In this document: one piece after another, positions 1 through 47,678 of the stretch | Layout: every line of letters starts with the position of its first letter | Numbering within the stretch: position 1 is the first letter of the stretch | Sequence record: LR597651 | Direction: 5' to 3' (one strand) | DNA: 47,678 nt | Origin: Escherichia phage Lambda_ev058 | Position numbers and translations under genes: made by a program | The notes under the pieces: generated by a model | Told to the model about the DNA's origin: nothing | What the model saw: only the letters and a program-made list of their open reading frames with translations | Database searches by the model: none

Positions 1-146
1 GGTTTAAGGTGTTTCCGTTCTTCTTCGTCGTAACTTAATGTATTTATTTAAAATACCCCCTGAAAAGAAAGGAAACGACAGGTGCTGAAAGCGAGCTTTT
101 TGGCCTCTGTCGTTTCCTTTCTCTGTTTTTGTCCGTGGAATGAGCA
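1..146. promoter_or_regulatory. cos: cosB-like terminase-binding region (R3, IHF-like A/T tract, R2, R1); cosN itself lies outside the window
   Basis: Direct: three copies of a CGTTTCC(T)TTCT-type element at 11-27, 66-80 (inverted) and 108-123 around an A/T-rich tract at 31-57, immediately upstream of nu1. The layout matches lambda cosB (established). Window base 1 corresponds to about lambda position 45 (recalled). Confidence 0.7.
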
Positions 147-666
147 ATGGAAGTCAACAAAAAGCAGCTGGCTGACATTTTCGGTGCGAGTATCCGTACC
201 ATTCAGAACTGGCAGGAACAGGGAATGCCCGTTCTGCGAGGCGGTGGCAAGGGTAATGAGGTGCTTTATGACTCTGCCGCCGTCATAAAATGGTATGCCG
301 AAAGGGATTCTGAAATTGAGAACGAAAAGCTGCGCCGGGAGGTTGAAGAACTGCGGCAGGCCAGCGAGGCAGATCTCCAGCCAGGAACTATTGAGTACGA
401 ACGCCATCGACTTACGCGTGCGCAGGCCGACGCACAGGAACTGAAGAATGCCAGAGACTCCGCTGAAGTGGTGGAAACCGCATTCTGTACTTTCGTGTTG
501 TCGCGGATCGCAGGTGAAATTGCCAGTATTCTCGACGGGCTCCCCCTGTCGGTGCAGCGGCGTTTTCCGGAACTGGAAAACCGACATGTTGATTTCCTGA
601 AACGGGATATCATCAAAGCCATGAACAAAGCAGCCGCGCTGGATGAACTGATACCGGGGTTGCTGA

Positions 667-692
<26 letters not shown>
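147..692 (+). CDS. nu1: terminase small subunit
   Basis: 181-aa ORF; the translation matches lambda gpNu1 along its length as recalled (MEVNKKQLADIFGASIRTIQNWQEQGMPV...). First gene after cosB and overlaps the start of A. Confidence 0.95.
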
Positions 693-4373
<3,681 letters not shown>

Positions 4374-4393
<20 letters not shown>

Positions 4394-5693
4394 TCTCCCG
4401 CATATTGCCAGTATGGCCTTTAATGAGCCGCTGATGCTTGAACCCGCCTATGCGCGGGTTTTCTTTTGTGCGCTTGCAGGCCAGCTTGGGATCAGCCGCC
4501 TGACGGATGCGGTATCCGGCGACAGCCTGACTGCCGGAGAGGCACCCGCGGCGCTGGCGTTATCCGTTGATGATGACGGACCACGACAGGCCCGCAGTTA
4601 TCAGGTCATGAACGGCATCGCCGTGCTGCCGGTGTCCGGCACGCTGGTCAGCCGGACGCGAGCGCTGCAGCCGTATTCGGGGATGACCGGTTACAACGGC
4701 ATTATCGCCCGTCTGCAACAGGCTGCCAGCGACCCGATGGTGGACGGCATTCTGCTCGATATGGATACGCCAGGCGGGATGGTGGCAGGGGCATTTGACT
4801 GCGCTGACATCATCGCCCGTGTGCGTGACATAAAGCCGGTATGGGCGCTGGCCAACGACATGAACTGCAGTGCAGGTCAGTTGCTTGCCAGTGCCGCCTC
4901 CCGGCGTCTGGTCACGCAGACCGCCCGGACAGGCTCCATCGGCGTCATGATGGCTCACAGTAATTACGGTGCTGCGCTGGAGAAACAGGGTGTGGAAATC
5001 ACGCTGATTTACAGCGGCAGCCATAAGGTGGATGGCAACCCCTACAGCCATCTTCCGGATGACGTCCGGGAGACACTGCAGTCCCGGATGGACGCAACCC
5101 GCCGGATGTTTGCACAGAAGGTGTCGGCATATACCGGCCTGTCCGTGCAGGCTGTGCTGGATACCGAGGCTGCAGTGTACAGCGGTCAGGAGGCCATTGA
5201 TGCCGGACTGGCTGATGAACTTGTTAACAGTACCGATGCGATCACCGTCATGCGTGATGCACTGGATGCACGTAAATCCCGTCTCTCAGGAGGGCGAATG
5301 ACCAAAGAGACTCAATCAACAACTGTTTCAGCCACTGCTTCGCAGGCTGACGTTACTGAGGTGGTGCAAGCGACGGAGGGCGAGAACGCCAGCGCGGCGC
5401 AGCCGGACGTGAACGCGCAGATCACCGCAGCGGTTGCGGCAGAAAACAGTCGCATTATGGGGATCCTCAACTGTGAGGAGGCTCACGGACGCGAAGAACA
5501 GGCACGCGTGCTGGCCGAAACCCCCGGTATGACCGTGGAAACGGCCCGCCGCATTCTGGCAGCTGCACCACAGAGTGCACAGGCGCGCAGTGACACTGCG
5601 CTGGATCGTCTGATGCAGGGGGCACCGGCACCGCTGGCTGCAGGTAACCCGGCATCTGATGCCGTTAACGATTTGCTGAACACACCAGTGTAA
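4374..5693 (+). CDS. C: head maturation protease / scaffold C
   Basis: The track ORF 4260-5693 contains the lambda gpC sequence from V-TAELRNLPHIASMAF. A GTG at 4374 preceded by GAGGAGGA gives a 439-aa product, equal to lambda C. ClpP/S49-like region present. Confidence 0.9.
5088..5693 (+). CDS. nu3: scaffolding protein Nu3 (in-frame internal start within C)
   Basis: In-frame ATG at 5088 (MDATRRMFAQKVSAYTG...) at the position equivalent to lambda Nu3 (5132 in lambda); shares the C stop codon. Confidence 0.8.
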   Translation: MDATRRMFAQKVSAYTGLSVQAVLDTEAAVYSGQEAIDAGLADELVNSTDAITVMRDALDARKSRLSGGRMTKETQSTTVSATASQADVTEVVQATEGENASAAQPDVNAQITAAVAAENSRIMGILNCEEAHGREEQARVLAETPGMTVETARRILAAAPQSAQARSDTALDRLMQGAPAPLAAGNPASDAVNDLLNTPV

Positions 5694-5702
5694 GGGATGT
5701 TT

Positions 5703-6035
5703 ATGACGAGCAAAGAAACCTTTACCCATTACCAGCCGCTGGGCAACAGTGACCCGGCACATACGGCAACCGCGCCCGGCGGATTGAGTGCGAAAGCGCC
5801 TGCAATGACCCCGCTGATGCTGGACACCTCCACCCGTAAGCTGGTTGTGTGGGATGGCACCACCGACGGTGCTGCCGTTGGCATTCTGGCGGTTGCTGCT
5901 GACCAGACCAGCACCACGCTGACGTTCTACAAGTCCGGCACGTTCCGTTATGAGGATGTGCTCTGGCCGGAGGCTGCCAGCGACGAGACGAAAAAACGGA
6001 CCGCGTTTGCCGGAACGGCAATCAGCATCGTTTAA
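5703..6035 (+). CDS. D: head decoration protein D
   Basis: 110-aa product from [12 protein letters not shown]..., matching lambda gpD as recalled. Confidence 0.95.
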
Positions 6036-6090
6036 CCTTACCCTTCATCACTAAAGGCCGCCTGTGCGGCTTTTTTTACGGGATTTTTTT

Positions 6091-7116
6091 ATGTCGATGT
6101 ACACAACCGCCCAGCTGCTGGCGGCAAATGAGAAGAAATTTAAGTTTGATCCGCTGTTTCTGCGTCTCTTTTTCCGTGAGAGCTATCCCTTCACCACGGA
6201 GAAAGTCTATCTCTCACAAATTCCGGGACTGGTAAACATGGCGCTGTACGTTTCGCCGATTGTTTCCGGTGAGGTTATCCGCTCCCGTGGCGGCTCCACC
6301 TCTGAATTTACACCGGGATATGTCAAGCCGAAGCATGAGGTGAATCCGCAGATGACCCTGCGTCGCCTGCCGGATGAAGATCCACAGAATCTGGCGGACC
6401 CGGCTTACCGCCGCCGTCGCATCATTCTGCAGAACATGCGAGACGAAGAGCTGGCCATTGCTCAGGTCGAAGAGATGCAGGCCGTTTCTGCCGTGCTTAA
6501 GGGCAAATATACCATGACCGGTGAAGCCTTCGATCCGGTTGAAGTGGATATGGGCCGCAGTGTGGCGAACAACATCACGCAGTCCGGCGGTACGGAGTGG
6601 AGCAAGCGTGACAAGTCCACGTATGACCCGACCGACGATATCGAAGCCTACGCGCTGAACGCCAGCGGTGTGGTGAATATCATCGTGTTTGATCCGAAAG
6701 GCTGGGCGCTGTTCCGTTCCTTCAAAGCCGTCAAGGAGAAGCTGGATACCCGTCGCGGCTCTCATTCCGAGCTGGAGACAGCGGTAAAAGATCTGGGCGA
6801 AGCGGTGTCCTATAAGGGGATGTATGGCGATACGGCGATCGTCGTGTATTCCGGACAGTACGTGGAAAACGACGTCAAAAAGAACTTCCTGCCGGACAAC
6901 ACGATGGTGCTGGGGAACACTCAGGCACGCGGTCTGCGCACCTATGGCTGCATTCAGGATGCGGACGCACAGCGCGAAGGTATTAACGCCTCTGCCCGCT
7001 ACCCGAAAAACTGGGTGACCACCGGCGATCCGGCGCGTGAGTTCACCATGATTCAGTCAGCACCGCTGATGCTGCTGGCTGACCCTGATGCGTTCGTGTC
7101 CGTACAACTGGCGTAA
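6091..7116 (+). CDS. E: major capsid protein E
   Basis: 341-aa product from MSMYTTAQLLAANE..., matching lambda gpE as recalled; a stem-loop lies upstream in the D-E spacer. Confidence 0.95.
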   Translation: MSMYTTAQLLAANEKKFKFDPLFLRLFFRESYPFTTEKVYLSQIPGLVNMALYVSPIVSGEVIRSRGGSTSEFTPGYVKPKHEVNPQMTLRRLPDEDPQNLADPAYRRRRIILQNMRDEELAIAQVEEMQAVSAVLKGKYTMTGEAFDPVEVDMGRSVANNITQSGGTEWSKRDKSTYDPTDDIEAYALNASGVVNIIVFDPKGWALFRSFKAVKEKLDTRRGSHSELETAVKDLGEAVSYKGMYGDTAIVVYSGQYVENDVKKNFLPDNTMVLGNTQARGLRTYGCIQDADAQREGINASARYPKNWVTTGDPAREFTMIQSAPLMLLADPDAFVSVQLA

Positions 7117-7157
7117 TCATGGCCCTTCGGGGCCATTTTCTCTCTGTGGAGGAGTCC

Positions 7158-7553
7158 ATGACGAAAGATGAACTGATTGCCCGTCTTCAGGTGCTGGGTG
7201 AGCAACTGAACCGTGATGTCAGCCTGACGGGGACGAAAGAAGAACTGGCACTCCGTGTGGCAGAGCTGGAAGAGGAGCTTGATGACACGGATGACGCTGC
7301 TGGTCAGGACACATCTGTCAGCCCGGAAAATGCGCTGACCGGACATGAAAATGAGGTGGTATCAGCGCAGCCGGATACCGTGACTGATACGGCTGATCTG
7401 GTCACGGTTGTGGCACTGGTGACGCTGCATACTGATGCACTTCACGCCACGCGGGATGAGGCTGTGGCATTTGTGCTGCCGGGAACGGCGTTCCGTGTCT
7501 CTGCCGGTGTGGCAGCTGAAATGACAGAGCGCGGCCTGGCCAGAATGCAATAA
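7158..7553 (+). CDS. FI: DNA packaging protein FI
   Basis: Product from MTKDELIARLQVLGEQLNRDVSLTGTKEELALRVAELEEELDD..., matching lambda gpFI with one residue fewer than lambda (131 vs 132 aa). Confidence 0.9.
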   Translation: MTKDELIARLQVLGEQLNRDVSLTGTKEELALRVAELEEELDDTDDAAGQDTSVSPENALTGHENEVVSAQPDTVTDTADLVTVVALVTLHTDALHATRDEAVAFVLPGTAFRVSAGVAAEMTERGLARMQ

Positions 7554-7564
7554 CGGGAGGCGCT

Positions 7565-7918
7565 GTGGCTGATTTCGATAACCTGTTCGATGCTGCCATT
7601 GCCCGCGCCGATGAAACGATACGCGGGTACATGGGAACGTCAGCCACCATGACATCCGGTGAGCAGTCCGGTGCTGTGATACGTGGTGTTTTTGATGATC
7701 CTGAAAATATCAGCTATGCCGGACAGGGCGTGCGCGTTGAAGGCTCCAGCCCGTTCCTGTTTGTCCGGACTGATGATGTGCGGCAGCTGCGGCGCGGCGA
7801 CACGCTGACCATCGGTGAGGAAAACTTCTGGATAGACCGGATTTCGCCGGATGATGGCGGAAGCTGTCATCTCTGGCTTGGGCGGGGCGTACCGCCTGCC
7901 GTTAACCGTCGCCGCTGA
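7565..7918 (+). CDS. FII: head completion protein FII
   Basis: 117-aa ORF matching lambda gpFII as recalled (MADFDNLFDAAIARADETIRGYMG...). Confidence 0.95.
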   Translation: MADFDNLFDAAIARADETIRGYMGTSATMTSGEQSGAVIRGVFDDPENISYAGQGVRVEGSSPFLFVRTDDVRQLRRGDTLTIGEENFWIDRISPDDGGSCHLWLGRGVPPAVNRRR

Positions 7919-7929
7919 AAGGGGGATGT

Positions 7930-8508
7930 ATGGCCATAAAAGGTCTTGAGCAGGCCGTTGAAAACCTCAGCCGTATCAGCAGAACGGCGGTGCCCGGTGC
8001 CGCCGCAATGGCCATTAACCGCGTTGCTTCATCCGCGATATCGCAGTCGGCGTCACAGGTTGCCCGTGAGACAAAGGTACGCCGGAAACTGGTAAAGGAA
8101 AGGGCCAGGCTGAAAAGGGCCACGGTCAAAAATCCGCAGGCCAGAATCAGGGTTAACCGGGGGGATTTGCCCGTAATAAAGCTGGGTAACGCGCGGATTG
8201 TCCTGTCCCGACGCAGGCGTCGTAAAAAGGGGCAGCGTTCAGCCCTGAAAGGTGGCGGCAGCGTGCTTGTGGTGGGAAACCGTCGTATTCCCGGCGCGTT
8301 TATTCAGCAACTGAAAAATGGCCGCTGGCATGTTATGCAGCGTGTGGCCGGGAAAAATCGTTACCCCATTGATGTGGTGAAAATTCCGATGGCGGTGCCG
8401 CTGACCACGGCGTTTAAACAGAATATTGAGCGGATACGGCGTGAGCGTCTTCCGAAAGAGCTGGGCTATGCGCTGCAGCATCAACTGAGGATGGTAATAA
8501 AGCGATGA
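7930..8508 (+). CDS. Z: tail completion protein Z
   Basis: 192-aa ORF at the lambda Z position and length. Confidence 0.9.
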   Translation: MAIKGLEQAVENLSRISRTAVPGAAAMAINRVASSAISQSASQVARETKVRRKLVKERARLKRATVKNPQARIRVNRGDLPVIKLGNARIVLSRRRRRKKGQRSALKGGGSVLVVGNRRIPGAFIQQLKNGRWHVMQRVAGKNRYPIDVVKIPMAVPLTTAFKQNIERIRRERLPKELGYALQHQLRMVIKR

Positions 8509-8900
8509 AACATACTGAACTCCGTGCAGCCGTACTGGATGCACTGGAGAAGCATGACACCGGGGCGACGTTTTTTGATGGTCGCCCCGCTGTTTTTGAT
8601 GAGGCGGATTTTCCGGCAGTTGCCGTTTATCTCACCGGCGCTGAATACACGGGCGAAGAGCTGGACAGCGATACCTGGCAGGCGGAGCTGCATATTGAAG
8701 TTTTCCTGCCTGCTCAGGTGCCGGATTCAGAGCTGGATTCGTGGATGGAGTCCCGGATTTATCCGGTGATGAGCGATATCCCGGCACTGTCAGATTTGAT
8801 CACCAGTATGGTGGCCAGTGGCTATGACTACCGGCGCGACGATGATGCGGGCCTGTGGAGTTCAGCCGATCTGACTTATGTCATTACCTATGAAATGTGA
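8505..8900 (+). CDS. U: tail terminator protein U
   Basis: 131-aa ORF at the lambda U position and length, overlapping the Z stop. Confidence 0.9.
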
Positions 8901-8907
8901 GGACGAT

Positions 8908-9648
8908 ATGCCAACACCAAATCCTCTGGCACCGGTGAAAGGGGCCGGGACCACACTGTGGGTTTATAAGGGGAACGGTGACCCTTATGCGAACCCGCTT
9001 TCAGACGTTGACTGGTCGCGTCTGGCTAAAGTTAAAGACCTGACGCCCGGCGAACTGACCGCTGAGTCCTATGACGACAGTTATCTCGATGATGAAGATG
9101 CGGACTGGACCGCGACCGGACAGGGGCAGAAATCTGCCGGAGATACCAGCTTCACGCTGGCGTGGATGCCCGGAGAGCAGGGGCAGCAGGCGCTGCTGGC
9201 GTGGTTTAATGAAGGGGATACCCGAGCCTATAAAATCCGCTTCCCGAACGGCACGGTCGATGTGTTCCGCGGCTGGGTCAGCAGTATCGGTAAGGCGGTG
9301 ACGGCGAAGGAAGTGATCACCCGCACGGTGAAGGTCACCAATGTGGGCCGTCCGTCGATGGCAGAAGATCGCAGCACGGTGACGGCGACAACCGGCATGA
9401 CGGTGACACCCGCCAGTGCTTCCGTAGTGAAAGGGCAGAGCACCACGCTGACCGTGGCATTCCAGCCGGAGGGCGCAACCGACAAGAGCTTCCGTGCGGT
9501 GTCTGCGGATAAAACAAAAGCCACCGTGTCGGTCAGTGGTATGACCATCACCGTGAAAGGTGTTGCTGCAGGCAAGGTCAACATTCCGGTCGTATCCGGT
9601 AATGGTGAGTTTGCTGCGGTTGCAGAAATCAACGTCACCGCCAGTTAA
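8908..9648 (+). CDS. V: major tail protein V (with C-terminal Ig-like domain)
   Basis: 246-aa product from [22 protein letters not shown]..., matching lambda gpV as recalled. Confidence 0.95.
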
Positions 9649-9663
9649 TCCGGAGAGTCAGCG

Positions 9664-10086
9664 ATGTTCCTGAAAACCGAATCATTTGAACATAACGGTG
9701 TGACCGTCACGCTTTCTGAACTGTCAGCCCTGCAGCGTATTGAGCATCTCGCCCTGATGAAACGGCAGGCAGAACAGGCGGAGTCAGACAGCAACCGGAA
9801 GTTTACTGTGGAAGACGCCATCAGAACCGGCGCGTTTCTGGTGGCGATGTCCCTGTGGCATAACCATCCGAAGAAGACAAAGCTGCCTTCCATGAATGAA
9901 GCCGTTAAACAGATTGAGCAGGAAGTGCTTACCACCTGGCCCACAGAGGCAATTTCTCATGCTGAAAACGTGGTGTACCGGCTGTCCGGTATGTATGAGT
10001 TTGTGGTGAATGATGCCCCTGAACAGGCAGAGGACGCCGGGTCTGCAGAGCCTGTTTCTGCGGGAAAGTGTTCGACGGTGAGCTGA
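9664..10086 (+). CDS. G: tail assembly chaperone G
   Basis: 140-aa ORF at the lambda G position; its 3' end contains the slippery heptamer GGGAAAG at 10062-10068. Confidence 0.9.
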   Translation: MFLKTESFEHNGVTVTLSELSALQRIEHLALMKRQAEQAESDSNRKFTVEDAIRTGAFLVAMSLWHNHPKKTKLPSMNEAVKQIEQEVLTTWPTEAISHAENVVYRLSGMYEFVVNDAPEQAEDAGSAEPVSAGKCSTVS

Positions 10087-10502
10087 GTTTTGCCCTGAAA
10101 CTGGCGCGTGAGATGGGGCGACCTGACTGGCGCGCCATGCTTGCCGGGATGTCATCCACAGAGTATGCCGACTGGCACCGCTTTTACAGTACCCATTATT
10201 TTCATGATGTTCTGCTGGATATGCACTTTTCCGGGCTGACGTACACCGTGCTCAGCCTGTTTTTCAGCGATCCGGATATGCATCCGCTGGATTTCAGTCT
10301 GCTGAACCGGCGTGAGGCTGACGAAGAGCCTGAAGATGATGTGCTGATGCAGAAAGCGGCAGGGCTTGCCGGAGGCGTCCGCTTTGCCCCGGACGGAAAT
10401 GAAGTTATCCCCGCTTCCCCGGATATGGCGGGCATGACGGAGGATGACGTAATGCTGATGACAGTATCAGAAGGGATCGCAGGAGGAGTCCGGTATGGCT
10501 GA
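10068..10502 (+). CDS. T: tail assembly protein T (expressed mainly as a G-T fusion via -1 frameshift)
   Basis: ORF in the -1 frame relative to G, overlapping the G 3' end; the slippery site is seen directly. This is the conserved lambda G/GT arrangement (established). Confidence 0.85.
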   Translation: MFDGELSFALKLAREMGRPDWRAMLAGMSSTEYADWHRFYSTHYFHDVLLDMHFSGLTYTVLSLFFSDPDMHPLDFSLLNRREADEEPEDDVLMQKAAGLAGGVRFAPDGNEVIPASPDMAGMTEDDVMLMTVSEGIAGGVRYG

Positions 10503-13074
10503 ACCGGTAGGCGATCTGGTCGTTGATTTAAGTCTGGATGCGGCCAGATTTGACGAGCAGATGGCCAGAGTCAGGCGTCATTTTTCCGGTACGGAAAGTG
10601 ATGCGAAAAAAACAGCGGCAGTCGTTGAACAGTCGCTGAGCCGACAGGCGCTGGCTGCACAGAAAGCGGGGATTTCCGTCGGGCAGTATAAAGCTGCCAT
10701 GCGTATGCTGCCTGCGCAGTTCACTGACGTGGCCACGCAGCTTGCAGGCGGGCAAAGTCCGTGGCTGATCCTGCTGCAACAGGGTGGTCAGGTGAAGGAC
10801 TCCTTCGGCGGGATGATCCCCATGTTCAGGGGGCTTGCCGGTGCGATCACCCTGCCGATGGTCGGGGCCACCTCGCTGGCGGTGGCGACCGGTGCGCTGG
10901 CGTATGCCTGGTATCAGGGCAACTCAACCCTGTCCGATTTCAATAAAACGCTGGTCCTTTCCGGTAATCAGGCGGGACTGACGGCAGATCGTATGCTGGC
11001 CCTGTCCAGATCCGGGCAGGCGGCAGGGCTGACGTTTAACCAGACCAGCGAGTCACTGACGGCGCTGGTGAATGCCGGTGTGCGTGGTGGTGAGCAGTTT
11101 GAGGCAATCAGCCAGAGTGTGGCGCGTTTCTCCTCTGCATCCGGCGTGGAGGTGGACAAGGTCGCTGAAGCCTTCGGGAAGCTGACCACTGACCCGACGT
11201 CTGGGTTGACGGCGATGGCGCGCCAGTTCCATAACGTGACGGCGGAACAGATTGCGTATGTTGCTCAGTTGCAGCGTTCCGGCGATGGGGCCGGGGCATT
11301 GCAGGCGGCGAACGAGGCCGCAACGAAAGGGTTTGATGACCAGACCCGTAAACTGAAAGATAACATGGGTACGCTGGAGACCTGGGCAGACAAGACTGCA
11401 CAGGCATTCAAATCCATGTGGGATGCGGTGCTGGATATTGGTCGCCCGGACTCCTCTGCAGATATGCTCGCCAAAGCTGAAAAGGCTTTTGATGAAGCGG
11501 ATAAAAAATGGCAGTGGTATCAGAGCCGAAGCCACCGGCGCGGTAAAACGTCAGCATTTCTTGCCAATCTCCGGGGGGCATGGGAGAAGAGAGAGAATGC
11601 GCGACTTGGGCTTTCAGCCGCCACGTTGCAGGCAGATCTTGAAAAGGCCAGTGAGATGGCAGCAAAAGATCGGGCCGAGTCTGAGGCATCACGGCTGAAA
11701 TATACCGAAGAGGCGCAGAAGGCTTACGAACGCCTGCAGACACCGCTGGAGAAATATACCGCCCGCCAGGAGGAACTGAATAAGGCACTGAAAGACGGAA
11801 AAATCCTGCAGGCAGATTACAACACGCTGATGGCGGCGGCGAAAAAGGACTATGAAGCGACGCTGAAAAAGCCGAAGCAGTCCGGCGTGAAAGTGTCTGC
11901 GGGCGATCGTCAGGAAGACAGTGCTCATGCTGCCCTGCTGACGCTTCAGGCAGAACTCCGGACACTGGAGAAGCATGCCGGAGCGAATGAGAAAATCAGC
12001 CAGCAGCGCCGGGATTTGTGGAAGGCGGAAAGTCAGTTCGCGGTACTGGAGGAGGCGGCGCAACGTCGCCAGCTGTCCGCACAGGAGAAATCCCTGCTGG
12101 CGCATAAAGATGAGACGCTGGAGTACAAACGCCAGCTGGCTGCACTTGGCGATAAGGTCACGTATCAGGAGCACCTGAACGCGCTGGCGCAGCAGGCGGA
12201 TAAATTCGCACAGCAGCAACGGGCAAAACGGGCAGCCATTGAGGCGAAAAACCGGGGGCTGACTGACCGGCAGGCAGCGCGGGACGCCACGGAACAGCGC
12301 CTGAAGGAACAGTATGGCGATAATCCGCTGGCGCTGAATAGCGTCATGTCAGAGCAGAAAAAGACCTGGGCGGCTGAAGACCAGCTTCGCGGGAGCTGGA
12401 TGGCAGGCCTCAGGTCAGGCTGGAGTGAGTGGGAAGAGAGCGCCACGGACAGTATGTCGCAGGTTAAAAGTGCAGCCACGCAGACCTTTGATGGTATTGC
12501 ACAGAATATGGCGGCGATGCTGACCGGCAGTGAACAGAACTGGCGCAGCTTCACCCGTTCCGTGCTGTCCATGATGACAGAAATTCTGCTTAAGCAGGCA
12601 ATGGTGGGGATTGTCGGGAGTATCGGCAGCGCCATTGGAGGTGCTACCGGTGGCGGCTCATCAGCGTCAGGTGGTGCAGCCATTCAGGCCGCTGCGGCGA
12701 AACTCCATTTTGCGACCGGAGGATTTACGGGAACCGGCGGCAAATATGAGCCAGCAGGGATTGTTCACCGTGGTGAATTTGTCTTCACGAAGGAGGCAAC
12801 CAGCCGGATTGGCGTGGGGAATCTCTACCGGCTGATGCGCGGCTATGCCACCGGTGGTTATGTCGGTACACCGGGCAGCATGGCGGACAGCCGGTCGCAG
12901 GCGTCCGGGAAGTTTGAGCAGAATAACCATGTGGTGATTAACAACGACGGCACGAACGGTCAGATAGGGCCACAGGCGCTGAAGGCGGTTTATGACGTAG
13001 CCCGTAAGGCGGCAATGGATGTTGTGACCGGGCAGATGCGTGATGGTGGTCTGTTCTCCGGAGGTGGACGATGA
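10495..13074 (+). CDS. H: tail tape measure protein H
   Basis: 859-aa ORF (lambda H is 853 aa) with coiled-coil-rich sequence, at the lambda H position after G/T. Confidence 0.95.
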   Translation: MAEPVGDLVVDLSLDAARFDEQMARVRRHFSGTESDAKKTAAVVEQSLSRQALAAQKAGISVGQYKAAMRMLPAQFTDVATQLAGGQSPWLILLQQGGQVKDSFGGMIPMFRGLAGAITLPMVGATSLAVATGALAYAWYQGNSTLSDFNKTLVLSGNQAGLTADRMLALSRSGQAAGLTFNQTSESLTALVNAGVRGGEQFEAISQSVARFSSASGVEVDKVAEAFGKLTTDPTSGLTAMARQFHNVTAEQIAYVAQLQRSGDGAGALQAANEAATKGFDDQTRKLKDNMGTLETWADKTAQAFKSMWDAVLDIGRPDSSADMLAKAEKAFDEADKKWQWYQSRSHRRGKTSAFLANLRGAWEKRENARLGLSAATLQADLEKASEMAAKDRAESEASRLKYTEEAQKAYERLQTPLEKYTARQEELNKALKDGKILQADYNTLMAAAKKDYEATLKKPKQSGVKVSAGDRQEDSAHAALLTLQAELRTLEKHAGANEKISQQRRDLWKAESQFAVLEEAAQRRQLSAQEKSLLAHKDETLEYKRQLAALGDKVTYQEHLNALAQQADKFAQQQRAKRAAIEAKNRGLTDRQAARDATEQRLKEQYGDNPLALNSVMSEQKKTWAAEDQLRGSWMAGLRSGWSEWEESATDSMSQVKSAATQTFDGIAQNMAAMLTGSEQNWRSFTRSVLSMMTEILLKQAMVGIVGSIGSAIGGATGGGSSASGGAAIQAAAAKLHFATGGFTGTGGKYEPAGIVHRGEFVFTKEATSRIGVGNLYRLMRGYATGGYVGTPGSMADSRSQASGKFEQNNHVVINNDGTNGQIGPQALKAVYDVARKAAMDVVTGQMRDGGLFSGGGR

Positions 13075-13400
13075 AAACCTTCCGCTGGAAAGTGAAACCG
13101 GGTATGGATGTGGCTTCGACTCCTTCCGTCAGGGAGGTGCGCTTTGGTGATGGTTACTCCCAGCGCGCGCCTGCCGGGCTGAATGCCAACCTGAAAACGT
13201 ACAGCGTGACGCTTTCTGTCCCCCGTTGGGAGGCCACGGCGCTGGAATCGTTTCTGGCAGAGCACGGAGGCTGGAAAGCCTTTCTGTGGACGCCGCCTTA
13301 TGACTGGCGGCAGATAAAGGTGATCTGCGCAAAATGGACGTCGCGGGTCAGTATGCTGCGTGTTGAGTTCAGCGCAGAGTTTAAACAGGTGGTGAACTGA
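13071..13400 (+). CDS. M: tail tip protein M
   Basis: 109-aa ORF, same length and order as lambda gpM. Confidence 0.9.
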   Translation: MKTFRWKVKPGMDVASTPSVREVRFGDGYSQRAPAGLNANLKTYSVTLSVPRWEATALESFLAEHGGWKAFLWTPPYDWRQIKVICAKWTSRVSMLRVEFSAEFKQVVN

Positions 13401-14098
13401 TGCAGGATATCCGGCAGGAAACACTGAATGAATGCACCCGTGCGGAGCAGTCGGCCAGCGTGGTGCTCTGGGAAATCGATCTGACAGAGGTCGGTGGTGA
13501 ACGTTATTTTTTCTGTAATGAGCAGAACGAAAAAGGTGAGCCGGTTACCTGGCAGGGGCGGCAGTATCTGGCGTATCCCATTCAGGGGAGTGGTTTTGAA
13601 CTGAATGGCAAAGGCACCAGTACGCGCCCCACGCTGGCAGTCTCTAACCTGTACGGCATGGTCACCGGGATGGCGGAAGACCTGCAGAGTCTGGTCGGCG
13701 GAACGGTGGTCAGGCGTAAGGTTTACGCCCGTTTTCTGGATGCGGTGAACTTCGTCAACGGAAACAGCGATGCCGATCCGGAGCAGGAGGTGATCAGCCG
13801 CTGGCGCATCGAGCAGTGCAGCGAACTGAGCGCGGTAAGTGCCTCCTTTGTACTGTCCACGCCGACGGAAACGGATGGTGCTGTTTTTCCGGGGCGCATC
13901 ATGCTGGCCAACACCTGTACCTGGACCTATCGCGGTGATGAGTGCGGTTATAGCGGTCCGGCGGTCGCGGATGAATATGACCAGCCGACGTCCGATATCA
14001 CGAAGGATAAATGCAGCAAATGCCTGAGTGGCTGTAAGTTTCGCAATAATGTCGGCAACTTTGGCGGCTTCCTTTCCATTAACAAACTTTCGCAGTAA
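13400..14098 (+). CDS. L: tail tip protein L
   Basis: 232-aa ORF, same length and order as lambda gpL; Cys cluster near the C-terminus. Confidence 0.9.
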   Translation: MQDIRQETLNECTRAEQSASVVLWEIDLTEVGGERYFFCNEQNEKGEPVTWQGRQYLAYPIQGSGFELNGKGTSTRPTLAVSNLYGMVTGMAEDLQSLVGGTVVRRKVYARFLDAVNFVNGNSDADPEQEVISRWRIEQCSELSAVSASFVLSTPTETDGAVFPGRIMLANTCTWTYRGDECGYSGPAVADEYDQPTSDITKDKCSKCLSGCKFRNNVGNFGGFLSINKLSQ

Positions 14099-14103
14099 AT
14101 CCC

Positions 14104-14847
14104 ATGACACAGACAGAATCAGCGATTCTGGCGCACGCCCGGCGATGTGCGCCAGCGGAGTCGTGCGGCTTCGTGGTAAGCACGCCGGAGGGGGAAAGAT
14201 ATTTTCCCTGCGTGAATATCTCCGGTGAGCCGGAGGCGTATTTCCGTATGTCGCCGGAAGACTGGCTGCAGGCAGAAATGCAGGGTGAGATTGTGGCGCT
14301 GGTCCACAGCCACCCCGGTGGTCTGCCCTGGCTGAGTGAGGCCGACCGGCGGCTGCAGGTGCAGAGTGATTTGCCGTGGTGGCTGGTCTGCCGGGGGACG
14401 ATTCATAAGTTCCGCTGTGTGCCGCATCTCACCGGGCGGCGCTTTGAGCACGGTGTGACGGACTGTTACACACTGTTCCGGGATGCTTATCATCTGGCGG
14501 GGATTGAGATGCCGGACTTTTATCGTGAGGATGACTGGTGGCGTAACGGCCAGAATCTCTATCTGGATAATCTGGAGGCGACGGGGCTGTATCAGGTGCC
14601 GTTGTCAGCGGCACAGCCGGGCGATGTGCTGCTGTGCTGTTTTGGTTCATCAGTGCCGAATCACGCCGCAATTTACTGCGGCGACGGCGAGCTGCTGCAC
14701 CATATTCCTGAACAACTGAGCAAACGAGAGAGGTACACCGACAAATGGCAGCGACGCACACACTCCCTCTGGCGTCACCGGGCATGGCGCGCATCTGCCT
14801 TTACGGGGATTTACAACGATTTGGTCGCCGCATCGACCTTCGTGTGA
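14104..14847 (+). CDS. K: tail tip assembly protein K (MPN/JAMM plus NlpC/P60-like); alternative start at 14248
   Basis: Full ORF of 247 aa. The lambda annotation corresponds to the internal start at 14248 (MSPEDWLQ...). The upstream extension carries an HSHPGG...SEAD JAMM-type motif, which argues for the longer product. Confidence 0.85.
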   Translation: MTQTESAILAHARRCAPAESCGFVVSTPEGERYFPCVNISGEPEAYFRMSPEDWLQAEMQGEIVALVHSHPGGLPWLSEADRRLQVQSDLPWWLVCRGTIHKFRCVPHLTGRRFEHGVTDCYTLFRDAYHLAGIEMPDFYREDDWWRNGQNLYLDNLEATGLYQVPLSAAQPGDVLLCCFGSSVPNHAAIYCGDGELLHHIPEQLSKRERYTDKWQRRTHSLWRHRAWRASAFTGIYNDLVAASTFV

Positions 14848-15416
14848 AAACGGGGGCTGAAGCCATCCGGGCACTGGCCACACAGCTCCCGGCGTTTCGT
14901 CAGAAACTGAGCGACGGCTGGTATCAGGTACGGATTGCCGGGCGGGACGTCAGCACGTCCGGGTTAACGGCGCAGTTACATGAGACTCTGCCTGATGGCG
15001 CTGTGATTCATATTGTTCCCAGAGTCGCCGGGGCCAAGTCAGGTGGCGTATTCCAGATTGTCCTGGGGGCTGCCGCCATTGCCGGATCATTCTTTACCGC
15101 CGGAGCCACCCTTGCAGCATGGGGGGCAGCCATTGGGGCCGGTGGTATGACCGGCATCCTGTTTTCTCTCGGTGCCAGTATGGTGCTCGGTGGTGTGGCG
15201 CAGATGCTGGCACCGAAAGCCAGAACTCCCCGTACACAGACAACGGATAACGGTAAGCAGAACACCTATTTCTCCTCACTGGATAACATGGTTGCCCAGG
15301 GCAATGTTCTGCCGGTTCTGTACGGTGAAATGCGCGTGGGGTCGCGGGTGGTCTCTCAGGAGATCAGCACGGCAGACGAAGGGGATGGTGGTCAGGTTGT
15401 GGTGATTGGTCGCTGA
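14745..15416 (+). CDS. I: tail tip protein I
   Basis: 223-aa ORF, same length and position as lambda gpI. Confidence 0.9.
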   Translation: MAATHTLPLASPGMARICLYGDLQRFGRRIDLRVKTGAEAIRALATQLPAFRQKLSDGWYQVRIAGRDVSTSGLTAQLHETLPDGAVIHIVPRVAGAKSGGVFQIVLGAAAIAGSFFTAGATLAAWGAAIGAGGMTGILFSLGASMVLGGVAQMLAPKARTPRTQTTDNGKQNTYFSSLDNMVAQGNVLPVLYGEMRVGSRVVSQEISTADEGDGGQVVVIGR

Positions 15417-15475
15417 TGAAAAACGTTTATGTGAAACCGCCTCCGGGCGGTTTTGTCGTTTATGGAGCGTGAGGA

Positions 15476-18400
15476 ATGGGTAAAGGCAGCAGTAAGGGGC
15501 ATACTCCGCGCGAAGCGAAGGACAACCTGAAGTCCACGCAGTTGCTGAGTGTGATCGATGCCATCAGCGAAGGGCCGGTTGAAGGTCCGGTGGATGGATT
15601 AAAAAGCGTGCTGCTGAACAGTACGCCAGTGCTGGACAGTGAGGGGAATACCAATATCTCCGGCGTCACGGTGGTGTTCCGGGCCGGTGAGCAGGAGCAG
15701 ACACCGCCGGAGGGATTTGAATCCTCCGGCTCCGAGACGGTGCTGGGTACGGAAGTGAAATACGACACGCCGATCACCCGGACCATCACGTCGGCAAACA
15801 TTGACCGACTGCGTTTTACCTTCGGCGTGCAGGCACTGGTGGAAACCACCTCAAAGGGGGACAGGAATCCGTCGGAAGTCCGCCTGCTGGTTCAGATCCA
15901 GCGTAATGGTGGCTGGGTGACGGAAAAAGACATCACCATTAAGGGCAAAACCACCTCGCAGTATCTGGCCTCGGTGGTGGTGGGTAACCTGCCGCCGCGC
16001 CCGTTCAATATCCGGATGCGCAGGATGACGCCGGACAGCACCACAGACCAGCTGCAGAACAAAACGCTCTGGTCGTCATACACCGAAATCATCGATGTGA
16101 AACAGGGCTACCCGAACACGGCACTGGTCGGCGTGCAGGTGGACTCGGAACAGTTCGGCAGTCAGCAGGTGAGCCGTAATTATCATCTTCGCGGGCGCAT
16201 TCTGCAGGTGCCGTCGAACTATAACCCGCAGACGCGGCAATACAGCGGTATCTGGGACGGAACGTTAAAACCGGCATACAGCAACAACATGGCCTGGTGT
16301 CTGTGGGATATGCTGACCCATCCGCGCTACGGCATGGGAAAACGTCTTGGTGCGGCGGATGTGGATAAATGGGCGCTGTATGTCATCGGCCAGTACTGCG
16401 ACCAGTCGGTGCCGGACGGCTTTGGCGGCACGGAGCCGCGCATTACCTGTAATGCGTACCTGACCACACAGCGCAAGGCGTGGGATGTGCTCAGTGATTT
16501 CTGCTCGGCGATGCGCTGTATGCCGGTATGGAACGGGCAGACGCTGACGTTCGTGCAGGACCGACCATCAGATAAGGTGTGGACCTATAACCGCAGTAAT
16601 GTGGTGATGCCGGATGATGGCGCGCCGTTCCGCTACAGCTTCAGCGCCCTGAAGGACCGCCATAATGCCGTTGAGGTGAACTGGATTGACCCGGATAACG
16701 GCTGGGAGACGGCGACAGAGCTCGTGGAGGATACGCAGGCCATTGCCCGTTACGGTCGTAATGTCACGAAGATGGATGCCTTTGGCTGTACCAGTCGGGG
16801 GCAGGCACACCGCGCCGGGCTGTGGCTGATTAAAACGGAACTGCTGGAAACGCAGACCGTGGATTTCAGCGTCGGCGCAGAAGGGCTTCGCCATGTACCG
16901 GGCGATGTTATTGAAATCTGTGATGATGACTATGCCGGTATCAGCACCGGTGGTCGTGTGCTGGCGGTGAACAGCCAGACCCGGACGCTGACGCTCGACC
17001 GTGAAATCACGCTGCCATCCTCCGGTACCACGCTGATAAGCCTGGTTGACGGAAGTGGCAATCCGGTCAGCGTGGAGGTTCAGTCCGTCACCGACGGCGT
17101 GAAGGTAAAAGTGAGCCGTGTTCCTGACGGTGTTGCTGAATACAGCGTATGGGGGCTGAAGCTGCCGACGCTGCGCCAGCGCCTGTTCCGCTGTGTGAGT
17201 ATCCGGGAGAACGATGACGGTACGTATGCCATCACCGCCGTGCAGCATGTACCGGAAAAAGAAGCCATCGTGGATAACGGGGCGCACTTTGACGGCGACC
17301 AGAGCGGCACGGTGAATGGTGTCACGCCGCCAGCGGTGCAGCACCTGACCGCCGAAGTCACCACAGACAGCGGGGAATATCAGGTGCTGGCGCGATGGGA
17401 CACGCCGAAGGTGGTGAAGGGCGTGAGCTTCCTGCTTCGCCTTACCGTGGCAGCGGACGACGGCAGTGAGCGGCTGGTCAGCATGGCCCGGACGACGGAA
17501 ACCACATACCGCTTCAGGCAACTGGCGCTGGGGAACTACAGGCTGACAGTCCGGGCGGTAAATGCGTGGGGGCAGCAGGGCGATCCGGCATCGGTATCGT
17601 TCCGGATTGCCGCACCGGCAGCGCCGTCGCAGATTGAGCTGACACCGGGGTATTTTCAGATAACCGCCACGCCCCATCTTGCCGTTTATGATCCGACGGT
17701 ACAGTTTGAGTTCTGGTTCTCGGAAAAGCGGATTGCGGATATCAGGCAGGTTGAAACCACAGCCCGCTATCTTGGCACGGCGCTGTACTGGATAGCTGCC
17801 AGTATCAATATCAAACCGGGCCATGATTATTATTTTTACATCCGCAGTGTGAACACCGTTGGCAAATCGGCATTTGTGGAGGCTGTTGGCCAGCCGAGTG
17901 ATGATGCATCCGGCTATCTGGATTTTTTCAAAGGCGAGATAGGGAAAAGCCATCTGGCTCAGGAGCTGTGGACGCAGATTGATAACGGTCAGCTTGCGCC
18001 TGACCTGGCTGAAATCAGGACGTCCATTACGGATGTCAGCAATGAAATCACGCAGACCGTCAATAAGAAACTGGAAGACCAGAGTGCGGCAATTCAGCAG
18101 ATACAGAAGGTTCAGGTTGATACAAATAATAACCTGAACAGCATGTGGGCTGTGAAGCTGCAGCAGATGCAGGACGGACGCCTTTATATCGCGGGTATTG
18201 GTGCCGGTATTGAGAACACCCCTGACGGCATGCAGAGTCAGGTGCTGCTGGCGGCGGACAGGATTGCGATGATTAATCCTGCGAATGGCAATACAAAGCC
18301 GATGTTTGTTGGGCAGGGCGATCAGATATTCATGAACGAAGTGTTCCTGAAATATCTGACGGCTCCCACCATTACCAGCGGTGGCAATCCCCCAACGTTT

Positions 18401-18958
18401 TCACTGACACCTGATGGTCGACTTTCTGCGAGAAATGCGGATATCAGCGGTAACGTGAATGCGAACTCCGGGACGCTCAATAATGTCACGATTAACCAGA
18501 ACTGTCGGATTCTGGGAAAACTGTCAGCTAACCAGATTGAAGGTGATATTGTCAAAACGGTGGGAAAAGCCTTTCCGAGAAATGGCAGTTATGCCAGCGG
18601 TACAATAACGGTCACTGTGTACGATGACCAGGCTTTTGACCGTCAGATAGTCGTCCCCCCCGTTCTGTTTCGCGGTGGTAAGCATGAAAACTTCAACAGC
18701 AACAACCAACAGTCATACTGGTATTCAACCTGTAAGCTGCAGGTGCTGAAGAACGGACAGGAAATCTTTCAGCAACCCGCGACGGATGTCAGCAGGGTAT
18801 TTTCATCAGTCATTGATATGCCTGCCGGACACGGCCATGTCACCCTGACTTTCAATGTTTCTTCATATGGTGCAAATAACTGGACGCCAACGACCAGTAT
18901 CAGCGACCTTCTTGTTGTCGTGATGAAGAAATCAACAGCCGGCATCAGTATCAGTTGA
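15476..18958 (+). CDS. J: central tail fiber / host specificity protein J
   Basis: 1160-aa ORF; N-terminus [24 protein letters not shown]... matches lambda gpJ as recalled (lambda J is 1132 aa). Confidence 0.95.
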
Positions 18959-18976
18959 ATTTTAAAACCCAAATTC

Positions 18977-19001
18977 GGGCACCAGAAATGGTGCCTTTTT
19001 T
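18977..19001 (+). terminator. intrinsic terminator downstream of J
   Basis: Direct: GGGCACC-loop-GGTGCC stem followed by a T-run, between J and stf. Confidence 0.55.
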
Positions 19002-19016
19002 ATTTGTGGAGTGAAT

Positions 19017-21038
19017 ATGGCAGTACAGATTTCAGGTGTGCTGAAAGACGGTGCAGGAAAACCGATACAGAACTGCACCATTCAGCTCAAAGCAAAACGT
19101 AACAGCACCACAGTTGTGGTGAACACGGTGGCCTCAGAAAATCCGGATGAAGCCGGACGTTACAGCATGGATGTTGAGTATGGCCAGTACAGCGTCGCCC
19201 TGCTGGTTGAAGGTTTTCCGCCTTCACATGCCGGGACCATCACCGTGTATGAGGATTCTAAGCCGGGGACATTGAATGATTTTCTGGGCGCTGCAACAGA
19301 AGATGATGTTTGTCCGGAGGCACTGTATCGTTTTGAAAAGATGGTGGAAGAGGCGGCACGCAACGCTGAAGCCGCCTCTCAGAGCGCAGCGGCAGCAAAG
19401 AAATCAGAAACAGCAGCGGCATCGTCCAGGAACGCGGCGAAAACATCAGAGACGAATGCAGGTAACAGCGCGAAAGCGGCAGCTTCTTCAAAAACAGCCG
19501 CACAAAACGCAGCAACAGCGGCAGAACGTTCAGAGACAAATGCCCGTGCGTCAGAAGAAGCCTCCGCAGACAGTGAAGAGGCTTCCCGCCGTAATGCAGA
19601 GTCAGCCGCTGAAAATGCCGGAGTCGCCACCACAAAAGCGCGGGAGGCCGCAGCAGACGCAACAAAGGCCGGGCAGAAAAAGGATGAGGCTCTGTCGGCA
19701 GCGACACGAGCTGAAAAGGCGGCAGACCGCGCAGAAGCCGCAGCGGAAGTGACTGCAGAGCCCTGTGCGAATATAGTGCCGCCGCTGCCTGATGTGTGGA
19801 TACCGTTTAACGATTCACTGGATATGATTACGGGTTTTTCGCCATCTTATAAAAAGATAGTTATTGGTGACGATGAAATAACAATGCCAGGCGACAAGAT
19901 TGTTAAGTTTAAACGTGCTTCAACAGCAACGTATATTAATAAGTCCGGCCAACTCAAGCTTGCTGAAGTTGACGAACCGCGATTTGAGCGCGATGGCTTA
20001 TTGATTGAAGGACAGAGGACAAATTATCTGAGGAACTCAAATAAACCAGACTCATGGACTGTTCATTCCGCACTGAATAAAACATTTGGCACTGATAAAC
20101 AGGGGTTCAATTATGCCACGGTGACACCCACGGAAAGTATAGTGGGAACAACAGGTGGCTATACTGTGCATGGTGTGGTTGCAGCAGACAGATTCCCGCT
20201 GGCAAGTGGTGAATGTTTCACTTTTTCGTGCCGGGTTAAAGGCGCTAAAGCACGATGCAGGTTAAGAGTTTCAGTTATTATTGGTGGAACAGATACCTTC
20301 TCTGCTGACTCTTATCTTGATCTGGATACCCGGATCGCAACAGTAAGCGGTAATACATCCCTTATAACAGCCAAAGCTGAACAACAGGGCGAGTGGACCT
20401 ACTATGAGGCCACTTATACAGCTAATACGGACATTGATACCGTTAACTGTGCTTTTTATATGACAAATAAAATAAGTAATGAGCCATTCTATGATGACTC
20501 AACATTAACCATGACGACGCCGCAAATTGAACTGGGCAATACGGCATCGTCATTTATTGTAACTACAATGCCAACAACACGCGCAAGTGATGTAGTTACT
20601 ATCCCATCGCAGAATAACCTGTCAACACGGCCTTTTACGGTATTGTGCGAAGTAAGCAGGAACTGGAGTACACCGCCCAATGTTGCGCCAAGGATATTTG
20701 ATGTTGGAGGGCACAGTATTGATGATAATTATTTATCGCTGGGGTTTGTTGCAACAGGAAAGATAAGCGCCAACGTAGGAATGGTTCAGCCACAAATTGC
20801 CTCAGATGGAGAAAGGTTCATTGTGGGTGTGAGAGCTAAATCTGATTTATCAGTAAATGCAATATGCAATGGTAATTATACAACAAACCTTAATGGTAAA
20901 ATATTTGGAGTTACAGCAACATCGTACCGGTTTGGTGGGCAGACCGCAGCAGGAACGCGTCATTTGTTTGGACACATCAGAAATTTCAGAGTCTGGTTTA
21001 AAGAATTAAATGACAGGCAAATCAAGGAGGCAGTATGA
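19017..21038 (+). CDS. stf: side tail fiber protein with divergent C-terminal region
   Basis: N-terminal ~90 aa (MAVQISGVLKDGAGKPIQNCTIQLKA...HAGTITVYEDSKPGTLNDFL) resemble lambda Stf as recalled. Followed by Ala/Ser-rich SETNA-type fiber repeats and then an unrelated AT-rich C-terminal ~430 aa. RBS GGAG lies 6 nt before ATG 19017 (the track starts at GTG 19011). Confidence 0.8.
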   Translation: MAVQISGVLKDGAGKPIQNCTIQLKAKRNSTTVVVNTVASENPDEAGRYSMDVEYGQYSVALLVEGFPPSHAGTITVYEDSKPGTLNDFLGAATEDDVCPEALYRFEKMVEEAARNAEAASQSAAAAKKSETAAASSRNAAKTSETNAGNSAKAAASSKTAAQNAATAAERSETNARASEEASADSEEASRRNAESAAENAGVATTKAREAAADATKAGQKKDEALSAATRAEKAADRAEAAAEVTAEPCANIVPPLPDVWIPFNDSLDMITGFSPSYKKIVIGDDEITMPGDKIVKFKRASTATYINKSGQLKLAEVDEPRFERDGLLIEGQRTNYLRNSNKPDSWTVHSALNKTFGTDKQGFNYATVTPTESIVGTTGGYTVHGVVAADRFPLASGECFTFSCRVKGAKARCRLRVSVIIGGTDTFSADSYLDLDTRIATVSGNTSLITAKAEQQGEWTYYEATYTANTDIDTVNCAFYMTNKISNEPFYDDSTLTMTTPQIELGNTASSFIVTTMPTTRASDVVTIPSQNNLSTRPFTVLCEVSRNWSTPPNVAPRIFDVGGHSIDDNYLSLGFVATGKISANVGMVQPQIASDGERFIVGVRAKSDLSVNAICNGNYTTNLNGKIFGVTATSYRFGGQTAAGTRHLFGHIRNFRVWFKELNDRQIKEAV

Positions 21039-21313
21039 AAGATTTAACTTTGAAATTTCCTGGTAACAGAGAGTTTAAATCCTTCCTGTCATCTCTTGAC
21101 TGGGAGGAGGATGAAGACCTCCAGAATAAACTGTTAGTCGATGAAATTGGTTTCACCTACACAGAAACAGGGGTAACAGAAGAGGGAGAACCTGTCTGTG
21201 TCCGGAATGACGGTTATTTTGTCAACATTCGCATTCTTGATGACTTGTTTGATGTTTCTGTATTCTCTGATTATGTCGTGGAGCTGGAAACACCGCTTCG
21301 GGAATGGAGCTGA
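21035..21313 (+). CDS. hypothetical protein coupled to stf (possible fiber chaperone)
   Basis: 92-aa ORF whose start overlaps the stf stop (ATGA); acidic. No recognised homology. Confidence 0.5.
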   Translation: MKDLTLKFPGNREFKSFLSSLDWEEDEDLQNKLLVDEIGFTYTETGVTEEGEPVCVRNDGYFVNIRILDDLFDVSVFSDYVVELETPLREWS

Positions 21314-21325
21314 AAGGAGGAAATA

Positions 21326-21619
21326 ATGGATATAAGCCCCTTACTTCATGCACTTTGTGCTGTGGCTGCGCAGATACTGGTTGGTCTTTTTACCGGAAAC
21401 TGGGCTTACGGAGCGATAGCCGGTTGTACGTTCTTCATTGCGCGTGAACATACCCAGGCAGAATATCGCTGGATTGAAATGTTCGGGCATGGCAAGCGAA
21501 TGAATATGCCGTGGTGGGGCGGTTTTGATCCGCGAGCTTGGGATGTGGCAAGCCTGATGGATTTTGCTGTGCCGGTGGTGGCGTGTCTGCTGGTCTGGCT
21601 GTTGGTTAATCGTGGGTGA
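21326..21619 (+). CDS. hypothetical small membrane protein
   Basis: 97-aa ORF with AGGAGG RBS and two hydrophobic segments; no recognised homology. Confidence 0.5.
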   Translation: MDISPLLHALCAVAAQILVGLFTGNWAYGAIAGCTFFIAREHTQAEYRWIEMFGHGKRMNMPWWGGFDPRAWDVASLMDFAVPVVACLLVWLLVNRG

Positions 21620-21710
21620 AAAAAGGTGAGCTGTATATGCAACGGAGGAAGAAACCCCGTTGCTGGAAGCCAGGAAAAAGTATCGGGTGTTGCTGTCCTC
21701 GGATGTTGTG

Positions 21711-22568
21711 CTAATTGGGTGATAACAGATCCTGTGTATGGGAGTTTCCCTTTTTGCGTGCGTTGATGCTGGTAACGGCAAACGTCATGATGAACAAAAC
21801 CGCGAATAAGACGACAATCGTCGGAGCTGGTGCGCTGTCGATAAAAAAGGACAACCAGACACCAGTCATTGACACTATTACCGATATGCCAGTCGCCAGT
21901 AGGAGCGCAATATGAAAGCGTTGTGTCAGGAGTACCGCAATGGCGCCAGGCGCAATGAGCAGAGAAATGGAGAGAATGATACCTACCGCTTTCAGCGTCG
22001 CCACAATGGTCAGAGAGACCATGCACAGCAGCCCATAATGCAGCCATCTCGTATGCAAACCGCTTACCTGCGCCTGTTGATAATCAAAGCTGAACAGCAA
22101 AAAATCCCGCCATTTTACGCTAATAACAAGTGTAACCAGCCCGGCAATAATCATCGTCTGGATTATATCGCCGATGGTTATCCCGAGCATGTCGCCGAAA
22201 AGAATATGGTCAAGATGTACGTCTGGTTTGACTGCAATATACAAGATCAGACCTGCGGCAAACATGCCAGAAAAAACAATCCCCATCACTGTATCTTGCT
22301 TGATTCGGCTGTTGTCTTTCAGGTATCCCGTCGCCACCGCGCAGAATACTCCGGCGACGAATGCCCCTGTAGCCAAAGGTAACCCCAGAATCCAGGCAAG
22401 CACGATGCCAGGAAAAACCGCATGACTCATCGCGTCACCCATCAGTGCCCAACCTTTCAGGACCAGAAAGACCGACAGCAGCGCACAGGGTATGGAAACT
22501 ACCAGTGAAATCAGCAGTGCGTGACTCATAAAGGTGAACTGCAGTGGCTCCAGTAATAATGCCATCAT
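21711..22568 (-). CDS. sitD: Mn/Fe ABC transporter permease SitD
   Basis: 285-aa polytopic membrane protein of the MntC/ZnuB permease type; last gene of a four-gene operon with overlapping stop/start codons. Confidence 0.85.
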   Translation of the reverse strand: MMALLLEPLQFTFMSHALLISLVVSIPCALLSVFLVLKGWALMGDAMSHAVFPGIVLAWILGLPLATGAFVAGVFCAVATGYLKDNSRIKQDTVMGIVFSGMFAAGLILYIAVKPDVHLDHILFGDMLGITIGDIIQTMIIAGLVTLVISVKWRDFLLFSFDYQQAQVSGLHTRWLHYGLLCMVSLTIVATLKAVGIILSISLLIAPGAIAVLLTQRFHIALLLATGISVIVSMTGVWLSFFIDSAPAPTIVVLFAVLFIMTFAVTSINARKKGNSHTQDLLSPN

Positions 22569-23422
22569 GAGCGATCCTCCAGCGCCTTATGCGCACGCCG
22601 ACGATTTGCCAAAAGCCCATGGGTGGGCGCAAAGACAAATGCTAAAAGAAACAGCAGTGTCTGCGCCACCACGATGATTCCACCTGTCGCGCCGTCCAGA
22701 AAGTAACTGACCCACGCGCCGAGGAAACTGGTTACACTGCCAATAGTTACAGCAATCATGAGCAGGCGGGGAAAACGATCGGTTAACAACCATGCTGTTG
22801 CACCGGGAGTCACCACCAGACAGATCACCAGAAAGGCACCAACCGTTTGCAGCGCCGCAACGGTCGAAACCGACAGCAGGGTGAAGAAGAGGAGTTTTAA
22901 TCTGCCCGGATGCAATCCAATAGCACGGGCGTGATTCTCGTCGAAAAAGGTCACCATAAGATCTTTCCATTTGAAAAAAAGCACGATGATCGAGAGAATG
23001 CCAATGATAGTGAGTTGCAGGATATCCGCCGGATCGATTGCCAGAATATTGCCCAGGACGATGGTCTGAATGTTCACAGATGTCGGGTTCAATGACACCA
23101 TAAACAGCCCCAGGCCAAAAAAGGACGAGAAGATCAGACCGATGATGGCATCTTCTTTTAAGCGGGTGCGTTGGTTAAGAAACAGCATGCTGCCCGCAGC
23201 CAGTCCGCCGGAAAAGAAGGCTCCCAGAGAAAACGGAAGCCCCAGCATATATGCCCCCGCAACACCCGGGACAATAGAGTGCGACAACGCATCGCCAATC
23301 AGCGACCAGCCTTTTAGCATCAGATAGCATGACAGGAAAGCGCAGAGACCGCCGACCATCGCCGAGACCCACATCGCATTGAGCATATATTCATAGCTGA
23401 AGGGTTCCAGTAGCACGTTCAT
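22565..23422 (-). CDS. sitC: Mn/Fe ABC transporter permease SitC
   Basis: 285-aa permease paralogous to SitD; start overlaps the sitB stop. Confidence 0.85.
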
Positions 23423-24246
23423 CTTTCTTCCCTCTGCACCGCTGACGGTCGATGAGCCACAAAAGGGCGTTCATCGTCAGTAATAATGCTTTCTTCCGAG
23501 CCGTTAAGTGTGACATGGCGCAGTACGCCGCTAAAAGCCAGCTCTAGGTTCTCGGCTGTAAAAGTGGTGTCTGTCGGCCCGCTTGCCAGGACGGTGCCTT
23601 TGACCATGACCGTATAATCGCAAAATGTCGTGACGGATCCGAGATTGTGTGTTGAGACAAGCATCGTTTTGCCTTCCGCGCGTAACTCCCTCAACAGGCT
23701 GATGATTTTGGCTTCGGTTTTCACATCAACGCCAGTAAAAGGTTCATCCAGCAGGATCACATCACCCTGCTGTGCAATCGCTCTCGCCAGAAAGACGCGT
23801 TTCTTTTGTCCACCGGAAAGCTCGCCGATTTGTCGATGGCGAAAATTCACCATATCGACACGTTCCAGCGCATCGGTGACAATTTGACGATCCCTCTTTT
23901 TGGCGATACGCAACATACCCATATGCCCATAGCGGCCCATCATCACCACATCTTCCACCAGTACAGGAAATGACCAGTCAACATCTTCTGACTGAGGGAC
24001 GTAGGCAACCAGGTTTTTCTGTAACGCCTGTCGCGTGGGAATACCCAGAACAGATATCTTTCCGCTGGTCAGACGCACAAATCCCATAATCGCTTTAAAC
24101 AACGTCGATTTTCCGGAACCGTTTACCCCAACCAGAGCGGCAATAGATCCACTTGGTACTGTGAAGGATGCATCGCGCAGTGCTGTGTGCCCGTTACGCC
24201 AGGTGACAGTAACATCATTAACGACAATGCCTGCAGATTGCATCAT
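23419..24246 (-). CDS. sitB: Mn/Fe ABC transporter ATP-binding protein SitB
   Basis: 275-aa protein with Walker A (GVNGSGKST), ABC signature (LSGGQ) and Walker B (ILLDEP). Confidence 0.9.
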
Positions 24247-25160
24247 TATTTCTCCCTTTTCCCAGCTTTAATTCCCTGTACCAGCGTACTGGTAGTAACC
24301 TTAAGAAGGTCGATATACGTCGGTACCGGGCCGTTTTCTGTGCTCAGGGAATCGACATAGAGCACACCGCCGTAGTGTGCGCCGGTTTCACGCGCAACCT
24401 GACGCGCTGGTTTATCGGAAATCGTACTCTCGCTAAAGACTGCCGGGATATGATTTTTCTTAACTATATCAACAACCTTACGTACCTGCTGCGGTGTTCC
24501 TTGTTGATCGGCATTAATCGGCCACAGATAAAGCTCTTTTAGCCCCAAATCGCGTGCGAGATAAGAAAAAGCCCCTTCACTGGTGACCATCCATCGCTGA
24601 TTCTCAGGGAGTTCCGTAATCTGCTTACGCAGGGGGGCAAGGGTTTGGGTAATCTTGGCTTTATAAGTATCGGCATTGCGTTGGTAGGTTTGTGCATTTG
24701 CCGGATCGTATTTTATCAACGCATCACGAATATTATCGACGTAAATCAGAGCATTATCTGGCGACATCCATGCATGGGGGTTAGGTTTGCCCTCATAGGG
24801 TCCTTCGGTGATCCCTACAGGCGTCACACCCGAAGAGACAATTACTTCTGGAACCCCATTGAGATGCTGGTAAAAGCGTTGGAACCACAATTCCAGATTC
24901 ATACCATTGGCGAGAATCAGTTGTGCCCCCTGCGCACGTTTAATATCGCCAGGGGTAGGCTGATACTCATGAATTTCTGCACCAGGCTTGGTTATGGATG
25001 AGACTTCTGCAGCATCTCCCGCCACGTTTTTGGCCATATCCGCGATGATGGTAAATGTTGTAATGACCTTGAATTTTTCAGTTGCACTTGCCTGAAATGC
25101 GATCGAGCAGGTGAGTGCGAGCCCCCCCAAGAGCATGGTTACTTTTTTTATCGAGTGCAT
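24246..25160 (-). CDS. sitA: periplasmic Mn/Fe-binding protein SitA
   Basis: 304-aa protein with an N-terminal signal peptide and a TroA/cluster-9 solute-binding fold signature; first gene of the operon. Confidence 0.9.
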
Positions 25161-25192
25161 AATTTAGTACCTATAGTGAGCAAAATTAGAAC

Positions 25193-25214
25193 AAACATAG
25201 CAACGGCTATGTTT
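25193..25214. promoter_or_regulatory. MntR box upstream of sitA
   Basis: Direct: perfect inverted repeat AAACATAGC-AACG-GCTATGTTT. It matches the E. coli/Salmonella MntR operator (established). Confidence 0.75.
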
Positions 25215-25236
25215 TATAGCACAGCCTATACAAAAT

Positions 25237-25256
25237 GAAAATGATTATCATTAGCA
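25237..25256. promoter_or_regulatory. Fur box upstream of sitA
   Basis: Direct: GAAAATGATTATCATTAGC matches the Fur consensus GATAATGATAATCATTATC at 16 of 19 positions. Confidence 0.65.
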
Positions 25257-25557
25257 ACTTTGAGGCCCAAAACAGGGATTAGGTTGTTTCCTGCTGGCGA
25301 CGCGTTATTGAGGAAAAAAGTAAGGCAGCTAGTAGGCTTTGAAATAACGTTTTGCGGTTGGCTGATGCAATTTCGAGAGTGCATGTATTGAATGATTTCT
25401 AGCCGTTACTGATTTTCGTATTTTTTGTATGGGAGGATTTGCACCTCCCCCCACCGAGCCTCCATGACTTTACTCCACTGTCTCTAGGGCTGCTGTGTGC
25501 CAGGAGCGGAAGCAGGGGGGGCCAGAGACTCCTTAAAAGTTGATAGCTCGTTTTGCA

Positions 25558-25650
25558 GGGAGACTTACACGGTAAGCGTTATTCCGAAGAGCTTAAAATT
25601 GAAGCAGTCAAACGGGTTGTTGAGCGTGTTTATGCGCTGCCATCTGATTA
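25558..25650 (+). pseudogene. IS3-family transposase OrfA N-terminal remnant
   Basis: Short frame translating to GDLHGKRYSEELKIEAVKRVVERVYALPSD-stop. The KRYSEEhKhEAVK motif is typical of IS3-family OrfA N-termini; there is no start codon or full-length ORF. Confidence 0.3.
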
Positions 25651-25847
25651 ATCGACGGAAGCAGTTCCGTTTGGTCTATGATGCAGTTGTCCGGCAGGCG
25701 CTCTGTGACGCAAAAGAACGATAGGAGTAGCATTGAAGTGAACGAGGTTATGCTTGTCTTATATTATCCTCTATTTTAAAAACATCAGCTGGTTGTGTAA
25801 GAGTTTTTATTGTTTTATCTTGTTGACTTTGCTTTTATGAAAACAGA

Positions 25848-26618
25848 GTGATTGATACAATGAAAACCTTAAGTGGGAAAGAGTTTAGGAAATTATTTAA
25901 TCGTTATGAGACAGGATTCTATCTAAGTGAGTTTGAATACTTAAAGGACTTTGATCCTTTGTTTCCTGAATGCGTAGGGAAAGAATTAAAGTTGGGTTAT
26001 AAACGAAAAGTTGATGTATGGTGCGAAGAGGATGCTGCGCTATATGCAGAATTTATAGCTACAAAAGAAAGGCTGAAAAGAGGCCGGTTAATCCTAAAAA
26101 TAAACCAAGTGTGGTCGCGTGTATATCCTGCTTATATTTATGCAATTGAAGAAAGAATAAATGTCAGGGCAAAGGGGAGAGAGTCATTTAAGTATGAAAC
26201 TGTGCAAGAAAAACAATGTAAACTTTCCATAATGTTAGATGGTCTGAAAGACCTTGAATGTGAAATAGCTATGATTTCAAGTGAGTTTGAAATTGAAAAA
26301 CACTCTATGCACTATTTTTATATGATTTTTGATATTGAACGCTATATAAATGACTGCAGTTACTTTGTTTTTTCTGCTGCTAAAGTTGTTAAAGGCGTGA
26401 TTCAATGCATTGGTTACATTGACAAAAATAACAAAGCAAGTTGCGATGAATTTTATTCAGGCAGCTATGAATGCTTGGATGATGATCAGGAAACACTGAA
26501 CTATTTAAATGAATCATGCGCAGAGGGTATAGACGCTGATAAAGATCTCATCAGGAAGAATGAGTTATTAGCCTTATCCCTGAAGGAATTGTATCAACTT
26601 CTCGTTTCAAAAAAATAA
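25848..26618 (+). CDS. hypothetical protein, AT-rich accessory gene
   Basis: 256-aa ORF with strongly AT-biased codons, unlike the neighbouring phage genes; no recognised domain. Lies in the variable b-region between the sit operon and attP. Confidence 0.6.
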   Translation: MIDTMKTLSGKEFRKLFNRYETGFYLSEFEYLKDFDPLFPECVGKELKLGYKRKVDVWCEEDAALYAEFIATKERLKRGRLILKINQVWSRVYPAYIYAIEERINVRAKGRESFKYETVQEKQCKLSIMLDGLKDLECEIAMISSEFEIEKHSMHYFYMIFDIERYINDCSYFVFSAAKVVKGVIQCIGYIDKNNKASCDEFYSGSYECLDDDQETLNYLNESCAEGIDADKDLIRKNELLALSLKELYQLLVSKK

Positions 26619-27084
26619 CAAGTAATACGGCGAGCGATATGACGTGCCATGGGATATCCGCACCCAGCAGCATGTTGTCTCCACGATGTCCGCAGTTCGC
26701 TCATAATAGACATTCACTACAGTTATAGTAGAAGGTATGCATGCTGCTGAGTGGGGAAAGTGTGAAAGAAAAGAAGACAGCTGCTTTGTTTGTCGTCACG
26801 TTTATCTTCATTGGCTATGCAAGTCGTAATACAAGGCGGGACAAAACTGAGACACATAAGGCCTCGCAATGGCTTGCAAGGCCACACATGTATTGAGATG
26901 TTAATAAAATGTAGACTTGTAATTTTGATATAAATGGTAGAGAAAATCTTTCCCCAAAATAAAAACGAACGTCAATGAAATCAAACGGTTGAATAAAGTT
27001 GATTTTGGCTAATACAAAGACAAGAAAATAATATTTATGATTAAATATCAGCGAGTTGAATACATAATTTTTATATACTGTTAC

Positions 27085-27242
27085 GCCATATGGGCTGGAC
27101 TGAAGCCGCAGACCTGATTGTTAAAGGTATGGAAGGCGCAATCAACGCCAAGACTGTAACCTATGACTTCGAACGTCTGATGGAAGGCGCTAAATTGCTG
27201 AAATGTAGCGAGTTTGGCGACGCGATCATCAAGAACATGTAA
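27085..27242 (+). other. icd: phage-borne copy of the 3' end of icd (attP core region)
   Basis: Reading frame ends ...[52 protein letters not shown]-stop, i.e. the C-terminus of isocitrate dehydrogenase. Phage 21 and e14 integrate at the icd 3' end and carry a replacement copy (established). Confidence 0.8.
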
Positions 27243-27265
27243 TCACTACATGTGTTAAATATTTA

Positions 27266-27294
27266 AACGGGCGTGTTATACGCCCGTTGTTTTA
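27266..27294 (+). terminator. intrinsic terminator after the icd fragment
   Basis: Direct: AACGGGCG-loop-CGCCCGTT stem followed by GTTTTAT. Confidence 0.6.
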
Positions 27295-27309
27295 TGATGA
27301 TGTAAAATC

Positions 27310-27345
27310 TTCCCCAAAACTTTCCCCAAAACCCTTCCCCAAAAC
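27310..27345. repeat. three tandem TTCCCCAAAAC repeats, candidate integrase arm-type sites
   Basis: Direct: TTCCCCAAAAC at 27310-27320, 27322-27332 and 27335-27345, abutting the int 3' end; a fourth copy at 26949-26959 lies on the other side of the icd core. Confidence 0.6.
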
Positions 27346-27355
27346 TGGCTATTTT

Positions 27356-28498
27356 CTATGCTGTTTTGATATCTACGATAACCCAGTCTTTACCACGATC
27401 ATCATTGTATCGGTCGGTCATTTTTCTGGATTTATGGCCTAACAACTTTTGCGTATCCAGACCCTGTTCCCGATATAACCGTTCTGACAGAGATCGCTGC
27501 TCATGAAATGTGGGCGCAGTTCCTTGCTCCCATTTTATGCCACATTTTTCCCTGGCCTTTTTAAAAGCCGTTGTCAGAGTATTTGCAGAAACCTGGTCTC
27601 CTCTGTTTGCTTGAGAGGTAGTGTGACGGTAATGGACCAGATATTTACTAACAACAGCATCCCTGCACTGAGATATAACTTCACGAAGGGTAATATTCAG
27701 AGCATCGCATTTCAGGTTAAGCGGAATAGCAAGTTTTGAACCGGTTTTTTCCTGAGTAATGTGCAACATGTCGTCCCAGATATCAGAGAATTTCAAATTG
27801 CAGATATCACCTAAACGTTGTCCAGTAACAAGAGCAAGTAGCATGCCGCATTTTAAATAGGGCTGCCGTCTGCTTACGCTTTCAAATATTGCCTGCCATT
27901 CGGGCAGTGACAATCTTTGGCGGTTTACTCGATTTCGCGGTTGTTTTGTTGCCTGCGCTGGGTTAAATCCTGGCGGAACATGTCCTGCGTGTTGTGCTTC
28001 TTTGAAGACGTCGATCAACACCATTCTCACGACTTGCGCCATCCTGTTATGACCTTCAGCCTTTACAGCATCAATTATTTCGGCAATATCAAGTGCGGTA
28101 ATATCCTTGAGGTGTTGCATTCCACAATGCTCACGGAAAAGACGAATGGGTTTGCCTTTTTGCCGATAGGAGTTGGGTCTTAGTTCATTATGTTGCAGCC
28201 TGTCCTCCTGGATAGAAATATATTTATCAAGCCATTCTGTCACCGTAATTTCTGAGCGCCTGCCTTTCATTCTTTCCAGACGCTCATTGACGCTTAATAT
28301 TTGTCGGGTACGTTGTTCAGCAATAATGGTATTTGCTTCAGTAGCAACTTGTTTTGCTTCATTCTCATCAGTTCCTAAGCTATGAAAACGACCGGATAGT
28401 GGATGTTTGTATTGCCAATATACCTTTCCGGTTCGCTTATCTAATTTGCAATATAAATTGGGTATAGAGATTTTGTGAGATCGGGGTCTAGCAGCCAT
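27356..28498 (-). CDS. int: tyrosine integrase (lambda Int family, icd-targeting type)
   Basis: 380-aa ORF; C-terminus ...LLGHKSRKMTDRYNDDRGKDW resembles the lambda Int catalytic tail (LGHKS...Y..DDRG). Adjacent to xis and attP. Confidence 0.9.
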   Translation of the reverse strand: MAARPRSHKISIPNLYCKLDKRTGKVYWQYKHPLSGRFHSLGTDENEAKQVATEANTIIAEQRTRQILSVNERLERMKGRRSEITVTEWLDKYISIQEDRLQHNELRPNSYRQKGKPIRLFREHCGMQHLKDITALDIAEIIDAVKAEGHNRMAQVVRMVLIDVFKEAQHAGHVPPGFNPAQATKQPRNRVNRQRLSLPEWQAIFESVSRRQPYLKCGMLLALVTGQRLGDICNLKFSDIWDDMLHITQEKTGSKLAIPLNLKCDALNITLREVISQCRDAVVSKYLVHYRHTTSQANRGDQVSANTLTTAFKKAREKCGIKWEQGTAPTFHEQRSLSERLYREQGLDTQKLLGHKSRKMTDRYNDDRGKDWVIVDIKTA

Positions 28499-28724
28499 CA
28501 GCGATTATCCGTTGGAGTTTTGGGTTTGCGTTTATTGGGAGTTGCGGTTCTGCAAGCGTTCCTACAAAACGGGAATTTCGGTCAATCATCCAGTAGCGAC
28601 CAACTTTTATAGCGGGTGGGGCCATCATTTTCCCTTGCGCGTATTTTTTCAGAACTCGCTCACTTGGTGCTAAGTCCCCAAATTCTTCTTTAGCCCAGTC
28701 CTGTAAAGTGATTAGTCGAGACAT
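28488..28724 (-). CDS. xis: excisionase
   Basis: 78-aa ORF overlapping the int start; small basic winged-helix-type protein in the canonical position. Confidence 0.7.
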   Translation of the reverse strand: MSRLITLQDWAKEEFGDLAPSERVLKKYAQGKMMAPPAIKVGRYWMIDRNSRFVGTLAEPQLPINANPKLQRIIADGC

Positions 28725-28863
28725 TTGTCCTCCTCTTAGCTGCTGAGGGAGTTTGTGACCGATATATCTGACATGATATTAAGCTCATGGCAGGTACATC
28801 TCTTGACTGGTCATAGAGATAAATTTAATGCTGAGAAATGCAGTATTGAATTTATCAATTTTT

Positions 28864-29103
28864 CTATTTCCTGCGTATGGCACGTAACTTCTTAATGTGT
28901 TCTGCCGTTTCGATCTCTTCTGCTATCCGATCTGCATCAGCTTTATTCACAGGTTCAAAGTCATGATTAAAGCGGAACATGCTGGCGATACATGTTCTGC
29001 CTTTTCGGATGTAGTGAACTTTGTTGTAGGTAGAACGCAGGATTTTGCAGGGAGTGCCGTGGTGGTCGACGTACCAGGTGTTAGGAAAAATGATTCTGAG
29101 CAT
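28864..29103 (-). CDS. hypothetical protein
   Basis: 79-aa ORF in the int-exo accessory interval; no recognised homology. Confidence 0.45.
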   Translation of the reverse strand: MLRIIFPNTWYVDHHGTPCKILRSTYNKVHYIRKGRTCIASMFRFNHDFEPVNKADADRIAEEIETAEHIKKLRAIRRK

Positions 29104-29150
29104 TTTTACACCTCAGTTGGACGATGTTGAAATTTGCTGCTTTGAGGCCA

Positions 29151-29369
29151 TCACAATCCCCATTGTTTGTTCTTAAGTTCGATCTCCTCCTGGCAACTTG
29201 CACAAGTCCGACAACCCTGAACGACCAGGCGTCTTCGCTCATCTATCGGATCGCCACACTCACAACAATGAGTGGCAGATACAGTCTGGTAGTTCAGACG
29301 ACGCATTTTTATTGCTGTATTGCGCTGTAATTCTTCGATTTCTGATGCTGAATCAATGATGTCTGCCAT
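29151..29369 (-). CDS. TraR/DksA-family C4 zinc-finger protein
   Basis: 72-aa ORF with a CxxC-x17-CxxC motif (CECGDPIDERRRLVVQGCRTCASC), typical of phage TraR-like proteins. Confidence 0.6.
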   Translation of the reverse strand: MADIIDSASEIEELQRNTAIKMRRLNYQTVSATHCCECGDPIDERRRLVVQGCRTCASCQEEIELKNKQWGL

Positions 29370-29467
29370 CTTCCATTAATCCCTGAATTGTTGGTTAATA
29401 CGCTTGAGGGTGAATGCGAATAATAAAAAAGGAGCCTGTAGCTCCCTGATGATTTTGCTTTTCATGT

Positions 29468-29767
29468 TCATCGCTCCTTAAAGACGCCGTTTAACATGCC
29501 GATCGCCAGGCTTAAATGAGTCGGTGTGAATCCCATCAGCGTTACCGTTTCGCGGTGCTTCTTCAGTACGCTACGGCAAATGTCATCGACGTTTTTATCC
29601 GGAAACTGCTGTCTGGCTTTTTTGATTTCAGAGTTAGCTTGACGGGCAATGCTGCGAAGGGCGTTTTTCTGCTGAGGTGTCACTGAACAAGCCCCATGCC
29701 GGAAAGCATAAGCACACAGAATATGAAGCCCGCCGCCAGAAAAATGCATTCTGTTGTTGTCATGCAA
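29468..29767 (-). CDS. hypothetical protein
   Basis: 99-aa ORF, tightly packed in the leftward early operon. Confidence 0.45.
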   Translation of the reverse strand: MHDNNRMHFSGGGLHILCAYAFRHGACSVTPQQKNALRSIARQANSEIKKARQQFPDKNVDDICRSVLKKHRETVTLMGFTPTHLSLAIGMLNGVFKER

Positions 29768-29951
29768 GCTCTCTCTCGTTTGCCTCTGCTTTCGCCGCCA
29801 TCATTTCCAGCTTTTGTGAAAGGGATGCGGCTAACGTATGAAATTCTTCGTCTGTTTCTGCTGGTATTGGCACAAACCTGACTCCAATTTGAGCAAGGCT
29901 ATGTGCCATCTCAATGCTCGTTCTTAACTCAACAGGAGATGCTTTGTGCAT
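29760..29951 (-). CDS. hypothetical protein (lambda orf60a-like position)
   Basis: 63-aa ORF at the position equivalent to a lambda small ORF upstream of exo (constant offset from lambda coordinates through this block). Confidence 0.45.
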   Translation of the reverse strand: MHKASPVELRTSIEMAHSLAQIGVRFVPIPAETDEEFHTLAASLSQKLEMMAAKAEANERELA

Positions 29952-30112
29952 ACAGCCCCTCGTTTATTATTTATCTCCTCAGCCAGCCGCTGGGCTTTCA
30001 GTGGATTTTGGATAACAGAAAGGCCGGGAAATACCCAGCCTCGCTTTGTAACGGAGTAGACGAAAGTGATCGCGCCTACCCGGATATTATCGTGAGGATG
30101 CGTCATCGCCAT
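29924..30112 (-). CDS. hypothetical protein (lambda orf63-like position)
   Basis: 62-aa ORF immediately downstream of exo on the same strand. Confidence 0.45.
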
Positions 30113-30783
30113 TGCTCCCCAAATACAAAACCAATTTCAGCCAGTGCCTCGTCCATTTTTTCGATGAACTCCGGCACCATCTCGTCAAAACTCGCCATGT
30201 ACTTTTCATCCCGCTCAACCACGACATAATGCAGTCCTTCACGCTTCATACGCGGGTCATAGTTGGCAAAGTACCAGGCATCTTTTCGTGTCACCCACAT
30301 GCTGTACTGCACCTGGGCCATGTAAGCCGACTTTATGGCCTCGAAACCACCGAGCCGGAACTTCATGAAATCCCGGGAGGTAAACGGGCATTTCAGCTCA
30401 AGGCCATTGCCGTCACTGCATAAACCATCGGGAGAGCAGGCGGTGCGCATACTTTCGTCGCGATAGATGATCGGGGATTCAGTAACATTCACGCCGGAAG
30501 TGAATTCAAACAGAGTTCTGGCGTCGTTCTCGTACTGTTTTCCCCAGGCCAGCGCCTTAGCATTAACTTCCGGAGCCACACCGGTGCAAACCTCAGCCAG
30601 CAGGGTGTGGAAGTAGGACATTTTCATGTCAGGCCACTTCTTTCCTGAGCGGGGCTTTGCTATCACGTTGTGAACTTGTGAAGCGGTGATGACGCCGAGC
30701 CGTAATTTGTGCCACGCATCATCTCCCTGCTCGATAGCTCTCACGTCGATCCCGGTACGCTGCAGGATAATGTCCGGTGTCAT
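30103..30783 (-). CDS. exo: exonuclease (Red-alpha)
   Basis: 226-aa ORF matching lambda Exo as recalled ([16 protein letters not shown]...FVFGEQWR). Confidence 0.95.
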
Positions 30784-31565
30784 GCTGCCACCTTCTGTTC
30801 AGTGGCTTTTTGTTTCAGGAATCCAAGAGCTTTCACTGCTTCGTCCTGTGTCAGTTCTGACGATGCACGAATGTCGCGGCGAAATATCTGGGAACAGAGC
30901 GGCAATAAGTCGTCATCCCATGTTTTATCCAGGGCGATCAGCAGAGTGTTAATCTCCTGCATGGTTTCATCGTTAACCGGAGTGATGTCGCGTTCCGGCT
31001 GACGTTCTGCAGTGTATGCGGTATTTTCGACAATGCGCTCGGCTTCATCCTTGTCATAGATACCAGCAAATCCGAAGGCGAGACGGGCACACTGAATCAT
31101 GGCTTTATGCCGTAACATCCGTTTGGGATGCGACTGCCACGGCCCCGTGATTTCTCTGCCTTCGCGAGTTTTGAATGGTTCGCGGCGGCATTCATCCATC
31201 CATTCGGTAACGCAGATCGGATGATTACGGTCCTTGCGGTAAATCCGGCATGTACAGGATTCATTGTCCTGCTCAAAGTCCATGCCATCAAACTGCTGGT
31301 TTTCATTGATGATGCGGGACCAGCCATCAACGCCCACCACCGGAACGATGCCGTTCTGCTTATCAGGGAAGGCGTAAATTTCTTTCGTCCACGGATTAAG
31401 GCCGTACTGGTTGGCGACGATCAACAATGCGATGAACTGCGCATCGCTGGCATCACCTTTAAATGCCGTCTGGCGAAGAGTGGTGATCAGTTCCTGTGGG
31501 TCGACAGAATCCATGCCGACACGTTCAGCCAGCTTCCCTGCCAGCGTTGCGAGTGCTGTACTCAT
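30780..31565 (-). CDS. bet: recombination protein Bet (Red-beta)
   Basis: 261-aa ORF matching lambda Bet as recalled ([26 protein letters not shown]...). Confidence 0.95.
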
Positions 31566-31570
31566 CCGTT

Positions 31571-31987
31571 TTATACCTCTGAATCAATATCAACCTGGTG
31601 GTGAGCAATGGTTTCAACCATGTACCGGATGTGTTCTGCCATGCGCTCCTGAAACTCAACATCGTCATCAAACGCACGGGTAATGGCTTTTTTGCTGGCC
31701 CCGTGGCGTTGCAAATGATCGATGCATAGCGATTCAAACAGGTGCTGGGGCAGGCCTTTTTCCATGTCGTCTGCCAGTTCTGCCTCTTTCTCTTCACGGG
31801 CGATCTGCTGGTAGTGACGCGCCCAGCTCTGAGCCTCAAGACGATCCTGAATGTAATAAGCGTTCATGGCTGAACTCCTGAAATAGCTGTGAAAATATCG
31901 CCCGCGAAATGCCGGGCTGATTAGGAAAACAGGAAAGGGGGTTAGTGAATGCTTTTGCTTGATCTCAGTTTCAGTATTAATATCCAT
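31571..31987 (-). CDS. gam: host nuclease inhibitor Gam
   Basis: 138-aa ORF matching lambda Gam as recalled ([32 protein letters not shown]...). Confidence 0.95.
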
Positions 31988-32085
31988 TTTTTATAAGCGT
32001 CGACGGCCTCACGAAACATCTTTTCATCGCCAATAAAAGTGGCGATAGTGAATTTAGTCTGGATAGCCATAAGTGTTTGATCCAT
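31942..32085 (-). CDS. kil: host killing protein Kil
   Basis: 47-aa product from the internal ATG ([28 protein letters not shown]...) matching lambda Kil as recalled; overlaps gam and cIII as in lambda. Confidence 0.8.
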
Positions 32086-32218
32086 TTTTTGGGACTCCTG
32101 GCTGATTAAGTATGTCGATAAGGCGTTTCCATCCGTCACGTAATTTACGGGTGATTCGTTCAAGTAAAGATTCGGAAGGGCAGCCAGCAACAGGCCACCC
32201 TGCAATGGCATATTGCAT
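32054..32218 (-). CDS. cIII: CIII, FtsH inhibitor that stabilises CII
   Basis: 54-aa ORF below the track cut-off; translated by hand as [54 protein letters not shown], matching lambda CIII as recalled. Confidence 0.85.
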   Translation of the reverse strand: MQYAIAGWPVAGCPSESLLERITRKLRDGWKRLIDILNQPGVPKNGSNTYGYPD

Positions 32219-32290
32219 GGTGTGCTCCTTATTTATACATAACGAAAAACGCCTCGAGTGAAGCGTTATTGGTATGCGGTAACGCCGCGC

Positions 32291-32659
32291 TCAGGCGGCT
32301 TTGATAGTCATATCATCTGAATCAAATATTCCTGATGTATCGATATCGGTAATTCTTATTCCTTCGCTACCATCCATTGGAGGCCATCCTTCCTGACCAT
32401 TTCCATCATTCCAGTCGAACTCACACACAACACCATATGCATTTAAGTCGCTTGAAATTGCTATAAGCAGAGCATGTTGCGCCAGCATGATTAATACAGC
32501 ATTTAATACAGAGCCGTGTTTATTGAGTCGGTATTCAGAGTCTGACCAGAAATTATTAATCTGGTGAAGTTTTTCCTCTGTCATTACGTCATGGTCGATT
32601 TCAATTTCTATTGATGCTTTCCAGTCGTAATCAATGATGTATTTTTTGATGTTTGACAT
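32291..32659 (-). CDS. ea10: Ea10-like early protein
   Basis: 122-aa ORF at the lambda ea10-equivalent position and length. Confidence 0.55.
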   Translation of the reverse strand: MSNIKKYIIDYDWKASIEIEIDHDVMTEEKLHQINNFWSDSEYRLNKHGSVLNAVLIMLAQHALLIAISSDLNAYGVVCEFDWNDGNGQEGWPPMDGSEGIRITDIDTSGIFDSDDMTIKAA

Positions 32660-32919
32660 CTATTCATATCCTCACAGATAAAAAATCGCCCTCACATTGG
32701 AGGGCAAAGAAGATTTCCAATAATCAGAACAAGTCGGCTCCTGTTTAGTTACGAGCGACATTGCTCAGTGTATTCACTCGTTGGAATGAATACACAGTGC
32801 AGTGTTTATTAGTATGCCTGTCTTTTAACCACATCAGGCTCGGTGGTTCTCGTGTACCCCTACAGCGAGAAATCGGATAAACTCTATTCACCCCTACAGA
32901 GAGCAAAAGAGAAACGCCG

Positions 32920-33501
32920 ATGAACAACTCATGGTGGCAGGAACTAATGCATTTTTTCCTGCAAGGAATGACACTTAAACAGTTGATTCATATGCTAATC
33001 ATCCTGATCATATTGATTATTGTTATGCCTGTAAGCGTAAAAGAATGGATAAACCTGCATAATCCAGAAATCCTTCCTCATTACTGGATGTATTACATCC
33101 TGTTGTTTTGCGTTAGCTATGTGCTTAACGGCGTTGTTAATTCCGCTTATCACGCTGTGACTGTAAGAATTGAGATATTCGCTGCTCAGAAGCGCAAATC
33201 TAAAGAAGAGAAATACGTGCAAGATTTGTTTGATTCGTTAACTCTTGGAGAAAGAGCGTATTTGGCATTCGCTGTAGCCGCTAATAACCAGCTAAAGACA
33301 GAAAAGGGAAGCCCTGAAGCAATCTCATTGCTCGAAAAAGGGCTTCTTATTCGGGTACCTTCTGCTACTGGATATCCTGAAATCGACCGTTTTGTTATCC
33401 CGGAACGCTATAGAAATGAGTGCTACATTAGGTTTGCTGGGAAGAAAGACAGTCTTATGGATGAACTTATCGCTCAGGATAAGCATGGCAAAAACAAGTA
33501 A
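32920..33501 (+). CDS. sieB: superinfection exclusion protein SieB-like membrane protein
   Basis: 193-aa ORF on the strand opposite the pL operon, with N-terminal transmembrane helices (LIHMLIILIILIIVMPV, YWMYYILLFCVSYVLNG); sequence recalled as SieB-like. Own upstream region with repeats. Confidence 0.55.
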   Translation: MNNSWWQELMHFFLQGMTLKQLIHMLIILIILIIVMPVSVKEWINLHNPEILPHYWMYYILLFCVSYVLNGVVNSAYHAVTVRIEIFAAQKRKSKEEKYVQDLFDSLTLGERAYLAFAVAANNQLKTEKGSPEAISLLEKGLLIRVPSATGYPEIDRFVIPERYRNECYIRFAGKKDSLMDELIAQDKHGKNK

Positions 33502-33517
33502 TTAGCAAATGAATTTA

Positions 33518-33829
33518 TCATCTCGCCGTCAGTTGTTTTGATTTCCGGTAGCCTGCCGCGTAAATAGCTACGTTTGGCAGGCAAACACTTCCACTGCATT
33601 CATCTACTTTCTTGCAGCGAAGGCTTCCGAGTGATATTGCTTTTTCAGAAAGGCTTAACCGCTTTCTCGGGTCTTCCTGAACAGGTTCCTCACTGTCTGT
33701 GCCGAAGATCGAATCGATGATGTTGCAGATGGAATCACGCTCGATGGCCAGCTTTCTGCGCCGCTCATGACGGCGAGTTTTGGCATTTCCTGCAAATGTT
33801 GATTTTCCGTACACGATTACCGTCATGAT
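33518..33829 (-). CDS. N: N-type transcription antiterminator (P22 gene 24-like, arginine-rich motif)
   Basis: 103-aa product from MTVIVYGKSTFAGNAKTRRHERRRKLAIERD..., with an N-terminal arginine-rich RNA-binding motif. First gene downstream of nutL. Confidence 0.75.
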   Translation of the reverse strand: MMTVIVYGKSTFAGNAKTRRHERRRKLAIERDSICNIIDSIFGTDSEEPVQEDPRKRLSLSEKAISLGSLRCKKVDECSGSVCLPNVAIYAAGYRKSKQLTAR

Positions 33830-33944
33830 GTTTTCCTCATGTGAAATGGCTTTGGTGGTGATGCGCCAGATGCTGATCTTCTGGTTGCTGTCGTTACTGC
33901 TGCAATTCACATCACCCCAAACCCATCTCGTTTGGTATCTGTTC

Positions 33945-33978
33945 GCGCTTTGTCAGCGCATCATCGAAGTTAAAGAGC
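33945..33978 (-). promoter_or_regulatory. nutL: nutL (boxA plus boxB)
   Basis: Direct, on the minus strand: boxA GCTCTTTAAC (33969-33978), then boxB hairpin GCGCTGACAAAGCGC (33945-33959), which is the P22-type boxB-left sequence as recalled. Confidence 0.75.
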
Positions 33979-34268
33979 CTGCCAATCTGTTCCGTTTGGC
34001 TGCCAGCGTCCTGCTGATGGCGATTATAATGAACCAATAGTTCGATATTATCAAGAACTATAAGTACGAATTGTTTGTGGTTCATTAACTTAATGAGATA
34101 TGTTTTTGATATGTAAAGGAATTTATTTTTGTAAAGATTGAAGATTGGTCAGTAGGAGAGAAAGAATTGTTTGCTGGCGTGTTAGTTCGTGGGTTAGCAC
34201 ATGTGCGGATGTTAAATAAGGTAGACGATCGTGAGGAAAAGAAAAACCGGCGCTGAGGCCGGGTATAA

Positions 34269-35168
34269 TTATTTGATTATTTCTTTTATAAAGACTTCTT
34301 TCGGTTGGTATTTTTTATCTGATGATTTGAGCTGGTACGTTATTGTTATATCAGCACGTACAGAAAATTTACCTGCAAAATCTGATGGGTTTACGTTGGG
34401 GCCAAGAACCATATTTACTCTTCGATCTATTAATCCAGGGATAACAGCAGCCCAACCTTTCTCTGGATTGTCGAGGTCTAATGCACGGATTTCAACATCA
34501 ACATCAAAATGATCCTGAGTATATGACTCTGGTGTGAAGACAACTTCAGTTGGGGCTTTTTTAATGGTTTCAGCGGGAATGGTCACTGTACCACCCCCTG
34601 TACCTATGACCATCGTAGATCCTTCGTCTGCCCTAGCTGGGGCAAGCGTCTTAATGGAACTTTTGGCAAGAGTCTTCTTATTGGTTACCGTGCTTTCTAT
34701 GATTGCTTGAAGACGGTCAGGTGAAATATTAGCCTCACCGGCACCAATATTGATGATTGTATTGTTATTTGCTTCAAAGTGGGAGGTGTTGCTTGGAGCC
34801 ATAGCCTTAGTTGCTAGAACTAAGCCATATCCAACCAGACCAATAACAACAGCACCAACGAGAGCGTTTCTCATTTTCCCATTTCCGATCTTTGCATGAG
34901 CGCCAGCAAGAAACTTGTCCATTTCTTCTTGGCTACCAAAGAGGAGTTTAATAACAATATCTTCATAAAGGCTTCCTGCTTCTAATCGCGCAACATGCAC
35001 CGATATATCAAGGATATTAGCCCCTGTCAGTTCCTGCAAAACACCTTCTGATTGTTTTGCGATGGCCTCCCACCCTTGAAGGGAGGTAATCACATCTTTG
35101 ATGCTTACAGGTTCTTTAGTTGAATAATATATGTTTTCGGTAAAGGTTAAAGATAATTCTTGGGACAT
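34269..35168 (-). CDS. hypothetical membrane protein in the position where lambda carries rexAB (candidate exclusion/abortive-infection gene)
   Basis: 299-aa ORF directly downstream of the repressor gene on the same strand; one strong hydrophobic helix (NALVGAVVIGLVGYGLVLATKAM); AT-rich relative to cI and N; no recognised homology. Confidence 0.6.
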   Translation of the reverse strand: MSQELSLTFTENIYYSTKEPVSIKDVITSLQGWEAIAKQSEGVLQELTGANILDISVHVARLEAGSLYEDIVIKLLFGSQEEMDKFLAGAHAKIGNGKMRNALVGAVVIGLVGYGLVLATKAMAPSNTSHFEANNNTIINIGAGEANISPDRLQAIIESTVTNKKTLAKSSIKTLAPARADEGSTMVIGTGGGTVTIPAETIKKAPTEVVFTPESYTQDHFDVDVEIRALDLDNPEKGWAAVIPGLIDRRVNMVLGPNVNPSDFAGKFSVRADITITYQLKSSDKKYQPKEVFIKEIIK

Positions 35169-35297
35169 CCGAGCCCTCGCTGTTTCTTTCGATTTGCTGT
35201 GTTAAGCTAATATTTTAATATCCATGTTTCTGTTTGCTTGCAGTGTGTTTCTCACCACCATCCAAACGTACTGGTTACTAGCTATGTGATGATGAAG

Positions 35298-36005
35298 TCA
35301 TGAACTTTTCAGCCATTCCCTGGCCTCGATGTCATCTAGGTGGCGAGATTGCTTCAGAATACCAGCTACATACTCCACCTTTGCTACTTGATGATAAGGC
35401 AACGTTATTGGCCTGTGGTCTTGGTTGATGCTTGTAAATTGGTATTCTCCGTCTCTGTCATAGCCAAGAACCTTGATCATGTTGTGCCCTTCAATGGTTC
35501 TGACAAACACCTCATCACCTGGGAATACTTTGGTGTTAGGCTCAATGAGTACATATTCTCCTGATTTTATTCTGGGCCACATGCTGTCTCCTTTTACACG
35601 AAGACCAAAGGCATCTGGATCATCGCTATAAATCTTGAGCCACCCATCGCGCTCTTCGGTCATCTCGATGGCACCATCAACACCAAGAATTGCCTCACCA
35701 ACCACGCGCACTAACCCTTTTTTTAATTTGCCAACAATTGAAAAAGTATCTTCATCATTCGCTCCATTTAACGAAGTGCCGTGCTGAAGCCAAACAACAT
35801 CAACGTTTAGAAATTTCGCAAGCGCATTCATTTTTTCCTGGCGTGGTAAAGACTCAGCATTAAACCATTTGCTAACGCCTTTGGACGAAAGAGAAAGGGC
35901 ACGGGCTATGGCCATTCCCCTACCATGTTCATCAAGACCAGCTTCTTTACAGGCTTGCGCTAGCCGCTGGGCGAATTCTTTGCGCACTTTTTCATTCTGA
36001 ACCAT
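35298..36005 (-). CDS. cI: CI-type repressor (HTH plus S24 LexA-like autopeptidase domain)
   Basis: 235-aa ORF with an N-terminal HTH (GMAIARALSLSSKGVSKWF) and a C-terminal GDSM serine motif with downstream Lys, as in lambda CI/LexA. Divergent from cro. Confidence 0.85.
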   Translation of the reverse strand: MVQNEKVRKEFAQRLAQACKEAGLDEHGRGMAIARALSLSSKGVSKWFNAESLPRQEKMNALAKFLNVDVVWLQHGTSLNGANDEDTFSIVGKLKKGLVRVVGEAILGVDGAIEMTEERDGWLKIYSDDPDAFGLRVKGDSMWPRIKSGEYVLIEPNTKVFPGDEVFVRTIEGHNMIKVLGYDRDGEYQFTSINQDHRPITLPYHQVAKVEYVAGILKQSRHLDDIEAREWLKSS

Positions 36006-36083
36006 GAGTACGATACTAAAGCACTTGCAAAAACTTTCAGTTCAACCATAATGCGTACTGAAAGTACGAAAAAGGACATTCCT
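36006..36083. promoter_or_regulatory. OR/pR-pRM divergent control region
   Basis: Direct: candidate pR -35 TTGCAA (36025-36030) and -10 CATAAT (36047-36052); inverted repeat AAACTTTCAGT / TACTGAAAGTA; repeated AGTACGA motif. Confidence 0.45.
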
Positions 36084-36311
36084 ATGCAAAATCTTGATGA
36101 GCCGATTAAAGGTGTCGGCATCCCTGAAGTTGCGAAGGCTTGTGGAGTTAGCGAAAGGGCTGTCTATAAGTGGCTCAAAAACGGCTTCCTCCCTAAGACT
36201 GAGTTTTTTGGGAAAACGAAATACGCATCAAAAATCGAAGAGATTTCTGGTGGCAAATATCAAGCAAGCGAAATGCTTGAAATAAGCAAAAAGAACCTTC
36301 TGGCAGCATAA
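36084..36311 (+). CDS. cro: Cro-type repressor
   Basis: 75-aa product from MQNLDEPIKGVGIPEVAKACGVSERAVYKWLKNG..., with an HTH; first rightward gene opposite cI. Confidence 0.75.
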   Translation: MQNLDEPIKGVGIPEVAKACGVSERAVYKWLKNGFLPKTEFFGKTKYASKIEEISGGKYQASEMLEISKKNLLAA

Positions 36312-36318
36312 GTAACAC

Positions 36319-36353
36319 CGCTCTTTATCAATCTGCACCGCCGACAACGCGGT
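36319..36353 (+). promoter_or_regulatory. nutR: nutR (boxA plus boxB)
   Basis: Direct: boxA CGCTCTTTA (36319-36327) and boxB hairpin ACCGCCGACAACGCGGT (36337-36353), the P22-type boxB-right sequence as recalled. Confidence 0.75.
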
Positions 36354-36417
36354 AACTAATTAAGAACTCATCGAAAGATGCGTATTAGTGATTATTTACC
36401 TATGGAAATAGTAAGAA

Positions 36418-36717
36418 ATGGAACAAACAAATTACAGCAAACTATCACAGCGCGACGTTGATCGCGCAGAAACAGATTTACTTATCAACCTGTCAACGCT
36501 TACTCAGCGCGGTCTGGCAAAGATGATTGGCTGTCATGAATCGAAGATAAGCAGAACAGACTGGAGGTTTATAGCTTCGGTCTTGTGTGCTTTTGGCATG
36601 GCATCAGACATCAGTCCGATTAGCAGAGCTTTTAAGTATGCGCTTGATGAAATCACCAATAAAAAACGCCCGGTGTGCAAGACCGAGCGTTCTGAACAAA
36701 TCCAGATGGAGTTCTGA
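36418..36717 (+). CDS. cII: CII-type transcriptional activator
   Basis: 99-aa ORF; C-terminal ...TNKKRPVCKTERSEQIQMEF matches the lambda CII C-terminus (..TNKKRPAATERSEQIQMEF) as recalled. Confidence 0.85.
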   Translation: MEQTNYSKLSQRDVDRAETDLLINLSTLTQRGLAKMIGCHESKISRTDWRFIASVLCAFGMASDISPISRAFKYALDEITNKKRPVCKTERSEQIQMEF

Positions 36718-36749
36718 GGTCATTACTGGATCTATCAACAGGAGTCATT

Positions 36750-37649
36750 ATGACAAATACAGCAAAAATACTCAACTTCGGCAGAGGTAACTTTGCCGGA
36801 CAGGAGCGTAATGTGGCAGATCTCGATGATGGTTACGCCAGACTATCAAATATGCTGCTTGAGGCTTATTCGGGCGCAGATCTGACCAAGCGACAGTTTA
36901 AAGTGCTGCTTGCCATTCTGCGTAAAACCTATGGGTGGAATAAACCAATGGACAGAATCACCGATTCTCAACTTAGCGAGATTACAAAGTTACCTGTCAA
37001 ACGGTGCAATGAAGCCAAGTTAGAACTCGTCAGAATGAATATTATCAAGCAGCAAGGCGGCATGTTTGGACCAAACAAAAACATCTCAGAATGGTGCATC
37101 CCTCAAAACGAGGGAAAATCCCCTAAAACGAGGGATAAAACATCCCTCAAATTGGGGGATTGCTATCCCTCAAAACAGGGGGACACAAAAGACACTATTA
37201 CAAAAGAAAAAAGAAAAGATTATTCGTCCGAGAATTCTGGCGAATCCTCTGACCAGCCAGAAAACGATCTTTCTGTGGTTAAACCGGATGCTGCAATTCA
37301 GAGCGGCAGTAAGTGGGGAACAGCAGAAGACCTGACCGCCGCAGAGTGGATGTTTGACATGGTGAAGACCATCGCGCCATCAGCCAGAAAACCGAATTTT
37401 GCTGGGTGGGCTAACGATATCCGCCTGATGCGTGAACGTGACGGACGTAACCACCGCGATATGTGTGTGCTTTTCCGCTGGGCCTGCCAGGACAACTTCT
37501 GGTCCGGTAACGTGCTGAGTCCGGCCAAACTCCGCGACAAGTGGACCCAGCTCGAAATCAACCGTAACAAGCAACAGGCTGGCGTGACAGCCGGAAAACC
37601 AAAACTCGACCTGACAAACACTGACTGGATTTACGGGGTGGATCTATGA
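36750..37649 (+). CDS. O: replication initiator O
   Basis: 299-aa ORF matching lambda O as recalled (MTNTAKILNFGRGNFAGQERNVADLDDGYARL...); contains the ori iterons. Confidence 0.95.
   Translation: MTNTAKILNFGRGNFAGQERNVADLDDGYARLSNMLLEAYSGADLTKRQFKVLLAILRKTYGWNKPMDRITDSQLSEITKLPVKRCNEAKLELVRMNIIKQQGGMFGPNKNISEWCIPQNEGKSPKTRDKTSLKLGDCYPSKQGDTKDTITKEKRKDYSSENSGESSDQPENDLSVVKPDAAIQSGSKWGTAEDLTAAEWMFDMVKTIAPSARKPNFAGWANDIRLMRERDGRNHRDMCVLFRWACQDNFWSGNVLSPAKLRDKWTQLEINRNKQQAGVTAGKPKLDLTNTDWIYGVDL
37097..37225. repeat. ori: ori-lambda: four O-binding iterons plus A/T-rich unwinding region
   Basis: Direct: four ~19-bp inverted-repeat iterons (ATCCCTCAAAACGAGGGA-type) at 37097-37185, followed by the A/T-rich tract AAAAGAAAAAAGAAAAGATTATT. 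Confidence 0.85.
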
Positions 37650-38347
37650 AAAACATCGCCGCACAGATGGTTAACTTTGACCGTGAGCAGATGCGTCGGA
37701 TCGCCAACAACATGCCGGAACAGTACGACGAAAAGCCACAGGTACAGCAGGTAGCGCAGATCATCAACGGTGTGTTCAGCCAGTTACTGGCAACTTTCCC
37801 GGCGAGCCTGGCTAACCGTGACCAGAACGAACTGAACGAAATCCGCCGCCAGTGGGTTCTGGCTTTCCGGGAAAACGGGATCACCACAATGGAACAGGTT
37901 AACGCAGGAATGCGCGTAGCCCGTCGGCAGAATCGACCATTTCTGCCATCACCCGGGCAGTTTGTTGCATGGTGCCGGGAAGAAGCATCCGTTATCGCCG
38001 GACTGCCAAACGTCAGCGAGCTGGTTGATATGGTTTACGAGTATTGCCGGAAGCGAGGCCTGTATCCGGATGCGGAGTCTTATCCGTGGAAATCAAATGC
38101 GCACTACTGGCTGGTTACCAACCTGTATCAGAACATGCGGGCCAATGCGCTTACTGATGCGGAATTACGCCGTAAGGCCGCAGATGAGCTTGTCCATATG
38201 ACTGCGAGAATTAACCGTGGTGAGGCGATCCCTGAACCAGTAAAACAACTTCCTGTCATGGGCGGTAGACCTCTAAATCGTGCACAGGCTCTGGCGAAGA
38301 TCGCAGAAATCAAAGCTAAGTTCGGACTGAAAGGAGCAAGTGTATGA
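37646..38347 (+). CDS. P: replication protein P (DnaB helicase loader)
   Basis: 233-aa ORF matching lambda P as recalled (MKNIAAQMVNFDREQMRRIANNMPEQYDEKPQ...). Confidence 0.95.
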   Translation: MKNIAAQMVNFDREQMRRIANNMPEQYDEKPQVQQVAQIINGVFSQLLATFPASLANRDQNELNEIRRQWVLAFRENGITTMEQVNAGMRVARRQNRPFLPSPGQFVAWCREEASVIAGLPNVSELVDMVYEYCRKRGLYPDAESYPWKSNAHYWLVTNLYQNMRANALTDAELRRKAADELVHMTARINRGEAIPEPVKQLPVMGGRPLNRAQALAKIAEIKAKFGLKGASV

Positions 38348-38634
38348 CGGGCAAAGAGGCAATTATTCATTACCTGGGGACGCATAATAGCTTCTGTGCG
38401 CCGGACGTTGCCGCGCTAACAGGCGCAACAGTAACCAGCATAAATCAGGCCGCGGCTAAAATGGCACGGGCAGGTCTTCTGGTTATCGAAGGTAAGGTCT
38501 GGCGAACGGTGTATTACCGGTTTGCTACCAGGGAAGAACGGGAAGGAAAGATGAGCACGAACCTGATTTTCAAGGAGTGTCGCCAGAGTGCCGCGATGAA
38601 ACGGGTATTGGCGGTATATGGAGTTAAAAGATGA
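38344..38634 (+). CDS. ren: Ren
   Basis: 96-aa ORF matching lambda Ren as recalled (MTGKEAIIHYLGTHNSFCAPDVAALTG...). Confidence 0.9.
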   Translation: MTGKEAIIHYLGTHNSFCAPDVAALTGATVTSINQAAAKMARAGLLVIEGKVWRTVYYRFATREEREGKMSTNLIFKECRQSAAMKRVLAVYGVKR

Positions 38635-38659
38635 CCATCTACATTACTGAGCTAATAAC

Positions 38660-38690
38660 AGGCCTGCTGGTAATCGCAGGCCTTTTTATT
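38660..38690 (+). terminator. tR2-like intrinsic terminator
   Basis: Direct: AGGCCTGC-loop-GCAGGCCT stem followed by TTTTTATT, just after ren. Confidence 0.55.
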
Positions 38691-39401
38691 GTGCACAGAA
38701 AACCCCCAGCTAGGCTGGGGGTTCCGGAAAGCTTTCAGCTTTGAGCCAGTTATTAAAACCCCTTTTGATTTGTTAAAACACCTTGCGGTCTGGCAACTGC
38801 AAGTGTCAAACAAGAAATCAAAAGGGGGTCCCAATGGGGAACGAAAAGAGCTTAGCGCACACCCGATGGAACTGTAAATATCACATAGTTTTTGCGCCAA
38901 AATACCGAAGACAGGTGTTCTACAGAGAGAAGCGTAGAGCAATAGGCAGTATTTTGAGAAAGCTGTGTGAGTGGAAAAGCGTACGGATTCTGGAAGCTGA
39001 ATGCTGTGCAGATCATATCCATATGCTTGTGGAGATCCCGCCTAAAATGAGCGTATCCGGGTTTATGGGATATCTGAAAGGGAAAAGCAGTCTGATGCTT
39101 TACGAGCAGTTTGGTGATTTGAAATTCAAATACAGGAACAGGGAGTTCTGGTGCAGAGGGTACTACGTCGATACAGTGGGTAAGAACACGGCGAAGATAC
39201 AGGATTACATAAAGCACCAGCTTGAAGAGGATAAAATGGGAGAGCAGTTATCGATTCCCTATCCGGGCAGCCCGTTTACGGGCCGTAAGTAACGAAGTTG
39301 GATGCAAATGTCAGATCGTGTGCGCCTGTTAGGGCGCGGCTGGTAAGAGAGCCTTATAGGCGCATTTGAAAAACCTCCGGCTATGCCGGAGGATATTTAT
39401 T
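38691..39401 (+). mobile_element. IS200 insertion sequence (IS200/IS605 family)
   Basis: About 711 bp inserted in the ren-ninB spacer. Left-end stem-loop CCCCCAGC-TAG-GCTGGGGG (38702-38720), tnpA, and right-end hairpin CCTCCGG-CTATG-CCGGAGG (39374-39392). Boundaries inferred by comparison with the recalled lambda spacer; accurate to about 5 bp. Confidence 0.75.
38834..39292 (+). CDS. tnpA: IS200 transposase TnpA (Y1 HUH)
   Basis: 152-aa product from MGNEKSLAHTRWNCKYHIVFAPKYRRQ..., with the HxH motif (ADHIHML) and catalytic Tyr region; closely matches IS200 TnpA as recalled. Confidence 0.9.
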   Translation: MGNEKSLAHTRWNCKYHIVFAPKYRRQVFYREKRRAIGSILRKLCEWKSVRILEAECCADHIHMLVEIPPKMSVSGFMGYLKGKSSLMLYEQFGDLKFKYRNREFWCRGYYVDTVGKNTAKIQDYIKHQLEEDKMGEQLSIPYPGSPFTGRK

Positions 39402-39418
39402 TGGGGGAGAGGGAAGTC

Positions 39419-39859
39419 ATGAAAAAACTAACCTTTGAAATTCGATCTCCAGCACATCAGCAAAACGCTATTCACGCAGTACAGCAAATCCTTCCAGACC
39501 CAACCAAACCAATCGTAGTAACCATTCAGGAACGCAACCGCAGCTTAGACCAAAACAGGAAGCTATGGGCCTGCTTAGGTGACGTCTCTCGTCAGGTTGA
39601 ATGGCATGGTCGCTGGCTGGATGCAGAAAGCTGGAAGTGTGTGTTTACCGCAGCATTAAAGCAGCAGGATGTTGTTCCTAACCTTGCCGGGAATGGCTTT
39701 GTGGTAATAGGCCAGTCAACCAGCAGGATGCGTGTAGGCGAATTTGCGGAGCTATTAGAGCTTATACAGGCATTCGGTACAGAGCGTGGCGTTAAGTGGT
39801 CAGACGAAGCGAGACTGGCTCTGGAGTGGAAAGCGAGATGGGGAGATCGGGCTGCATGA
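39419..39859 (+). CDS. ninB: NinB recombination protein
   Basis: 146-aa product from MKKLTFEIRSPAHQQNAIHAVQQILPDPTKP..., matching lambda NinB as recalled. Confidence 0.9.
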   Translation: MKKLTFEIRSPAHQQNAIHAVQQILPDPTKPIVVTIQERNRSLDQNRKLWACLGDVSRQVEWHGRWLDAESWKCVFTAALKQQDVVPNLAGNGFVVIGQSTSRMRVGEFAELLELIQAFGTERGVKWSDEARLALEWKARWGDRAA

Positions 39860-40383
39860 CTATCAAATCAAATACGCCAGCACACGACAAGGACTGCTGG
39901 CAAACGCCGCTTTGGCTTTTTGATGCACTGGATATTGAGTTTGGATTCTGGCTGGATTCGGCAGCGAGCGACAAAAATGCTCTGTGTGCTCACTGGCTAA
40001 CTGAGGCCGACGACGCGCTCAATTCTGAGTGGGTAAGCCACGGTGCAATCTGGAATAACCCACCGTACAGCAATATCAGGCCGTGGGTGGAAAAAGCCGC
40101 TGAGCAGTGCATACAACAGCGACAGACGGTAGTTATGCTTGTGCCAGAGGATATGTCAGTCGGATGGTTCAGCAAGGCTCTGGAGAGTGTCGACGAAGTT
40201 CGCATTATCACTGATGGACGGATTAATTTTATCGAACCATCGACAGGGCTGGAGAAGAAGGGAAACAGCAAAGGCTCCATGCTGCTGATTTGGCGACCGT
40301 TCATCAGTCCTCGACGGATGTTTACTACCGTATCCAAAGCGGCATTGATGGCGATCGGGCAGGGCGTCAGGAGGGCGGCATGA
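39856..40383 (+). CDS. phage DNA N6-adenine methyltransferase (Dam-like, orphan)
   Basis: 175-aa product from [26 protein letters not shown]..., with the catalytic NPPY motif (WNNPPYS); start overlaps the ninB stop. Occupies the position of lambda ninC. Confidence 0.8.
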
Positions 40384-40556
40384 GGCGACAGCGACGAAGT
40401 TTCACCGACATCATCTGCGAAAACTGCAAATACCTTCCAACGAAACGCTCCAGAAATAAACGCAAGCCAATCCCAAAAGAATCTGACGTAAAAACCTTCA
40501 ATTACACAGCTCACCTGTGGGATATCCGGTGGCTAAGATATCGTGCGAGGAAATGA
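40380..40556 (+). CDS. ninE: NinE
   Basis: 58-aa product [52 protein letters not shown]..., matching lambda NinE as recalled. Confidence 0.85.
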
Positions 40557-40900
40557 CAATGGATTATTCACAGTTAAGTGATTTTGAAATTAACAGAATG
40601 GTAGGAGACATAATTTTTAAAGGCCTTTGGGCAAGTAAACCGGAAACATCAGGGAATAACACCAACAAATGGTATTACGGAAATGCTGATACAACTTTTG
40701 AGCCATTAAATCATTTGCCTGACTACTGCAATGATCCGAGCGCTTCATGGCCGATTATTGAGAAATACAGGATTTCTATCTTAGACCAGTTAACTGAATG
40801 GTGTGTGGATGCAAAAGGCGTAAGCCCAATATTTGATACCAGACCTCTCCGCGCCGCCATTATTGTCTTTCTCCTGATGCAGGAGGCCAATAATGCTTAG
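40553..40900 (+). CDS. hypothetical protein (nin region)
   Basis: 115-aa product from [19 protein letters not shown]...; AT-rich; no recognised homology. Confidence 0.5.
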
Positions 40901-41087
40901 CCCATCTCAATCCCTTCAATACCTGAAAGGAAGCATAGAGCGGGCTTCAATGTGCACAGAGTGGATTCTATCTAGGTTTAGCGCATACAGAAGATTGCCG
41001 GTAAAGGGCATGCCAAGCAAGTCGATGCTGCATATGCAAAAGAATGCGCGCGGGAAGGTATGGCGAGAACGCAGGTTATCTGGCTGA
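40893..41087 (+). CDS. ninF: NinF-like protein with divergent C-terminus
   Basis: 64-aa ORF; the first 10 residues [10 protein letters not shown] match the lambda NinF N-terminus as recalled, but the remainder lacks the Cys motifs. Confidence 0.4.
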
Positions 41088-41106
41088 AAGAGGGGGTAAT
41101 TAAGGC

Positions 41107-41469
41107 GTGAATACTTACCACATCACACTACCCTGGCCTCCGAGCAATAATCGCTATTATCGCCATAATCGCGGGCGCACGCACGTCAGCGCAGAGGGGC
41201 AGGCATACCGCGATAACGTCGCCCGAATCATTAAAAACGCAATGCTGGATATCGGCCTGGCGATGCCTGTGAAAATCCGCATTGAGTGCCACATGCCGGA
41301 TCGCCGTCGCCGTGACCTGGATAATCTGCAAAAAGCCGCTTTTGACGCACTCACCAAAGCAGGTTTCTGGCTGGATGATGCTCAGGTCGTTGATTACCGC
41401 GTTGTGAAGATGCCTGTTACCAAAGGTGGGAGGCTGGAATTGACCATCACCGAAATGGGGAATGAATGA
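41107..41469 (+). CDS. rusA: Holliday junction resolvase RusA
   Basis: 120-aa ORF matching E. coli DLP12 RusA as recalled ([34 protein letters not shown]...). Confidence 0.95.
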
Positions 41470-41606
41470 TGTTTGAGTTTTATATGGCAGAACGTCTTCG
41501 CCACCGCTGGGTGCGTCTGCGCTTATATCGTTTCCCCGGTTCTGTTTTGACCGATTACCGAATACTGAAGAATTACGCCAAAACACTGACAGGAGCAGGA
41601 GTATGA
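41466..41606 (+). CDS. ylcG: YlcG-like small protein
   Basis: 46-aa ORF below the track cut-off, translated by hand as [46 protein letters not shown]; overlaps the rusA stop; matches DLP12 YlcG as recalled. Confidence 0.7.
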
Positions 41607-41691
41607 AGTCAGAGATAACAATCAACTAATACTGTTTTGCTGATTTTTGCTTGTAATTGGCGTTCTGGTCTGATTTTTGTGGAGTAAGTTG

Positions 41692-42069
41692 ATGCGTGAT
41701 ATTCAGATGGTTCTTGAGCGTTGGGGAGCGTGGGCGGCTAATAATCATGAAGATGTGACCTGGTCGTCCATTGCCGCCGGTTTTAAGGGATTAATTCCTT
41801 CAAAAGTAAAATCTCGCCCGCAATGTTGTGACGATGACGCGATGATCATTTGCGGGTGCATGGCCCGTCTGAAAAATAACAACAGCGATTTGCATGATTT
41901 GTTAGTGGACTATTATGTCGGCGGCATGACTTTTATGGCGCTTGCGCGTAAGCATGGTAGATCTGATTGTTGGATTGGCAGGATGCTCCAAAAAGCTGAG
42001 GGCGTAGTGGAGGGCATGCTGATGGTGTTGGATCTCAGATTGGAGATGGATGCTGATTGTTTGAGATAA
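41692..42069 (+). CDS. Q: late gene antiterminator Q (phage 82 / DLP12 QuuD type)
   Basis: 125-aa product from [33 protein letters not shown]..., matching the Q82-type antiterminator as recalled. Confidence 0.9.
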
Positions 42070-42168
42070 TTAAAGGAAAAGTTGCTGTCTGGTTATCATT
42101 AGACTAATGTTTCAAATGTTAGAATCGCAACGTAGTTATGATCATATAACAGCTTGTTCCCTGATTTA

Positions 42169-42198
42169 GCCAGCCTCCCCAAAGGCTGGTTTTTTTTC
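42169..42198 (+). terminator. tR'-like intrinsic terminator downstream of pR' (Q target)
   Basis: Direct: GCCAGCCT-CCCCAAA-AGGCTGG stem followed by an 8-T run, about 100 bp downstream of Q. Confidence 0.6.
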
Positions 42199-42225
42199 TA
42201 ATAAGTATCAATCCGGTTAGGTATT

Positions 42226-42750
42226 TTATTGTTTGACCCATAATAGTTCATTGACATTGAATCCCAATTTTTGAGCAGTACGCACATAGTCTGCTTTTAC
42301 ATTATCTGGAATAGTTGGAGTCCGTGCCAGAATCCATAGGTATTCTCTGTTCGGACCACTGACAAGAGCATACTTATACTCATCATCCAGTTTGATTACA
42401 TTATAGCCACCATAGAAGGGGCCAAAAAACGAAACCTTCAACGCTGCAGTTGTATTATCTCCTGTAAAGTATGCTTTACCTTCGCTCTCGCTCCATTTGT
42501 TTTTCGTTGGGTCATATCCACGATTAAGTACACTAATCCCTCCGTCGTTCCGTTTCCCATAAGTGGCGCTGACCTGTTCCAGACCACGTTCAAATCGGTT
42601 CTCAAGCCGAGCTATTTCATACCATTTTCCGAGGTAGCGGTTGGTGTCAAAATTTGTAATCGGCTGCACACCTTTAGGTGGTGTCGGGGCCTTACATGCT
42701 ATCAGAGTGAAAGAGAGTGCAATGCCAGTCAACACAGGCCATAACTTCAT
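42226..42750 (-). CDS. blc: outer-membrane lipocalin lipoprotein (Blc-like)
   Basis: 174-aa ORF with lipobox LIAC after a signal peptide; lipocalin motifs (RYLGKWYEIAR, KVSFFGPFYGGYNVI, EYLWILARTPT) matching E. coli Blc as recalled. Confidence 0.85.
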   Translation of the reverse strand: MKLWPVLTGIALSFTLIACKAPTPPKGVQPITNFDTNRYLGKWYEIARLENRFERGLEQVSATYGKRNDGGISVLNRGYDPTKNKWSESEGKAYFTGDNTTAALKVSFFGPFYGGYNVIKLDDEYKYALVSGPNREYLWILARTPTIPDNVKADYVRTAQKLGFNVNELLWVKQ

Positions 42751-42942
42751 AATATATCCTGTACTTTTGATAGTTGAGAGTAAGTATTAAAGATAGATGA
42801 TTACTACCGATCACCTAAAGAACTTTCCTACTATATTAGGAATAGTCCATAACAAAAAAATTGTCAGTGATGACGGCAGAAAGGCAGTTTAGGTCGTGTA
42901 CTACACTGTTAACCTGTTAATGAATTAGTCAAGGGGTAGGCA

Positions 42943-43902
42943 ATGATAAAAAAACCTGTCGTTGGGATCAGTGGTTGTTTGGCCGGTTCTTCTGTCCGTT
43001 TTGATGGTGGTCACAAAAGAGCTAGCTTTTTAATGGACAAATTACTGGAATGGGTAACATTCAAACCAGTATGTCCGGAAATGGCTATAGGGCTTCCAGT
43101 TCCGCGTCCTGCTCTACGTCTTGTTCGCTCGGCGCAAGGAAATATACGGATGTGTTTCAGCCACGACCAGAATGAGGATGTTACAGAGAAAATGACAGAG
43201 TTTAGTCGTTCTTATCTTGACAAATTAAAGGATGTATCGGGATTTGTGGTTTGTGCAAAATCTCCTAGCTGTGGTATGGAACGCGTGCGTGTATATGATG
43301 AAAATGGTAATCGTGGTCGTAAAGATGGAGTGGGACTATTTACGAGCACGTTGATGGAAAGGTTTTCCTGGCTACCGGTTGAAGAGGATGGGCGACTACA
43401 TGATCCAGTGCTTCGTGAAAACTTTGTTGAAAGAGTATTTGCTTTACATGAGCTCAATCATCTTTATAAAGCGAAATTATCAAGAAGGGAATTATTAGCT
43501 TTTCATAGCCGTTATAAGCTTCAGTTGTTGGCGCATAGCCAGGCCGGTTATAAAGAGATGGGGCCATTTGTGGCTGCAATACATGAGTGGGCAGACCTTG
43601 AATCATACTTTGAGGTGTATCGTGAGAAGCTGATGGCGATTCTCAGAAAACCTGCATCACGTAAAAATCACACGAATGTGCTGATGCATATACAGGGATA
43701 TTTTAGTAACTGCTTAAATACACGTCAGCGTAAAGAGTTGAGCGATGTTATACTTAACTATCGAGCTGGCACGCTACCTCTTCTTGCGCCATTAACTTTG
43801 CTGAAGCATTACTTGGCAGAGTATCCTGATGATTATTTGCTTATACAGAATTACTTCCACCCCTATCCTGATGAACTGGCTCTAAGACTCTTGGTGAACT
43901 AG
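42943..43902 (+). CDS. DUF523-DUF1722 protein (YbgA/TudS-like; putative Fe-S thiouracil or 4-thiouridine desulfidase)
   Basis: 319-aa ORF with conserved Cys at roughly 12, 44 and 105-110 (GISGCLAG, KPVCPE, VCAKSPSCG) in the N-terminal half and a YbgA-like C-terminal half. Family assignment is from memory. Confidence 0.55.
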   Translation: MIKKPVVGISGCLAGSSVRFDGGHKRASFLMDKLLEWVTFKPVCPEMAIGLPVPRPALRLVRSAQGNIRMCFSHDQNEDVTEKMTEFSRSYLDKLKDVSGFVVCAKSPSCGMERVRVYDENGNRGRKDGVGLFTSTLMERFSWLPVEEDGRLHDPVLRENFVERVFALHELNHLYKAKLSRRELLAFHSRYKLQLLAHSQAGYKEMGPFVAAIHEWADLESYFEVYREKLMAILRKPASRKNHTNVLMHIQGYFSNCLNTRQRKELSDVILNYRAGTLPLLAPLTLLKHYLAEYPDDYLLIQNYFHPYPDELALRLLVN

Positions 43903-44211
43903 GCGTTTGGAATGCACCAACAAGATGATTTTCTCCTTAGAGAATGTTTACAATCGTAAAAACTTCACTATGATATCTATAGTTGTACAGTTTGTAAAAA
44001 AATTCGGTTCATGCTTAAGGTAATGTTAATATGTTAATTAATGATTAATAATCAAGCAAGCCAAAAATAGTTCTGTTTAATCTAGTATTACATAAATATT
44101 TTAAAGAAAATATCAAAGTTCATGATGATATAATGAGATTTTTCTCATTGAAAATATGGCAATTTTAATATTTCCACCTATACTTACTTAACTCAAATCT
44201 AATTATGTCAG

Positions 44212-44952
44212 GTGGATGGTATGCCATGCATATGTTCTATCATTTTGGTTTTGAACTCGTTTGATATCCGGCTTGGTAAAGAAAAAATCTCTCTAAAAAA
44301 AGGAAGTGTTGTTGCTATAGAATACAATTTAAAAGTTTTCTTTTCTTCAAATAAAGATAATATAATGATCGTGGATATTGAAGAGAAAACAGTTAATGAC
44401 TTCTTTAAAAACAATACACTCTCACCTTTTTCTGTAAGAAGATTTTATTCAGCATACTTGATAGTAAACTGTACAGACTATTCATTGTTAAAGAACTTGA
44501 TAGGTTGCTTGAATTGTGATGGTGAAACTACGGCTGTAGTTAAAAATTCAATATTATTTGCATGTCTTGCTATTTTATCCTCGGAAAAAATGTTTCAGAG
44601 TTTTTTGTTTGGGTGTCTTAATAGTTTAGGAAGCAAAGTTAAGGCTATTATTCACTCGGACATATCTGCAGCATGGAGACTTTGTGATATTTCTTCAAGA
44701 CTATGTCTGAGTGAAAGTTTGTTAAAAAGAAAACTAAAACACGAAGGCTTATCATTTAGCAAATTAATTCTTGAAGAACGAATGGTGATGGCTGAAAGGT
44801 TATTAAGCTACAATTTCTATCCTGTTGGGAAAGTTGCTAAAATATGTGGTTATGAAAGCGCGTCATATTTTATAAGTGTTTTCAGAAGATATTTTGGTGT
44901 TCCCCCCCATGAATATTCATCAAGATTTTTTTTAGAAAAAGGCAAGATGTAA
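44212..44952 (+). CDS. AraC/XylS-family transcriptional regulator (AT-rich; Rns/PerA/PatE-like)
   Basis: 246-aa ORF with a C-terminal double-HTH AraC signature (KVAKICGYESASYFISVFRRYFGVPPHEY); strongly AT-rich gene and upstream region. Start codon uncertain. Confidence 0.75.
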   Translation: MDGMPCICSIILVLNSFDIRLGKEKISLKKGSVVAIEYNLKVFFSSNKDNIMIVDIEEKTVNDFFKNNTLSPFSVRRFYSAYLIVNCTDYSLLKNLIGCLNCDGETTAVVKNSILFACLAILSSEKMFQSFLFGCLNSLGSKVKAIIHSDISAAWRLCDISSRLCLSESLLKRKLKHEGLSFSKLILEERMVMAERLLSYNFYPVGKVAKICGYESASYFISVFRRYFGVPPHEYSSRFFLEKGKM

Positions 44953-45013
44953 CGTGATGCGTTTTGATGATTTTGTAATTTTCATATTTGATGATTATAT
45001 GATGCTTTCAGCT

Positions 45014-45044
45014 ACGCCAGAATAATCGCTGGCGTTTTTCTTTT
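45014..45044 (+). terminator. intrinsic terminator after the AraC-family gene
   Basis: Direct: CGCCAG-AATAAT-CGCTGGCG stem followed by TTTTTCTTTT. Confidence 0.55.
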
Positions 45045-45119
45045 CTAATGTAACTTCTGTATCTTTCCCTCTTTCATTCCAAACCGTGTACACCATCCGT
45101 TATTCGCGGAGGTGAGGCT

Positions 45120-45335
45120 ATGAAATCCATGGACAAGTTAACAACGGGCATTGCCTACGGCACCTCTGCAGGCAGTGCTGGCTACTGGTTTTTACAGTGG
45201 CTTGATCAGGTCAGTCCGTCACAGTGGGCGGCGATTGGAGTGCTTGGAAGCCTTGTGTTGGGTTTTCTCACTTATCTGACAAACCTTTATTTCAAGATTA
45301 AAGAAGATAAGCGTAAGGCTGCGAGAGGTGAATAA
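45120..45335 (+). CDS. S: holin, phage-21-type pinholin (class II, dual start)
   Basis: 71-aa [53 protein letters not shown]... with the M1-K2-S3-M4 dual-start motif and two TMDs; matches S21 as recalled. Confidence 0.9.
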
Positions 45336-45832
45336 TGTCGCCATCATTACGCAAGGCTGTAGCAGCTGCTATTGGTGGTGGGGCTGTTGCCATAGCGTCT
45401 GTGCTCATCACTGGTCCGAGTGGTGACGATGGTCTGGAAGGTGTCAGCTACATACCATATAAAGATATTGTTGGTGTATGGACTGTATGTCACGGGCATA
45501 CAGGAAAAGACATCATGCTCGGTAAAACGTATACCAAAGCAGAATGCAAAGCACTCTTGAATAAAGACCTTGCCACTGTCGCCAGACAAATTAACCCGTA
45601 CATCAAAGTCGATATACCGGAAACAACGCGCGGCGCTCTTTACTCATTCGTTTACAACGTGGGTGCTGGCAATTTCAGAACATCGACGCTTCTTCGCAAA
45701 ATAAACCAGGGCGATATCAAAGGCGCATGTGATCAGTTACGTCGCTGGACATATGCTGGCGGTAAGCAATGGAAAGGTCTCATGACTCGTCGTGAGATTG
45801 AGCGTGAAATCTGTTTGTGGGGTCAGCAATGA
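45335..45832 (+). CDS. R: SAR endolysin (phage-21-type lysozyme)
   Basis: 165-aa ORF with an N-terminal signal-anchor-release segment ([20 protein letters not shown]) and T4-lysozyme-like E..D..T catalytic spacing; matches R21 as recalled. Confidence 0.9.
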
Positions 45833-46290
45833 ACAGAGTAACCGCGATTATCTCCGCTCTGGTTATCTGCATCATCGTCTGCCTGTCATGGGCTGTTAAT
45901 CATTACCGTGATAACGCCATTACCTACAAAGCCCAGCGCGACAAAAATGCCAGAGAACTGAAGCTGGCGAACGCGGCAATTACTGACATGCAGATGCGTC
46001 AGCGTGATGTTGCTGCGCTCGATGCAAAATACACGAAGGAGTTAGCTGATGCGAAAGCTGAAAATGATGCTCTGCGTGATGATGTTGCCGCTGGTCGTCG
46101 TCGGTTGCACATCAAAGCAGTCTGTCAGTCAGTGCGTGAAGCCACCACCGCCTCCGGCGTGGATAATGCAGCCTCCCCCCGACTGGCAGACACCGCTGAA
46201 CGGGATTATTTCACCCTCAGAGAGAGGCTGATCACGATGCAAAAACAACTGGAAGGAACCCAGAAGTATATTAATGAGCAGTGCAGATAG
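45829..46290 (+). CDS. Rz: spanin inner-membrane subunit Rz
   Basis: 153-aa product from [29 protein letters not shown]..., matching lambda Rz as recalled; start overlaps the R stop. Confidence 0.9.
46049..46231 (+). CDS. Rz1: spanin outer-membrane lipoprotein Rz1 (embedded in Rz, +1 frame)
   Basis: 60-aa ORF entirely within Rz, with lipobox VVGC and a proline-rich segment ([15 protein letters not shown]). Confidence 0.85.
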
Positions 46291-46321
46291 AGCTGCCCAT
46301 ATCGATGGGCAACTCATGCAA

Positions 46322-46615
46322 TTATTGTGAGCAATAGACACGCGCTTCCAGCGGAGTATAAATGCCTAAAGTAATAAAACCGAGCAATCCATTTACGAAT
46401 GTTTGCTGGGTTTCTGTTTTAACAACATTTTCTGCGCCGCCACAAATTTTGGCTGCATCAACAGTTTTCTCCTGTCCAATTCCCGAAACGAAGAAGTGAT
46501 GGGTGATGGTTTCCTTTGGTGTTACTGCTGTCGGTTTGTTTCCAACAGTAAACGTCTGTTGAGCACATCCTGTAATAAGCATTGCCAGAGCGGCAGAAAA
46601 CAACATTTTTTTCAT
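46322..46615 (-). CDS. bor: Bor lipoprotein (serum resistance)
   Basis: 97-aa product from MKKMLFSAALAMLITGCAQQTFTV..., with lipobox ITGC; matches lambda Bor as recalled. The track ORF begins 16 codons upstream. Confidence 0.9.
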   Translation of the reverse strand: MKKMLFSAALAMLITGCAQQTFTVGNKPTAVTPKETITHHFFVSGIGQEKTVDAAKICGGAENVVKTETQQTFVNGLLGFITLGIYTPLEARVYCSQ

Positions 46616-46974
46616 CTTATTATCCTGCATTGTTAAAAACGGCAGAATCCTATGTGACAACAATTAAACGATAGTTAAATGGATTGATGAAAATTAAAAC
46701 TATATAGGTGGATGCTCAGCCTATTGGAGGAGGGGGGCACTCAGAATCCTGTGGAATGAAATAAACCGCTCTTTCTGTCCATTACCCTTTTAGCTGCGCT
46801 GTATCGTCGCCGTATTCCCGCATTAACCATGACCGTAGCCCGACGGGGAATTCCTTCTGCGTGAGTGTGCGGGAATAATCAAAAACGATGCACACCGGGT
46901 TTTACTGTGCTGACAGACGCAGGGTTACCCTCATAGTCGCTTTTCCGGTGCGATGGTGGAAGAAACCGGGATGT

Positions 46975-47169
46975 TTATTCATCATCACTTTGGATTGATG
47001 TACATGCTCTCTTTTCTGACGTTAGTCTCCGACGGCAGGCTTCAATGACCCAGGCTGAGAAATTCCCAGACCCTTTTTGCTCAAGAGCGATGTTAATTTG
47101 TTCAATCATTTGGTTAGGAAAGCGGATGTTGCGGGTTGTTGTTCTGCGGGTTCTGTTCTTAGTTGACAT
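46975..47169 (-). CDS. hypothetical protein (YlcI/DUF3950-like)
   Basis: 64-aa basic ORF MSTKNRTRRTTTRNIRFPNQMIEQINIALEQKGSGNFSAWVIEACRRRL...; found near the right end of lambdoid genomes. Confidence 0.55.
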   Translation of the reverse strand: MSTKNRTRRTTTRNIRFPNQMIEQINIALEQKGSGNFSAWVIEACRRRLTSEKRACTSIQSDDE

Positions 47170-47326
47170 GAGGTTGCCCCGTATTCAGTGTCGCTGATTT
47201 GTATTGTCTGAAGTTGTTTTTACGTTAAGTTGATGCAGATCAATTAATACGATACCTGCGTCATAATTGATTATTTGACGTGGTTTGATGGCGTAGATGC
47301 ACGTTGTGACATGTAGATGATAATTA

Positions 47327-47678
47327 CTGTCTCTTATACACATCTCCGAGCCCACGAGACTAAGGCGAATCTCGTATGCCGTCTTCTGCTTGAAAAAAAA
47401 AATTGTCACGTACAAAGAAAGTAGCATTCCAATGGTCTATCAGGTAATCTTTAACAAAACGTTGAATACCAAAAGCGCCTACACCATCACTTGCTAAGCG
47501 GCTGTTGAACCACTTCTCACTACGGAGATGTGTAGAAGAGAAAGAATAGGATTGAGGTAACTGGGCTTGATTATAATGGTAAGATCGATAGTGTGATAAG
47601 ATTTTTTTTTTTTCAAGCAGAAGACGGCATACGAGATTCGCCTTAGTCTCGTGGGCTCGGAGATGTGTATAAGAGACA
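47327..47678. other. sequencing artefact: Illumina Nextera/P7 adapter sequences in inverted orientation flanking a ~200-bp unrelated insert
   Basis: Direct: 47327-47392 reads CTGTCTCTTATACACATCTCCGAGCCCACGAGAC + TAAGGCGA + ATCTCGTATGCCGTCTTCTGCTTG, then a 10-A run. 47614-47678 is its reverse complement (CAAGCAGAAGACGGCATACGAGAT...AGATGTGTATAAGAGACA), preceded by a T-run. These are the Tn5 mosaic end, an i7 index and the P7 sequence. Confidence 0.95.

Follow-up and report, generated by a model that had tools for sequence, protein, structure and literature searches.

The window analysed here is the whole 47,678 nt of sequence record LR597651, Escherichia phage Lambda_ev058, and its left end carries the cosB elements of a cos site of the lambda type, followed by the two terminase genes:

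1 to 8, plus strand: last 8 nt of the I2 spacer (lambda nt 44-51), from the alignment to lambda and to the complete sibling phage Lambda_2E9
9 to 24, plus strand: cosB R3, a binding site of the small terminase subunit (Nu1), from motif match and lambda alignment
36 to 48, minus strand: I1, a match to the IHF-site consensus, inside the A/T tract between R3 and R2
65 to 80, minus strand: cosB R2, inverted relative to R3 and R1, from motif match and lambda alignment
108 to 123, plus strand: cosB R1, from motif match and lambda alignment
147 to 692, plus strand: nu1, terminase small subunit (Pfam Phage_Nu1, E = 8.8e-100)
667 to 2592, plus strand: A, terminase large subunit, an open reading frame of 641 aa, equal in length to lambda gpA

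The R motif GTTTCCKTTCTY, a 12-mer, matches three times in the whole 47.7-kb window, namely at 11-22 (+), 65-76 (-) and 112-123 (+). By chance 0.04 matches are expected, and three matches were reached in 0 of 100 shuffles. The putative IHF site at 36-48 (-), AATAAATACATTA, agrees with the consensus WATCAANNNNTTR at 12 of 13 positions. In the published architecture of cosB the sites R3, R2 and R1 are oriented +, - and +, with an IHF site between R3 and R2 (PMC4669245). The window matches this order, including the IHF site, and nu1 lies directly downstream; cosB is intact. R3 has a single substitution compared to lambda (lambda C53T), and the base pairs 56, 58 and 59 of this site, which are named critical (PMC4669245), are the same as in lambda. 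Over window nt 1-146 (lambda nt 44-189) there are 4-5 substitutions relative to lambda, one of them just upstream of nu1. The encoded Nu1 is identical to lambda Nu1 at 181 of 182 positions and possesses the winged-helix DNA-binding domain of Nu1. We also note a 1-nt deletion relative to lambda at window 96-97 (lambda nt 138-139), between R2 and R1; the R2-R1 spacing is 1 bp shorter than in lambda, and the closest siblings match its flanks at 100%.

A preliminary description of this DNA had recognized a cosB-like region with R3, an A/T tract, R2 and R1 within positions 1-146. This was accurate, and all elements could be located. The statement that the window opens inside cosB is right in that the cosB elements are all there, but to be exact the first 8 nt still belong to the end of I2, and R3 begins after them. 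The missing cosN is borne out, since the window starts at lambda nt 44. In the alignments window nt 1 corresponds to nt 44 both of lambda (NC_001416) and of Lambda_2E9. Measured against Lambda_2E9, the loss at the left end amounts to 43 nt, that is, the 12-nt cohesive end GGGCGGCGACCT and 31 nt of the I2 spacer.

At the right end the phage sequence is followed by DNA of other origin:

47285 to 47326, plus strand: the last 42 phage bases recovered, ending 42 nt before the right terminus and upstream of cosQ
47327 to 47392, plus strand: complete Nextera read-through adapter, composed in this order of the 19-nt Tn5 mosaic end CTGTCTCTTATACACATCT, the i7 adapter CCGAGCCCACGAGAC, the index TAAGGCGA and P7 ATCTCGTATGCCGTCTTCTGCTTG
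47393 to 47402, plus strand: A10 run after the end of P7
47403 to 47524, plus strand: 122-nt fragment of a nicotinamide phosphoribosyltransferase gene from a Felix-O1-like phage, 95.9% identical to VpaE1_ev035
47523 to 47544, minus strand: the mosaic end again, in degenerate form (22 nt, 91% match)
47545 to 47601, no strand assigned: junk of 57 nt, no match
47602 to 47613, plus strand: T12 run
47614 to 47678, minus strand: the same adapter inverted, 1 nt short at the contig end

The phage sequence stops at position 47326, equivalent to nt 46660 of the 46,702 nt of Lambda_2E9, and the homology to all relatives ends there; the final 352 nt of the window (47327-47678) are non-phage. The loss at the right end is 42 nt, which in Lambda_2E9 read TTATCATTTTGTGGGTCCTTTCCGGCGATCCGACAGGTTACG and include cosQ (GGGTCCT). 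In the prophage of E. coli 118UI (NZ_CP032515) exactly 85 bp lie between window nt 47326 and window nt 1. These 85 bp are identical to the last 42 nt plus the first 43 nt of Lambda_2E9, contain GGGTCCT as well as GGGCGGCGACCT, and the same 85 bp separate the window ends in a near-identical sibling phage. The 12-nt 5′ cohesive end is absent from the window and present at the matching place in the siblings and the prophage; likewise GGGTCCT is absent from the window and falls within the missing 42 nt of Lambda_2E9 and the prophage. As the siblings and the prophage hold cosN unchanged, the phage has cosN and it is the contig that is truncated, and because complete relatives exist the extent of the truncation can be read exactly as 43 plus 42 nt. 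Nothing beyond the 85 bp is absent, and the centre of the loss is the top-strand nick.

One could suppose that the 85 bp are truly deleted, so that the window represents a genome that is defective or has no cos, or replicative DNA that is not packaged, and the absence of the 85 bp from the window is the one observation in favour of this. However, packaging of the lambda type requires both cosN and cosQ (PMC4669245), the flanks in the window are not joined to each other but lie at the two contig ends, where one of them runs into a Tn5 adapter, and all near-identical siblings as well as the prophage carry the 85 bp unchanged. We consider a true deletion hardly conceivable.

The preliminary description had placed the right end of the sequence just before the cohesive end and had spoken of a symmetric loss of about 45 bp. 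The phage part is indeed 42 nt short, yet the boundary is position 47326 and not the window end; termini are missing at both ends, but the exact values are 43 and 42, and their near-equality is partly a coincidence because the siblings show other terminal offsets. The comparison with the 12-nt lambda cohesive end, which had been proposed there as a check, confirms that siblings and prophage carry GGGCGGCGACCT unchanged.

The tail itself explains the right contig end. The last phage base runs straight into the mosaic end (47326/47327), as in a contig-end artefact. The A10 run at 47393-47402 presumably stems from Illumina reads which continued past the end of the library molecule. The nicotinamide phosphoribosyltransferase fragment at 47403-47524 is carry-over from another library of the same run, and the "ev" in the name of its best match, VpaE1_ev035, fits a shared sequencing run. 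For 47545-47601 no match was found in the phage collection with a 211-nt query (window 47396-47606), of which only nt 8-129 were covered, and the 200-nt insert of the tail has only chance matches of up to 16 nt to the rest of the window. The two adapter copies constitute a 75-nt perfect inverted repeat, with the partner at 47328-47402, around the foreign DNA.

The left end of the window is itself without adapter. In the separately indexed sibling Lambda_ev203, however, the read-1 Nextera adapter ending in TCGGCAGCGTCAGATGTGTATAAGAGACAG is fused to GGTTTAAGG, which is the sequence starting at window nt 1, and a junction at nt 44 would be common to two libraries, that of the window and that of Lambda_ev203. 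The Tn5 target consensus is GNTYWRANC, a 9-bp core with about 10 protected bp on each side (Adey et al., PMC3046479). The core GGTTTAAGG (nt 1-9) agrees with 6 of the 7 specified positions of this consensus; it is the only core with at least 6 of 7 in the first 120 nt, and genome-wide 0.76% of positions score as well. The recurrence of the junction at nt 44 would be explained by this match. The core at the right junction agrees at 3 of 7 positions, and we rejected it as a Tn5 consensus site on this count; site preference would therefore explain the left junction only. Since the footprint of Tn5 permits insertions nearer to an end than 31-42 bp, the values 43 and 42 are contingent and no fixed limit.

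The siblings provide further examples of such ends. The first 1.5 kb of the window are 99.5% identical to lambda and 100% identical to lambda-like phages from the infant gut. The latter, called siblings throughout, are Lambda_2E9, Lambda_4B5, 1H12 and Lambda_ev087, ev110, ev203, ev245 and ev066 (records LR5958xx and LR5976xx) of Mathieu et al. (2020). On the left they lack 0, 9, 13 or 23 nt; on the right the shortest stops about 17 nt before the terminus and the longest runs 3-4 nt beyond the nick. In part these ends may be the product of trimming and not raw Tn5 junctions, since the contigs were trimmed and re-oriented by the authors. Lambda_2E9, Lambda_4B5 and Lambda_ev245 contain cos wholly or almost wholly, and several siblings were assembled across cos. 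Tagmentation accordingly does not always lose cos. Nextera adapter is still present in several of the public sibling records, at nt 1-30 of Lambda_ev203 and at the right ends of Lambda_ev087, ev066 and ev110. The index of the adapter in Lambda_ev110 is a different one (CTAGTACG in the orientation read), which indicates separate libraries.

Mathieu et al. prepared crude lysates by PEG precipitation with DNase/RNase treatment, sequenced on a MiSeq and assembled with SPAdes, and they named their phages after the closest relative followed by "ev" and the virome number or by the strain number (PMC6969025). They clipped the tag CTGTCTCTTATACACATCTCCGAGCCCACGAGAC from inside the reads and gave the kit as "Trueseq nano" (PMC6969025). 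This tag starts with the 19-bp mosaic end (Adey et al., PMC3046479) and equals the first 34 nt of the adapter in the window. Despite the kit label the siblings' libraries behave as transposase libraries, the tag being the mosaic end plus the Nextera read-2 adapter. Both the naming by "ev" or strain number and the clipped tag fit Mathieu et al. as the source of the siblings, and the window contig, to go by its sequence, probably derives from the same project. The Danish wastewater study of Olsen et al. was considered as the siblings' source and rejected, since its text is without lambda and a NextSeq was used. The text of Mathieu et al. makes no mention of "IS200" or "cohesive".

Window positions 1-38690 and 39396-47326 align to the siblings at 99.8-100%. 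Between these two blocks, at 38691-39395, lies an IS200-family element of 705 bp, situated between ren and ninB, with its tnpA at 38834-39292 (Pfam Y1_Tnp, E = 3.8e-38). Neither lambda nor the 118UI prophage has this element, and it is likewise missing from the four relatives that were aligned over their full length. It would be an insertion sequence inside an apparently packaged phage genome. The annotated gene order of the siblings is nu1-A...J, tail fibre, sitDCBA, int-xis, recombination, immunity, O-P, nin, Q, lysis and bor, which is the vegetative order of lambda. When this annotation is transferred to the window, the sitABCD operon for an iron/manganese transporter falls at about 21700-25200, between the tail fibre genes and attP.

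Two features in the interior of the window bear on whether the sequence represents packaged or integrated DNA:

27079 to 27242, plus strand: attP region, a copy of the final 164 bp of icd carried by the phage, at which the homology to lysogens starts
27356 to 28498, minus strand: integrase of 380 aa adjoining attP, from its open reading frame and prophage annotation

The phage integrates into icd, whose final 164 bp it brings along as a replacement copy next to int. A query of 1.3 kb upstream of int matches lysogen chromosomes at 100% only from 27079 onward (icd end and int). The prophage order is seen in full in one lysogen, 118UI; in the other listed chromosomes the 100% match begins at 27079 as well. 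In 118UI the order is icd, directly followed by int-xis...Q-lysis-bor-cos-nu1...J-sit, and cos is uninterrupted between ylcI and nohD. The window runs without a break through the attP/icd junction at 27079 and is interrupted at cos, and both contig ends flank cosN. As the homology to lysogens starts at 27079 and the window is contiguous at this point, it is in the non-integrated configuration. A search for the signs of an integrated prophage, host flanks and an order permuted at att, found neither, and the window is without E. coli flank.

These observations also bear on the suggestion that the contig was circular, or came from a prophage, and that its present ends arose by rotation during curation with some over-trimming. 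The authors of the sibling study did remove repeats at contig ends and chose orientation and nt 1 by reference genomes (PMC6969025), and such handling would suit this suggestion. A curated or rotated end would, however, not keep an untrimmed adapter and 286 nt of chimeric junk fused to nt 47326; moreover, the left end coincides with the adapter junction of Lambda_ev203, host flanks are lacking and attP is contiguous. Rotation of a circular or prophage-derived contig is in our view very improbable.

With cos-cut virion DNA as the template, it may be asked whether the cohesive ends were free or annealed at the time of tagmentation. If they were annealed, in nicked circles or concatemers, fragments spanning the two nicks, which are 12 nt apart, would have fallen apart at the 72 C and denaturation steps, and coverage around cos would have been lost although the ends were not free. 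Several siblings would suit such a course. In Lambda_ev087 and Lambda_ev066, which are independent libraries, the mosaic end is joined on exactly 3 nt beyond the top-strand nick, and other siblings start at nt 10, 14 and 24; these ends are closer than the flank of roughly 10 bp which Tn5 needs on a free end (PMC3046479). Furthermore, Lambda_4B5 starts with G followed by GGGCGGCGACCT, so that it has an extra base ahead of lambda nt 1, and it lacks one base at its right end. 1H12 and 2G7a are probably offset in the same manner. The offset of Lambda_4B5 is explained by the rotation of contigs to nt 1 of the reference, and offsets of this type are expected of circular contigs which cross cos and were then rotated (PMC6969025). 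In the window, by contrast, the outermost junctions are 31 and 42 bp away from the ends of the duplex, and no part of it crosses cos. Annealed and free ends look the same in these data, and the template is packaged, cos-cut DNA either way; for the window we hold annealed ends to be rather unlikely and prefer the reading that the template ends would have been free during tagmentation.

As to the siblings' ends themselves, Lambda_ev087, ev066, ev110 and ev245 all end at ...GGTTACG+GGG(C), and the fusion to the mosaic end is found there in Lambda_ev087 and Lambda_ev066 only. A recurrent junction inside the cohesive end suggests either annealed cos or transfer by Tn5 into the 5′ overhang. It is conceivable, although we think it doubtful, that Tn5 libraries of cos phages keep some information on the termini. 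If recurrent junctions of this kind, and the one at nt 44, came about by strand transfer of Tn5 into the 5′ overhang or into annealed and nicked cos, they would be usable to call cohesive ends from Nextera data, and the usual advice that Nextera data say nothing on termini would be contradicted.

On the strength of what is directly observed, namely the coordinates, the junction with the adapter, the sequence of the missing 85 bp and a gene order that is contiguous through attP, we are highly confident that the window is a raw contig, assembled de novo from a Nextera (Tn5) library of packaged, cos-cut virion DNA of a lambda-like temperate phage. The phage belongs to the group of sitABCD-carrying, icd-integrating phages filed under Jouyvirus. 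The preliminary description had read the sequence as linear virion DNA which lost its ends to tagmentation, and this reading gains support from the adapter junction, the Lambda_ev203 junction, the attP order and the lysate protocol of the siblings. That the DNA was packaged and that the attP-containing order is real, also proposed there, agrees with the contiguity at 27079 and with the two ends flanking cosN.

We suggest that the contig ends arose in the following way. Transposase must insert on both sides of a piece of DNA to make it a library fragment, and the piece left outside the last insertion has a single adapter. The extreme ends, which form this terminal stub, therefore cannot be sequenced. 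The outermost usable insertions would have been 43 nt inside the left terminus and 42 nt inside the right one; cosQ, cosN and I2, 85 bp in all, are lost, and cosB is kept. The 85 bp probably had zero coverage, as judged from the assembly. The tail at the right end is an artefact of the assembly graph: as no genomic reads continued there, the assembler went along the adapter read-through into shared adapter k-mers. In this manner it appended the chimeric tail of adapter, poly-A, Felix-O1-like fragment, junk, poly-T and inverted adapter.

The biological importance is small: the contig confirms packaged lambda-type virion DNA in the vegetative gene order. For curation, the 85 bp with cosQ, cosN and I2 can be restored from the siblings, and the 352 nt at 47327-47678, which are adapter and foreign-phage junk, should be removed before the record is annotated or compared.

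In comparison with known systems, the feature is a well-known library and assembly artefact placed on a textbook cos site and not new biology. Nextera/Tn5 libraries lose phage termini, for example those of phages HP1 and Slur09 (PhageTerm authors, PMC5557969). The window agrees with these cases in that a mosaic-end junction sets the contig end, and we see no substantive difference; in the literature looked through for a "50-bp drop at distal ends" with Nextera no such statement was found. With the siblings the window shares the remnants of Nextera adapter at contig ends, and the left junction of Lambda_ev203 is identical. In contrast to the window, the siblings lack the 705-bp insertion of the IS200 family, and the window has lost more of both termini than any of them. 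Compared to lambda, the cosB elements R3 (+), I1, R2 (-) and R1 (+) stand at lambda's positions and the siblings and the prophage carry exactly lambda's GGGCGGCGACCT and GGGTCCT. The cos site of lambda is complete, whereas the window is without cosQ, cosN and most of I2 through truncation. The genome as a whole is mosaic with respect to lambda, with an icd-specific integrase, the sitABCD cargo and different immunity and nin regions, and even the blocks shared with lambda have only about 95-99% identity.

Follow-up and report, generated by a model that had tools for sequence, protein, structure and literature searches.

The analyzed stretch, hereafter the window, comprises 47,678 nucleotides of Escherichia phage Lambda_ev058 (LR597651). 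The side tail fibre gene stf occupies positions 19011-21038 on the plus strand and encodes 675 amino acids counted from a GTG, or 673 from the ATG at 19017, which is the same start as that of lambda stf. The J stop codon (18958) is separated from the stf start by 52 bp, the only content of which is a terminator-like hairpin and T-run (18977..18996, plus strand) filling the slot of lambda lom; the phage 21 record annotates a terminator at the matching place. At this position lom follows J in lambda and in phage Perceval, and no lom was found in the 52-bp gap, nor was a Tfa gene (PF02413) found after stf, in agreement with the initial annotation, which had described both as absent. As it had also described, the stop codon of stf is overlapped (ATGA) by a 92-aa reading frame, ORF92 (21035..21313, plus strand), and a 97-aa membrane protein gene, ORF97 (21326..21619, plus strand), follows, its product apparently being a small inner-membrane protein. 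Both are preceded by AAGGAGG, the copy for ORF92 lying inside the 3' end of stf. The fibre region ends at the convergent sitDCBA iron/manganese transporter operon (21711..25160, minus strand), a known moron of these phages (PMC6969025). Matches to PHROG families were obtained for Stf (1419, E 1.5e-294), ORF92 (1361, E 1.6e-39) and ORF97 (1443, E 2.4e-58), the latter two families being annotated as of 'unknown function'.

The proximal part of Stf is of lambda type. A virion-attachment domain (PF08400, phage_tail_N; 19017..19409, plus strand) was detected by Pfam in residues 3-133 (E 2.8e-67, 225 bits against a cutoff of 26.6), and residues 3-160 share 73% identity with lambda orf-401 according to BLASTP. 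A shaft of lambda-like Ala/Ser/Thr-rich repeats extends over 19350..19745 (plus strand, GC 0.59-0.61), and the Ala/Ser repeats align with orf-401 up to about residue 242. The distal part of Stf gave no BLASTP alignment with lambda orf-314 (best E 0.23), ORF92 gave no alignment with lambda Tfa and no Pfam or NCBIfam match, and a C-terminal Peptidase_S74 domain (PF13884) was absent from Stf in the Pfam search. GC content was 0.551 in 19011-19742 versus 0.433 in 19743-21038, and the step near 19800 (0.207, comparing adjoining 300-nt segments) is the largest GC drop of the whole window. The gene is a mosaic of lambda-type residues 1 to ~245 and an unrelated distal part of 430 aa, as first proposed from its lambda-like N-terminus and repeats and the break near residue 245. 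A conserved PLPDVWIP motif, which lies at residue 255 (19773), marks the true boundary of the distal module.

The module begins with a conserved 'neck' (PLPDVWIP...TATYINKSG...EPRFE..GLLIEGQRTNY; 19773..20026, plus strand), continues with a variable cassette (20027..20926, plus strand; Stf residues ~339-638), and closes with a conserved C-terminal end and the stop codon (R.GGQT..G.RHLFGH.RN.R.W..L.D.Q..E.V; 20927..21038, plus strand). Phage 21, which has the same gene layout, shares 95% nucleotide identity with this phage up to 20026, and the flanks of the cassette are 95-97% identical, while the cassette itself has no nucleotide similarity between the two phages, the breakpoints being 20026 and 20927. 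In a set of 69 non-redundant homologues drawn from several lineages of phages, the neck is 89-96% conserved. These patterns suggest that the cassette is swapped by recombination through the neck and the C-terminal end, which would make these two segments natural recombination joints for cassette swaps. The earlier idea of a replaced C-terminal domain therefore stands for the exchange of the distal ~430 aa, but the hypervariable part is only the internal cassette between conserved ends.

An initial search for homologues of the distal part returned identical sequences only. The same module was subsequently recognized in 217 phage records, its carriers including lambda-like phages, Warwickvirus, Dhillonvirus, Seuratvirus, Tequintavirus, Vequintavirus, and a prophage whose fibre N-terminus is unrelated. 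In at least six further phage lineages the module is fused to fibre N-termini of unrelated sequence, and the nucleotide breakpoints are sharp, which bears out the proposed horizontal replacement of the distal domain. The locus is 100% identical to that of published phages (1H12, Lambda_2E9 and others), and 513 of 5426 complete E. coli genomes contain at least 80% of the region. On these sequence comparisons the locus is a common, putative host-range cassette already in public phage genomes, not a one-off novelty, and the term 'novel' used in the initial annotation finds no support, both small reading frames also belonging to existing PHROG families.

Domain and structure prediction of the C-terminal ~430 aa, the check originally suggested, placed the module in a family. 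NCBIfam NF048003 (phage/GTA head spike fibre domain) matched Stf residues 331-525 at 66.8 bits against a cutoff of 36, and relatives in other phage lineages scored 50 bits. Single-sequence searches of the PDB with Stf, ORF92 and ORF97 gave nothing useful; profile searches for the locus proteins yielded a sole match, that of the distal module to the RcGTA head spike fibre Rcc01080 (GhsB; PDB 6TB9/6TBA, NF048003), with profile positions 56-295 matching residues 45-279 of 6tb9 chain F3 (E 8.5e-14) and homology covering Stf residues ~300-540. An AlphaFold2 model contained a first lectin-like beta-sandwich at residues 344-514 (pLDDT 76-93), which superimposes on known ConA-like lectin, LamG and CBM jelly-roll members; the model of the distal part was only moderately confident overall (mean pLDDT 62, from a 9-sequence alignment). 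The neck was of low confidence as a monomer and residues 245-338 were unmodelled. The variable cassette holds the first sandwich whole and most of the second, and one homologue had a Laminin_G_3 match just under threshold. The module is a member of NF048003 with a ConA-like fold class.

The RcGTA fibre binds capsular polysaccharide (PMC10218006), and O-antigen is regarded as the ligand of the lateral fibres in T5-like phages and small siphoviruses (PMC8594841). Mutations in ltf of a T5-like Salmonella phage alter O-antigen range, which is only a lead, relevant here if that Ltf has the present module. Given its homology to the RcGTA spike and its modelled ConA-like lectin sandwiches, the distal module is probably a glycan-binding tip. 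Residues ~255-675 would then serve in reversible adsorption to a surface glycan of the O-antigen, capsule or LPS type, with specificity presumably set by the internal cassette. Rcc01080 is likewise beta-rich, lectin-like and two-lobed, and its binding to capsule is a reversible first contact. It is, however, a short fibre with its N-terminus on a base at the capsid vertex, whereas the domain here is the tip, at the C-terminus, of a long tail fibre that is trimeric and has a conserved neck. Furthermore, the module here is paired with ORF92, and PMC10218006 reports no such partner for RcGTA. The closest arrangement in lambda is Stf with Tfa (Ur-lambda, OmpC-binding; PF08400, a gp37-like tip and the PF02413 chaperone), which shares the attachment domain, the Ala/Ser shaft, the slot after J, and the logic of placing a small gene, on which the tip depends, behind the fibre gene. 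It differs in that the distal ~430 aa here are unrelated to orf-314, in accordance with the initial description of the sequence as unrelated from about residue 245, and in its receptor, OmpC in lambda and probably a glycan here. Which O-antigen or capsule types are accessible to a coliphage depends on its side or lateral fibres, the parts exchanged in the engineering of lambda-derived particles for delivery to gut E. coli. A literature search found nothing on the function of the module, ORF92 or ORF97; the Eligo lambda-STF paper concerns a P2 chimera other than this module, and the subject of PMC12309495 is central spikes.

ORF92 is acidic (pI 4.05), cytoplasmic, and of the same base composition as the module (GC 0.42). 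In all complete loci examined it directly follows the module, overlapping the fibre stop codon by 1 or 4 nt in 85 of 85 cases, across lambda-like, T1-like, Dhillonvirus, Seuratvirus, T5-like and rV5-like phages. Its pN (0.25-0.33) against pS (0.74-0.97) indicates purifying selection. The linkage of ORF92 to the module is thus obligate and the gene is maintained by selection, although the sampled loci are mostly E. coli prophages that are not independent of one another. An early notion that ORF92 is confined to Escherichia came from a word-index search with only 45 ORF92 clusters and was rejected, as divergent copies occur in T5-like, rV5-like and Dhillonvirus phages and remote ones in Comamonas and Pantoea. 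Distances among ORF92 sequences correlate most closely with those of the C-terminal 36 aa of Stf (Mantel r 0.87); this stretch is adjacent DNA, so physical linkage explains the co-variation and it was dropped as evidence of interaction.

The most likely role of ORF92 is that of a partner dedicated to the module, either in assembly or as an accessory. It belongs to the mobile cassette and is made in step with Stf through translational coupling; it most likely binds conserved parts of the module and would act as a dedicated assembly factor or possibly as a retained accessory subunit. The tie to the fibre tip is tight, in line with the initial pairing of the two. The fibre chaperone role initially suggested for ORF92 is only a possibility: no sequence or fold similarity to Tfa or known chaperones was found, and gene neighbourhoods suggest a rival role as adaptor for a second fibre. 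A confident model of ORF92 (AlphaFold2 pLDDT 90) showed no known relative and no structural similarity to solved tail-fibre chaperones; compared with lambda Tfa the protein is half the size, unrelated in sequence, and without a matching fold. T4 gp38/gp57A and Mu/P2 Tfa are also small proteins, whose genes come right behind that of the fibre and which the fibre tip either needs or retains; ORF92 is alike in position, but no sequence or structural similarity to them was found. The C-terminal parts of Tfa proteins are matched to the tip and vary with it, the reverse of ORF92, which is well conserved while the tip varies. A related fibre in a Chelativorans prophage lacks an ORF92-like gene, and the RcGTA head-spike fibre made as a fusion in E. 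coli bound cells (PMC10218006), which together suggest that the lectin fold does not always need a partner of the ORF92 type. If ORF92 is required for this module, the two must be moved together in fibre engineering, the 'hypothetical protein' of PHROG 1361 would become a 'tail fibre accessory protein', and the 'phage head spike fiber domain-containing protein' would become a 'side tail fibre'. Basic understanding of phage biology is unchanged by any of these findings.

In most relatives, ORF92 is followed after a gap of 9-12 nt by a third gene that encodes a Peptidase_S74 domain and, at the N-terminus, a conserved motif, PF13884 being seen at the C-terminus only in this third gene of related loci. 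Its product may be a short fibre with an N-terminal docking peptide and a self-cleaving chaperone domain, supported by the module and ORF92. This phage and phage 21 lack the gene, apparently through deletion, which would leave an unbranched fibre. These observations could be read differently, with ORF92 as a structural branch-point adaptor that links the second, S74-type short fibre (N-terminal docking peptide M.T.T.IP.DI..LK) to the main fibre at its conserved part and persists here as a leftover or a cap. Consistent with such a role, ORF92 was located directly upstream in 76 of 76 third-gene loci when the test was reversed, the junction here resembles a deletion joining the RBS/ATGG of the third gene to the ORF97 start, and attachment of a second fibre through the first has a precedent (PMC10713586). 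Nevertheless, ORF92 is kept intact and under purifying selection where the third gene is absent (this phage, phage 21 and the L051 type), between types that are only 59% identical, and in an rV5-like locus the protein encoded downstream of ORF92 lacks the docking motif. Such branching would resemble that of the LtfA/LtfB lateral fibres of DT57C/DT571/2: relatives of the cassette also encode a main fibre and a short S74 second fibre, probably hung on the first, and the cassette occurs in T5-like phages, the group of DT57C. However, DT57C branches with listed lateral-fibre proteins (LtfA gp108, LtfB gp107, LtfC gp109) that include no protein of ORF92 size (PMC10713586), its LtfA has its own C-terminal architecture, and the second fibre is absent here. 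An adaptor role is accordingly considered possible but rather unlikely, and ORF92 as an assembly or accessory partner of the tip is preferred.

ORF97 has hydrophobic stretches at about residues 5-22 and 79-95 and an invariant loop (REHTQAEYRWI...MPWWGGFD). A homologue in phage 21, found by tblastn, is 100% identical and is given two TMDs in the phage 21 record. A promoter scan found none for ORF97 in the window, performing no better than on shuffled sequences. The protein was initially suggested to be a fibre accessory, a role the comparisons do not favor: its GC content (0.53 vs 0.42 in ORF92) is unlike that of the module, it is absent from all virulent module carriers, and homologues are chromosomal and non-phage in Aeromonas (in a conserved pirin-RIO1 context) and Sphingomonas. 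Based on these three features ORF97 probably represents cargo, and not a fibre factor, placed where the late operon ends, which is a known hotspot for such genes (lom, bor, sit; PMC6969025); ORF97 may be a separate, host-derived small membrane protein. It resembles the late-operon morons lom, bor, cor and sitABCD in its host-like distribution and restriction to temperate phages, without homology to any of them. A link to the fibre would instead make ORF97 a membrane protein acting on the fibre's receptor, by masking or modifying it, or otherwise excluding phages with the same fibre, so that lysogens gain superinfection protection or progeny stick less to debris; its travelling beside fibre genes would thereby be explained. 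Its dN/dS of 0.16-0.29 and the invariant polar loop, which suggests a specific activity, fit this reading, as does its position: homologues come straight after a tail fibre or spike gene in 7 of the 10 distant species sampled, and after a module-type fibre in 9 of 70 loci at species level; Comamonas and Pantoea prophages even show the order found here (module fibre, ORF92-like, ORF97-like). Besides the features that point to cargo, most lambdoid relatives have another gene between ORF92 and ORF97; a gene and a terminator-like hairpin intervene between ORF92 and ORF97 in L031, the sole such locus read in detail, and most other lambdoid loci have the same ORF92-ORF97 spacing of 724 or 1092 nt. 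ORF97 also had no Pfam match, and PADLOC gave no match for Stf, ORF92 or ORF97. A fibre-linked function is therefore judged unlikely. That both small genes are unrelated passengers, for example anti-defence or inconsequential genes whose adjacency is mere synteny among close prophages, is very improbable: neither has a known domain and many of the loci sampled are E. coli prophages closely related to one another, but the ORF92 overlap is kept in phages both temperate and virulent, whose families, genome sizes and remaining surroundings differ, and ORF92 shares the base composition of the module.

The locus as a whole is best explained, with moderate confidence, as a mosaic Stf carrying a portable lectin tip, with ORF92 as its assembly partner, a third fibre lost, and ORF97 as cargo. 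A broader proposal is doubtful, namely that ORF92 represents a new class of fibre-tip partners for lectin modules of the GTA-spike type and a hub for an optional second fibre, within a three-gene 'branchable tip' kit that at least six lineages of coliphages exchange, and that ORF97 is a co-travelling receptor-masking immunity protein of temperate phages from Escherichia to Comamonas. Separately, the recurrence of ORF97 beside fibre genes in distant prophages could reflect function and not a cargo hotspot.

The fibre genes of this lambda-like phage genome lie in its tail block. J ends at 18958, and the 52-bp gap before stf, which is the slot of lom in lambda, contains a hairpin followed by a T-run (18977-18996). 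The side tail fibre gene stf (19011-21038) is followed by a 92-aa ORF (ORF92, 21035-21313), which shares ATGA with the stf stop and has AAGGAGG six bases upstream, and, 12 nt later, by a 97-aa predicted membrane protein ORF with its own AAGGAGG (ORF97, 21326-21619). The opposite-strand sitDCBA operon (21711-25160) is convergent with these genes. GC content was 0.551 in the N-terminal third of stf versus 0.433 in the remainder, and the largest GC drop between adjacent 300-nt segments of the whole window was located at approximately 19800. Lambda Stf could be aligned at residues 3-242 only, and no alignment of lambda orf-314 or Tfa to anything in the region was obtained, confirming the structure first described for the locus. 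The last ~1.3 kb of J (17676-18958) had a GC content of 0.494 compared to 0.596 in its first 2.2 kb, which suggests that the receptor-binding end of J, too, was acquired separately.

A portable module spanning distal Stf, from the motif PLPDVWIP (residue 255) to the C-terminus, was present in 217 phage records. Carriers included lambda-like phages, Drexlerviridae/Warwickvirus (Jahat, swan01, and WaterSpirit), Dhillonvirus (KarlBarth), Seuratvirus (KurtStettler), T5-like phages (SelmaRatti and Es2), rV5-like phages (JeffSchatz), and a prophage with a different head and tail set, in which the module is joined to an unrelated N-terminal half and located between head and tail-tube genes. Compared to phage 21, DNA identity was 95% up to 20026, no DNA similarity was found across 20027-20926, and identity was 97.5% from 20927 through ORF92, ORF97, and sitD. 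Across 69 non-redundant homologues, conservation was 89-96% near the start of the module (residues 265-344) and in the ~30 C-terminal residues; residues 345-524 and 565-644 were variable. The conserved flanks, variable interior, and sharp breaks against phage 21, together with the unrelated backgrounds carrying the module, support the horizontal replacement proposed in the initial annotation. That proposal covered the whole C-terminal 430 aa; the variable unit is instead an internal cassette between conserved recombination flanks. Records labelled as Campylobacter, Listeria, and Aeromonas phages, several of them short and unannotated, also contained the module at 46-71% identity to the E. coli sequence; these may be mislabelled or contaminated rather than true cross-phylum transfers.

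The Stf N-terminus was assigned to PF08400 (Pfam), and residues 331-525 matched the NCBIfam GTA/phage head-spike-fibre domain (66.8 bits; cutoff 36). A profile search with distal Stf matched the founding member of this family, the RcGTA head spike fibre Rcc01080 (PDB 6tb9; E 8.5e-14), and Laminin_G_3 fell just under threshold in one homologue. An AlphaFold2 model of distal Stf, built from a 9-sequence alignment, was of moderate overall confidence (mean pLDDT 62), with a beta-sandwich predicted at residues 344-514 (pLDDT 76-93) and a second sandwich after it predicted with lower certainty. Since the ligand of the RcGTA protein is capsular polysaccharide (PMC10218006) and O-antigen is generally held to be the target of T5-like and small siphovirus lateral fibres (PMC8594841), we infer that the Stf tip would bind a surface glycan. 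In E. coli prophages found via an ORF92 homologue, the module fibre, ORF92, and an S74 short fibre gene lie between head genes and the tail-tube gene (3887-7369 of loci L006-L009). In this prophage type, the portal is of the Phage_portal_2 kind, and protease and capsid are encoded by one fused gene. Its fibre may be a head fibre, because the site is odd for a tail fibre and the domain family was founded on a head spike protein.

The tight coupling of ORF92 to the fibre, suggested initially, was borne out. In the annotated phages and in 80 loci on viral contigs that were retrieved with the module, an ORF92 homologue followed the fibre in all loci that were not cut off, including one too divergent for tblastn and obvious on inspection, and the fibre stop and ORF92 start overlapped by 1 or 4 nt in 85 of 85 loci. 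The ORF92 profile matched the homologues in KarlBarth, SelmaRatti, and JeffSchatz (E 1e-27 to 4e-15). The family is small: clustered at 50% identity, it has 77 representatives in a set of 1.84 billion proteins. Between types, non-synonymous differences were 0.25-0.33 per site versus near-saturated synonymous differences of 0.74-0.97, which indicates strong purifying selection on ORF92. Its GC content (0.42) is like that of the module and unlike that of ORF97. Remote ORF92-like genes, also in an overlapping position, were detected in Comamonas and Pantoea prophages (hhalign probability 85%, E 6e-6) and are probable homologues. Linkage, selection, composition, and remote copies point to ORF92 as a dedicated partner of the module, with chaperone, retained subunit, and adaptor as candidate roles.

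The chaperone role initially proposed is plausible, and an adaptor for a second fibre is a serious rival. In most loci a protein of 155-580 aa is encoded 9-12 nt after ORF92, with a conserved N-terminus (M.T.T.IP.DI..LK). Both of two representatives tested contained the Peptidase_S74 intramolecular-chaperone domain, marking the product of this third gene as a second short fibre. Among 76 viral loci parsed for the N-terminal motif, ORF92 was directly upstream in all 76 and the module was present in 74, the remaining two being cut by contig ends. The branched fibres of DT57C, in which a second fibre is hung on the first, provide a precedent for an adaptor; against it, ORF92 is intact between types without the third gene, at only 59% identity. 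Neither the window nor phage 21 contains the third gene, and one further type also lacks it. ORF92 and ORF97 were separated by 9-12 nt in 21 loci and by 724-1092 nt in 45, and the junction in the window looks as if a deletion had joined the ribosome site and ATGG of the third gene to the ORF97 start.

ORF97, initially placed in the fibre system, probably does not belong to it. A fibre link is favoured by recurrent position: prophage ORF97 directly followed tail fibre or spike genes in 7 of 10 sampled distant species, and the order fibre, ORF92-like, ORF97-like is preserved in Comamonas and Pantoea. ORF97 followed module-type fibres in 9 of 70 loci. However, Aeromonas and Sphingomonas carry it on the chromosome in a non-phage context, none of the virulent phage loci with the module contains it, nor does the non-lambdoid prophage, and its GC content is 0.53. 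In L031, the three-gene lambdoid locus that was inspected closely, both the third gene and a terminator-like hairpin come before it. This GC-rich hairpin and T-run (7660-7700; GGGGCCGAGCGCCCCGTTTTATT), lost in the window, sets ORF97 off from the fibre genes in three-gene relatives. On these grounds ORF97 is probably independent of the fibre and is interpreted as cargo of host origin, carried where morons usually sit; a receptor-masking or exclusion role is a less likely alternative. Its family comprises 577 clusters across Gamma-, Beta-, and Alphaproteobacteria and Desulfovibrio, and no relative was found in Pfam, NCBIfam, PADLOC, or PDB. An invariant loop, REHTQAEYRWI...MPWWGGFD, lies between hydrophobic segments, a conservation unusual for a 97-aa membrane protein that suggests a specific ligand or catalytic site. 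In an alignment of 25 sequences (57-93% identity to the window protein), this polar/aromatic loop of 25-30 residues was near-invariant from Escherichia to Comamonas, Aeromonas, and Leclercia. In a Comamonas testosteroni prophage (L004, 1-6303), a J-like protein of 2520 aa and an ORF of 72 aa precede the ORF97 homologue, a further location beside fibre genes, here with no recognisable module.

The locus is common in E. coli and already in public phage genomes, contrary to the novelty initially suggested. Positions 18900-21800 were 100% identical to ten infant-gut phage records (1H12; Lambda_2E9, 4B5, and 2G7a records; several ev-series isolates) and 99.8% identical to PhiR47_2, and at least 80% of this segment was covered at a single place in 513 of 5426 complete E. 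coli genomes. The order stf-ORF92-ORF97-sitD also occurs in classical phage 21, in whose genome announcement the products of both small ORFs are labelled hypothetical or membrane proteins. The infant-gut phage paper noted the sit operon and other morons, with no mention of this fibre (PMC6969025). The present analysis adds that the module is portable and has a variable cassette inside it, that ORF92 accompanies it consistently in different phage families, and that a third fibre is optional; these findings are of modest novelty and of use in annotation and fibre engineering. The sitABCD iron/manganese uptake operon (21711-25160), a moron directly after the fibre genes, has been reported for ~70% of infant-gut lambda phages. 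In many E. coli genomes (H26-H36) and in phage Lambda_4B5 (LR595863), the stf region is split in two by IS4, IS5, or IS3 and annotated as two partial proteins, suggesting that some lysogens do not need the fibre or are selected to lose it.

Follow-up and report, generated by a model that had tools for sequence, protein, structure and literature searches.

In the 47,678-nucleotide sequence of Escherichia phage Lambda_ev058 (LR597651), which was analysed at its full length and is called the window below, four minus-strand genes form a sitABCD operon.

24246-25160, minus strand: sitA, periplasmic Mn/Fe-binding protein, 304 aa (Pfam ZnuA, 288 bits)
23419-24246, minus strand: sitB, ABC ATPase, 275 aa (NCBIfam NF011630)
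22565-23422, minus strand: sitC, permease, 285 aa (Pfam ABC-3, 278.8 bits; 4-nt ATGA overlap with sitB)
21711-22568, minus strand: sitD, permease, 285 aa (Pfam ABC-3, 257.8 bits; 4-nt ATGA overlap with sitC)

The list of open reading frames gives one terminal stop for each gene. All four ORFs are intact, and decay of the sit genes was rejected. The gene junctions overlap by 1, 4 and 4 nt (TAATG, ATGA, ATGA), an arrangement of translational coupling. The initial annotation had described four tightly coupled minus-strand genes; its coordinates proved exact and no premature stop was seen. sitA has a weak Shine-Dalgarno sequence, AGG, which lies 9 nt 5′ of the ATG. At the other end of the operon, no canonical intrinsic terminator was found 3′ of sitD by promoter/terminator scan and folding. 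The only hairpin past sitD, about 45 nt from the gene, has a 7-bp stem, no U-run and a marginal fold z-score of about -2. Scanned against Rfam at full length, the window gave no match in or beside the sit region.

SitB matched the NCBIfam equivalog NF011630, 'manganese/iron ABC transporter ATP-binding protein', with 592.8 bits (cutoff 393), and its Walker A, LSGGQ and Walker B motifs were all found. No NCBIfam model scored above its cutoff for SitA, SitC or SitD. These three names were taken from PGAP-annotated homologues of identical length, the lengths of sitA to sitD being those of the PGAP-annotated sitA-D on plasmid and chromosome. SitA carries a Sec signal peptide ending in ...QASA. Its best relative of solved structure is YfeA of Y. 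pestis (E=4e-125, residues 24-297). His64, His129, Glu195 and Asp270 of SitA align with the ligand positions of YfeA, an assignment made with the residues that we take to be the metal ligands of that protein. As judged from this alignment, the metal site of SitA is probably of the His-His-Glu-Asp Mn/Fe type and not of the His-rich Zn type. A zinc (ZnuA-type) system was rejected for the sit operon. The presence of a binding protein, an ATPase and two ABC-3 permeases in one operon points to a Mn/Fe ABC importer of the SitABCD/YfeABCD type (cluster A-I). Transport of Mn2+/Fe2+ is known for the SitABCD homologues of Salmonella, Shigella and APEC (PMC3852070).

The sit operon lies between the side-tail-fibre genes and an icd'/attP/int module of the phage 21 type. 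It is antisense to the late operon, in a non-essential arm of the lambdoid genome. The side tail fibre (19011-21038) is followed by two small conserved ORFs and then by sit. The landmarks around the operon are as follows.

21684-21695: left junction between the sit module and the phage backbone (BLAST end-points)
25297-25348: right limits of the shared sit module (BLAST end-points)
26943-27346: phage-21-type attP region, with arm-type integrase sites flanking an icd 3′ fragment and a terminator hairpin (repeats, phage 21 annotation)
27304-27346 plus 26943-26960: tandem YYTTCCCCAAAA arm-type repeats (repeat family)
27090-27242: icd 3′ fragment (icd C-terminal ORF)
27266-27288: terminator-like hairpin of the icd fragment (terminator scan)
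27356-28498, minus strand, as sit: tyrosine integrase (ORF; called integrase in collinear records)

A location between the tail-fibre module and attP, as first described, is borne out by the arm-type repeats, the icd fragment, the integrase and the collinearity with phage 21, whose record annotates the attP P1P2P3 subsites and an icd pseudogene. The 256-aa ORF between sit and attP had no Pfam match, and its PHROGs family is of unknown function only. On the left, the match to a Rac-type prophage of BL21(DE3) that has no sit stops at 21695, and the plasmid copies of sit and the other chromosomal ones become homologous at 21684 or 21691. On the right, the module ends at 25297 in phage 4A7-type records and at 25348 in IncF plasmids and other chromosomal copies. 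All right end-points are upstream of both operators described below, and the shared module always contains these operators, whether on phage, plasmid or chromosome. Comparison with chromosomal and plasmid sit loci, a check suggested by the initial annotation, thus delimited a shared module that includes both boxes, from 21684/21691 to 25297/25348. A 130-bp segment upstream of the module was considered as a dispersed repeat and rejected, its median occurrence being one place per genome. Non-essential genes standing between modules, and missing from an otherwise homologous sit-less prophage, are what would be expected of a phage moron.

Upstream of sitA, scans for regulatory motifs and reading of the sequence yielded four elements.

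25193-25214: putative proximal MntR operator, perfect 9-4-9 inverted repeat AAACATAGCAACGGCTATGTTT (motif scan)
25216-25229: second, imperfect MntR-type core palindrome, ATAGG-CTGT-GCTAT on the gene strand (pattern scan)
25237-25255: putative Fur box, GCTAATGATAATCATTTTC on the gene strand, 17/19 to consensus (motif scan)
25213-25241, minus strand: predicted sigma-70 promoter, with -35 TTTTCA (25241-25236), a 17-nt spacer and extended -10 TGcTATAAA (25221-25213) (read from sequence)

The MntR box, first called near-perfect, is in fact perfect, with 0 mismatches to the 9-N4-9 pattern AAACATAGC-N4-GCTATGTTT. With up to 3 mismatches allowed, it is the sole match to this pattern in the 47.7 kb window (0.01 expected by chance). 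Its half-sites are those of the E. coli K-12 mntH promoter (AAACATAGC / GCTATGTTT). Searching the literature for this box (AACATAGC) brought up nothing but sequence matches with no relation to it. The second palindrome does not figure in the initial annotation. It stands 19 bp upstream of the first and overlaps the spacer and the -10 element; these two are the only ATAGS-N4-SCTAT sites of the window (0.14 expected). The Fur box was likewise present where it had been placed and is the sole site in the window (0.01 expected by chance), although its end is at 25255, one base less than the 25256 given earlier. Compared with GATAATGATAATCATTATC, the 19-mer has 3 mismatches on the plus strand and 2 on the gene strand.

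In the predicted layout, the -35 element is within the Fur box, the extended -10 lies between the two MntR palindromes, and the proximal palindrome covers the -10 at its 3′ edge together with the predicted site of transcription initiation. A consensus promoter scan did not call the sitA promoter because the -10 is without its terminal T. A near-consensus 19-bp box overlapping promoter elements suggests membership of the Fur regulon, and the inverted repeat AAACATAGC-N4-GCTATGTTT at the promoter similarly argues for the MntR regulon. From these positions we infer where the promoter lies and that both operators are occupied on Lambda_ev058 DNA.

Overall, sitABCD is very probably a lysogenic-conversion moron, a Mn2+/Fe2+ importer carried by a phage-21-like (Jouyvirus) lambdoid phage and placed under host Fur/MntR control. 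Transcription would start from the operon's own predicted sigma-70 promoter, antisense to the late genes. Integration via attP would bring int and sit to opposite ends of the prophage, and the integrated operon would be driven solely by its own promoter. Fe2+-Fur would occlude this promoter at the -35. Mn2+-MntR would occlude it at the pair of tandem palindromes, which flank the -10 and extend over the predicted start. As a consequence of this double occlusion, the lysogen would gain a high-affinity Mn/Fe uptake that stays off until the host detects a shortage of iron or manganese, and it would presumably benefit in fitness. Repression of sit by Fur and MntR has been demonstrated experimentally in Salmonella and Shigella (review PMC3852070; PMC8970401), and Fur binding and iron-dependent repression have been demonstrated for Salmonella sitA (PMC8970401). 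Misson et al. 2023 found the sit genes of phage Perceval transcribed 4-13-fold over the prophage background in an LF82 lysogen (PMC9928086). The Perceval operon is identical in sequence, and sit may likewise be expressed from the repressed Lambda_ev058 prophage.

The orientation of the genes also brings into play a quite different use of sit, as an additional or even main role in lytic growth. The operon would then be an auxiliary metabolic gene read by N-antiterminated leftward pL transcripts running across attP, regardless of Fur and MntR. Indeed, int (27356-28498) and sitABCD share a strand, sit comes to lie about 2.2 kb downstream of int after excision, and the interval has only weak terminator-like hairpins (26883-26860, 26865-26849). 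However, strong host-type operators have been retained, the same promoter is found on plasmids and in non-phage contexts, sit is expressed in uninduced lysogens (PMC9928086), and an ABC importer produced minutes before lysis offers no obvious benefit. We consider this use very unlikely. Two modes may also be imagined together, with Fur/MntR gating in the lysogen and metal-independent expression as an auxiliary metabolic gene in lytic growth, via an N-antiterminated pL transcript through int and attP; in the lysogen, the tandem MntR palindromes would act cooperatively, giving tighter Mn repression than in the weaker plasmid allele. Such a combination is likewise very unlikely. The initial annotation had wired the cargo into host metal regulation rather than phage promoters. 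That view is supported by operators that lie within the shared module and are conserved, and by the mntH-identical half-sites of the MntR box, but it is inferred for the lysogen only; excised sit is co-directional with and downstream of int.

Whether the boxes are operators at all was considered next to the terminator scan, which also flags the perfect palindrome 25193-25214 as a terminator-like hairpin, a 9-bp stem followed by GTTCTAATTT. The palindrome would then be a terminator or attenuator, and the AT-rich 19-mer a chance Fur-like sequence. Against this, the stem has only 3 G-C pairs, its half-sites match the mntH promoter and are kept across genera while the spacer varies, a second palindrome stands in register 19 bp away, and a 17/19 Fur match is expected by chance only 0.01 times. 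This reading is highly improbable. Fur and MntR operators are also in keeping with the conservation of the layout. A Fur-like box and tandem palindromes are positionally conserved 5′ of sitA in Phytobacter, Shimwellia, Citrobacter, Salmonella arizonae, Enterobacter, Buttiauxella, Atlantibacter and Erwinia. The same pair of palindromes, separated by a 5-nt gap, was seen 5′ of sitA in 14 fetched loci. In Enterobacterales, the proximal palindrome precedes the sitA ATG by about 54-57 nt, or by 70-76 nt in some genera, and the AT-rich Fur-like 19-mer is conserved in relatives at 90-99 nt 5′ of the ATG. In the alignment of sitA upstream regions, the -10 region keeps its GCTAT without variation. In the K-12 mntH promoter, too, a Fur-like AT-rich box is found just 5′ of the MntR box.

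That the region could be host chromosome beside a prophage end, as the icd 3′ fragment 1.9 kb from sitA and the sit copies at several chromosomal sites and on plasmids might suggest, deserves almost no credence and was rejected, because sit, seen from attP, falls within the phage genome, the same gene order recurs in virion/plaque-derived genomes (phage 21, Lambda_ev and 1H12 records, Perceval), and the icd fragment is a phage-borne duplicate that restores icd upon integration (phage 21 annotation note).

Of the 5426 complete E. coli genomes, 2336 hold at least 80% of the sit query. The phage-21-type flank stands 5′ of sitA in 740 genomes, and more than 1000 plasmid records have a sister sit allele. 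All of this has been published or can be derived directly from published records. According to Mathieu et al. 2020, 70% of their Lambda phages from the infant gut carry sitABCD as a moron, preceded by a Fur box (PMC6969025). Supplementary Fig. 7 of that paper shows the identical Fur sequence, and its legend says that the alignment carries a mark for the Fur box. The published accounts name the Fur box, and MntR does not occur in the supplements of PMC6969025. For EAEC 042, sit was already listed among prophage cargo in 2010. The same cargo in the same position had been described before in phage 21, in numerous E. coli phages of the gut and in hundreds of prophages of this species. The degree of interest first attached to the locus was overstated, since cargo, position and Fur box had been published for this phage group (PMC6969025). 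The present additions are small: the second MntR-type palindrome, the promoter/operator geometry and the module boundaries. Two other early statements are sustained, namely that the phage could mobilise sit, identical cargo being found in plaque-forming phages, and that sit is a fitness and virulence factor in enteric pathogens, its role in the virulence of Salmonella and Shigella being established by experiment (PMC3852070; PMC8970401). The data confirm functional temperate phages as a major vehicle for this recognised factor, and the sit cassette moves with operators that connect it directly to host metal sensing.

Phage 21 (OL657228) is 99.7% identical at the nucleotide level over window positions 21500-25500. 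It has the same order of side tail fibre, two small ORFs, sitDCBA, a 256-aa hypothetical ORF, icd pseudogene, attP and int. It differs by a few sit substitutions; elsewhere the genomes are mosaic, and the tail-fibre region is only partly homologous. Identity is 100% over the 4-kb query in about ten infant-gut lambdoid phages, including Lambda_2E9, 4B5, 2G7a, ev245, ev110, ev066 and 1H12, and also in phage Perceval of AIEC LF82. Lambda_ev110 matches the entire right half of the window at 100% identity but for one 705-bp insertion. Lambda_ev058 differs from its infant-gut relatives by an extra IS200-like element at 38691-39395.

The IncF/ColV plasmid sitABCD is 96.7% identical over window positions 21684-25348, operators included, but it is a distinct allele situated between IS1 and the aerobactin region. 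Its operators are slightly weaker, the Fur box having 4 mismatches and the MntR box 1. Salmonella SPI-1 and the Shigella flexneri 'PAI sit' share the operon architecture and, in the S. arizonae locus, the order of Fur box then MntR box. In Salmonella, however, SitA is about 74% identical, the operon resides in SPI-1 and not in a functional phage, the upstream palindrome is degenerate (ATACC...GCTAT), and the Fur box is weaker, with 6 mismatches. Yersinia pestis YfeABCD is likewise a Mn/Fe ABC importer, and its YfeA the closest solved structure to SitA, but it is chromosomal and, as Yersinia lacks MntR, under the control of Fur only (PMC3852070). Finally, the K-12 mntH promoter controls an NRAMP transporter and has one clear palindrome, whereas the phage has a tandem pair.

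The sit operon was found to be intact, and the four minus-strand genes proposed in the initial annotation correspond exactly to open reading frames at the same coordinates:

24246-25160, minus strand, sitA, ORF of 304 aa, single terminal stop
23419-24246, minus strand, sitB, ORF of 275 aa, single terminal stop
22565-23422, minus strand, sitC, ORF of 285 aa, single terminal stop
21711-22568, minus strand, sitD, ORF of 285 aa, single terminal stop

The four frames are free of frameshifts and internal stops. Successive genes overlap by 1, 4 and 4 nt (TAATG, ATGA, ATGA), as is usual for translationally coupled genes. SitB scored above the cutoff of the NCBI equivalog model for manganese/iron ABC ATPases (592.8 bits vs 393), and its Walker A, LSGGQ and Walker B motifs were found. 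Both permeases, SitC and SitD, are of the ABC-3 type. The binding protein, SitA, belongs to the ZnuA/TroA family and has Yersinia pestis YfeA as its nearest solved structure (E=4e-125). SitA carries His64, His129, Glu195 and Asp270 at positions that correspond to the Mn/Fe-type site of the YfeA and PsaA structures.

Upstream of sitA, where a near-perfect MntR box had been reported, the MntR-type palindrome AAACATAGCAACGGCTATGTTT (25193-25214) shows no mismatch to the 9-N4-9 pattern. It is the sole match in the 47.7 kb, even when up to three mismatches are allowed (0.01 expected). The proposed Fur box is also present, though its end had been set one base too far (25256). The 19-mer at 25237-25255 agrees with the consensus at 17 of 19 positions on the gene strand and 16 of 19 on the plus strand, and is unique within the window (0.01 expected). 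A second, imperfect palindrome, ATAGG-CTGT-GCTAT on the gene strand, had been overlooked. It lies at 25229-25216, 19 bp upstream of the perfect one, and the two are the only ATAGS-N4-SCTAT sites in the window (0.14 expected). A plausible sitA promoter can be predicted by reading the same region:

25241-25236, gene strand (minus), predicted -35 TTTTCA, five of six bases within the Fur box
25221-25213, gene strand (minus), predicted extended -10 TGcTATAAA, 17-nt spacer, within and between both palindromes

A simple promoter scan did not call this promoter because its -10 lacks the terminal T. Transcription would be expected to start at about 25206, inside the proximal MntR box. With the -35 in the Fur box and the -10 and start site at the MntR palindromes, Fur would obstruct the former and MntR the latter two.

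Species-representative genomes were scanned with SitA; sit loci turned up in many Enterobacterales and also in alpha-, beta- and other gammaproteobacteria. In Enterobacterales, an ATAGC-N4-GCTAT palindrome stands about 54-57 nt upstream of the sitA ATG (70-76 nt in some genera) and a Fur-like AT-rich 19-mer about 90-99 nt upstream. Ten upstream regions were aligned (the window, an IncF plasmid, Phytobacter, Shimwellia, Citrobacter, Salmonella arizonae, Enterobacter, Buttiauxella, Atlantibacter and Erwinia). All ten keep the GCTAT of the -10 region and the two half-sites of the proximal box unchanged but differ in the 4-nt spacers, which fits a protein-binding site rather than an RNA hairpin. 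Exactly this tandem of palindromes stands upstream of sitA in 14 retrieved loci; Salmonella and Citrobacter have a degenerate distal left half-site. The nearest SitA relatives beyond Enterobacterales (64-76% identity; comparison loci L024-L083) belong mostly to Rhizobiales and other alphaproteobacteria, with some Oceanospirillales, Aeromonadales, Vibrionaceae and Burkholderiales. Upstream of these the MntR palindrome is absent (8-9 mismatches), and some carry a different conserved AT-rich palindrome, for example GCAAATGAGAAGCATTCGC.

Sequenced lambdoid phage genomes are collinear with the window; across 21500-25500, identity is 100% to Lambda_2E9, 4B5, 2G7a, ev245, ev110, ev066, 1H12 and Perceval and 99.7% to classical phage 21. 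The placement of sit between the tail-fibre module and attP was borne out by locating the following elements:

27304-27346 and 26943-26960, arm-type repeats (YYTTCCCCAAAA) flanking the icd fragment
27090-27242, icd fragment
27356-28498, integrase

Gene order in the annotated phage 21 record agrees with this: side tail fibre, two small ORFs, sitDCBA, a hypothetical ORF, the icd 3′ pseudogene, the arm sites of attP, then int and xis. The sit operon is antisense to the late operon, and integration into icd leaves int and sit at opposite prophage ends, so that in a lysogen sit can use only its own promoter. In the excised phage, sit and int share a strand, sit lying about 2.2 kb downstream, and the interval holds only weak terminator-like hairpins. 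Antiterminated leftward transcription might then express sit during lytic growth, but this is considered unlikely. Expression from the operon's own predicted promoter is the preferred reading.

A 256-aa ORF (25848-26618, plus strand; PHROG 20520, unknown function) without a Pfam match occupies the stretch between sit and attP and runs divergently from sitA. Phage 21 and Lambda_ev110 have kept it, but phage 4A7 has other sequence in its place; the ORF is a possible second moron. The side tail fibre and sitD are separated by a pair of short conserved ORFs of 92 and 97 aa (21035-21619, plus strand; PHROGs 1361 and 1443, unknown function). They also occur in sit-less Rac-type prophages and thus belong to the backbone, not to the sit module. 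Elsewhere, Lambda_ev110 is 100% identical to the right half of the window save for a 705-bp segment that it lacks (window 38691-39395), after ren in the nin region. This segment, which has the appearance of an IS200-family insertion, contains an IS200-like Y1 transposase ORF (38783-39292; Pfam Y1_Tnp, E=5e-38), and the Rfam model of the Hfq-binding sRNA STnc490 matches it over the full model length (38701-38824, 146 bits). Another full-length Rfam match, at 32173-32231 (minus strand, 88.5 bits), is to the thermoregulator element of lambda cIII.

Homology limits define a mobile sit unit of about 3.6 kb. Homology to a sit-less Rac-type prophage of BL21(DE3) extends to 21695. That to the IncF/ColV plasmid sit (96.7% identical) covers 21684-25345/25348, that to another chromosomal copy (97.2%) covers 21691-25348, and that to phage 4A7 (Bievrevirus, a different genus with the same icd/int module) ends at 25297. 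The unit starts 16-27 bp beyond the sitD stop and always includes both operators, the boxes of the plasmid allele being slightly weaker (four mismatches in Fur, one in MntR). At least 80% of the sit query is found in 2336 of 5426 complete E. coli genomes, and at least 80% of the flank directly upstream of sitA (25300-25850, common to the window and phage 21) in 740 genomes; 1014 plasmid records carry the sister allele. In E. coli EC100 (L002), the operon ends a Rac-site prophage, adjoining uspF and ompN. The segment of about 130 bp that stands upstream of the module in the window (25340-25471) has a 79%-identical copy there on the operon's other side, beyond sitD (L002 6005-6137), an arrangement that looks like a circular permutation of the sit-plus-flank unit. 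Dispersed repetition of this segment was rejected, the median number of places per genome being one.

Phage-borne sitABCD is already known. For infant E. coli, Mathieu et al. 2020 (PMC6969025) state that it 'resided on 70% of the lambda phages' and report a Fur box upstream; Supplementary Fig. 7 of that paper gives essentially the same sequence upstream, and its supplements do not mention MntR. Misson et al. 2023 (PMC9928086) list sitA-D of Perceval among the morons, with transcription in LF82 at 4-13-fold the prophage background. In EAEC 042, sit had been catalogued as prophage cargo in 2010. The 'PAI sit' of Shigella and E. coli occupies several chromosomal sites (PMC7545054). SitABCD is repressed by Mn-MntR and Fe-Fur (review PMC3852070), as re-tested in Salmonella with sitA-lacZ fusions (PMC8970401). 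Overall, the initial observation is confirmed and its interpretation, metal-responsive control of the cargo, is supported, operator occupancy here being predicted. The MntR box of the window is the standard enterobacterial one: in the E. coli K-12 mntH promoter (AAACATAGC-AAAG-GCTATGTTT on the mntH strand) the half-sites are identical to those of the proximal box, and a Fur-like AT-rich box likewise stands directly upstream.

Follow-up and report, generated by a model that had tools for sequence, protein, structure and literature searches.

A prophage hotspot cargo gene with a predicted Xis/MerR-type DNA-binding head beside attP of a lambdoid phage, a candidate defense or conversion factor

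The gene and its surroundings

The DNA analyzed is a stretch of 47,678 nucleotides from Escherichia phage Lambda_ev058 (record LR597651), referred to here as the window. A program-made list of open reading frames places a 256-aa ORF with a GTG start on the plus strand at 25848-26618, and an earlier note on this DNA described the gene in that form. The ORF itself is real, but its start has to be moved: translation almost certainly begins at the ATG in position 25860, since the PHROG 20520 profile, the phage 21 and RefSeq annotations and all homologues begin there. The 12 bases preceding this ATG were found to vary freely among homologous loci. The coding sequence at 25860-26618 (plus strand, 252 aa plus stop) corresponds to phage 21 gene 31, PHROG 20520, and WP_001304451.1. 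The match to PHROG 20520 is full-length (E 1.4e-177), with residues 5-256 of the 256-aa reading aligned to positions 1-252 of the 252 in the profile. The GTG extension of four codons (25848-25859, plus strand) lies outside the profile, is not conserved in homologous loci, and is probably 5' UTR rather than coding.

The composition of the ORF is clearly foreign. It has a GC content of 0.341 and a GC3 of 0.308, compared to 0.48-0.52 and 0.48-0.60 for sitA-D and a GC content of 0.499 for the whole window, which agrees with the earlier description of the gene as far more AT-rich than the sit operon. With respect to the properties of a lambdoid moron, in which a gene of foreign make-up comes with its own promoter and terminator, the base composition deviates as expected (GC 0.34 vs. 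0.50); concerning a promoter and a terminator of its own, only conservation of the 5' block was found, as detailed below. Relative to eight homologues with 77-92% DNA identity, dN/dS was 0.21-0.41 without frameshifts. The length of the homologues is kept at 252-261 aa, and the mean column identity is 82%. The 252-aa protein gene is genuine, and purifying selection acts on it.

Upstream of the coding sequence, a conserved 5' flank (25748-25859, plus strand) with an invariant GTTGTG.AAGA block represents a putative promoter/operator region. A possible -35 element (TTGTGT, 25793-25798) and a possible -10 element (TATCTT, 25816-25821) were recognized by eye on the plus strand, while a strict sigma-70 scan gave no consensus plus-strand promoter upstream of the ORF. 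An imperfect palindrome is also seen by eye around 25785-25799 in the conserved block. Downstream of the ORF no plus-strand terminator was found before 27266. A CII-activated promoter, as annotated in phage 21, was rejected: the motif occurs at chance level (nine found vs. 11.4 expected in the window) and its first box is not conserved in the non-phage loci. The conserved 3' flank (26619-26703, plus strand) ends in the right terminal repeat described in the next section. RNAalifold returned only a weak hairpin for this flank (-8.5 kcal/mol), and Rfam had no match to 25100-27400.

Truncated alleles are common in E. coli, e.g., a 139-aa form with 181 member sequences, and the gene is therefore dispensable. 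The frequency of such alleles, together with the lack of a consensus promoter or terminator, would be expected for a decaying passenger without present function in this phage. We find this very unlikely, as dN/dS stays at 0.2-0.4 across genera, the length of 252-261 aa is maintained, the 5' flank is conserved, and the exact protein is present on at least 1000 contigs.

Several sequenced coliphages (Lambda_2E9, 1H12, and others) have the stretch 25400-27300 with 100% identity, and classical phage 21 of the genus Jouyvirus has it with 99% identity. In the phage 21 record, the annotation runs from sitDCBA and two tiny ORFs through the genes for a 252-aa hypothetical protein (CPT_21_31) and for a 51-aa putative membrane protein to an icd 3' pseudogene, attP, int, and xis, which is also the order in the window. 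Of 5426 complete E. coli genomes, 739 (~14%) contained at least 80% of the stretch, and the isolates carrying the gene in prophages include urine, blood, and poultry sources. The region forms the end of the prophage integrated in icd of lysogen 118UI, where it is followed by the displaced icd fragment and iraM. Plasmid carriage was also considered and discarded: six E. coli records matched, at least one of them is chromosome-sized (4.9 Mb), and they look like chromosomal pieces.

Four arm-type sites, YYTTCCCCAAAA, are located at 26948, 27308, 27320, and 27333, compared to 0.03 expected, and flank the icd 3' fragment at 27090-27242. attP comprises 26948-27344 (plus strand), with the icd fragment enclosed between the arm-type site at 26948 and those at 27308-27344, and int follows at 27356-28498 on the minus strand. 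From the site at 26948 it follows that the ORF stop is 330 bp from the left arm of attP, and the gene does occupy the b-region slot next to attP to which it had been assigned. On its other side, sitA is divergent from the ORF with a 700-bp gap in between.

A repeat-bounded cassette in a lambda-type slot

The ORF is carried as a portable cargo unit of one gene, which is enclosed by short, imperfect inverted repeats with TG...CA ends. The left terminal repeat, TGTGCCAGGAGCGGA (25496-25510, plus strand), is located at the junction between lambda-like backbone and cargo and resembles the IRL of an IS3-family element. The right terminal repeat, TCCGCAGTTCGCTCA (26689-26703, plus strand), is an imperfect inverted copy of the left one and marks the junction back to lambda-like backbone. 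An intact IS of this kind would have the ends TGTGCCAGRAGCGGAAG...TCCGCTYYTCGCTCA. Both repeats are the sole copies in the window at up to two mismatches. Every left junction examined reads TGTGCCAGRAGCGGA(AG) and every right junction TCCGCnnnTCGCTCA; these are imperfect inverted repeats with TG...CA termini, and terminal inverted repeats of this IS3 type are present in the window. The same pair (15-16 nt, 80-81% complementary) brackets the ORF in loci L009 and L010.

The space next to the left repeat is taken up by a decayed IS3-family (IS911/InsN-like) remnant at 25511-25727, which consists of a leader, an N-terminal orfA fragment (25568-25642), and an N-terminal orfB fragment (~25633-25727), all on the plus strand. 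Positions 25570-25642 have 88% identity to an annotated InsN/IS911-like transposase pseudogene, and the IS3-family transposase remnant reported by the earlier note is thereby confirmed. It had been placed just upstream of the ORF; this is correct, but the remnant is also inside the same inverted-repeat-bounded cargo unit. The translation of the orfA piece, GKRYSEELKIEAVKRVVER, had a weak match to Pfam HTH_Tnp_1 (E 0.0023), and a relative from REL606 matched with an E of 6.9e-20. Positions 25633-25723 have 78% identity to the N-terminal part of an IS3-like orfB. The remnant was also found in the Citrobacter locus L006 and was absent from most further copies of the cassette, among them L009, L010, L015, and L016. 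Both in the window and in L006 it directly adjoins the inner side of the left repeat and is oriented as it would be if this repeat were the left end of an IS.

The cassette is embedded in conserved lambdoid sequence. The left b-region backbone element (25346-25495, plus strand) forms the left side of the slot, and part of it was present in 2075 of the 5426 E. coli genomes; 25346-25510 corresponds to lambda 24184-24348 with 80% identity. The right backbone segment (26704-26896, plus strand) contains the 51-aa ORF annotated only in the phage 21 record. Here, 26689-26828 corresponds to lambda 27323-27464 with 81% identity, and the match to L022, an APEC prophage, extends to 26896. Lambda and L022 match both flanks and carry different cargo between the same repeats: ea31 and ea59 in lambda, a restriction endonuclease, a 200-aa recombinase, and a 290-aa ORF in L022, and the IS remnant and the ORF in the window. 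Judged by flank homology, the slot is homologous to the ea31/ea59 slot of lambda. That a repeat-bounded cassette is common to the ORF and lambda ea31/ea59 is a more unusual observation than the ORF itself.

Using the PADLOC models, lambda ea59 was identified as PtuA (E 3.7e-184) and ea31 as PDC-M01B (E 8e-112), i.e., a Septu-like pair. In other prophages the same left element adjoins genes for PD-T4-3 (E 1e-139 to 1e-140), for a type IV methyl-directed restriction enzyme (E 5e-206), or for PDC-S15 (E 7e-99), which supports the suggestion that the slot often holds defense genes. By analogy, the defense cargo of the slot raises the prior probability that the ORF is a defense gene; it bears on the slot and not on the protein itself. 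Ten neighbors of non-phage homologues were also compared to PADLOC; eight had no match, a T5orf172 protein matched PDC-S57 / PD-Lambda-1, and one had a marginal effector match (E 0.0003).

In all eight loci compared, irrespective of what surrounds the gene, homology begins at 25732-25778 and ends at 26614-26725, which indicates that ~110 bp upstream and ~85 bp downstream move with the ORF. In L010 the gene is cargo between the conjugation modules of an ICE. In L006 and L009 it belongs to small islands that also encode a 200-aa tyrosine recombinase, in L014 it is located beside a type I R-M system, and in L012 it is found among housekeeping genes; one homologue sits in an array with the T5orf172 protein. 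The cassette loci come from Citrobacter, Klebsiella, Mangrovibacter, Intestinirhabdus, an Aeromonadaceae MAG, and metagenome contigs. The 200-aa recombinase, a catalytic-domain-only protein, is 82-89% identical between loci; in L006 and L009 it is located beside the cassette or the array containing it, and the same protein is found in the L022 slot.

The repeat-bounded unit is 1208 bp and IS-sized. Its sequence fits an IS3-derived mobile insertion cassette, and an exchange by recombination, either at the repeats or in the conserved flanks of 140-210 bp, would fit equally well. The ORF may have been carried in by a cassette of IS3-family descent or acquired through an exchange involving the conserved repeats and flanks. 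Classical transposition was rejected, since there was no 3-4 bp target-site duplication (CTG left vs. TAA right in the window, and none in L009 or L010) and no intact master IS among the loci compared. An integron gene cassette was rejected as well: there is no IntI, the nearby recombinase consists of the catalytic domain only, and the palindromic elements, inspected by eye, are only loosely like RYYYAAC...GTTRRRY. Rfam gave no match in the L010 array (6200-10400), and a search for an empty site from the right flank returned further mosaic junctions only and no clean empty site.

Family and predicted structure of the protein

The ORF protein had no match in Pfam or NCBIfam. The sole match in the PDB by sequence profile was a de novo design (E 0.06), and the sole match among the 5027 models of PADLOC-DB 2.0 was PDC-M13C (E 0.0034, 15.6 bits, 25 residues), with no full-length match. 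Pfam searches with 20 family members and 10 N-terminal domains gave nothing meaningful, and no HTH_17, Phage_AlpA, MerR, or Excisionase-like profile of Pfam/NCBIfam was matched by any of these. Comparison of the N-terminal domain to the phage's own Xis by hhalign gave a probability of 0.1, i.e., no similarity. By the tests run, the protein appears to fall outside every defined defense, regulator, or transposase family. That no domain is recognizable therein, as stated in the earlier note, holds at the sequence level for Pfam, NCBIfam, PDB sequence profiles, and PADLOC; from the fold, however, a winged helix of the Xis/AlpA/MerR type can be proposed for residues 1-55. The note had also called for remote-homology, structure-based, and defense-model searches. 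The first gave no sequence-level family beyond the unannotated PHROG 20520, the second gave weak N-terminal winged-helix matches and no specific match for the C-terminal bundle, and the third (PADLOC) gave no significant match.

The term orphan is too strong for this gene, as ~20 clusters were found in Citrobacter, Klebsiella, Mangrovibacter, Intestinirhabdus, and an Aeromonadaceae MAG. Among 5.8 billion proteins there were 23 clusters at 90% identity, all of them from Enterobacteriaceae or an Aeromonadaceae MAG. When 1.84 billion 50%-identity representatives were searched by profile, one full-length cluster plus fragments was returned, homologues were present in 3 of 185,579 species-representative genomes, and IMG/VR contained three contigs, each identical to the query. 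The family therefore appears very narrow, and these searches detected no relatives beyond one family.

An AlphaFold2 model was built from a 20-sequence alignment and had a pLDDT of 92.5 and a pTM of 0.84. A beta-alpha-alpha-beta-beta domain is predicted for residues 1-55, followed by long helices at residues 56-110, 115-147, 153-189, and 206-251 that make up an elongated four-helix bundle. The predicted protein contains no transmembrane segment and would be soluble, with two modules. The fold search with residues 1-55 gave weak support for a Xis/AlpA/MerR-like winged helix; the best match was a transposon excisionase of the AlpA family, and the matches included MerR-type CvkR, HiNmlR, PbrR, CueR, SoxR, BmrR, and TipA. 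The C-terminal bundle returned generic helical proteins only. The N-terminal winged helix and helix 1 are basic (pI 8.6-9.5) and the remainder is acidic, with a pI of 4.1-4.4 for the C-terminal helices and 5.3 for the whole protein. K7, R10, K44, K48, and K50 in the helix and wing of the N-terminal domain are invariant. The predicted fold suggests that the ORF probably encodes a DNA-binding protein. Of the nine cysteines, C166, C183, and C195 are invariant and C205 is nearly so, and H151 is invariant as well; the cysteines are located in helix 3 and the 190-205 loop. In the model, Cys166, Cys183, and Cys195 (plus Cys205 and His151) may form a metal or redox site.

A protein of this kind could act as a MerR-like switch in lysogenic conversion, with the winged helix on an operator and the cysteine bundle sensing a metal, redox state, or small molecule, and would then retune host or prophage genes and not block phages. 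MerR-type proteins are prominent among the N-terminal fold matches, and the model has a long helix directly after the winged helix as in MerR proteins. The invariant cysteines, with a C195-x9-C205 spacing, point in the same direction, and the imperfect palindrome at 25785-25799, recognized by eye in the conserved upstream block, could be an auto-operator. MerR target promoters typically have a 19-20 bp spacer carrying a palindrome. However, scanning and inspection revealed no promoter with such a spacer upstream of the ORF or sitA, no MerR or HTH profile was matched, and the second pair of helices found in MerR DNA-binding domains is missing from the model. A lone regulator without a conserved nearby target would also be odd as cargo in unrelated genomes. 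Altogether, we regard a conversion switch as rather unlikely.

Regulation of the adjacent, divergently transcribed sitABCD manganese/iron transporter would be in line with the orientation of the gene across the 700-bp gap from sitA and with a cysteine-rich protein carrying a MerR-like winged helix. The gap is, however, filled by the lambda-type backbone element, the terminal repeat, and the IS remnant, and the adjacency to sit is therefore an insertion accident. None of the non-E. coli loci has sit beside the gene. With sit absent from all other loci and insertion junctions in between, a regulatory link to sitABCD was rejected as extremely improbable.

The AlpA-family transposon excisionase as the best fold match, the acidic C-terminal helices (pI 4.1-4.4), and the 200-aa tyrosine recombinase that adjoins the cassette or array in L006 and L009 and shares the slot in L022 would be compatible with yet another role. 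The protein could have a counter-defense or otherwise selfish function (anti-restriction, anti-silencing), or be an RDF-like DNA-binding factor for movement or maintenance of the cassette. However, the same terminal repeats also bracket unrelated genes in other cassettes, and the ORF is thus cargo and not machinery. Furthermore, most loci have no recombinase nearby, and the overall pI of 5.3 is far from that of DNA mimics. Such a role consequently seems quite improbable to us.

Proposed function and comparison with known systems

We tentatively put forward, as a real possibility suggested by its genomic context, that the ORF encodes a lysogen-expressed, stand-alone DNA-directed exclusion or defense protein acting against phages or mobile DNA. 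The gene would be expressed from its own promoter in the lysogen, as the conserved 5' block suggests. The basic N-terminal winged helix and helix 1 would bind DNA, the four-helix bundle would serve oligomerization and/or sensing, and the cysteine cluster would form a structural or switching site. By binding to incoming or replicating foreign DNA, or to a key promoter on such DNA, the protein would block its use. Homology searches in PADLOC, Pfam, NCBIfam, and PDB sequences returned nothing that links the protein to defense. A wider proposal combines a candidate single-gene anti-phage/anti-mobile-DNA factor with TG...CA repeats that define exchangeable cassettes, IS3-derived or recombinase-served, shuttling defense genes between lambdoid b regions, ICEs, and Enterobacteriaceae islands, with lambda ea31/ea59 included. 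In this full form the proposal is unlikely to hold.

The sequence itself has already been deposited many times, always as a "hypothetical protein." The phage 21 genome announcement, annotated with HHpred and InterPro, names no function for gene 31 (PMC9119081), and no functional study of the gene turned up in the literature searched for its accession, phage 21, Jouyvirus, and lambdoid hotspots. The gene is found in classical phage 21 and in prophages of about one-seventh of the complete E. coli genomes, yet is annotated as hypothetical only; likewise, the family is narrow and yet has a confident predicted structure. Based on the model, the ORF can be described as prophage hotspot cargo with a predicted Xis/MerR-type DNA-binding head on a new body, and it can reasonably be regarded as an unproven candidate for a new defense or conversion factor of prophages. 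Since flank homology identifies the slot with the Septu-like slot of lambda, the ORF would be a cheap and well-defined candidate for such a function. The common terminal repeats suggest a concrete, testable route for cargo swaps between phages, ICEs, and islands.

Phage 21 gene 31 (CPT_21_31, UMO75446.1; PHROG 20520; WP_001304451.1) is the same gene, with 99% DNA identity over the region and the same neighbors, sitABCD, icd', and attP. The two do not differ, and the product is a "hypothetical protein" in every record.

In mobile insertion cassettes, or transporter IS, of which MIC231 is an example, IS ends flank a passenger gene. The unit described here is alike in its imperfect TG...CA ends, the IS3 orfA/orfB remnant inside the left repeat, its size of 1208 bp, and the variable cargo. 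It is unlike them in that neither a target-site duplication nor an intact master element was found.

The winged helices of excisionases, AlpA, and MerR proteins (GIsul2 excisionase 8c3t, lambda Xis 1lx8, CvkR 7xn2, and RacA 5i41) have in common with the model the beta-alpha-alpha-beta-beta arrangement of ~55 residues and the basic wing (GYKRK). A long helix comes after this domain in MerR-type proteins and RacA, as predicted for the ORF protein. The latter is, however, four to five times longer than Xis, and no sequence or profile similarity to any of these domains was found. MerR metal/redox sensors have a four-helix DNA-binding domain, then a dimerization helix, and then a C-terminal Cys/His effector loop. 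The cysteines of the ORF protein are located in helix 3 and the 190-205 loop and not after the first long helix, and its predicted C-terminal four-helix bundle is without a specific match.

Lambda ea31/ea59 occupy the same flank-defined slot next to attP, between the same left and right repeats, but are an unrelated two-gene pair, with one gene for an ATPase and one for an HNH nuclease, both on the opposite strand. BstA reportedly is a single prophage gene product that binds DNA through its N-terminal domain, is helical in its C-terminal part, and acts by abortive infection. No PADLOC BstA model matches the ORF and the DNA-binding fold differs. The likeness lies in the single prophage gene, the N-terminal DNA-binding domain (predicted for the ORF protein), and the helical C-terminal part, and by analogy only BstA may illustrate how phages can be excluded by a lone DNA-binding protein.

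IS3-family sequences at the 5' end of the cassette

The cassette carrying the ORF (25860-26618, + strand) starts with a left TG...CA repeat followed by a decayed IS911/InsN-like remnant. Parts of the region 25440-25740 were matched by 2167 plasmid records, mostly with 80-90% identity and chiefly from Klebsiella, Escherichia and Enterobacter. The matching stretches were 25487-25570 and 25633-25723. On an IncF plasmid (L004) a solitary 81-nt copy of the left repeat and IS leader was found near klcA. These matches suggest that the stretch derives from an IS3-family end or remnant that is widespread.

In Mangrovibacter and in an Aeromonadaceae MAG the 5' flank of the cassette was found to be preceded by a different, IS407-like remnant of the IS3 family (L007 7740-7890; L014 1230-1300), with the translation ATFYTWCKKYGGMELNEV. 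The IS407-like remnant meets the flank at the same point as the remnant in the window, so IS3-family elements have hit or built the 5' end of the cassette repeatedly.

The phage 21 record annotates a CII binding site (TTGYN6TTGY) upstream of the ORF, at 25810-25823 in the window. This motif was found 9 times in the window compared to 11.4 expected by chance, and its first box was not conserved in the non-phage copies of the ORF locus. The annotated site is therefore no evidence of CII control.

Flanking regions and truncated alleles

The backbone directly to the right of the cassette (26704-26896) recurs with 85-91% identity in other E. coli at unrelated island and prophage junctions, e.g., near paoD and beside an O157 pinE/PD-T4-3 region. 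It contains a strong hairpin (26860-26883) as well as a 51-aa ORF for which phage 21 has the only annotation. The segment looks like a common mosaic boundary.

A complete sitABCD operon, encoding an iron/manganese ABC transporter, is located within the phage genome (21711-25160, - strand), with the tail-fibre region on one side and the b-region backbone on the other. sitABCD is typical of icd prophages in ExPEC, and its presence in phage 21 is already known.

Truncated alleles of the ORF were common in E. coli (protein clusters P0021, P0022, and P0039), and included a 139-aa N-terminal form (181 member sequences) and forms of 127-179 aa. The ORF is thus frequently inactivated in E. coli lineages.

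Recombinase and palindromic elements

A 200-aa tyrosine recombinase consisting of the catalytic domain only (Pfam Phage_integrase) adjoins cassettes with TG...CA repeats (Citrobacter locus L006, 3385-3987; small island L009, 7235-7837; APEC prophage L022, 7339-7941). Copies from Citrobacter, Klebsiella, and E. coli were 82-89% identical, and in L009 and L022 the same hairpin and left repeat come after the gene. The recombinase may have a role in exchanging the cassettes, or it could be a cargo gene in its own right.

Palindromic elements of approximately 80 nt, of the form CAA-YGTCCGCT..AGCGGAC-spacer-GTCCGCT-CYGTGCCAGR-AGCGGACR-TTG, lie between single genes arrayed in islands of Citrobacter and Klebsiella and in an ICE. 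They were located at 4854, 6077, 7601/7638, and 8882 in L006, at 6404, 7862, 8833/9030, 9756, and 10206 in the ICE (L010), and at 891/926, 6567/6604, 7864, 8833/8870, and 11785/11822 in L009. Each element resembles a right and a left repeat of the cassette family joined directly, in that order. Tandem IS-derived cassettes are one possible reading of these elements; attC-like sites and REP-like repeats are others.

Lambda ea31 and ea59 in the same slot

In lambda the b-region genes ea31 and ea59 (NC_001416 24335-27340; about 5335-8339 of locus L023) resemble a Septu pair by their scores against PtuA (E 3.7e-184) and PDC-M01A/B. The imperfect TG...CA inverted repeats that enclose the ORF cassette in the window (25496-25510 and 26689-26703) also enclose this pair. 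Because of these shared repeats, ea31/ea59 look like interchangeable cargo of a single slot defined by its flanks.

What the first reader, a model, noticed from the sequence alone, without database searches (positions are those of the whole stretch)
26949..27345. attP architecture: icd 3'-end copy flanked by TTCCCCAAAAC arm-type repeats
Upstream of int the phage carries a stretch encoding the C-terminal ~50 residues of isocitrate dehydrogenase with its terminator hairpin (27085-27294). It is flanked by one TTCCCCAAAAC copy upstream (26949-26959) and three tandem copies abutting int (27310-27345). This matches the logic of icd-targeting elements such as phage 21 and e14, where integration restores the icd 3' end, and of lambda attP with its P and P' arm sites. 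It predicts the integration site and candidate Int arm-binding motifs.
Basis: partly seen in the sequence, partly recalled or inferred. Interest (0 to 1): 0.55.

Follow-up and report, generated by a model that had tools for sequence, protein, structure and literature searches.

The report
Phage 21-type attP in icd
This is the attachment site of a phage 21-like lambdoid phage: a copy of the last 53 codons and terminator of the host icd gene, flanked by integrase arm-binding repeats, an architecture already described for phage 21, so it is real but ordinary.

Summary
The 10-mer TTCCCCAAAA occurs four times in the 47.7-kb window, all on the + strand: once at 26950 and three times at 27310-27345. 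These copies bracket a 217-bp copy of the icd 3' end with its terminator (27079-27295), which abuts a lambda-type int.

The region is 97.9% identical to the phage 21 attP, whose GenBank record already annotates the icd pseudogene, the terminator and the repeats.

I added four things:
- About 500 of 5,426 E. coli genomes carry the attR-type junction of this arm with the icd copy.
- Three lysogens whose arms are identical to the window's place the crossover within 27079-27154.
- The geometry is conserved across Enterobacterales: arm site at -129, IHF consensus at -100, arm sites at +231, +243 and +256 from the left edge of the icd homology.
- The repeat sequence switches with the Int clade, in four classes including e14's GTTATCAAAA. 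Both arms switch together in the two classes with P-arm data.

Int binding was not tested.

Verdict: a correctly read, already known attP. Low interest.

The parts
26949..26960 (+). P-arm arm-type site (dodecamer TTTCCCCAAAAT); a single copy, 129 bp left of the icd homology edge
   Evidence: Exact 10-mer TTCCCCAAAA at 26950. Unchanged in all virion attPs although the flanks vary. Sits at -129 to -131 in every P arm examined and is replaced by GTTATCAAAA in e14-type P arms.
26979..26991 (+). IHF-consensus site (AATCAAACGGTTG), H1-like, at -100
   Evidence: Strict WATCAANNNNTTR match; there are only 3 in the whole window. A consensus match sits at -100 or -101 in 9 of the 10 P arms examined, including e14-type and Proteus/Providencia arms that are otherwise diverged; L102 has none.
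27046..27058 (+). Second IHF-like site (TATCAGCGAGTTG), H2-like, at -33
   Evidence: Relaxed consensus match. Present at -33 in phage 21, 4A7 (a strict match there) and L114, but not in e14-type arms.
27079..27154 (.). Interval that must contain the crossover. The core is inferred at its left end, about 27079-27095 (TGTTACGCCATATGGGC).
   Evidence: Three lysogens have attL identical to window 27079-28600. Their attR is identical to window 26300-27154 and differs from 27155 on. In K-12, the e14 attL and attR differ from CGCCA[C/T] onward. The left edge of homology is the same in all family members.
27079..27295 (+). Copy of the 3' end of host icd (last 53 codons at 27081-27239, stop at 27240-27242, 3' UTR and terminator)
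   Evidence: BLAST to icd in 5,425 of 5,426 E. coli genomes. Alignment A1. Pfam Iso_dh C-terminus. Differences from host icd are synonymous except two near the C-terminus (D/E, K/E).
27266..27295 (+). icd intrinsic terminator (10-bp stem, 3-nt loop, GTTTTAT); it also folds on the minus strand, downstream of int
   Evidence: Terminator scan. Folding gives -17.5 kcal/mol (z -2.9) on + and -16 kcal/mol (z -3.9) on -. Annotated as a terminator in OL657228.
27310..27345 (+). P'-arm: three tandem arm-type sites TTCCCCAAAAC (27310, 27322, 27335; spacing 12 and 13 bp)
   Evidence: Annotated 'attP ... 3 subsites P1P2P3; consensus YYTTCCCCAAAA' in phage 21. Conserved at +231, +243 and +256 in relatives, with a clade-specific motif.
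27356..28498 (-). int, a lambda-type heterobivalent tyrosine integrase (380 aa)
   Evidence: Pfam Arm-DNA-bind_1 on residues 1-71 (E 1.7e-28) plus Phage_integrase. Full-length match to lambda Int structures 1z1b and 5j0n, E 1e-55.
28488..28724 (-). xis (excisionase, 78 aa), overlapping the int start
   Evidence: Pfam Exc PF07825, E 6.7e-6. Annotated as excisionase in phage 21 and in lysogens.

Best explanation
The segment 26949-27345 is the attP of a phage 21-type lambdoid phage that integrates into the host isocitrate dehydrogenase gene. Int is a lambda-type enzyme with a separate N-terminal arm-binding domain. It is expected to bind the TTCCCCAAAA(C/T) repeats, one in the P arm and three in the P' arm, while its catalytic domains act on a core at the left edge of the icd-homologous segment (about 27079-27095). 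IHF sites at -100 and -33 would bend the AT-rich P arm. Strand exchange with icd joins the host's icd 5' part to the phage-borne last 53 codons and terminator, so icd stays intact at attL. The displaced host 3' end becomes a pseudogene at attR.

Shown here: the anatomy, near-identity to phage 21, integration at icd in natural lysogens, a crossover within 27079-27154, and conserved geometry with motif/Int covariation.

Inferred, not shown: physical Int and IHF binding, the exact overlap, and how the 230-bp core-to-P' distance is bridged.
For: - Identity: 97.9% to phage 21 attP/int and 100% to phages Lambda_2E9, 1H12 and others. The phage 21 record annotates the same parts.
- Repeats: four exact 10-mers, found only here in the window.
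- Int: it has the lambda arm-binding domain and is a full-length lambda Int homologue. xis is adjacent.
- Lysogens: attL is icd + repeats + int; attR is P arm + icd fragment + host flank. Exact P-arm/icd junction words occur in 103 + 304 + 93 E. coli genomes.
- Crossover: attL is 100% identical to window 27079-28600, and attR is identical to window 26300-27154 and then diverges, in three lysogens.
- Relatives: 57 of the 80 Int-relative loci returned across Enterobacterales contain icd sequence. In 50 of them the end of icd lies 100-170 bp from the int stop, convergent, with 2-4 tandem repeats in between.
- Motif classes: four classes follow the Int clades and N-domain residues 15-30.
- Both arms switch together: the P-arm site at -129 is TTCCCCAAAA in 21-type arms and GTTATCAAAA in e14-type arms, and tandem arrays show mixed junctions.
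- IHF consensus at -100 in 9 of 10 P arms examined.
- In K-12 e14 the P' repeats follow the icd terminator although intE lies 3.3 kb away, so they belong to att and not to the int 3' end.
Against: - Arm-site function rests on homology to phage 21 and lambda and on comparative footprints.
- The motif classes coincide with Int clades, so part of the covariation is shared ancestry. P-arm data exist for only two of the four classes.
- One locus (L114) has a 21-like Int N-domain next to e14-type repeats.
- I found no convincing inverted core-type sites around the proposed core.
- SNP patterns in other lysogens are scrambled, apparently by gene conversion between attL and attR. The crossover is therefore bracketed to 76 bp, not mapped.
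- GenBank record PV340567 is permuted at window position ~27224-27227 rather than at the left edge.
Confidence: 0.9

Rival explanations
1. The repeats are not Int arm sites. They would be some other element that happens to sit at the end of int, such as a 3'-UTR or transcription-termination element, or binding sites for Xis or another protein.
For: The three copies start 15 bp after the icd terminator's T-tract and end 10 bp from the int stop. No binding data are available here.
Against: A fourth copy lies 360 bp away on the far side of the icd segment, at a distance conserved to within 2 bp in diverged elements. In e14 the P' repeats stay beside icd while intE is 3.3 kb away. The motif switches together in both arms and with the Int N-terminal arm-binding domain. 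The layout of three tandem P' sites next to int matches lambda (established knowledge). The phage 21 record labels them attP subsites.
Confidence: 0.05
2. The crossover lies deep inside the icd copy, near its stop codon (about 27219-27227). The P' sites would then sit at lambda-like distances (+85 to +120), and most of the icd homology would be P-arm ballast.
For: Record PV340567 (PhiR47_2) is opened at CATC, equivalent to 27224-27227. In lysogen CP160125, attL has host-like SNPs at 27095-27146 and attR has phage 21-like ones. P' sites would sit at lambda-like spacing.
Against: Three lysogens with arms identical to the window show that attP carries the attL alleles from 27155 onward, so exchange is left of 27155. 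Virion attPs (Perceval, 4A7, ev207) carry the 'host-like' T/G/T alleles directly next to the P arm, which removes the CP160125 argument. The e14 junctions in K-12 differ from the first SNP after ATGCTGCGCCA. All elements start their icd homology at the same codon. An IHF-like site lies at -33 from the left edge. The left part of the copy shows only synonymous differences.
Confidence: 0.04
3. The window is chromosomal DNA, and the icd fragment is a prophage end (attR or attL) or a tandem-array junction rather than a true attP.
For: P-O-P'-type junctions do occur inside chromosomes in tandem arrays (H31; L040, L042, L172 and L175).
Against: The window is a complete lambda-ordered genome, running from Nu1/A through the tail genes, sitABCD, att, int-xis and the early region to the lysis genes. 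It has no host genes at either side. Both arms carry the same motif class. It is collinear and 100% identical at att with virion-sequenced phages.
Confidence: 0.01

Closest known systems
Phage 21 attP (M61865; OL657228; Wang et al. 1997, J Bacteriol 179:5705, PMC179457 - cited from memory, existence confirmed in the reference list seen)
   Same: 97.9% identical over 800 bp. Same icd pseudogene, terminator, three P' dodecamers and single P dodecamer at identical offsets. Same int-xis module. As I recall, the published minimal attP was 366-418 bp bounded by the outermost dodecamers, with a 209-bp icd homology and an IHF requirement. The span here is 397 bp.
   Different: About 16 substitutions in 800 bp. 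These include the Leu codon at the left edge of the homology (TTA here, CTG in phage 21) and several synonymous changes and terminator-loop changes in the icd copy. Nothing differs architecturally.
e14 cryptic prophage of E. coli K-12 (intE/xisE; icd / icdC)
   Same: Same target, and the same left edge of the icd homology. Same geometry: arm site at -129, IHF consensus at -100, three P' sites just after the icd terminator.
   Different: The arm motif is GTTATCAAAA, not TTCCCCAAAA. Int relatives carrying that motif are 57-62% identical to the window Int, with a different N-domain signature (LYPLxSRK against LYCKLDKR). ymfD, ymfE and lit lie between P' and intE. There is no -33 IHF-like site.
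Phage lambda attP (P1, P2 / H1, H2, X, F / COC' / H' / P'1-3)
   Same: Heterobivalent Int homologous over its full length. Arm sites on both sides of the core, three tandem P' sites abutting the 3' end of int, IHF sites in the P arm, and an adjacent xis.
   Different: The target is inside a protein-coding gene, so about 215 bp of gene copy separates the core from the P' sites (about 50 bp in lambda). Only one P-arm copy is evident, where lambda has two. The arm motif is unrelated. Core-type sites are not identified.
Integrative elements that target the 3' ends of tRNA/tmRNA genes and carry a replacement 3' end (for example P4, P22, HP1)
   Same: Same logic: the crossover is inside the gene, and the element supplies the downstream part so that the gene stays functional.
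   Different: The target is a protein-coding gene and the replacement segment is far longer.

Membership tests
Phage 21-type attP (icd-targeting lambdoid attachment site) | Near-identity of the att/int region to the phage 21 reference | tested here: met
   97.9% over 800 bp to M61865 and OL657228; column-by-column comparison.
Phage 21-type attP (icd-targeting lambdoid attachment site) | Phage-borne copy of about 209 bp of the icd 3' end including the terminator | tested here: met
   Homology spans 27079-27295. The reading frame is intact for 53 codons. Terminator confirmed.
Phage 21-type attP (icd-targeting lambdoid attachment site) | Repeated dodecamers (YYTTCCCCAAAA) at the outer limits of a 366-418 bp site | tested here: met
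   Copies at 26949-60 and 27308-45; the span is 397 bp. The consensus wording comes from the OL657228 annotation. The size limits are recalled from Wang et al. 1997.
Phage 21-type attP (icd-targeting lambdoid attachment site) | Integration within icd that leaves icd intact (attL) and a displaced 3' fragment (attR) | tested here: met
   Lysogens NZ_CP160125, CP032515, CP019455, AP022222, CP058223, CP097363, CP033092 and CP020545. Junction words occur in about 500 genomes.
Phage 21-type attP (icd-targeting lambdoid attachment site) | Int binds the dodecamers; recombination needs them and IHF | not testable with these tools
   Indirect support only: the arm-binding domain, motif/N-domain covariation, and conserved IHF consensus sites.
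Lambda-type heterobivalent integrase system | Integrase with an N-terminal arm-type DNA-binding domain plus core-binding and catalytic domains | tested here: met
   PF09003 on residues 1-71 (E 1.7e-28), PF00589, and a weak PF22022 match. Residues 5-378 align with lambda Int residues 4-356.
Lambda-type heterobivalent integrase system | Arm-type sites on both sides of the crossover region | tested here: met
   One copy left of (26950) and three copies right of (27310-27345) the crossover interval 27079-27154.
Lambda-type heterobivalent integrase system | Inverted core-type sites flanking a 6-8 bp overlap that is identical in attP and attB | tested here: inconclusive
   Only the imperfect palindrome GCCATATGGGC lies at the left edge. 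The crossover is bracketed to 76 bp. The overlap is not mapped.
Lambda-type heterobivalent integrase system | Adjacent excisionase gene | tested here: met
   78-aa ORF at 28488-28724 (minus strand), Pfam Exc.
e14-type att specificity | Arm motif GTTATCAAAA and an IntE-like N-domain | tested here: not met
   The window carries TTCCCCAAAA in both arms. The Int N-domain is of the 21 class.

The most novel reading that the evidence does not exclude
Two extensions may not be in the literature.

(a) The icd-targeting Int family keeps one rigid attP geometry across Enterobacterales (-129 arm site, -100 IHF, +231/+243/+256 arm sites). It has diversified into at least four arm-site 'codes' (TTCCCCAAAA, GTTATCAAAA, TCTGCAAAAC, TCAGTAAAAT) that track residues about 15-30 of the Int N-domain. 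This would be a natural specificity-swap series for arm recognition.

(b) The Leu codon at the very edge of the homology is dimorphic in both phages (TTA here, CTG in phage 21) and hosts (TTA in 1,843 of 5,426 E. coli icd genes). It may lie in the overlap region. If so, a synonymous host polymorphism would decide which phage variant can lysogenise which strain.
Probability: 0.25. Interest if true: 0.35.

Novelty: already known. Interest (0 to 1): 0.12.

Why it matters
This finding has little discovery value. It is useful for annotation. It fixes the integration site (icd), the att parts and the prophage boundaries for a common family of sitABCD-carrying phage 21-like prophages. About 9% of complete E. 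coli genomes carry the P-arm/icd junction. It also explains the duplicated icd 3' fragments that complicate icd-based MLST and prophage-boundary calls. The comparative series of arm motifs and Int N-domains could serve anyone who wants to dissect or re-engineer arm-site specificity in lambda-type integrases.

Tried and rejected
1. Locating the crossover from SNP patterns in single natural lysogens. This failed because attL and attR share private variants (for example 27114T in FHI_NMBU_03), which points to gene conversion. Phage and host icd 3' alleles also form one shuffled pool. An early impression that alleles at 27095-27146 are P-arm-linked disappeared once more virion attPs were read and the junction words were counted (304 C against 93 T).

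2. Testing whether the TTA/CTG codon must match between attL and attR. All 8 lysogens were concordant, but they represent only about 3 independent lineages, so the result is not significant.

3. IMG/VR loci. Most prophage contigs end 3 bp after int and lack att. A P-arm word search returned only 4 loci.

4. Looking for a step in divergence along icd in other genera to locate the crossover. This was uninformative because synonymous divergence is uniform along the gene.

5. Two attL fetches missed their target (FORC 064 and ML35).

6. Rfam found nothing credible between 25100 and 28800.

7. The full text of Wang et al. 1997 (PMC179457) is not held. Its content is cited from memory only.

8. No convincing inverted core-type sites were found by eye at either candidate core.

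Full report
**What the window is.**
ORF order shows a complete lambda-ordered phage genome. It runs from Nu1/terminase at 147-2592 through head and tail genes, J at 15476-18958 and a side tail fibre. Then come sitDCBA on the minus strand (21711-25160), a 256-aa ORF, the region in question, int (27356-28498, minus) and xis (28488-28724, minus). The early genes and the lysis genes near 45.3-46.3 kb follow. The finding therefore sits where lambda has attP, in virion-form DNA with phage sequence on both sides.

**Checking the observation.**
- Exact TTCCCCAAAAC lies at 27310-27320, 27322-27332 and 27335-27345.
- The upstream copy is TTCCCCAAAAT at 26950-26960.
- The exact 10-mer TTCCCCAAAA occurs only these four times in 47.7 kb, all on the + strand. 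About 0.09 occurrences would be expected by chance.
- The similarity extends to 18 nt.
- The stretch 27079-27295 matches the 3' end of icd in essentially every E. coli genome (alignment).
- It keeps the last 53 codons in frame, and the icd terminator hairpin at 27266-27288 is intact.

**Identity.**
The 801 bases around the site are 100% identical to several sequenced phage 21-like phages (Lambda_2E9, 1H12, the ev series). They are 97.9% identical to phage 21 itself (M61865, OL657228). The complete phage 21 record already annotates an 'ICDH-like' pseudogene (last 53 aa), a terminator, and an 'integration site attP consists of 3 subsites P1P2P3; consensus YYTTCCCCAAAA', next to a tyrosine integrase and an excisionase.

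From memory, Wang et al. 1997 (J Bacteriol 179:5705) reported four things about phage 21 attP:
- it needs 366-418 bp;
- it is bounded by the outermost repeated dodecamers proposed as arm sites;
- it includes a 209-bp icd homology;
- it requires IHF.

The reference is confirmed in a reference list, but the text is not held. The span here, 26949-27345, is 397 bp. Campbell's essay confirms that phage 21 and e14 use the same site inside icd with different specificities.

**Proteins.**
Int carries the lambda arm-DNA-binding domain (PF09003, residues 1-71, E 1.7e-28) and the catalytic domain. It aligns over its full length with lambda Int structures (E 1e-55). Xis matches Pfam Exc.

**Integration at icd.**
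Natural lysogens show exactly the predicted junctions. At attL there is a complete icd, the three repeats and int. About 47-51 kb away, after sitABCD, there is the P arm, an icd 3' fragment and the host flank (iraM or ycgX). Junction-specific 31-33-mers that join the P arm to the icd copy occur in 103 (TTA variant), 304 and 93 (CTG variants) of 5,426 complete E. coli genomes.

**Where the crossover is.**
SNP patterns in arbitrary lysogens were uninformative. attL and attR share private variants, which looks like gene conversion, and phage and host alleles are shuffled. Three lysogens gave a clean answer (118UI, WP8-S17-ESBL-12, AGR6137). Their prophage has arms identical to the window:
- attL is 100% identical to window 27079-28600;
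- attR is identical to window 26300-27154 and then differs at 27155, 27218, 27221, 27245, 27264, 27275, 27277 and 27279.

An attP formed from such a lysogen takes everything from 27155 rightward from attL, so exchange occurs within 27079-27154.

Four further observations point to the left end of that interval:
- In K-12, the e14 attL and attR differ from the first polymorphic base after ATGCTGCGCCA.
- Every family member, from E. coli to Proteus, Providencia and Erwinia, starts its icd homology at the same codon.
- An IHF-like site lies 33 bp to the left of the edge.
- The differences between phage and host copies are synonymous, except for two residues near the C-terminus. This is expected if the whole copy regularly serves as the working end of icd.

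I therefore place the core at about 27079-27095. That placement is inferred, at roughly 75% confidence. I did not find clear inverted core-type sites. A GenBank record permuted at about 27224 is not explained, but the bracket above contradicts a crossover there.

**Comparative test of the repeats.**
A scan of one genome per bacterial species with Int returned 80 relatives (51-99% identity) across Enterobacterales. In 57 of them the locus contains icd sequence. In 50, the end of icd lies 100-170 bp from the int stop, convergent with it. In each of these, 2-4 tandem repeats lie between the icd terminator and the int stop. The motif depends on the Int clade (counts are the 45 Ints classified):
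- TTCCCCAAAA (22);
- GTTATCAAAA (15, the e14 class);
- TCTGCAAAAC (4);
- TCAGTAAAAT (4).

The classes track a distinctive stretch of the Int N-domain:
- 21 class: LYCKLDKRTGKVYWQYKH;
- e14 class: LYPLxSRKxNKVYWRYKH;
- TCTGCAAAAC class: LSCYTDARTKKIYWRYKH;
- TCAGTAAAAT class: LFCFxDPRTKRVYWQYKH.

The geometry is constant. The single P-arm copy sits at -129 to -131 from the homology edge, and the P' copies sit at +231, +243 and +256. In e14-type P arms the -129 copy is GTTATCAAAA. Junctions inside tandem arrays carry one class on the left and another on the right, as expected when two different elements sit side by side.

An IHF consensus lies at -100 or -101 in 9 of the 10 P arms examined, although the surrounding sequence is diverged; L102 has none. 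In K-12, the e14 P' repeats follow the icd terminator even though intE is 3.3 kb away. The repeats therefore belong to att rather than to the int 3' end.

There are three caveats. The classes coincide with clades, so shared ancestry contributes to the covariation. P arms were available for only two classes. Locus L114 is an exception, with a 21-like N-domain next to e14-type repeats.

**Mechanism.**
Shown here:
- the anatomy;
- the target;
- the crossover interval;
- the conservation and covariation.

Inferred from lambda and from the phage 21 literature:
- The Int N-domains bind the four dodecamers.
- IHF bends the 75% A+T P arm at -100 and -33.
- The catalytic domains exchange strands at the left edge of the icd copy.
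- The phage-borne 53 codons and terminator replace the host's at attL.
- Xis directs excision.

The roughly 230-bp core-to-P' distance, imposed by the gene copy, is the main departure from lambda.

**Verdict.**
It is already known and of low interest (0.12). The most novel reading left open has two parts: the four-class arm-site series with invariant geometry, and the possibility that the TTA/CTG Leu codon at the homology edge lies in the overlap and gates lysogeny. That codon is TTA in 1,843 of 5,426 host icd genes, and it was concordant between attL and attR in 8 of 8 lysogens, which represent only about 3 lineages.

Noticed in passing
window 26860-26883 (minus strand); also 26831-26844: A minus-strand hairpin GGCCTTGCAAGCCATTGCGAGGCC contains a CII-type TTGC-N6-TTGC motif (26866-26879), and a second looser motif lies at 26831-26844. 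Both lie downstream of int, beyond the P-arm site, so integration would separate them from int. This matches the CII sites annotated in phage 21 and Campbell's remark about cII sequences in a sib-like stem-loop downstream of phage 21 int.
   Followed up: partly
window 27081-27083: The Leu codon at the left edge of the icd homology is TTA here and CTG in phage 21, two synonymous changes. Host icd carries TTA in 1,843 of 5,426 E. coli genomes. Both variants occur joined to the P arm (103 TTA; 397 CTG). attL and attR had the same codon in all 8 lysogens checked, which represent about 3 lineages. The codon might lie in the overlap region.
   Followed up: partly
window 21711-25160 (minus strand): A complete sitABCD iron/manganese ABC transporter operon is carried as cargo between the tail-fibre genes and attP, as in phage 21 and the related prophages.
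   Followed up: no
L040, L042, L172, L175 (E. coli-type); L098, L127 (Proteus columbae); L114, L115 (Providencia alcalifaciens): Tandem arrays of different icd-targeting elements are present. Their internal junctions combine a P arm of one arm-motif class with a P' arm and int of another. P. columbae has three such integrases in series.
   Followed up: partly
L114 (Providencia alcalifaciens BIGb0506, JAOQNJ010000001.1): This Int has a 21-class N-terminal domain but lies next to e14-class repeats (two good copies and one degenerate). It is the one exception to the motif/N-domain rule and may be a chimeric or decaying element.
   Followed up: no
L087 (PV340567.1, phage PhiR47_2), record ends: The record is circularly permuted inside the icd copy, with CATC present at both ends (equivalent to window 27224-27227). 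Joining the ends as written would add 4 bp and break the icd frame. This looks like a boundary-calling artefact rather than the true crossover.
   Followed up: partly
L170/L171 (NZ_CP019455.1), L168/L169 (NZ_CP032515.1): The attL and attR copies of the icd 3' end within one genome share rare private variants (for example 27114T). This suggests gene conversion between the 217-bp direct repeats that lie about 47 kb apart. It makes SNP-based crossover mapping and icd-based typing unreliable in lysogens.
   Followed up: partly
window 25848-26618 (+): A 256-aa ORF just upstream of the P arm has no Pfam match. It is conserved in phage 21 (CPT_21_31) and in all lysogens, where it is annotated as a hypothetical protein.
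   Followed up: no
L088 (USAL01000018.1) and L090 (NZ_JBQPOM010000057.1): Contigs labelled 'uncultured Sutterella sp.' and 'Vagococcus sp.' carry an enterobacterial icd plus a phage 21-type int (99% and 82% identity). They are probably contamination or mis-binning in those assemblies.
   Followed up: no

Follow-up and report, generated by a model that had tools for sequence, protein, structure and literature searches.

A predicted P22-type N/nut antitermination set split around a 933W-type immunity region in the lambda-like Escherichia phage Lambda_ev058

The window analyzed in this study, that is, the whole 47,678-nucleotide stretch of Escherichia phage Lambda_ev058 (LR597651), carries next to sieB a short gene N, a structured N leader and a nutL site on the minus strand, as well as a nutR site on the plus strand just after cro (Table 1). 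The borders of the interval 33518-33978 coincide with the N stop codon and the nutL boxA, so that it covers exactly N, its leader and nutL. Although the open reading frame list gave a GTG-initiated frame of 130 aa at 33518-33910, the N coding sequence itself is 33518-33826, and its start at 33826 agrees with both the start of P22 gene 24 and the annotation of phage 1H12. A plus-strand frame (about 33828-34040), annotated as 'hypothetical protein' in 1H12 (33874-34086 of that record), lies antisense over the N leader, nutL and pL and is probably a spurious call.

Table 1. Features of the early region and their closest relatives. Sequence blocks were assigned from blastn searches of the window with lambda and P22 as references and from a subsequent comparison with 933W.
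Feature	Position	Strand	Description
orf61 to ea10, incl. exo, bet, gam, kil, cIII	29174-32810		Block closest to lambda, 97.5%; cIII thermometer RNA recognized by Rfam
Terminator-like hairpins, left operon	32707-32686; 32267-32248	-	Candidate
sieB, N, N leader, nutL	32815-34021		Block closest to P22, 80% DNA identity
sieB	32920-33501	+	84% aa identity to P22 SieB; same P22-like DNA block as N/nutL
N gene, P22 gene-24 type	33518-33826	-	102 aa, ATG, GAGG Shine-Dalgarno 7 bases upstream
Long stem in N leader	33843-33929	-	Between nutL and N ribosome-binding site
nutL boxB, GCGCUGACAAAGCGC	33945-33959	-	5-bp stem and GACAA pentaloop (fold); identical to P22 boxB left
nutL boxA and spacer	33960-33978	-	Core GCUCUUUA at 33971-33978, 11-nt spacer; both identical to P22
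pL start motif, TCAGCAGGACGC	34006-34017	-	12-mer invariant in lambda, P22, 933W and the window phage
pL	34006-34054	-	-35 TTGATA 34054-34049, -10 CATTAT 34031-34026, predicted +1 near 34018
pL/OL, 299-aa gene, cI, OR, cro	34022-36322		Block closest to 933W
Immunity region between nut sites	34269-36311		933W-type; outside the N/nut set but sets its split layout
299-aa gene	34269-35168	-	rexA/rexB position downstream of cI; PHROG 4506 (unknown function)
cI	35298-36005	-	98.7% identical to 933W
OR/pR/pRM	36006-36083		Operators near-identical to 933W
cro	36084-36311	+	Cro 100% identical to 933W
nutR boxA, CGCUCUUUA	36319-36327	+	9/9 identical to P22
nutR cassette	36323 to ~36400		Block closest to P22 (P22-like)
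nutR boxB, ACCGCCGACAACGCGGU	36337-36353	+	5-bp stem, 7-nt loop (C.C apposition around GACAA)
Remaining nutR cassette, tR1-equivalent region	36354-36417	+	~65-72% P22-like, unlike 933W
5' two-thirds of cII	~36400-36652		933W-like
cII 3' end, O, P, ren	36653-38690		Block closest to lambda, 98.5%
Terminator-like hairpins, right operon	38660-38683 (lambda tR2); IS200C hairpins; 42168-42191	+	Candidate

Alignment of the N protein with P22 gp24 gave 70.6% identity over 102/102 residues (E 8e-38), which was unevenly distributed along the chain. Residues 1-42, which hold the arginine-rich motif, were 95% identical (40/42), residues 43-80 were 39% identical, and residues 81-102 were 77% identical to gp24 and 100% identical to the C-terminus of 933W N. 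The arginine-rich residues GNAKTRRHERRRKLAIER are the same as those of gp24 at every position, in agreement with the initial annotation, which had recognized an N-terminus of the P22 gene-24 type. Residues 14-32 match 18 of the 19 positions of the P22 N peptide in PDB entry 1A4T (NAKTRRHERRRKLAIERDT), the last one being changed from T to S; the peptide and RNA sequences of that entry were used as given in PMC11480772. A PDB sequence search with N returned nothing relevant, the library minimum being 20 residues and the 1A4T peptide shorter. In Pfam, N matched PF25694 end to end (1-100/100, 139.7 bits, cutoff 27.9), as did P22 gp24 that same family, and lambda N is assigned to PF11438 (N36). As the middle of the protein is only 39% P22-like, and as the central third is, by analogy with lambda N, the presumed NusA-contact region, its use of host factors may differ from that of P22.

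The nutL boxB (GCGCTGACAAAGCGC as DNA) is present once in the window, with 8.6e-5 occurrences expected from base composition, and in P22 (AF217253) the same sequence sits between c2 and gene 24. P22 boxB left is the RNA of the NMR complex 1A4T (PMC11480772). The nutL boxA (GCTCTTTA) lies at the P22 spacing from boxB, and from the boxA core through five nucleotides beyond boxB 39/39 nt (100%) are identical to P22, the base just 5' of the core being G in the window and C in P22. In the pL transcript, the site falls 40-74 nt from the predicted start. The scans for promoters and terminators used here report consensus matches, of which the promoter matches were not above shuffle expectation. When compared with shuffles, the fold of the 207-nt N leader had z = -4.9. 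Its long stem shares the base with P22 but has a different apical part, the whole leader being about 31 nt shorter than that of P22. Judged by its position, the stem corresponds to the RNase III-processed hairpin in the lambda N leader and may have the same role.

The nutR boxB (ACCGCCGACAACGCGGT; core CCGCCGACAACGCGG) is likewise present once in the window (5.3e-6 expected from base composition) and is 17/17 identical to P22 boxB right, which in AF217253 sits between cro and c1. It follows, at the P22 spacing, a boxA that reads CGCTCTTTA as DNA, and the spacer between the two carries two substitutions relative to P22. Both boxB elements of the window have the GACAA loop. The primary paper on the requirements of P22 boxB is reportedly that of Cocozaki et al. 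2008. Rfam contains no nut-site family, and its matches in 31000-39500 were limited to Lambda_thermo (cIII), an IS200-associated sRNA model and a weak partial match. A third boxA-like match at 45634-45642 was rejected as a chance occurrence, as it is located inside a coding region and is not followed by a boxB-like hairpin. The initial annotation attributed distinct peptide-RNA recognition modes in P22 to the difference between the two hairpins, a statement that found no confirmation in PMC6023938. According to that paper, the left and right boxB of P22 are two high-affinity elements with similar structures and differences at six stem positions; the wild-type boxB right carries a 6C-12C apposition, and the term 'alternate binding mode' is reserved for a closing-pair mutant.

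With flanking genes that are 97-98% lambda and a pL start motif that is also common to lambda, it was considered whether the module might be of the lambda type and its boxB likeness to P22 superficial. A lambda-type N/nut set carries the motif MDAQTRRRERRAEKQAQW and the boxB GCCCUGAARAAGGGC. The boxB sequences of lambda itself (NC_001416) are GCCCTGAAGAAGGGC and GCCCTGAAAAAGGGC, unlike those of the window at nutL and nutR, and no lambda-type boxB was found in the whole window at up to two mismatches. N gave no match to the N36 family and no detectable similarity to lambda N except for a generic RRxERR core. In addition, blastn detected no similarity to lambda across 32900-36652, and lambda 34056-34395 (ral and orf28) is absent. 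The lambda-type reading was therefore refuted, and we give it virtually no chance of being correct. The view taken in the initial annotation, namely that both boxB elements are of P22 type and not those of lambda, was borne out by exact identity to P22 at nutL and nutR, and the alignment that it had proposed of N and both nut sites with the P22 and lambda references favored P22 throughout.

The surroundings of these sites had been described as an otherwise lambda-like early region with lambda-type flanking genes. The flanks (exo-bet-gam-kil-cIII and O-P-ren; Table 1) were indeed lambda-type, but the broader description did not hold, as the immunity region is that of 933W, sieB is P22-like and lambda ral and orf28 are missing. 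Lambda cI shows only 36% identity over 45 aa to the cI of the window, and cII up to 36652 is 87% 933W-like compared with 40% lambda-like. As the immunity region is that of 933W, a lysogen of the window phage should, judged from sequence, be immune to 933W-type Stx phages, and vice versa. The 299-aa gene downstream of cI, which is followed by a strong intrinsic terminator (34262-34247, minus strand), occupies the spot at which 933W carries stk and three other genes. It gave a sub-threshold match to DUF1206 only, PADLOC returned no match for it or for sieB, and it is a candidate for a lysogen-expressed exclusion or defense gene. A strong terminator-like hairpin at 36663-36693 (minus strand), antisense to the 3' end of cII, was also observed in a lambda-identical segment, at the place where the terminator of the oop RNA lies in lambda.

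The immunity DNA of the 933W type keeps the two nut sites 2.6 kb apart, and both borders at which the sequence changes to that of P22 could be located. At the left border, sequence of the 933W type continues through the operators and the -10 element up to the pL start motif, beyond which the window matches P22. At the right border, the match to 933W runs past the stop codon of cro and into boxA (CGCT), gives way to P22 through boxB and is regained at the cII ribosome-binding site. The N/nut set is thus a module split by the immunity region, and with one junction at the pL start motif and the other within the nutR boxA it appears to have been exchanged as two pieces.

Given this immunity region, a 933W/H-19B specificity class might be expected for the N/nut set as well, and the near-identity of cI and complete identity of Cro to those of 933W, together with the 933W-identical nutL boxB and last 22 residues of N, are in its favor. 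Only residues 81-102 of N, however, can be aligned with 933W N, and the arginine-rich motif is GNAKTRRHERRRKLAIER, as in P22, rather than the GNSRSRRRERLKAKALA of 933W. The nutR boxB is CCGCCGACAACGCGG and not UCGCUGACAAAGCGA, the nutR cassette differs from that of 933W over about 80-110 nt, and nutL has a consensus boxA at the P22 spacing, which 933W lacks. Furthermore, the P22 and 933W types were never mixed in 64 loci with this repressor. Membership of the 933W/H-19B class was thus refuted at the sequence level, and we consider it extremely improbable. In 933W and Stx2a_F451 the same 15-mer GCGCTGACAAAGCGC is found at nutL even though the arginine-rich motif of N differs and no consensus boxA is adjacent. 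As it is common to the P22 and 933W types, the nutL boxB alone cannot assign the class, and its designation as P22-type stood with respect to identity, although the sequence is not specific to P22. The diagnosis of a P22-class set is based on the sequences of the arginine-rich motif, boxA and the nutR boxB.

The inheritance of the three components was then followed in 80 IMG/VR loci whose cI is at least 98% identical to that of the window, 71 of which held an N motif, nutL and nutR and could all be classified. A P22-type N was accompanied by nutL GCGCUGACAAAGCGC and nutR CCGCCGACAACGCGG at 30 loci, and a 933W-type N by nutL GCGCUGACAAAGCGC and nutR UCGCUGACAAAGCGA at 33. A third type of N (motif GTAASRRRARRANLQSQE) occurred with nutL GGCUGAAAAGCC and nutR UCGCUGAAAAGCGA, both with a GAAA tetraloop, at seven loci, and a fourth (motif DDNARNRRRARRQAQREQ) at a single locus with CCCGCCGAAAUGCGGG at both nutL and nutR. 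No discordant combination of N, nutL and nutR was seen among the 71 loci on this repressor background: both P22 boxB elements were present in 30/30 loci with the P22 motif, and the P22 nutR in 0/41 loci with other types of N. The third and fourth sets were seen in the cro-cII and pL-N intervals of IMG/VR loci L111, L125, L135, L160 and others.

A second set of 80 IMG/VR loci was chosen by homology to the N of the window. The core of P22 boxB right was found 821-4855 nt beyond N in 75/80 of these loci, a range of distances which indicates that several different immunity regions intervene. Their immunity types include a lambda-type cI at 95-98% identity, and their flanks consist of either lambda Red and O/P genes (at least 11 loci) or erf and P22-type 18/12. 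Loci L072-L087 carry a chimeric N in which the 75 N-terminal residues of P22 type are joined to a lambda-like C-terminus (ending in GRQKMKLGSKPLI or GVTCVGRQKMKLGSKPLI), pointing to recombination within N between the RNA-binding and polymerase-binding parts. At two loci, L023 and L024, a P22-type N and nutL were found with a lambda-like cI (95%) and no P22- or lambda-type nutR boxB within 7 kb; these may be rearranged or defective prophages. In the established model of N action, specificity is determined by the N-terminal motif and boxB, which obliges N to move with both nut sites while the rest reassorts freely, and the observed pattern of co-inheritance is as this model predicts. The pattern is a natural example of N, nutL and nutR having to be exchanged as one set despite the immunity region between them.

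Two features of the contig could suggest that the N/nut set is an inactive relic of a decaying prophage or part of a misassembled contig, namely an IS200C element in the pR operon and sequencing adapter at the 3' end. The N frame is, however, intact, and together with both nut sites it is 100% identical in 10 GenBank phage records and at least 10 IMG/VR contigs. Moreover, the 47-kb genome is collinear with lambda and its early genes are intact, the insertion is located in an intergenic spot behind tR2, and the adapter is not part of the phage sequence. We therefore regard a relic or misassembly as highly unlikely. The IS200C element itself (705 bp, 38691-39395) sits between ren and ninB, immediately behind the tR2 hairpin of lambda and in the orientation of the pR operon, and contains tnpA (38834-39292, Pfam Y1_Tnp) and a match to Rfam STnc490 (38701-38824). 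It is absent from ten otherwise identical GenBank phages. With it in place, expression of Q would need read-through of the IS200C hairpins, presumably by N-modified polymerase. At positions 47328-47678, the window consists of Illumina Nextera adapter read-through (CTGTCTCTTATACACATCTCCGAGCCCACGAGAC, index TAAGGCGA and ATCTCGTATGCCGTCTTCTGCTTG, then poly-A), with the reverse complement of the adapter at the very end of the contig and about 200 nt unrelated to lambda between the pair; this segment is an assembly artefact and not phage sequence.

The GenBank records with an identical module, whose right arms are also essentially 100% identical, include 1H12 (NC_049947, the type of Jouyvirus), Lambda_2E9, 4B5, 2G7a, ev066, ev087, ev110, ev203 and ev245. 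In 1H12, N is annotated as 'anti-termination protein N-like' and the nut sites are unannotated in the stretch examined. Many Stx-converting phages have the same N-terminal two-thirds of N and the same nut sites, and a match covering at least 80% of N plus nutL was found in 217/5426 complete E. coli genomes, in some of which PGAP labels the gene 'transcriptional antitermination N peptide'. That lambdoid phages are modular mosaics and that N/nut systems fall into specificity classes has been textbook knowledge since the 1970s and 1980s, and the set described here is an already known antitermination class in a known lineage, as expected from such mosaicism. The value of the analysis for annotation is that the true start of N has been fixed and two unannotated nut sites placed. 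In addition, the junctions of the N/nut exchange have been located, and in the 1H12/Jouyvirus group, structural, Red and O/P genes of lambda type are seen to occur together with the immunity of 933W and antitermination of the P22 type.

In lambda and P22, N binds boxB through an arginine-rich helix, and the resulting complex rides with RNA polymerase and suppresses terminators. The window very probably encodes a complete set for N-dependent processive antitermination of the P22 (gene 24) specificity class, exchanged as two pieces, in a genome whose structural, Red and O/P replication genes are by sequence of lambda type and whose immunity is that of 933W. This assignment is drawn from identity to P22, folds, positions on the transcripts and co-inheritance, from which we infer binding, the assembly of Nus factors and read-through. 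A promoter-like pL is located upstream of nutL, and the consensus scan placed a pR-like site upstream of cro. Upon loss of the 933W-type repressor, pL and pR would fire, the former giving a transcript with nutL, the structured leader and then N, and the latter one with nutR just after cro. The arginine-rich motif of N (residues 14-31) would bind the boxB hairpins with their GACAA loops, and boxA would be bound by NusB/NusE(S10), an 8-nt boxA being the NusB/S10 binding element (PMC3177189). N, NusA and NusG would then turn RNA polymerase terminator-resistant. Leftward read-through would lead to ea10-cIII-kil-gam-bet-exo-xis-int, and rightward read-through would pass tR1, cII-O-P-ren, tR2, the inserted IS200C and the nin region to reach Q.

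A broader proposal can be made only tentatively and is rather unlikely. Sharing both the repressor and the nutL boxB, the window phage and 933W-type phages might be mutually immune and yet, on co-induction, cross-activate each other in the left operon only, either N acting at the nutL of the other phage but not at its nutR. More generally, N/nut sets may be swapped as split cassettes at two fixed junctions, the pL start motif TCAGCAGGACGC and boxA. If true, this would represent a built-in way to swap antitermination specificity independently of immunity.

The closest known system is that of gene 24, nutL and nutR of Salmonella phage P22, reportedly described by Franklin in 1985. It shares with the window the arginine-rich motif, the nutL boxA core, spacer and boxB, the nutR boxA and boxB and the Pfam family, as well as the gene order sieB / 24 / nutL / pL ... 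pR / cro / nutR / cII-homologue. DNA identity is nevertheless limited to 80% over sieB-N-nutL and 72% around nutR, the middle of N is 39% identical, the C-terminus of the window's N is the 933W allele and its leader is shorter. The window phage also differs in its host, which is E. coli, and shows no relationship to P22 in its genes for immunity, recombination and replication. In comparison, 933W, Stx2a_F451 and H-19B have the same cI, cro, OL and OR, the same nutL boxB 15-mer, the same 22 C-terminal residues of N and the same pL start motif. They differ in the arginine-rich motif, in having no consensus boxA at nutL, in a longer nutR with two hairpins and the boxB UCGCUGACAAAGCGA, and in the presence of stk and other genes downstream of cI.

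With lambda, the window phage shares the architecture of the system, in which boxA, spacer and boxB lie on both early transcripts and N is the first gene of the pL operon behind a structured leader, and the downstream N-controlled genes are 97-98% identical. The lambda boxB (GCCCUGAARAAGGGC) and motif (MDAQTRRRERRAEKQAQW) are different, and there is no sequence homology between the N proteins. Stx2a-converting phages such as Stx2_PV06-102 (LC616036) have a P22-type N that is 97% identical over residues 1-73, the same nutL and nutR sites and the same 933W-type cI-cro-cII; they differ in the C-terminal part of N and in the genes between pL and cI, and their genomes are otherwise those of Sepvirinae and not lambda-like. 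Finally, 1H12 and its relatives are 100% identical to the window over 33450-34050 and over 27000-47327, differing in that they carry neither the 705-bp IS200C at 38691-39395 nor the adapter tail.

Follow-up and report, generated by a model that had tools for sequence, protein, structure and literature searches.

A mobile repressor-linked gene cassette in Escherichia phage Lambda_ev058 encodes a predicted bitopic inner-membrane protein and is a candidate for superinfection exclusion

The window analysed here, which is the whole 47,678-nucleotide stretch of DNA from Escherichia phage Lambda_ev058 (sequence record LR597651), contains a coding sequence of 299 amino acids with an ATG start at 34269..35168 on the minus strand. 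It corresponds to gp50 of 1H12 and to PHROG 4506, and its product to RefSeq WP_000076839.1 or a nearly identical variant. On this strand it is preceded by the gene for a cI repressor of the 933W immunity type (35298..36005), whose 235-aa product carries HTH_3 and Peptidase_S24 domains and is 98.7% identical to the cI of 933W/EDL933-Stx. The two genes are separated by a spacer of 129 bp (35169..35297, minus strand), in which scanning found neither a terminator-like site nor a promoter with at least 9 of 12 matches. The spacer holds a Shine-Dalgarno sequence, GAGGG (35178-35174, minus strand), 5 nt before the target ATG, and its bases 35270-35241 are similar to the sequence around the 3′ end of another repressor gene. 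An intrinsic terminator begins 7 nt past the stop codon (34237..34262, minus strand; CCGGC-loop-GCCGG, then TTTTTCTTTT; −9.1 kcal/mol), and an equivalent hairpin with a T-run was found at 21 of 38 homologous loci, likewise behind the gene. The slot is limited downstream by a pL-like promoter, TTGATA-17-CATTAT (34054-34026, minus strand), which together with nutL spans 33943..34054 on the minus strand. The boxA-like GCTCTTTAA (33978-33970) and the boxB GCGCTGACAAAGCGC (33959-33945), both on the minus strand, form a P22-type nutL; the P22 annotation of nutL and pL has the same arrangement as the window, with boxA alone annotated there. The N-type antiterminator gene, the first of the pL operon, is found at 33518..33826 on the minus strand. 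The original prediction, which put the open reading frame directly downstream of a CI-type repressor on the same strand and upstream of pL, nutL, and N, is thus borne out at exact coordinates. No known RNA family was detected between 33000 and 37000 using Rfam. The phage also possesses a SieB gene at 32920-33501 on the plus strand (PF14163, E 3.2e-25), which is separate from the target, whose protein does not match PF14163; this prior possession of SieB speaks against an exclusion reading of the target.

The base composition of the target differs from that of its surroundings, with a GC content of 41.2% and a GC3 of 32.7%, compared to 45.3% and 41.5% for cI, 48.9% and 48.5% for N, and a GC content of 49.9% for the whole window, so that the gene is more AT-rich than cI and N, as had been claimed. 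The separate acquisition that was suggested on this ground is also indicated by the comparison with Stx2a phages. Homology to these phages covers 35270-36500 at 97.8% identity and 33609-34135 at 93.2%, and the gap between the two breakpoints (34136..35269, minus strand) is an exchangeable cassette with common cI and pL/N flanks. In the Stx2a phages with a matching cI, the slot is filled instead by DUF3024 and NYN genes, or by DUF3024, a hypothetical gene, and a Ser/Thr kinase (Stk) gene, from which it can be deduced that the target is a mobile cassette. Furthermore, among about 139 phage records whose cI is at least 95% identical, only 10 carry the gene, indicating that it is dispensable. The locus has the structural features of a moron, namely presence or absence between homologous phages, deviant base composition, and a terminator of its own. 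Among close variants, only about 45 bp before the ATG are conserved, and no conserved promoter is present in the region upstream of it. Collectively, we can conclude that this is a horizontally mobile single-gene cassette, consisting of a ribosome-binding site, the reading frame, and its own intrinsic terminator, which inserts directly behind prophage repressor genes.

The protein belongs to a large family. Clustering of the homologues yields 56 clusters at an identity of 90% and 662 at 50%, and dN/dS values of 0.019-0.10 against close homologues show strong purifying selection, which argues against a chance reading frame; as judged from sequence, the target is a real and well-conserved gene. 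It matches PHROG 4506, a profile annotated as "unknown function", over its full length (residues 1-299 aligned with positions 1-300 of a 300-position profile; E 1e-170). All identified hosts of the family are diderms, among them Enterobacterales of the gut, nitrifiers, Zoogloea/Accumulibacter, and a marine Planctomycete. In E. coli, the cassette is present in approximately 2.8% of complete genomes, including a derivative of the EPEC strain E2348/69. A full-text literature search returned no mention of the family accessions WP_000076839, A0A234Z8H0, phrog_4506, and YP_009909541, and the accessions are not among the DefensePredictor supplements. Brenes & Laub 2025 (Cell Host Microbe) is said to be a functional screen of E. 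coli prophages.

The protein contains exactly one strongly hydrophobic segment, with a Kyte-Doolittle peak of 2.24 centred at residue 111, in line with the single hydrophobic helix originally proposed. Its C-terminal part had been described as Thr/Gly/Ile-rich, which is correct only to a mild degree (T 9%, I 10%, and G 6%). The confident AlphaFold model consists of an N-terminal α/β domain (residues 1-95), one transmembrane helix (residues 101-123), a helical region that reaches approximately residue 180, and a β-rich C-terminus (residues 186-297) which ends the chain as a generic small β-barrel and contains a conserved IRAxDLDxxxxGWA loop at residues 227-240. The most conserved segment is a polar juxtamembrane motif, ANNNTIINIGAG, at residues 133-144. 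Invariant positions are G65/S66, R100, N134-N136, G142-G144, R228, D233, and W239. One hydrophobic helix is kept across 186 family members, and the K/R count is 3.15 before the helix and 1.13 after it, being larger before than after in 159 of the 186. This bias predicts an N-in/C-out orientation, which supplies the topology prediction that had been proposed as a check. The target is therefore predicted, from the model and the charge bias, to be a bitopic inner-membrane protein with an α/β domain of about 95 residues in the cytoplasm and about 175 residues in the periplasm. With regard to exclusion, it is an adverse point that a periplasmic blocker does not obviously require the conserved 95-residue cytoplasmic domain.

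Searches for known families and folds were mostly negative. Pfam gave only sub-threshold hits, such as DUF1206 (E 0.007) and weak matches to Bromo_TP_like and AsnC in a few members, so that neither KilA-N nor any other Pfam domain is significant in the target; NCBIfam gave nothing significant for the target protein. None of the 5027 defence-protein models of PADLOC-DB 2.0.0 matched at E ≤ 1, and a profile search of PDB sequences returned nothing below E 0.4. When the model was compared with the PDB by Foldseek, the hits were M16-peptidase-like folds whose TM-scores did not exceed about 0.2, and the model accordingly appears to have no specific structural relative among the PDB structures compared. 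No nuclease or other enzymatic domain was recognisable by Pfam or structure search, and PADLOC, hhalign, and structure searches found no sequence or fold similarity to known exclusion or defence proteins. The statement that the protein resembles nothing recognisable consequently holds for Pfam, NCBIfam, PADLOC, and PDB sequences, and the profile and Foldseek checks yielded no confident match, but the statement fails for PHROG, where the family is already represented by PHROG 4506.

The genomic context of the homologues was examined in 66 loci, for which counts are approximate because several IMG/VR and GTDB loci duplicate one another, and in which neighbouring genes were called by a crude longest-ORF script. 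In 38 of the 66 (approximately 31 of 59 after removal of obvious duplicates), a CI-type repressor is encoded on the same strand no more than 1.8 kb upstream, and in 27 (approximately 22 non-redundant) the distance is at most 205 bp. The latter include loci from Pectobacterium, a Desulfuromonadales MAG, and a Rhodopirellula MAG, at 33-74% identity. The homologue in the Pseudomonas phages U9 and D14C is also behind the repressor, from which it is separated by one small gene or two. Roughly half of the homologous loci thus place the gene directly downstream of a CI-type repressor, and these extend from E. coli to a Planctomycete MAG. Targets that are 92-100% identical occur downstream of repressors sharing only 23-39% identity or no detectable similarity, suggesting that the position is selected rather than a specific partner. 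No conserved partner gene was found among the neighbours. A few neighbours match PADLOC defence models, in favour of an exclusion role, but known defence genes are found nearby only now and then, which counts against it.

The operon-like linkage to HTH/S24 repressors across phyla, in addition to a domain order that recalls an anti-sigma factor or RseA (about 100 cytoplasmic residues, a transmembrane helix near residue 100, and a periplasmic part as the sensor), could be explained by a membrane-anchored modulator of the lysis-lysogeny switch, transmitting envelope signals to repressor activity or induction. We regard this as very improbable, since near-identical proteins are paired with unrelated repressors and a repressor is missing from the vicinity in about half of the loci, some copies being located in satellites or among late or structural genes. 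The protein also has no similarity to Pfam anti-sigma domains, and Sigma70_r4_2-type matches were obtained for only two of 38 downstream neighbours. The anti-sigma idea was dropped after ten same-strand downstream neighbours, scanned individually, proved to include no sigma factor.

Copies at other positions occupy slots recognised as sites of accessory genes. The Edwardsiella copy is found between Q and the lysis genes, one copy is immediately 5′ of a holin gene, another comes after an Rz-like DUF2514 gene, and some follow satellite- or island-type primases. In a Mu-like phage, the homologue stands immediately upstream of the Mu-type protease, near head-morphogenesis genes. These lysis and head neighbours, and the UniRef name "Baseplate protein J-like" of one homologue, could point to a virion-morphogenesis or lysis protein (structural, spanin-like, or holin-like) that lies near cI by chance. 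Such a role is the least probable of those considered and can hardly be credited: the lambdoid copies occupy the immunity region behind the repressor with their own terminator, the Edwardsiella copy is on the strand opposite to the late genes, the gene is dispensable among the phages with the same cI, and no member matches structural or lysis families in Pfam even at E ≤ 1, the model Baseplate_J included. The Mu-like position is itself a known accessory slot, that of anti-CRISPR operons (PMC3993853).

The arrangement in the immunity region suggests how the cassette may be used. The interval between cI and N is a mosaic hotspot, the home of rexAB and bstA (PMC8585504). In a lysogen, the cassette is probably expressed, most likely by read-through from the maintenance promoter of the repressor, as with lambda rexAB and BTP1 bstA, and we infer co-transcription with cI on this basis. 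Transcription would stop at the terminator of the cassette, short of pL. The product would then guard the lysogen against superinfecting phages at the envelope, most likely by hindering the passage of their genomes through the inner membrane, as does P22 SieA. An envelope-level role in phage exclusion is what the position and predicted topology most plausibly indicate, and from these we infer an anti-phage activity. The complete chain, from a mobile repressor-linked cassette through a bitopic inner-membrane protein to SieA-like superinfection exclusion, is put forward tentatively, with a chance that we place slightly below even. A spread of the family over several phyla is not what would be expected if the protein recognised a single phage protein or receptor, which also tells against this reading.

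The same position and topology could also be read as those of an abortive-infection effector in one polypeptide, functionally like a fusion of RexA and RexB. Its N-terminal domain would sense an infection cue, and the transmembrane helix and Asn-rich juxtamembrane helix would oligomerise and permeabilise or depolarise the membrane. The slot is common to rexAB, Stk, and bstA, all abortive-infection-type systems; the protein combines a conserved cytoplasmic domain with a transmembrane helix bearing small-xxx-small motifs; the polar motif next to the membrane is its best-conserved segment; and a wide taxonomic spread suits target-independent killing. However, only one helix is hydrophobic, the next having a mean hydropathy of about 0 as computed from the sequence, and no more than 61 of the 186 family members have the NNNxIIN motif. 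The large conserved periplasmic domain would have no clear role, and no self-immunity element is obvious. In addition, hhalign gave the family profile a probability of only 0.1% against lambda RexA and 0.8% against RexB, with no PADLOC match. We therefore regard abortive infection as unlikely.

A lysogenic-conversion factor acting in the envelope for host fitness, as with lambda Bor or Lom, would contribute to stress tolerance, colonisation, or resistance to host factors. It would be in accordance with an envelope protein of moron architecture that occupies moron slots, including the sites of bor- and stx-type genes, and with the occurrence of the cassette in complete E. coli genomes, an EPEC derivative among them. 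On the other hand, hosts extending from the gut to the sea do not suggest a niche-specific benefit, and the gene is associated most strongly with the slot behind the repressor, a known site of exclusion genes. This explanation is improbable to about the same degree as abortive infection. It is somewhat doubtful that the target represents the first member, amenable to experiment, of a family of single-protein anti-phage membrane factors found in several phyla, co-transcribed with repressors, lacking a recognisable fold relative, and acting by a mechanism not yet described. An example of such a mechanism would be an envelope sensor-effector in which the periplasmic β-barrel is joined to the cytoplasmic domain via one transmembrane helix.

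If the phage-exclusion reading is true, a widespread single-gene defence at the envelope level would join the known repertoire, and the family would be the second example, after BstA, of a defence gene defined by its placement behind a prophage repressor. The phage offers a simple test system, being a lambda-like coliphage with isolated and sequenced relatives in which immunity-region cassettes are naturally exchanged. That near-identical cassettes have repeatedly been captured downstream of unrelated repressors is also relevant to the exchange of cargo at the cI-N hotspot.

Among known systems, RexA/RexB of lambda resembles the target in lying in the slot between cI and pL, on the cI strand, in ending before pL, and in including a membrane component, and rexAB is expressed in lysogens (PMC8585504). 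Rex comprises two genes, encoding the 144-aa polytopic membrane protein RexB and the 279-aa cytoplasmic protein RexA, whereas the target is a single gene with one transmembrane helix; no two-gene operon of the Rex type is seen in the cassette, which holds a single reading frame. The 933W/Stx2a-phage Stk cassette and the DUF3024+NYN cassette occupy exactly the same slot behind cI genes at least 97.8% identical and can thus be considered, with the target, as alternative alleles of one hotspot, but they are multi-gene cassettes whose products (a Ser/Thr kinase, and a nuclease-like NYN protein with DUF3024) are unrelated to the target. Stk reportedly excludes HK97, according to Friedman et al. 2011. 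Sie2009, the S. thermophilus Ltp, and HK97 gp15, compared here by description, are single-gene products expressed in lysogens, membrane- or lipid-anchored, with the functional part outside the cytoplasm; they are much smaller than the target and have no cytoplasmic domain. Both Sie2009, which is lactococcal, and Ltp have their genes beside the repressor, within the lysogeny module. BstA carries a KilA-N-type domain and has a DNA self-immunity element, aba, in contrast to the target, which has a transmembrane helix and matched neither KilA-N in Pfam nor PADLOC 2.0.0, which we assume to contain a BstA model. The BstA protein of Salmonella phage BTP1 localises to sites of phage DNA replication, and its gene is downstream of the prophage repressor, presumably under a common promoter, with its own Rho-independent terminator, a synteny kept across diverse Gram-negative bacteria (PMC8585504). 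The target is likewise a single gene of about 300 codons behind repressors with its own terminator. SNIPE of E. coli is a single-protein defence constitutively localised to the membrane and acting where the genome is injected (PMC13190303), but it is a nuclease, and the target has no recognisable nuclease domain. Known entry blockers are smaller and differ in topology, which again weighs against exclusion: P22 SieA has about 163 aa and three predicted transmembrane segments (PMC10883804) and is encoded elsewhere in P22 under its own promoter, the target has one such segment, and hhalign gave the family a probability of 0.5% against SieA. What the proposed role of the target shares with SieA is the mode of action: SieA is expressed from the prophage, resides in the inner membrane, and needs no partner to stop DNA from being delivered through that membrane (PMC10883804).

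The target ORF (34269..35168, minus strand; 299 aa) begins with ATG, 5 nt downstream of a GAGGG ribosome-binding site. Its position, strand, and length agree with the original prediction, as does its location between a CI-type repressor and pL/nutL/N. The cI gene (35298..36005), encoding HTH_3 and Peptidase_S24 domains, precedes the ORF on the same strand at a distance of 129 bp, and a pL-like promoter (34054-34026), a P22-type nutL with boxB GCGCTGACAAAGCGC (33959-33945), and an N-type antiterminator gene (33518-33826) are all found downstream. The proposed AT-richness relative to cI and N is also evident from the GC and GC3 values, which are 41.2% and 32.7% for the target gene, 45.3% and 41.5% for cI, and 48.9% and 48.5% for N, in a window of 49.9% GC. 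The window cI is 98.7% identical to that of 933W/EDL933-Stx. Escherichia phage 1H12 and the Lambda_ev phages (genus Jouyvirus) are essentially identical to the window and carry the gene as gp50, annotated as 'hypothetical protein'.

Just past N, a divergent SieB superinfection-exclusion gene (32920-33501, plus strand; PF14163, E 3e-25) indicates that the phage already has one known exclusion gene near the candidate. The DUF2528 gene of the pL operon (32291-32659, minus strand; E 2e-47), whose GC content of 38.5% is low like that of the candidate, may be another accessory gene. The ORF at 33780-34040 (plus strand), named 'hypothetical protein' FIG00644188 in 1H12 and RefSeq E. coli genomes, overlaps pL, nutL, and the N start on the opposite strand and is probably an annotation artefact. 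An IS200-like Y1 transposase ORF between ren-like and ninB-like genes (38783-39292, plus strand; PF01797, E 5e-38) looks like an IS insertion particular to this phage genome, since 1H12 lacks an annotated gene at this site and is ~1 kb shorter than the window.

A GC hairpin with a T-run (34262-34237; -9.1 kcal/mol) is located 7 nt past the target stop codon, and a terminator-like hairpin is present 3' of the gene in 21 of 38 homologous loci. The spacer between cI and the ORF showed neither a terminator-like site nor a promoter scoring 9/12 matches or better, and only ~45 bp before the ATG are conserved among close variants. From these features we infer that the gene is probably transcribed by read-through from the repressor promoter, not from its own. 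Against Stx2a phages, in which the cI region is 97.8% identical, homology stops at 35270 and returns at 34135, and this sets the limits of an exchangeable cassette to 34136-35269. The break coincides with the first 30 bp of the cassette (35241-35270, minus strand; TACGTTTGGATGGTGGTGAGAAACACACTG), which are similar to the 3'-end region of a different repressor gene (fetched locus L024), suggesting that a remnant of the former neighbour travelled with the cassette when it moved. In Stx2a phages, one alternative in the slot consists of DUF3024 and NYN-domain proteins, an uncharacterised pair that looks like another exclusion candidate; a second comprises DUF3024, a 153-aa hypothetical protein, a Ser/Thr kinase, and a small ORF. 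Such cassettes lie behind the same cI in the Stx phage loci L002 (5291-6637) and L088 (3969-6046). The target gene itself occurs in only 10 of ~139 phage records with a cI at least 95% identical.

The context in other genomes is the most informative result. The loci fetched comprised 51 viral and 21 genomic ones, contigs of six homologue clusters, and two Pseudomonas phage records. In per-locus HMM analysis, 38 of 66 loci (about 31 of 59 without obvious duplicates) had a CI-type repressor encoded on the strand of the gene and no more than 1.8 kb upstream of it, and the gap to the gene is at most 205 bp in 27 loci. Among 38 diverse viral loci, 17 have Peptidase_S24 in the protein encoded directly upstream, and 17 have HTH_3. 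The gap is 32 bp in a Planctomycete locus and 37 bp in a Desulfuromonadales locus, whose proteins are 33-35% identical to the query. The hosts identified are Enterobacterales, many Pseudomonas, Vibrio, Methylomonas, Zoogloea, Accumulibacter, Nitrosomonas, Pandoraea, an Alcaligenaceae strain, a Desulfuromonadales MAG, and a Rhodopirellula MAG, diderms throughout. This recurrence behind repressors in different phyla provides better evidence than was available to the original prediction. Moreover, target proteins 92-100% identical to each other follow repressors that are just 23-39% identical or have no detectable similarity, so the cassette has been captured at this position more than once. Selection acts on position rather than on a particular repressor partner. 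Set beside this exchange of partners, the alternative that the protein modulates the switch is considered very improbable.

Copies without a repressor neighbour are found at other sites known for accessory genes: on the opposite strand between the Q antiterminator gene and the lysis genes, directly 5' of a holin gene, 3' of an Rz-like DUF2514 gene, 3' of P4-like or DUF3987-type primases in satellites or islands, and immediately 5' of a Mu-type protease gene, a position at which Mu-like Pseudomonas phages carry anti-CRISPR operons (PMC3993853). Several of these slots adjoin lysis genes; a structural or lysis role is regarded as extremely unlikely. No conserved downstream partner gene was found among the homologous loci, and about seven of 122 neighbouring proteins matched PADLOC defence or candidate models. 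In L058 (1917-3914) and the related viral contig L065 (1916-3912), HSDR_N (385 aa) and Hypoth_Ymh (263 aa) proteins, with Pfam assignments made on L058, precede the homologue in what looks like a small defence-type cluster. Such a link to defence through neighbouring genes is weak guilt by association.

The target is a real gene, and the family to which it belongs is large and unnamed. In a database clustered at 90% identity, 56 clusters are homologous, with identities as low as 29%; every one has a length of ~300 aa and the label 'hypothetical'. When 1.84 billion representatives were searched exhaustively with a profile, 662 clusters reached E<=1e-3, of which 284 reached E<=1e-30. Among the 150 matches listed, nearly all are ~300 aa and align full length in one stretch, and the shorter ones look like fragments. 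The dN/dS against close homologues is 0.019-0.10. At least 1000 contigs encode the exact protein, and of 5426 complete E. coli genomes, ~149 carry the cassette at >=99% identity, one of them an EPEC E2348/69 derivative. Some natural copies may be inactivated, as judged from IS1 inside the cassette of E. coli H45 (NZ_CP090319.1) and an annotated CDS cut to 771 nt, at 99.5% DNA identity, in the EPEC derivative (NZ_LT903847.1; L013 3634-4404). The RefSeq product (WP_000076839.1, 299 aa, strain A1_136) is a 'hypothetical protein', and PHROGs was the sole library to recognise the target (phrog_4506, function unknown; E 1e-170). The assertion that the protein resembles nothing recognisable holds for curated families and defence models, as Pfam yielded sub-threshold matches only, the best at E 0.007, and no match came from NCBIfam, PADLOC, or PDB sequences. 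No paper citing the family's accessions was found in the searchable literature.

An AlphaFold2 model built from 42 homologues is confident (mean pLDDT 87.7, pTM 0.71) and consists of a beta-alpha-beta-beta-alpha domain (residues 6-94), a helix coinciding with the hydrophobic segment (101-123), a helical region (125-179), and a beta-rich C-terminus (186-297). As originally proposed, the protein has a single strongly hydrophobic helix, whose Kyte-Doolittle hydropathy peaks at residue 111 with a value of 2.24 and which is kept at the same position across 186 family members. The mean Lys+Arg count is 3.15 in the 15 residues before the helix and 1.13 after it, the former being higher in 159 of the 186. 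By the positive-inside rule, this bias predicts that the N-domain is cytoplasmic and that ~175 residues form a periplasmic domain. No signal peptide was found in the protein. Conservation is highest in the juxtamembrane ANNNTIINIGAG (residues 133-144) and variability is greatest at residues 185-214; in a very divergent alignment, only the N-domain GS(L) motif, P206, and the IRAxDxDxxxxGWA loop (227-240) are (near-)invariant. Foldseek against PDB gave no specific relative (TM-scores ~0.2 or less), so the modelled C-terminus is placed by fold class alone, as a small beta-barrel.

Published work describes the region between cI and N as a hotspot of mosaicism that holds rexAB and bstA, and counts the repressor promoter among the most active ones of a prophage (PMC8585504). 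The target is dispensable, AT-rich, and bounded by a terminator, and it recurs in this slot, all of which is best accounted for if it is an accessory gene expressed in the lysogen, as is very probable. Such a gene could also serve as a conversion factor without relation to phages, an option we hold to be unlikely. Since the product would reside in the inner membrane, and both the larger part of the protein and its most conserved motif are predicted to be periplasmic, the reading we favour, as quite possible, is that it excludes superinfecting phages at the envelope, most probably by hindering genome delivery across the inner membrane. In such a mechanism, the gene would be transcribed in the lysogen by read-through from the repressor promoter, the product would reside in the inner membrane with its N-domain in the cytoplasm and ~175 residues on the periplasmic side, and it would disturb the delivery of the incoming genome. 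Interference at this step has been shown for P22 SieA (PMC10883804). The same topology could suit a membrane-acting abortive-infection effector with the cytoplasmic domain as a sensor, which is rather improbable.

An exclusion-type cassette in the immunity region is a well-known kind of element. The hhalign probabilities of the target family were 0.1% with RexA, 0.8% with RexB, and 0.5% with SieA, and the target showed no SieB, KilA-N, or PADLOC match, SieB being a separate gene of the window. On these comparisons, the target appears to belong to none of rexAB, bstA, stk, SieA-type, and SNIPE; its family is unnamed, without a structural relative, and absent from the defence catalogues queried. 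Collectively, the target resembles rexAB, bstA, and the 933W stk cassette in position and cassette logic, SieA-type blockers in predicted location, and, more loosely and again by predicted location, SNIPE, and as a candidate defence gene it represents a solid and easily testable lead.
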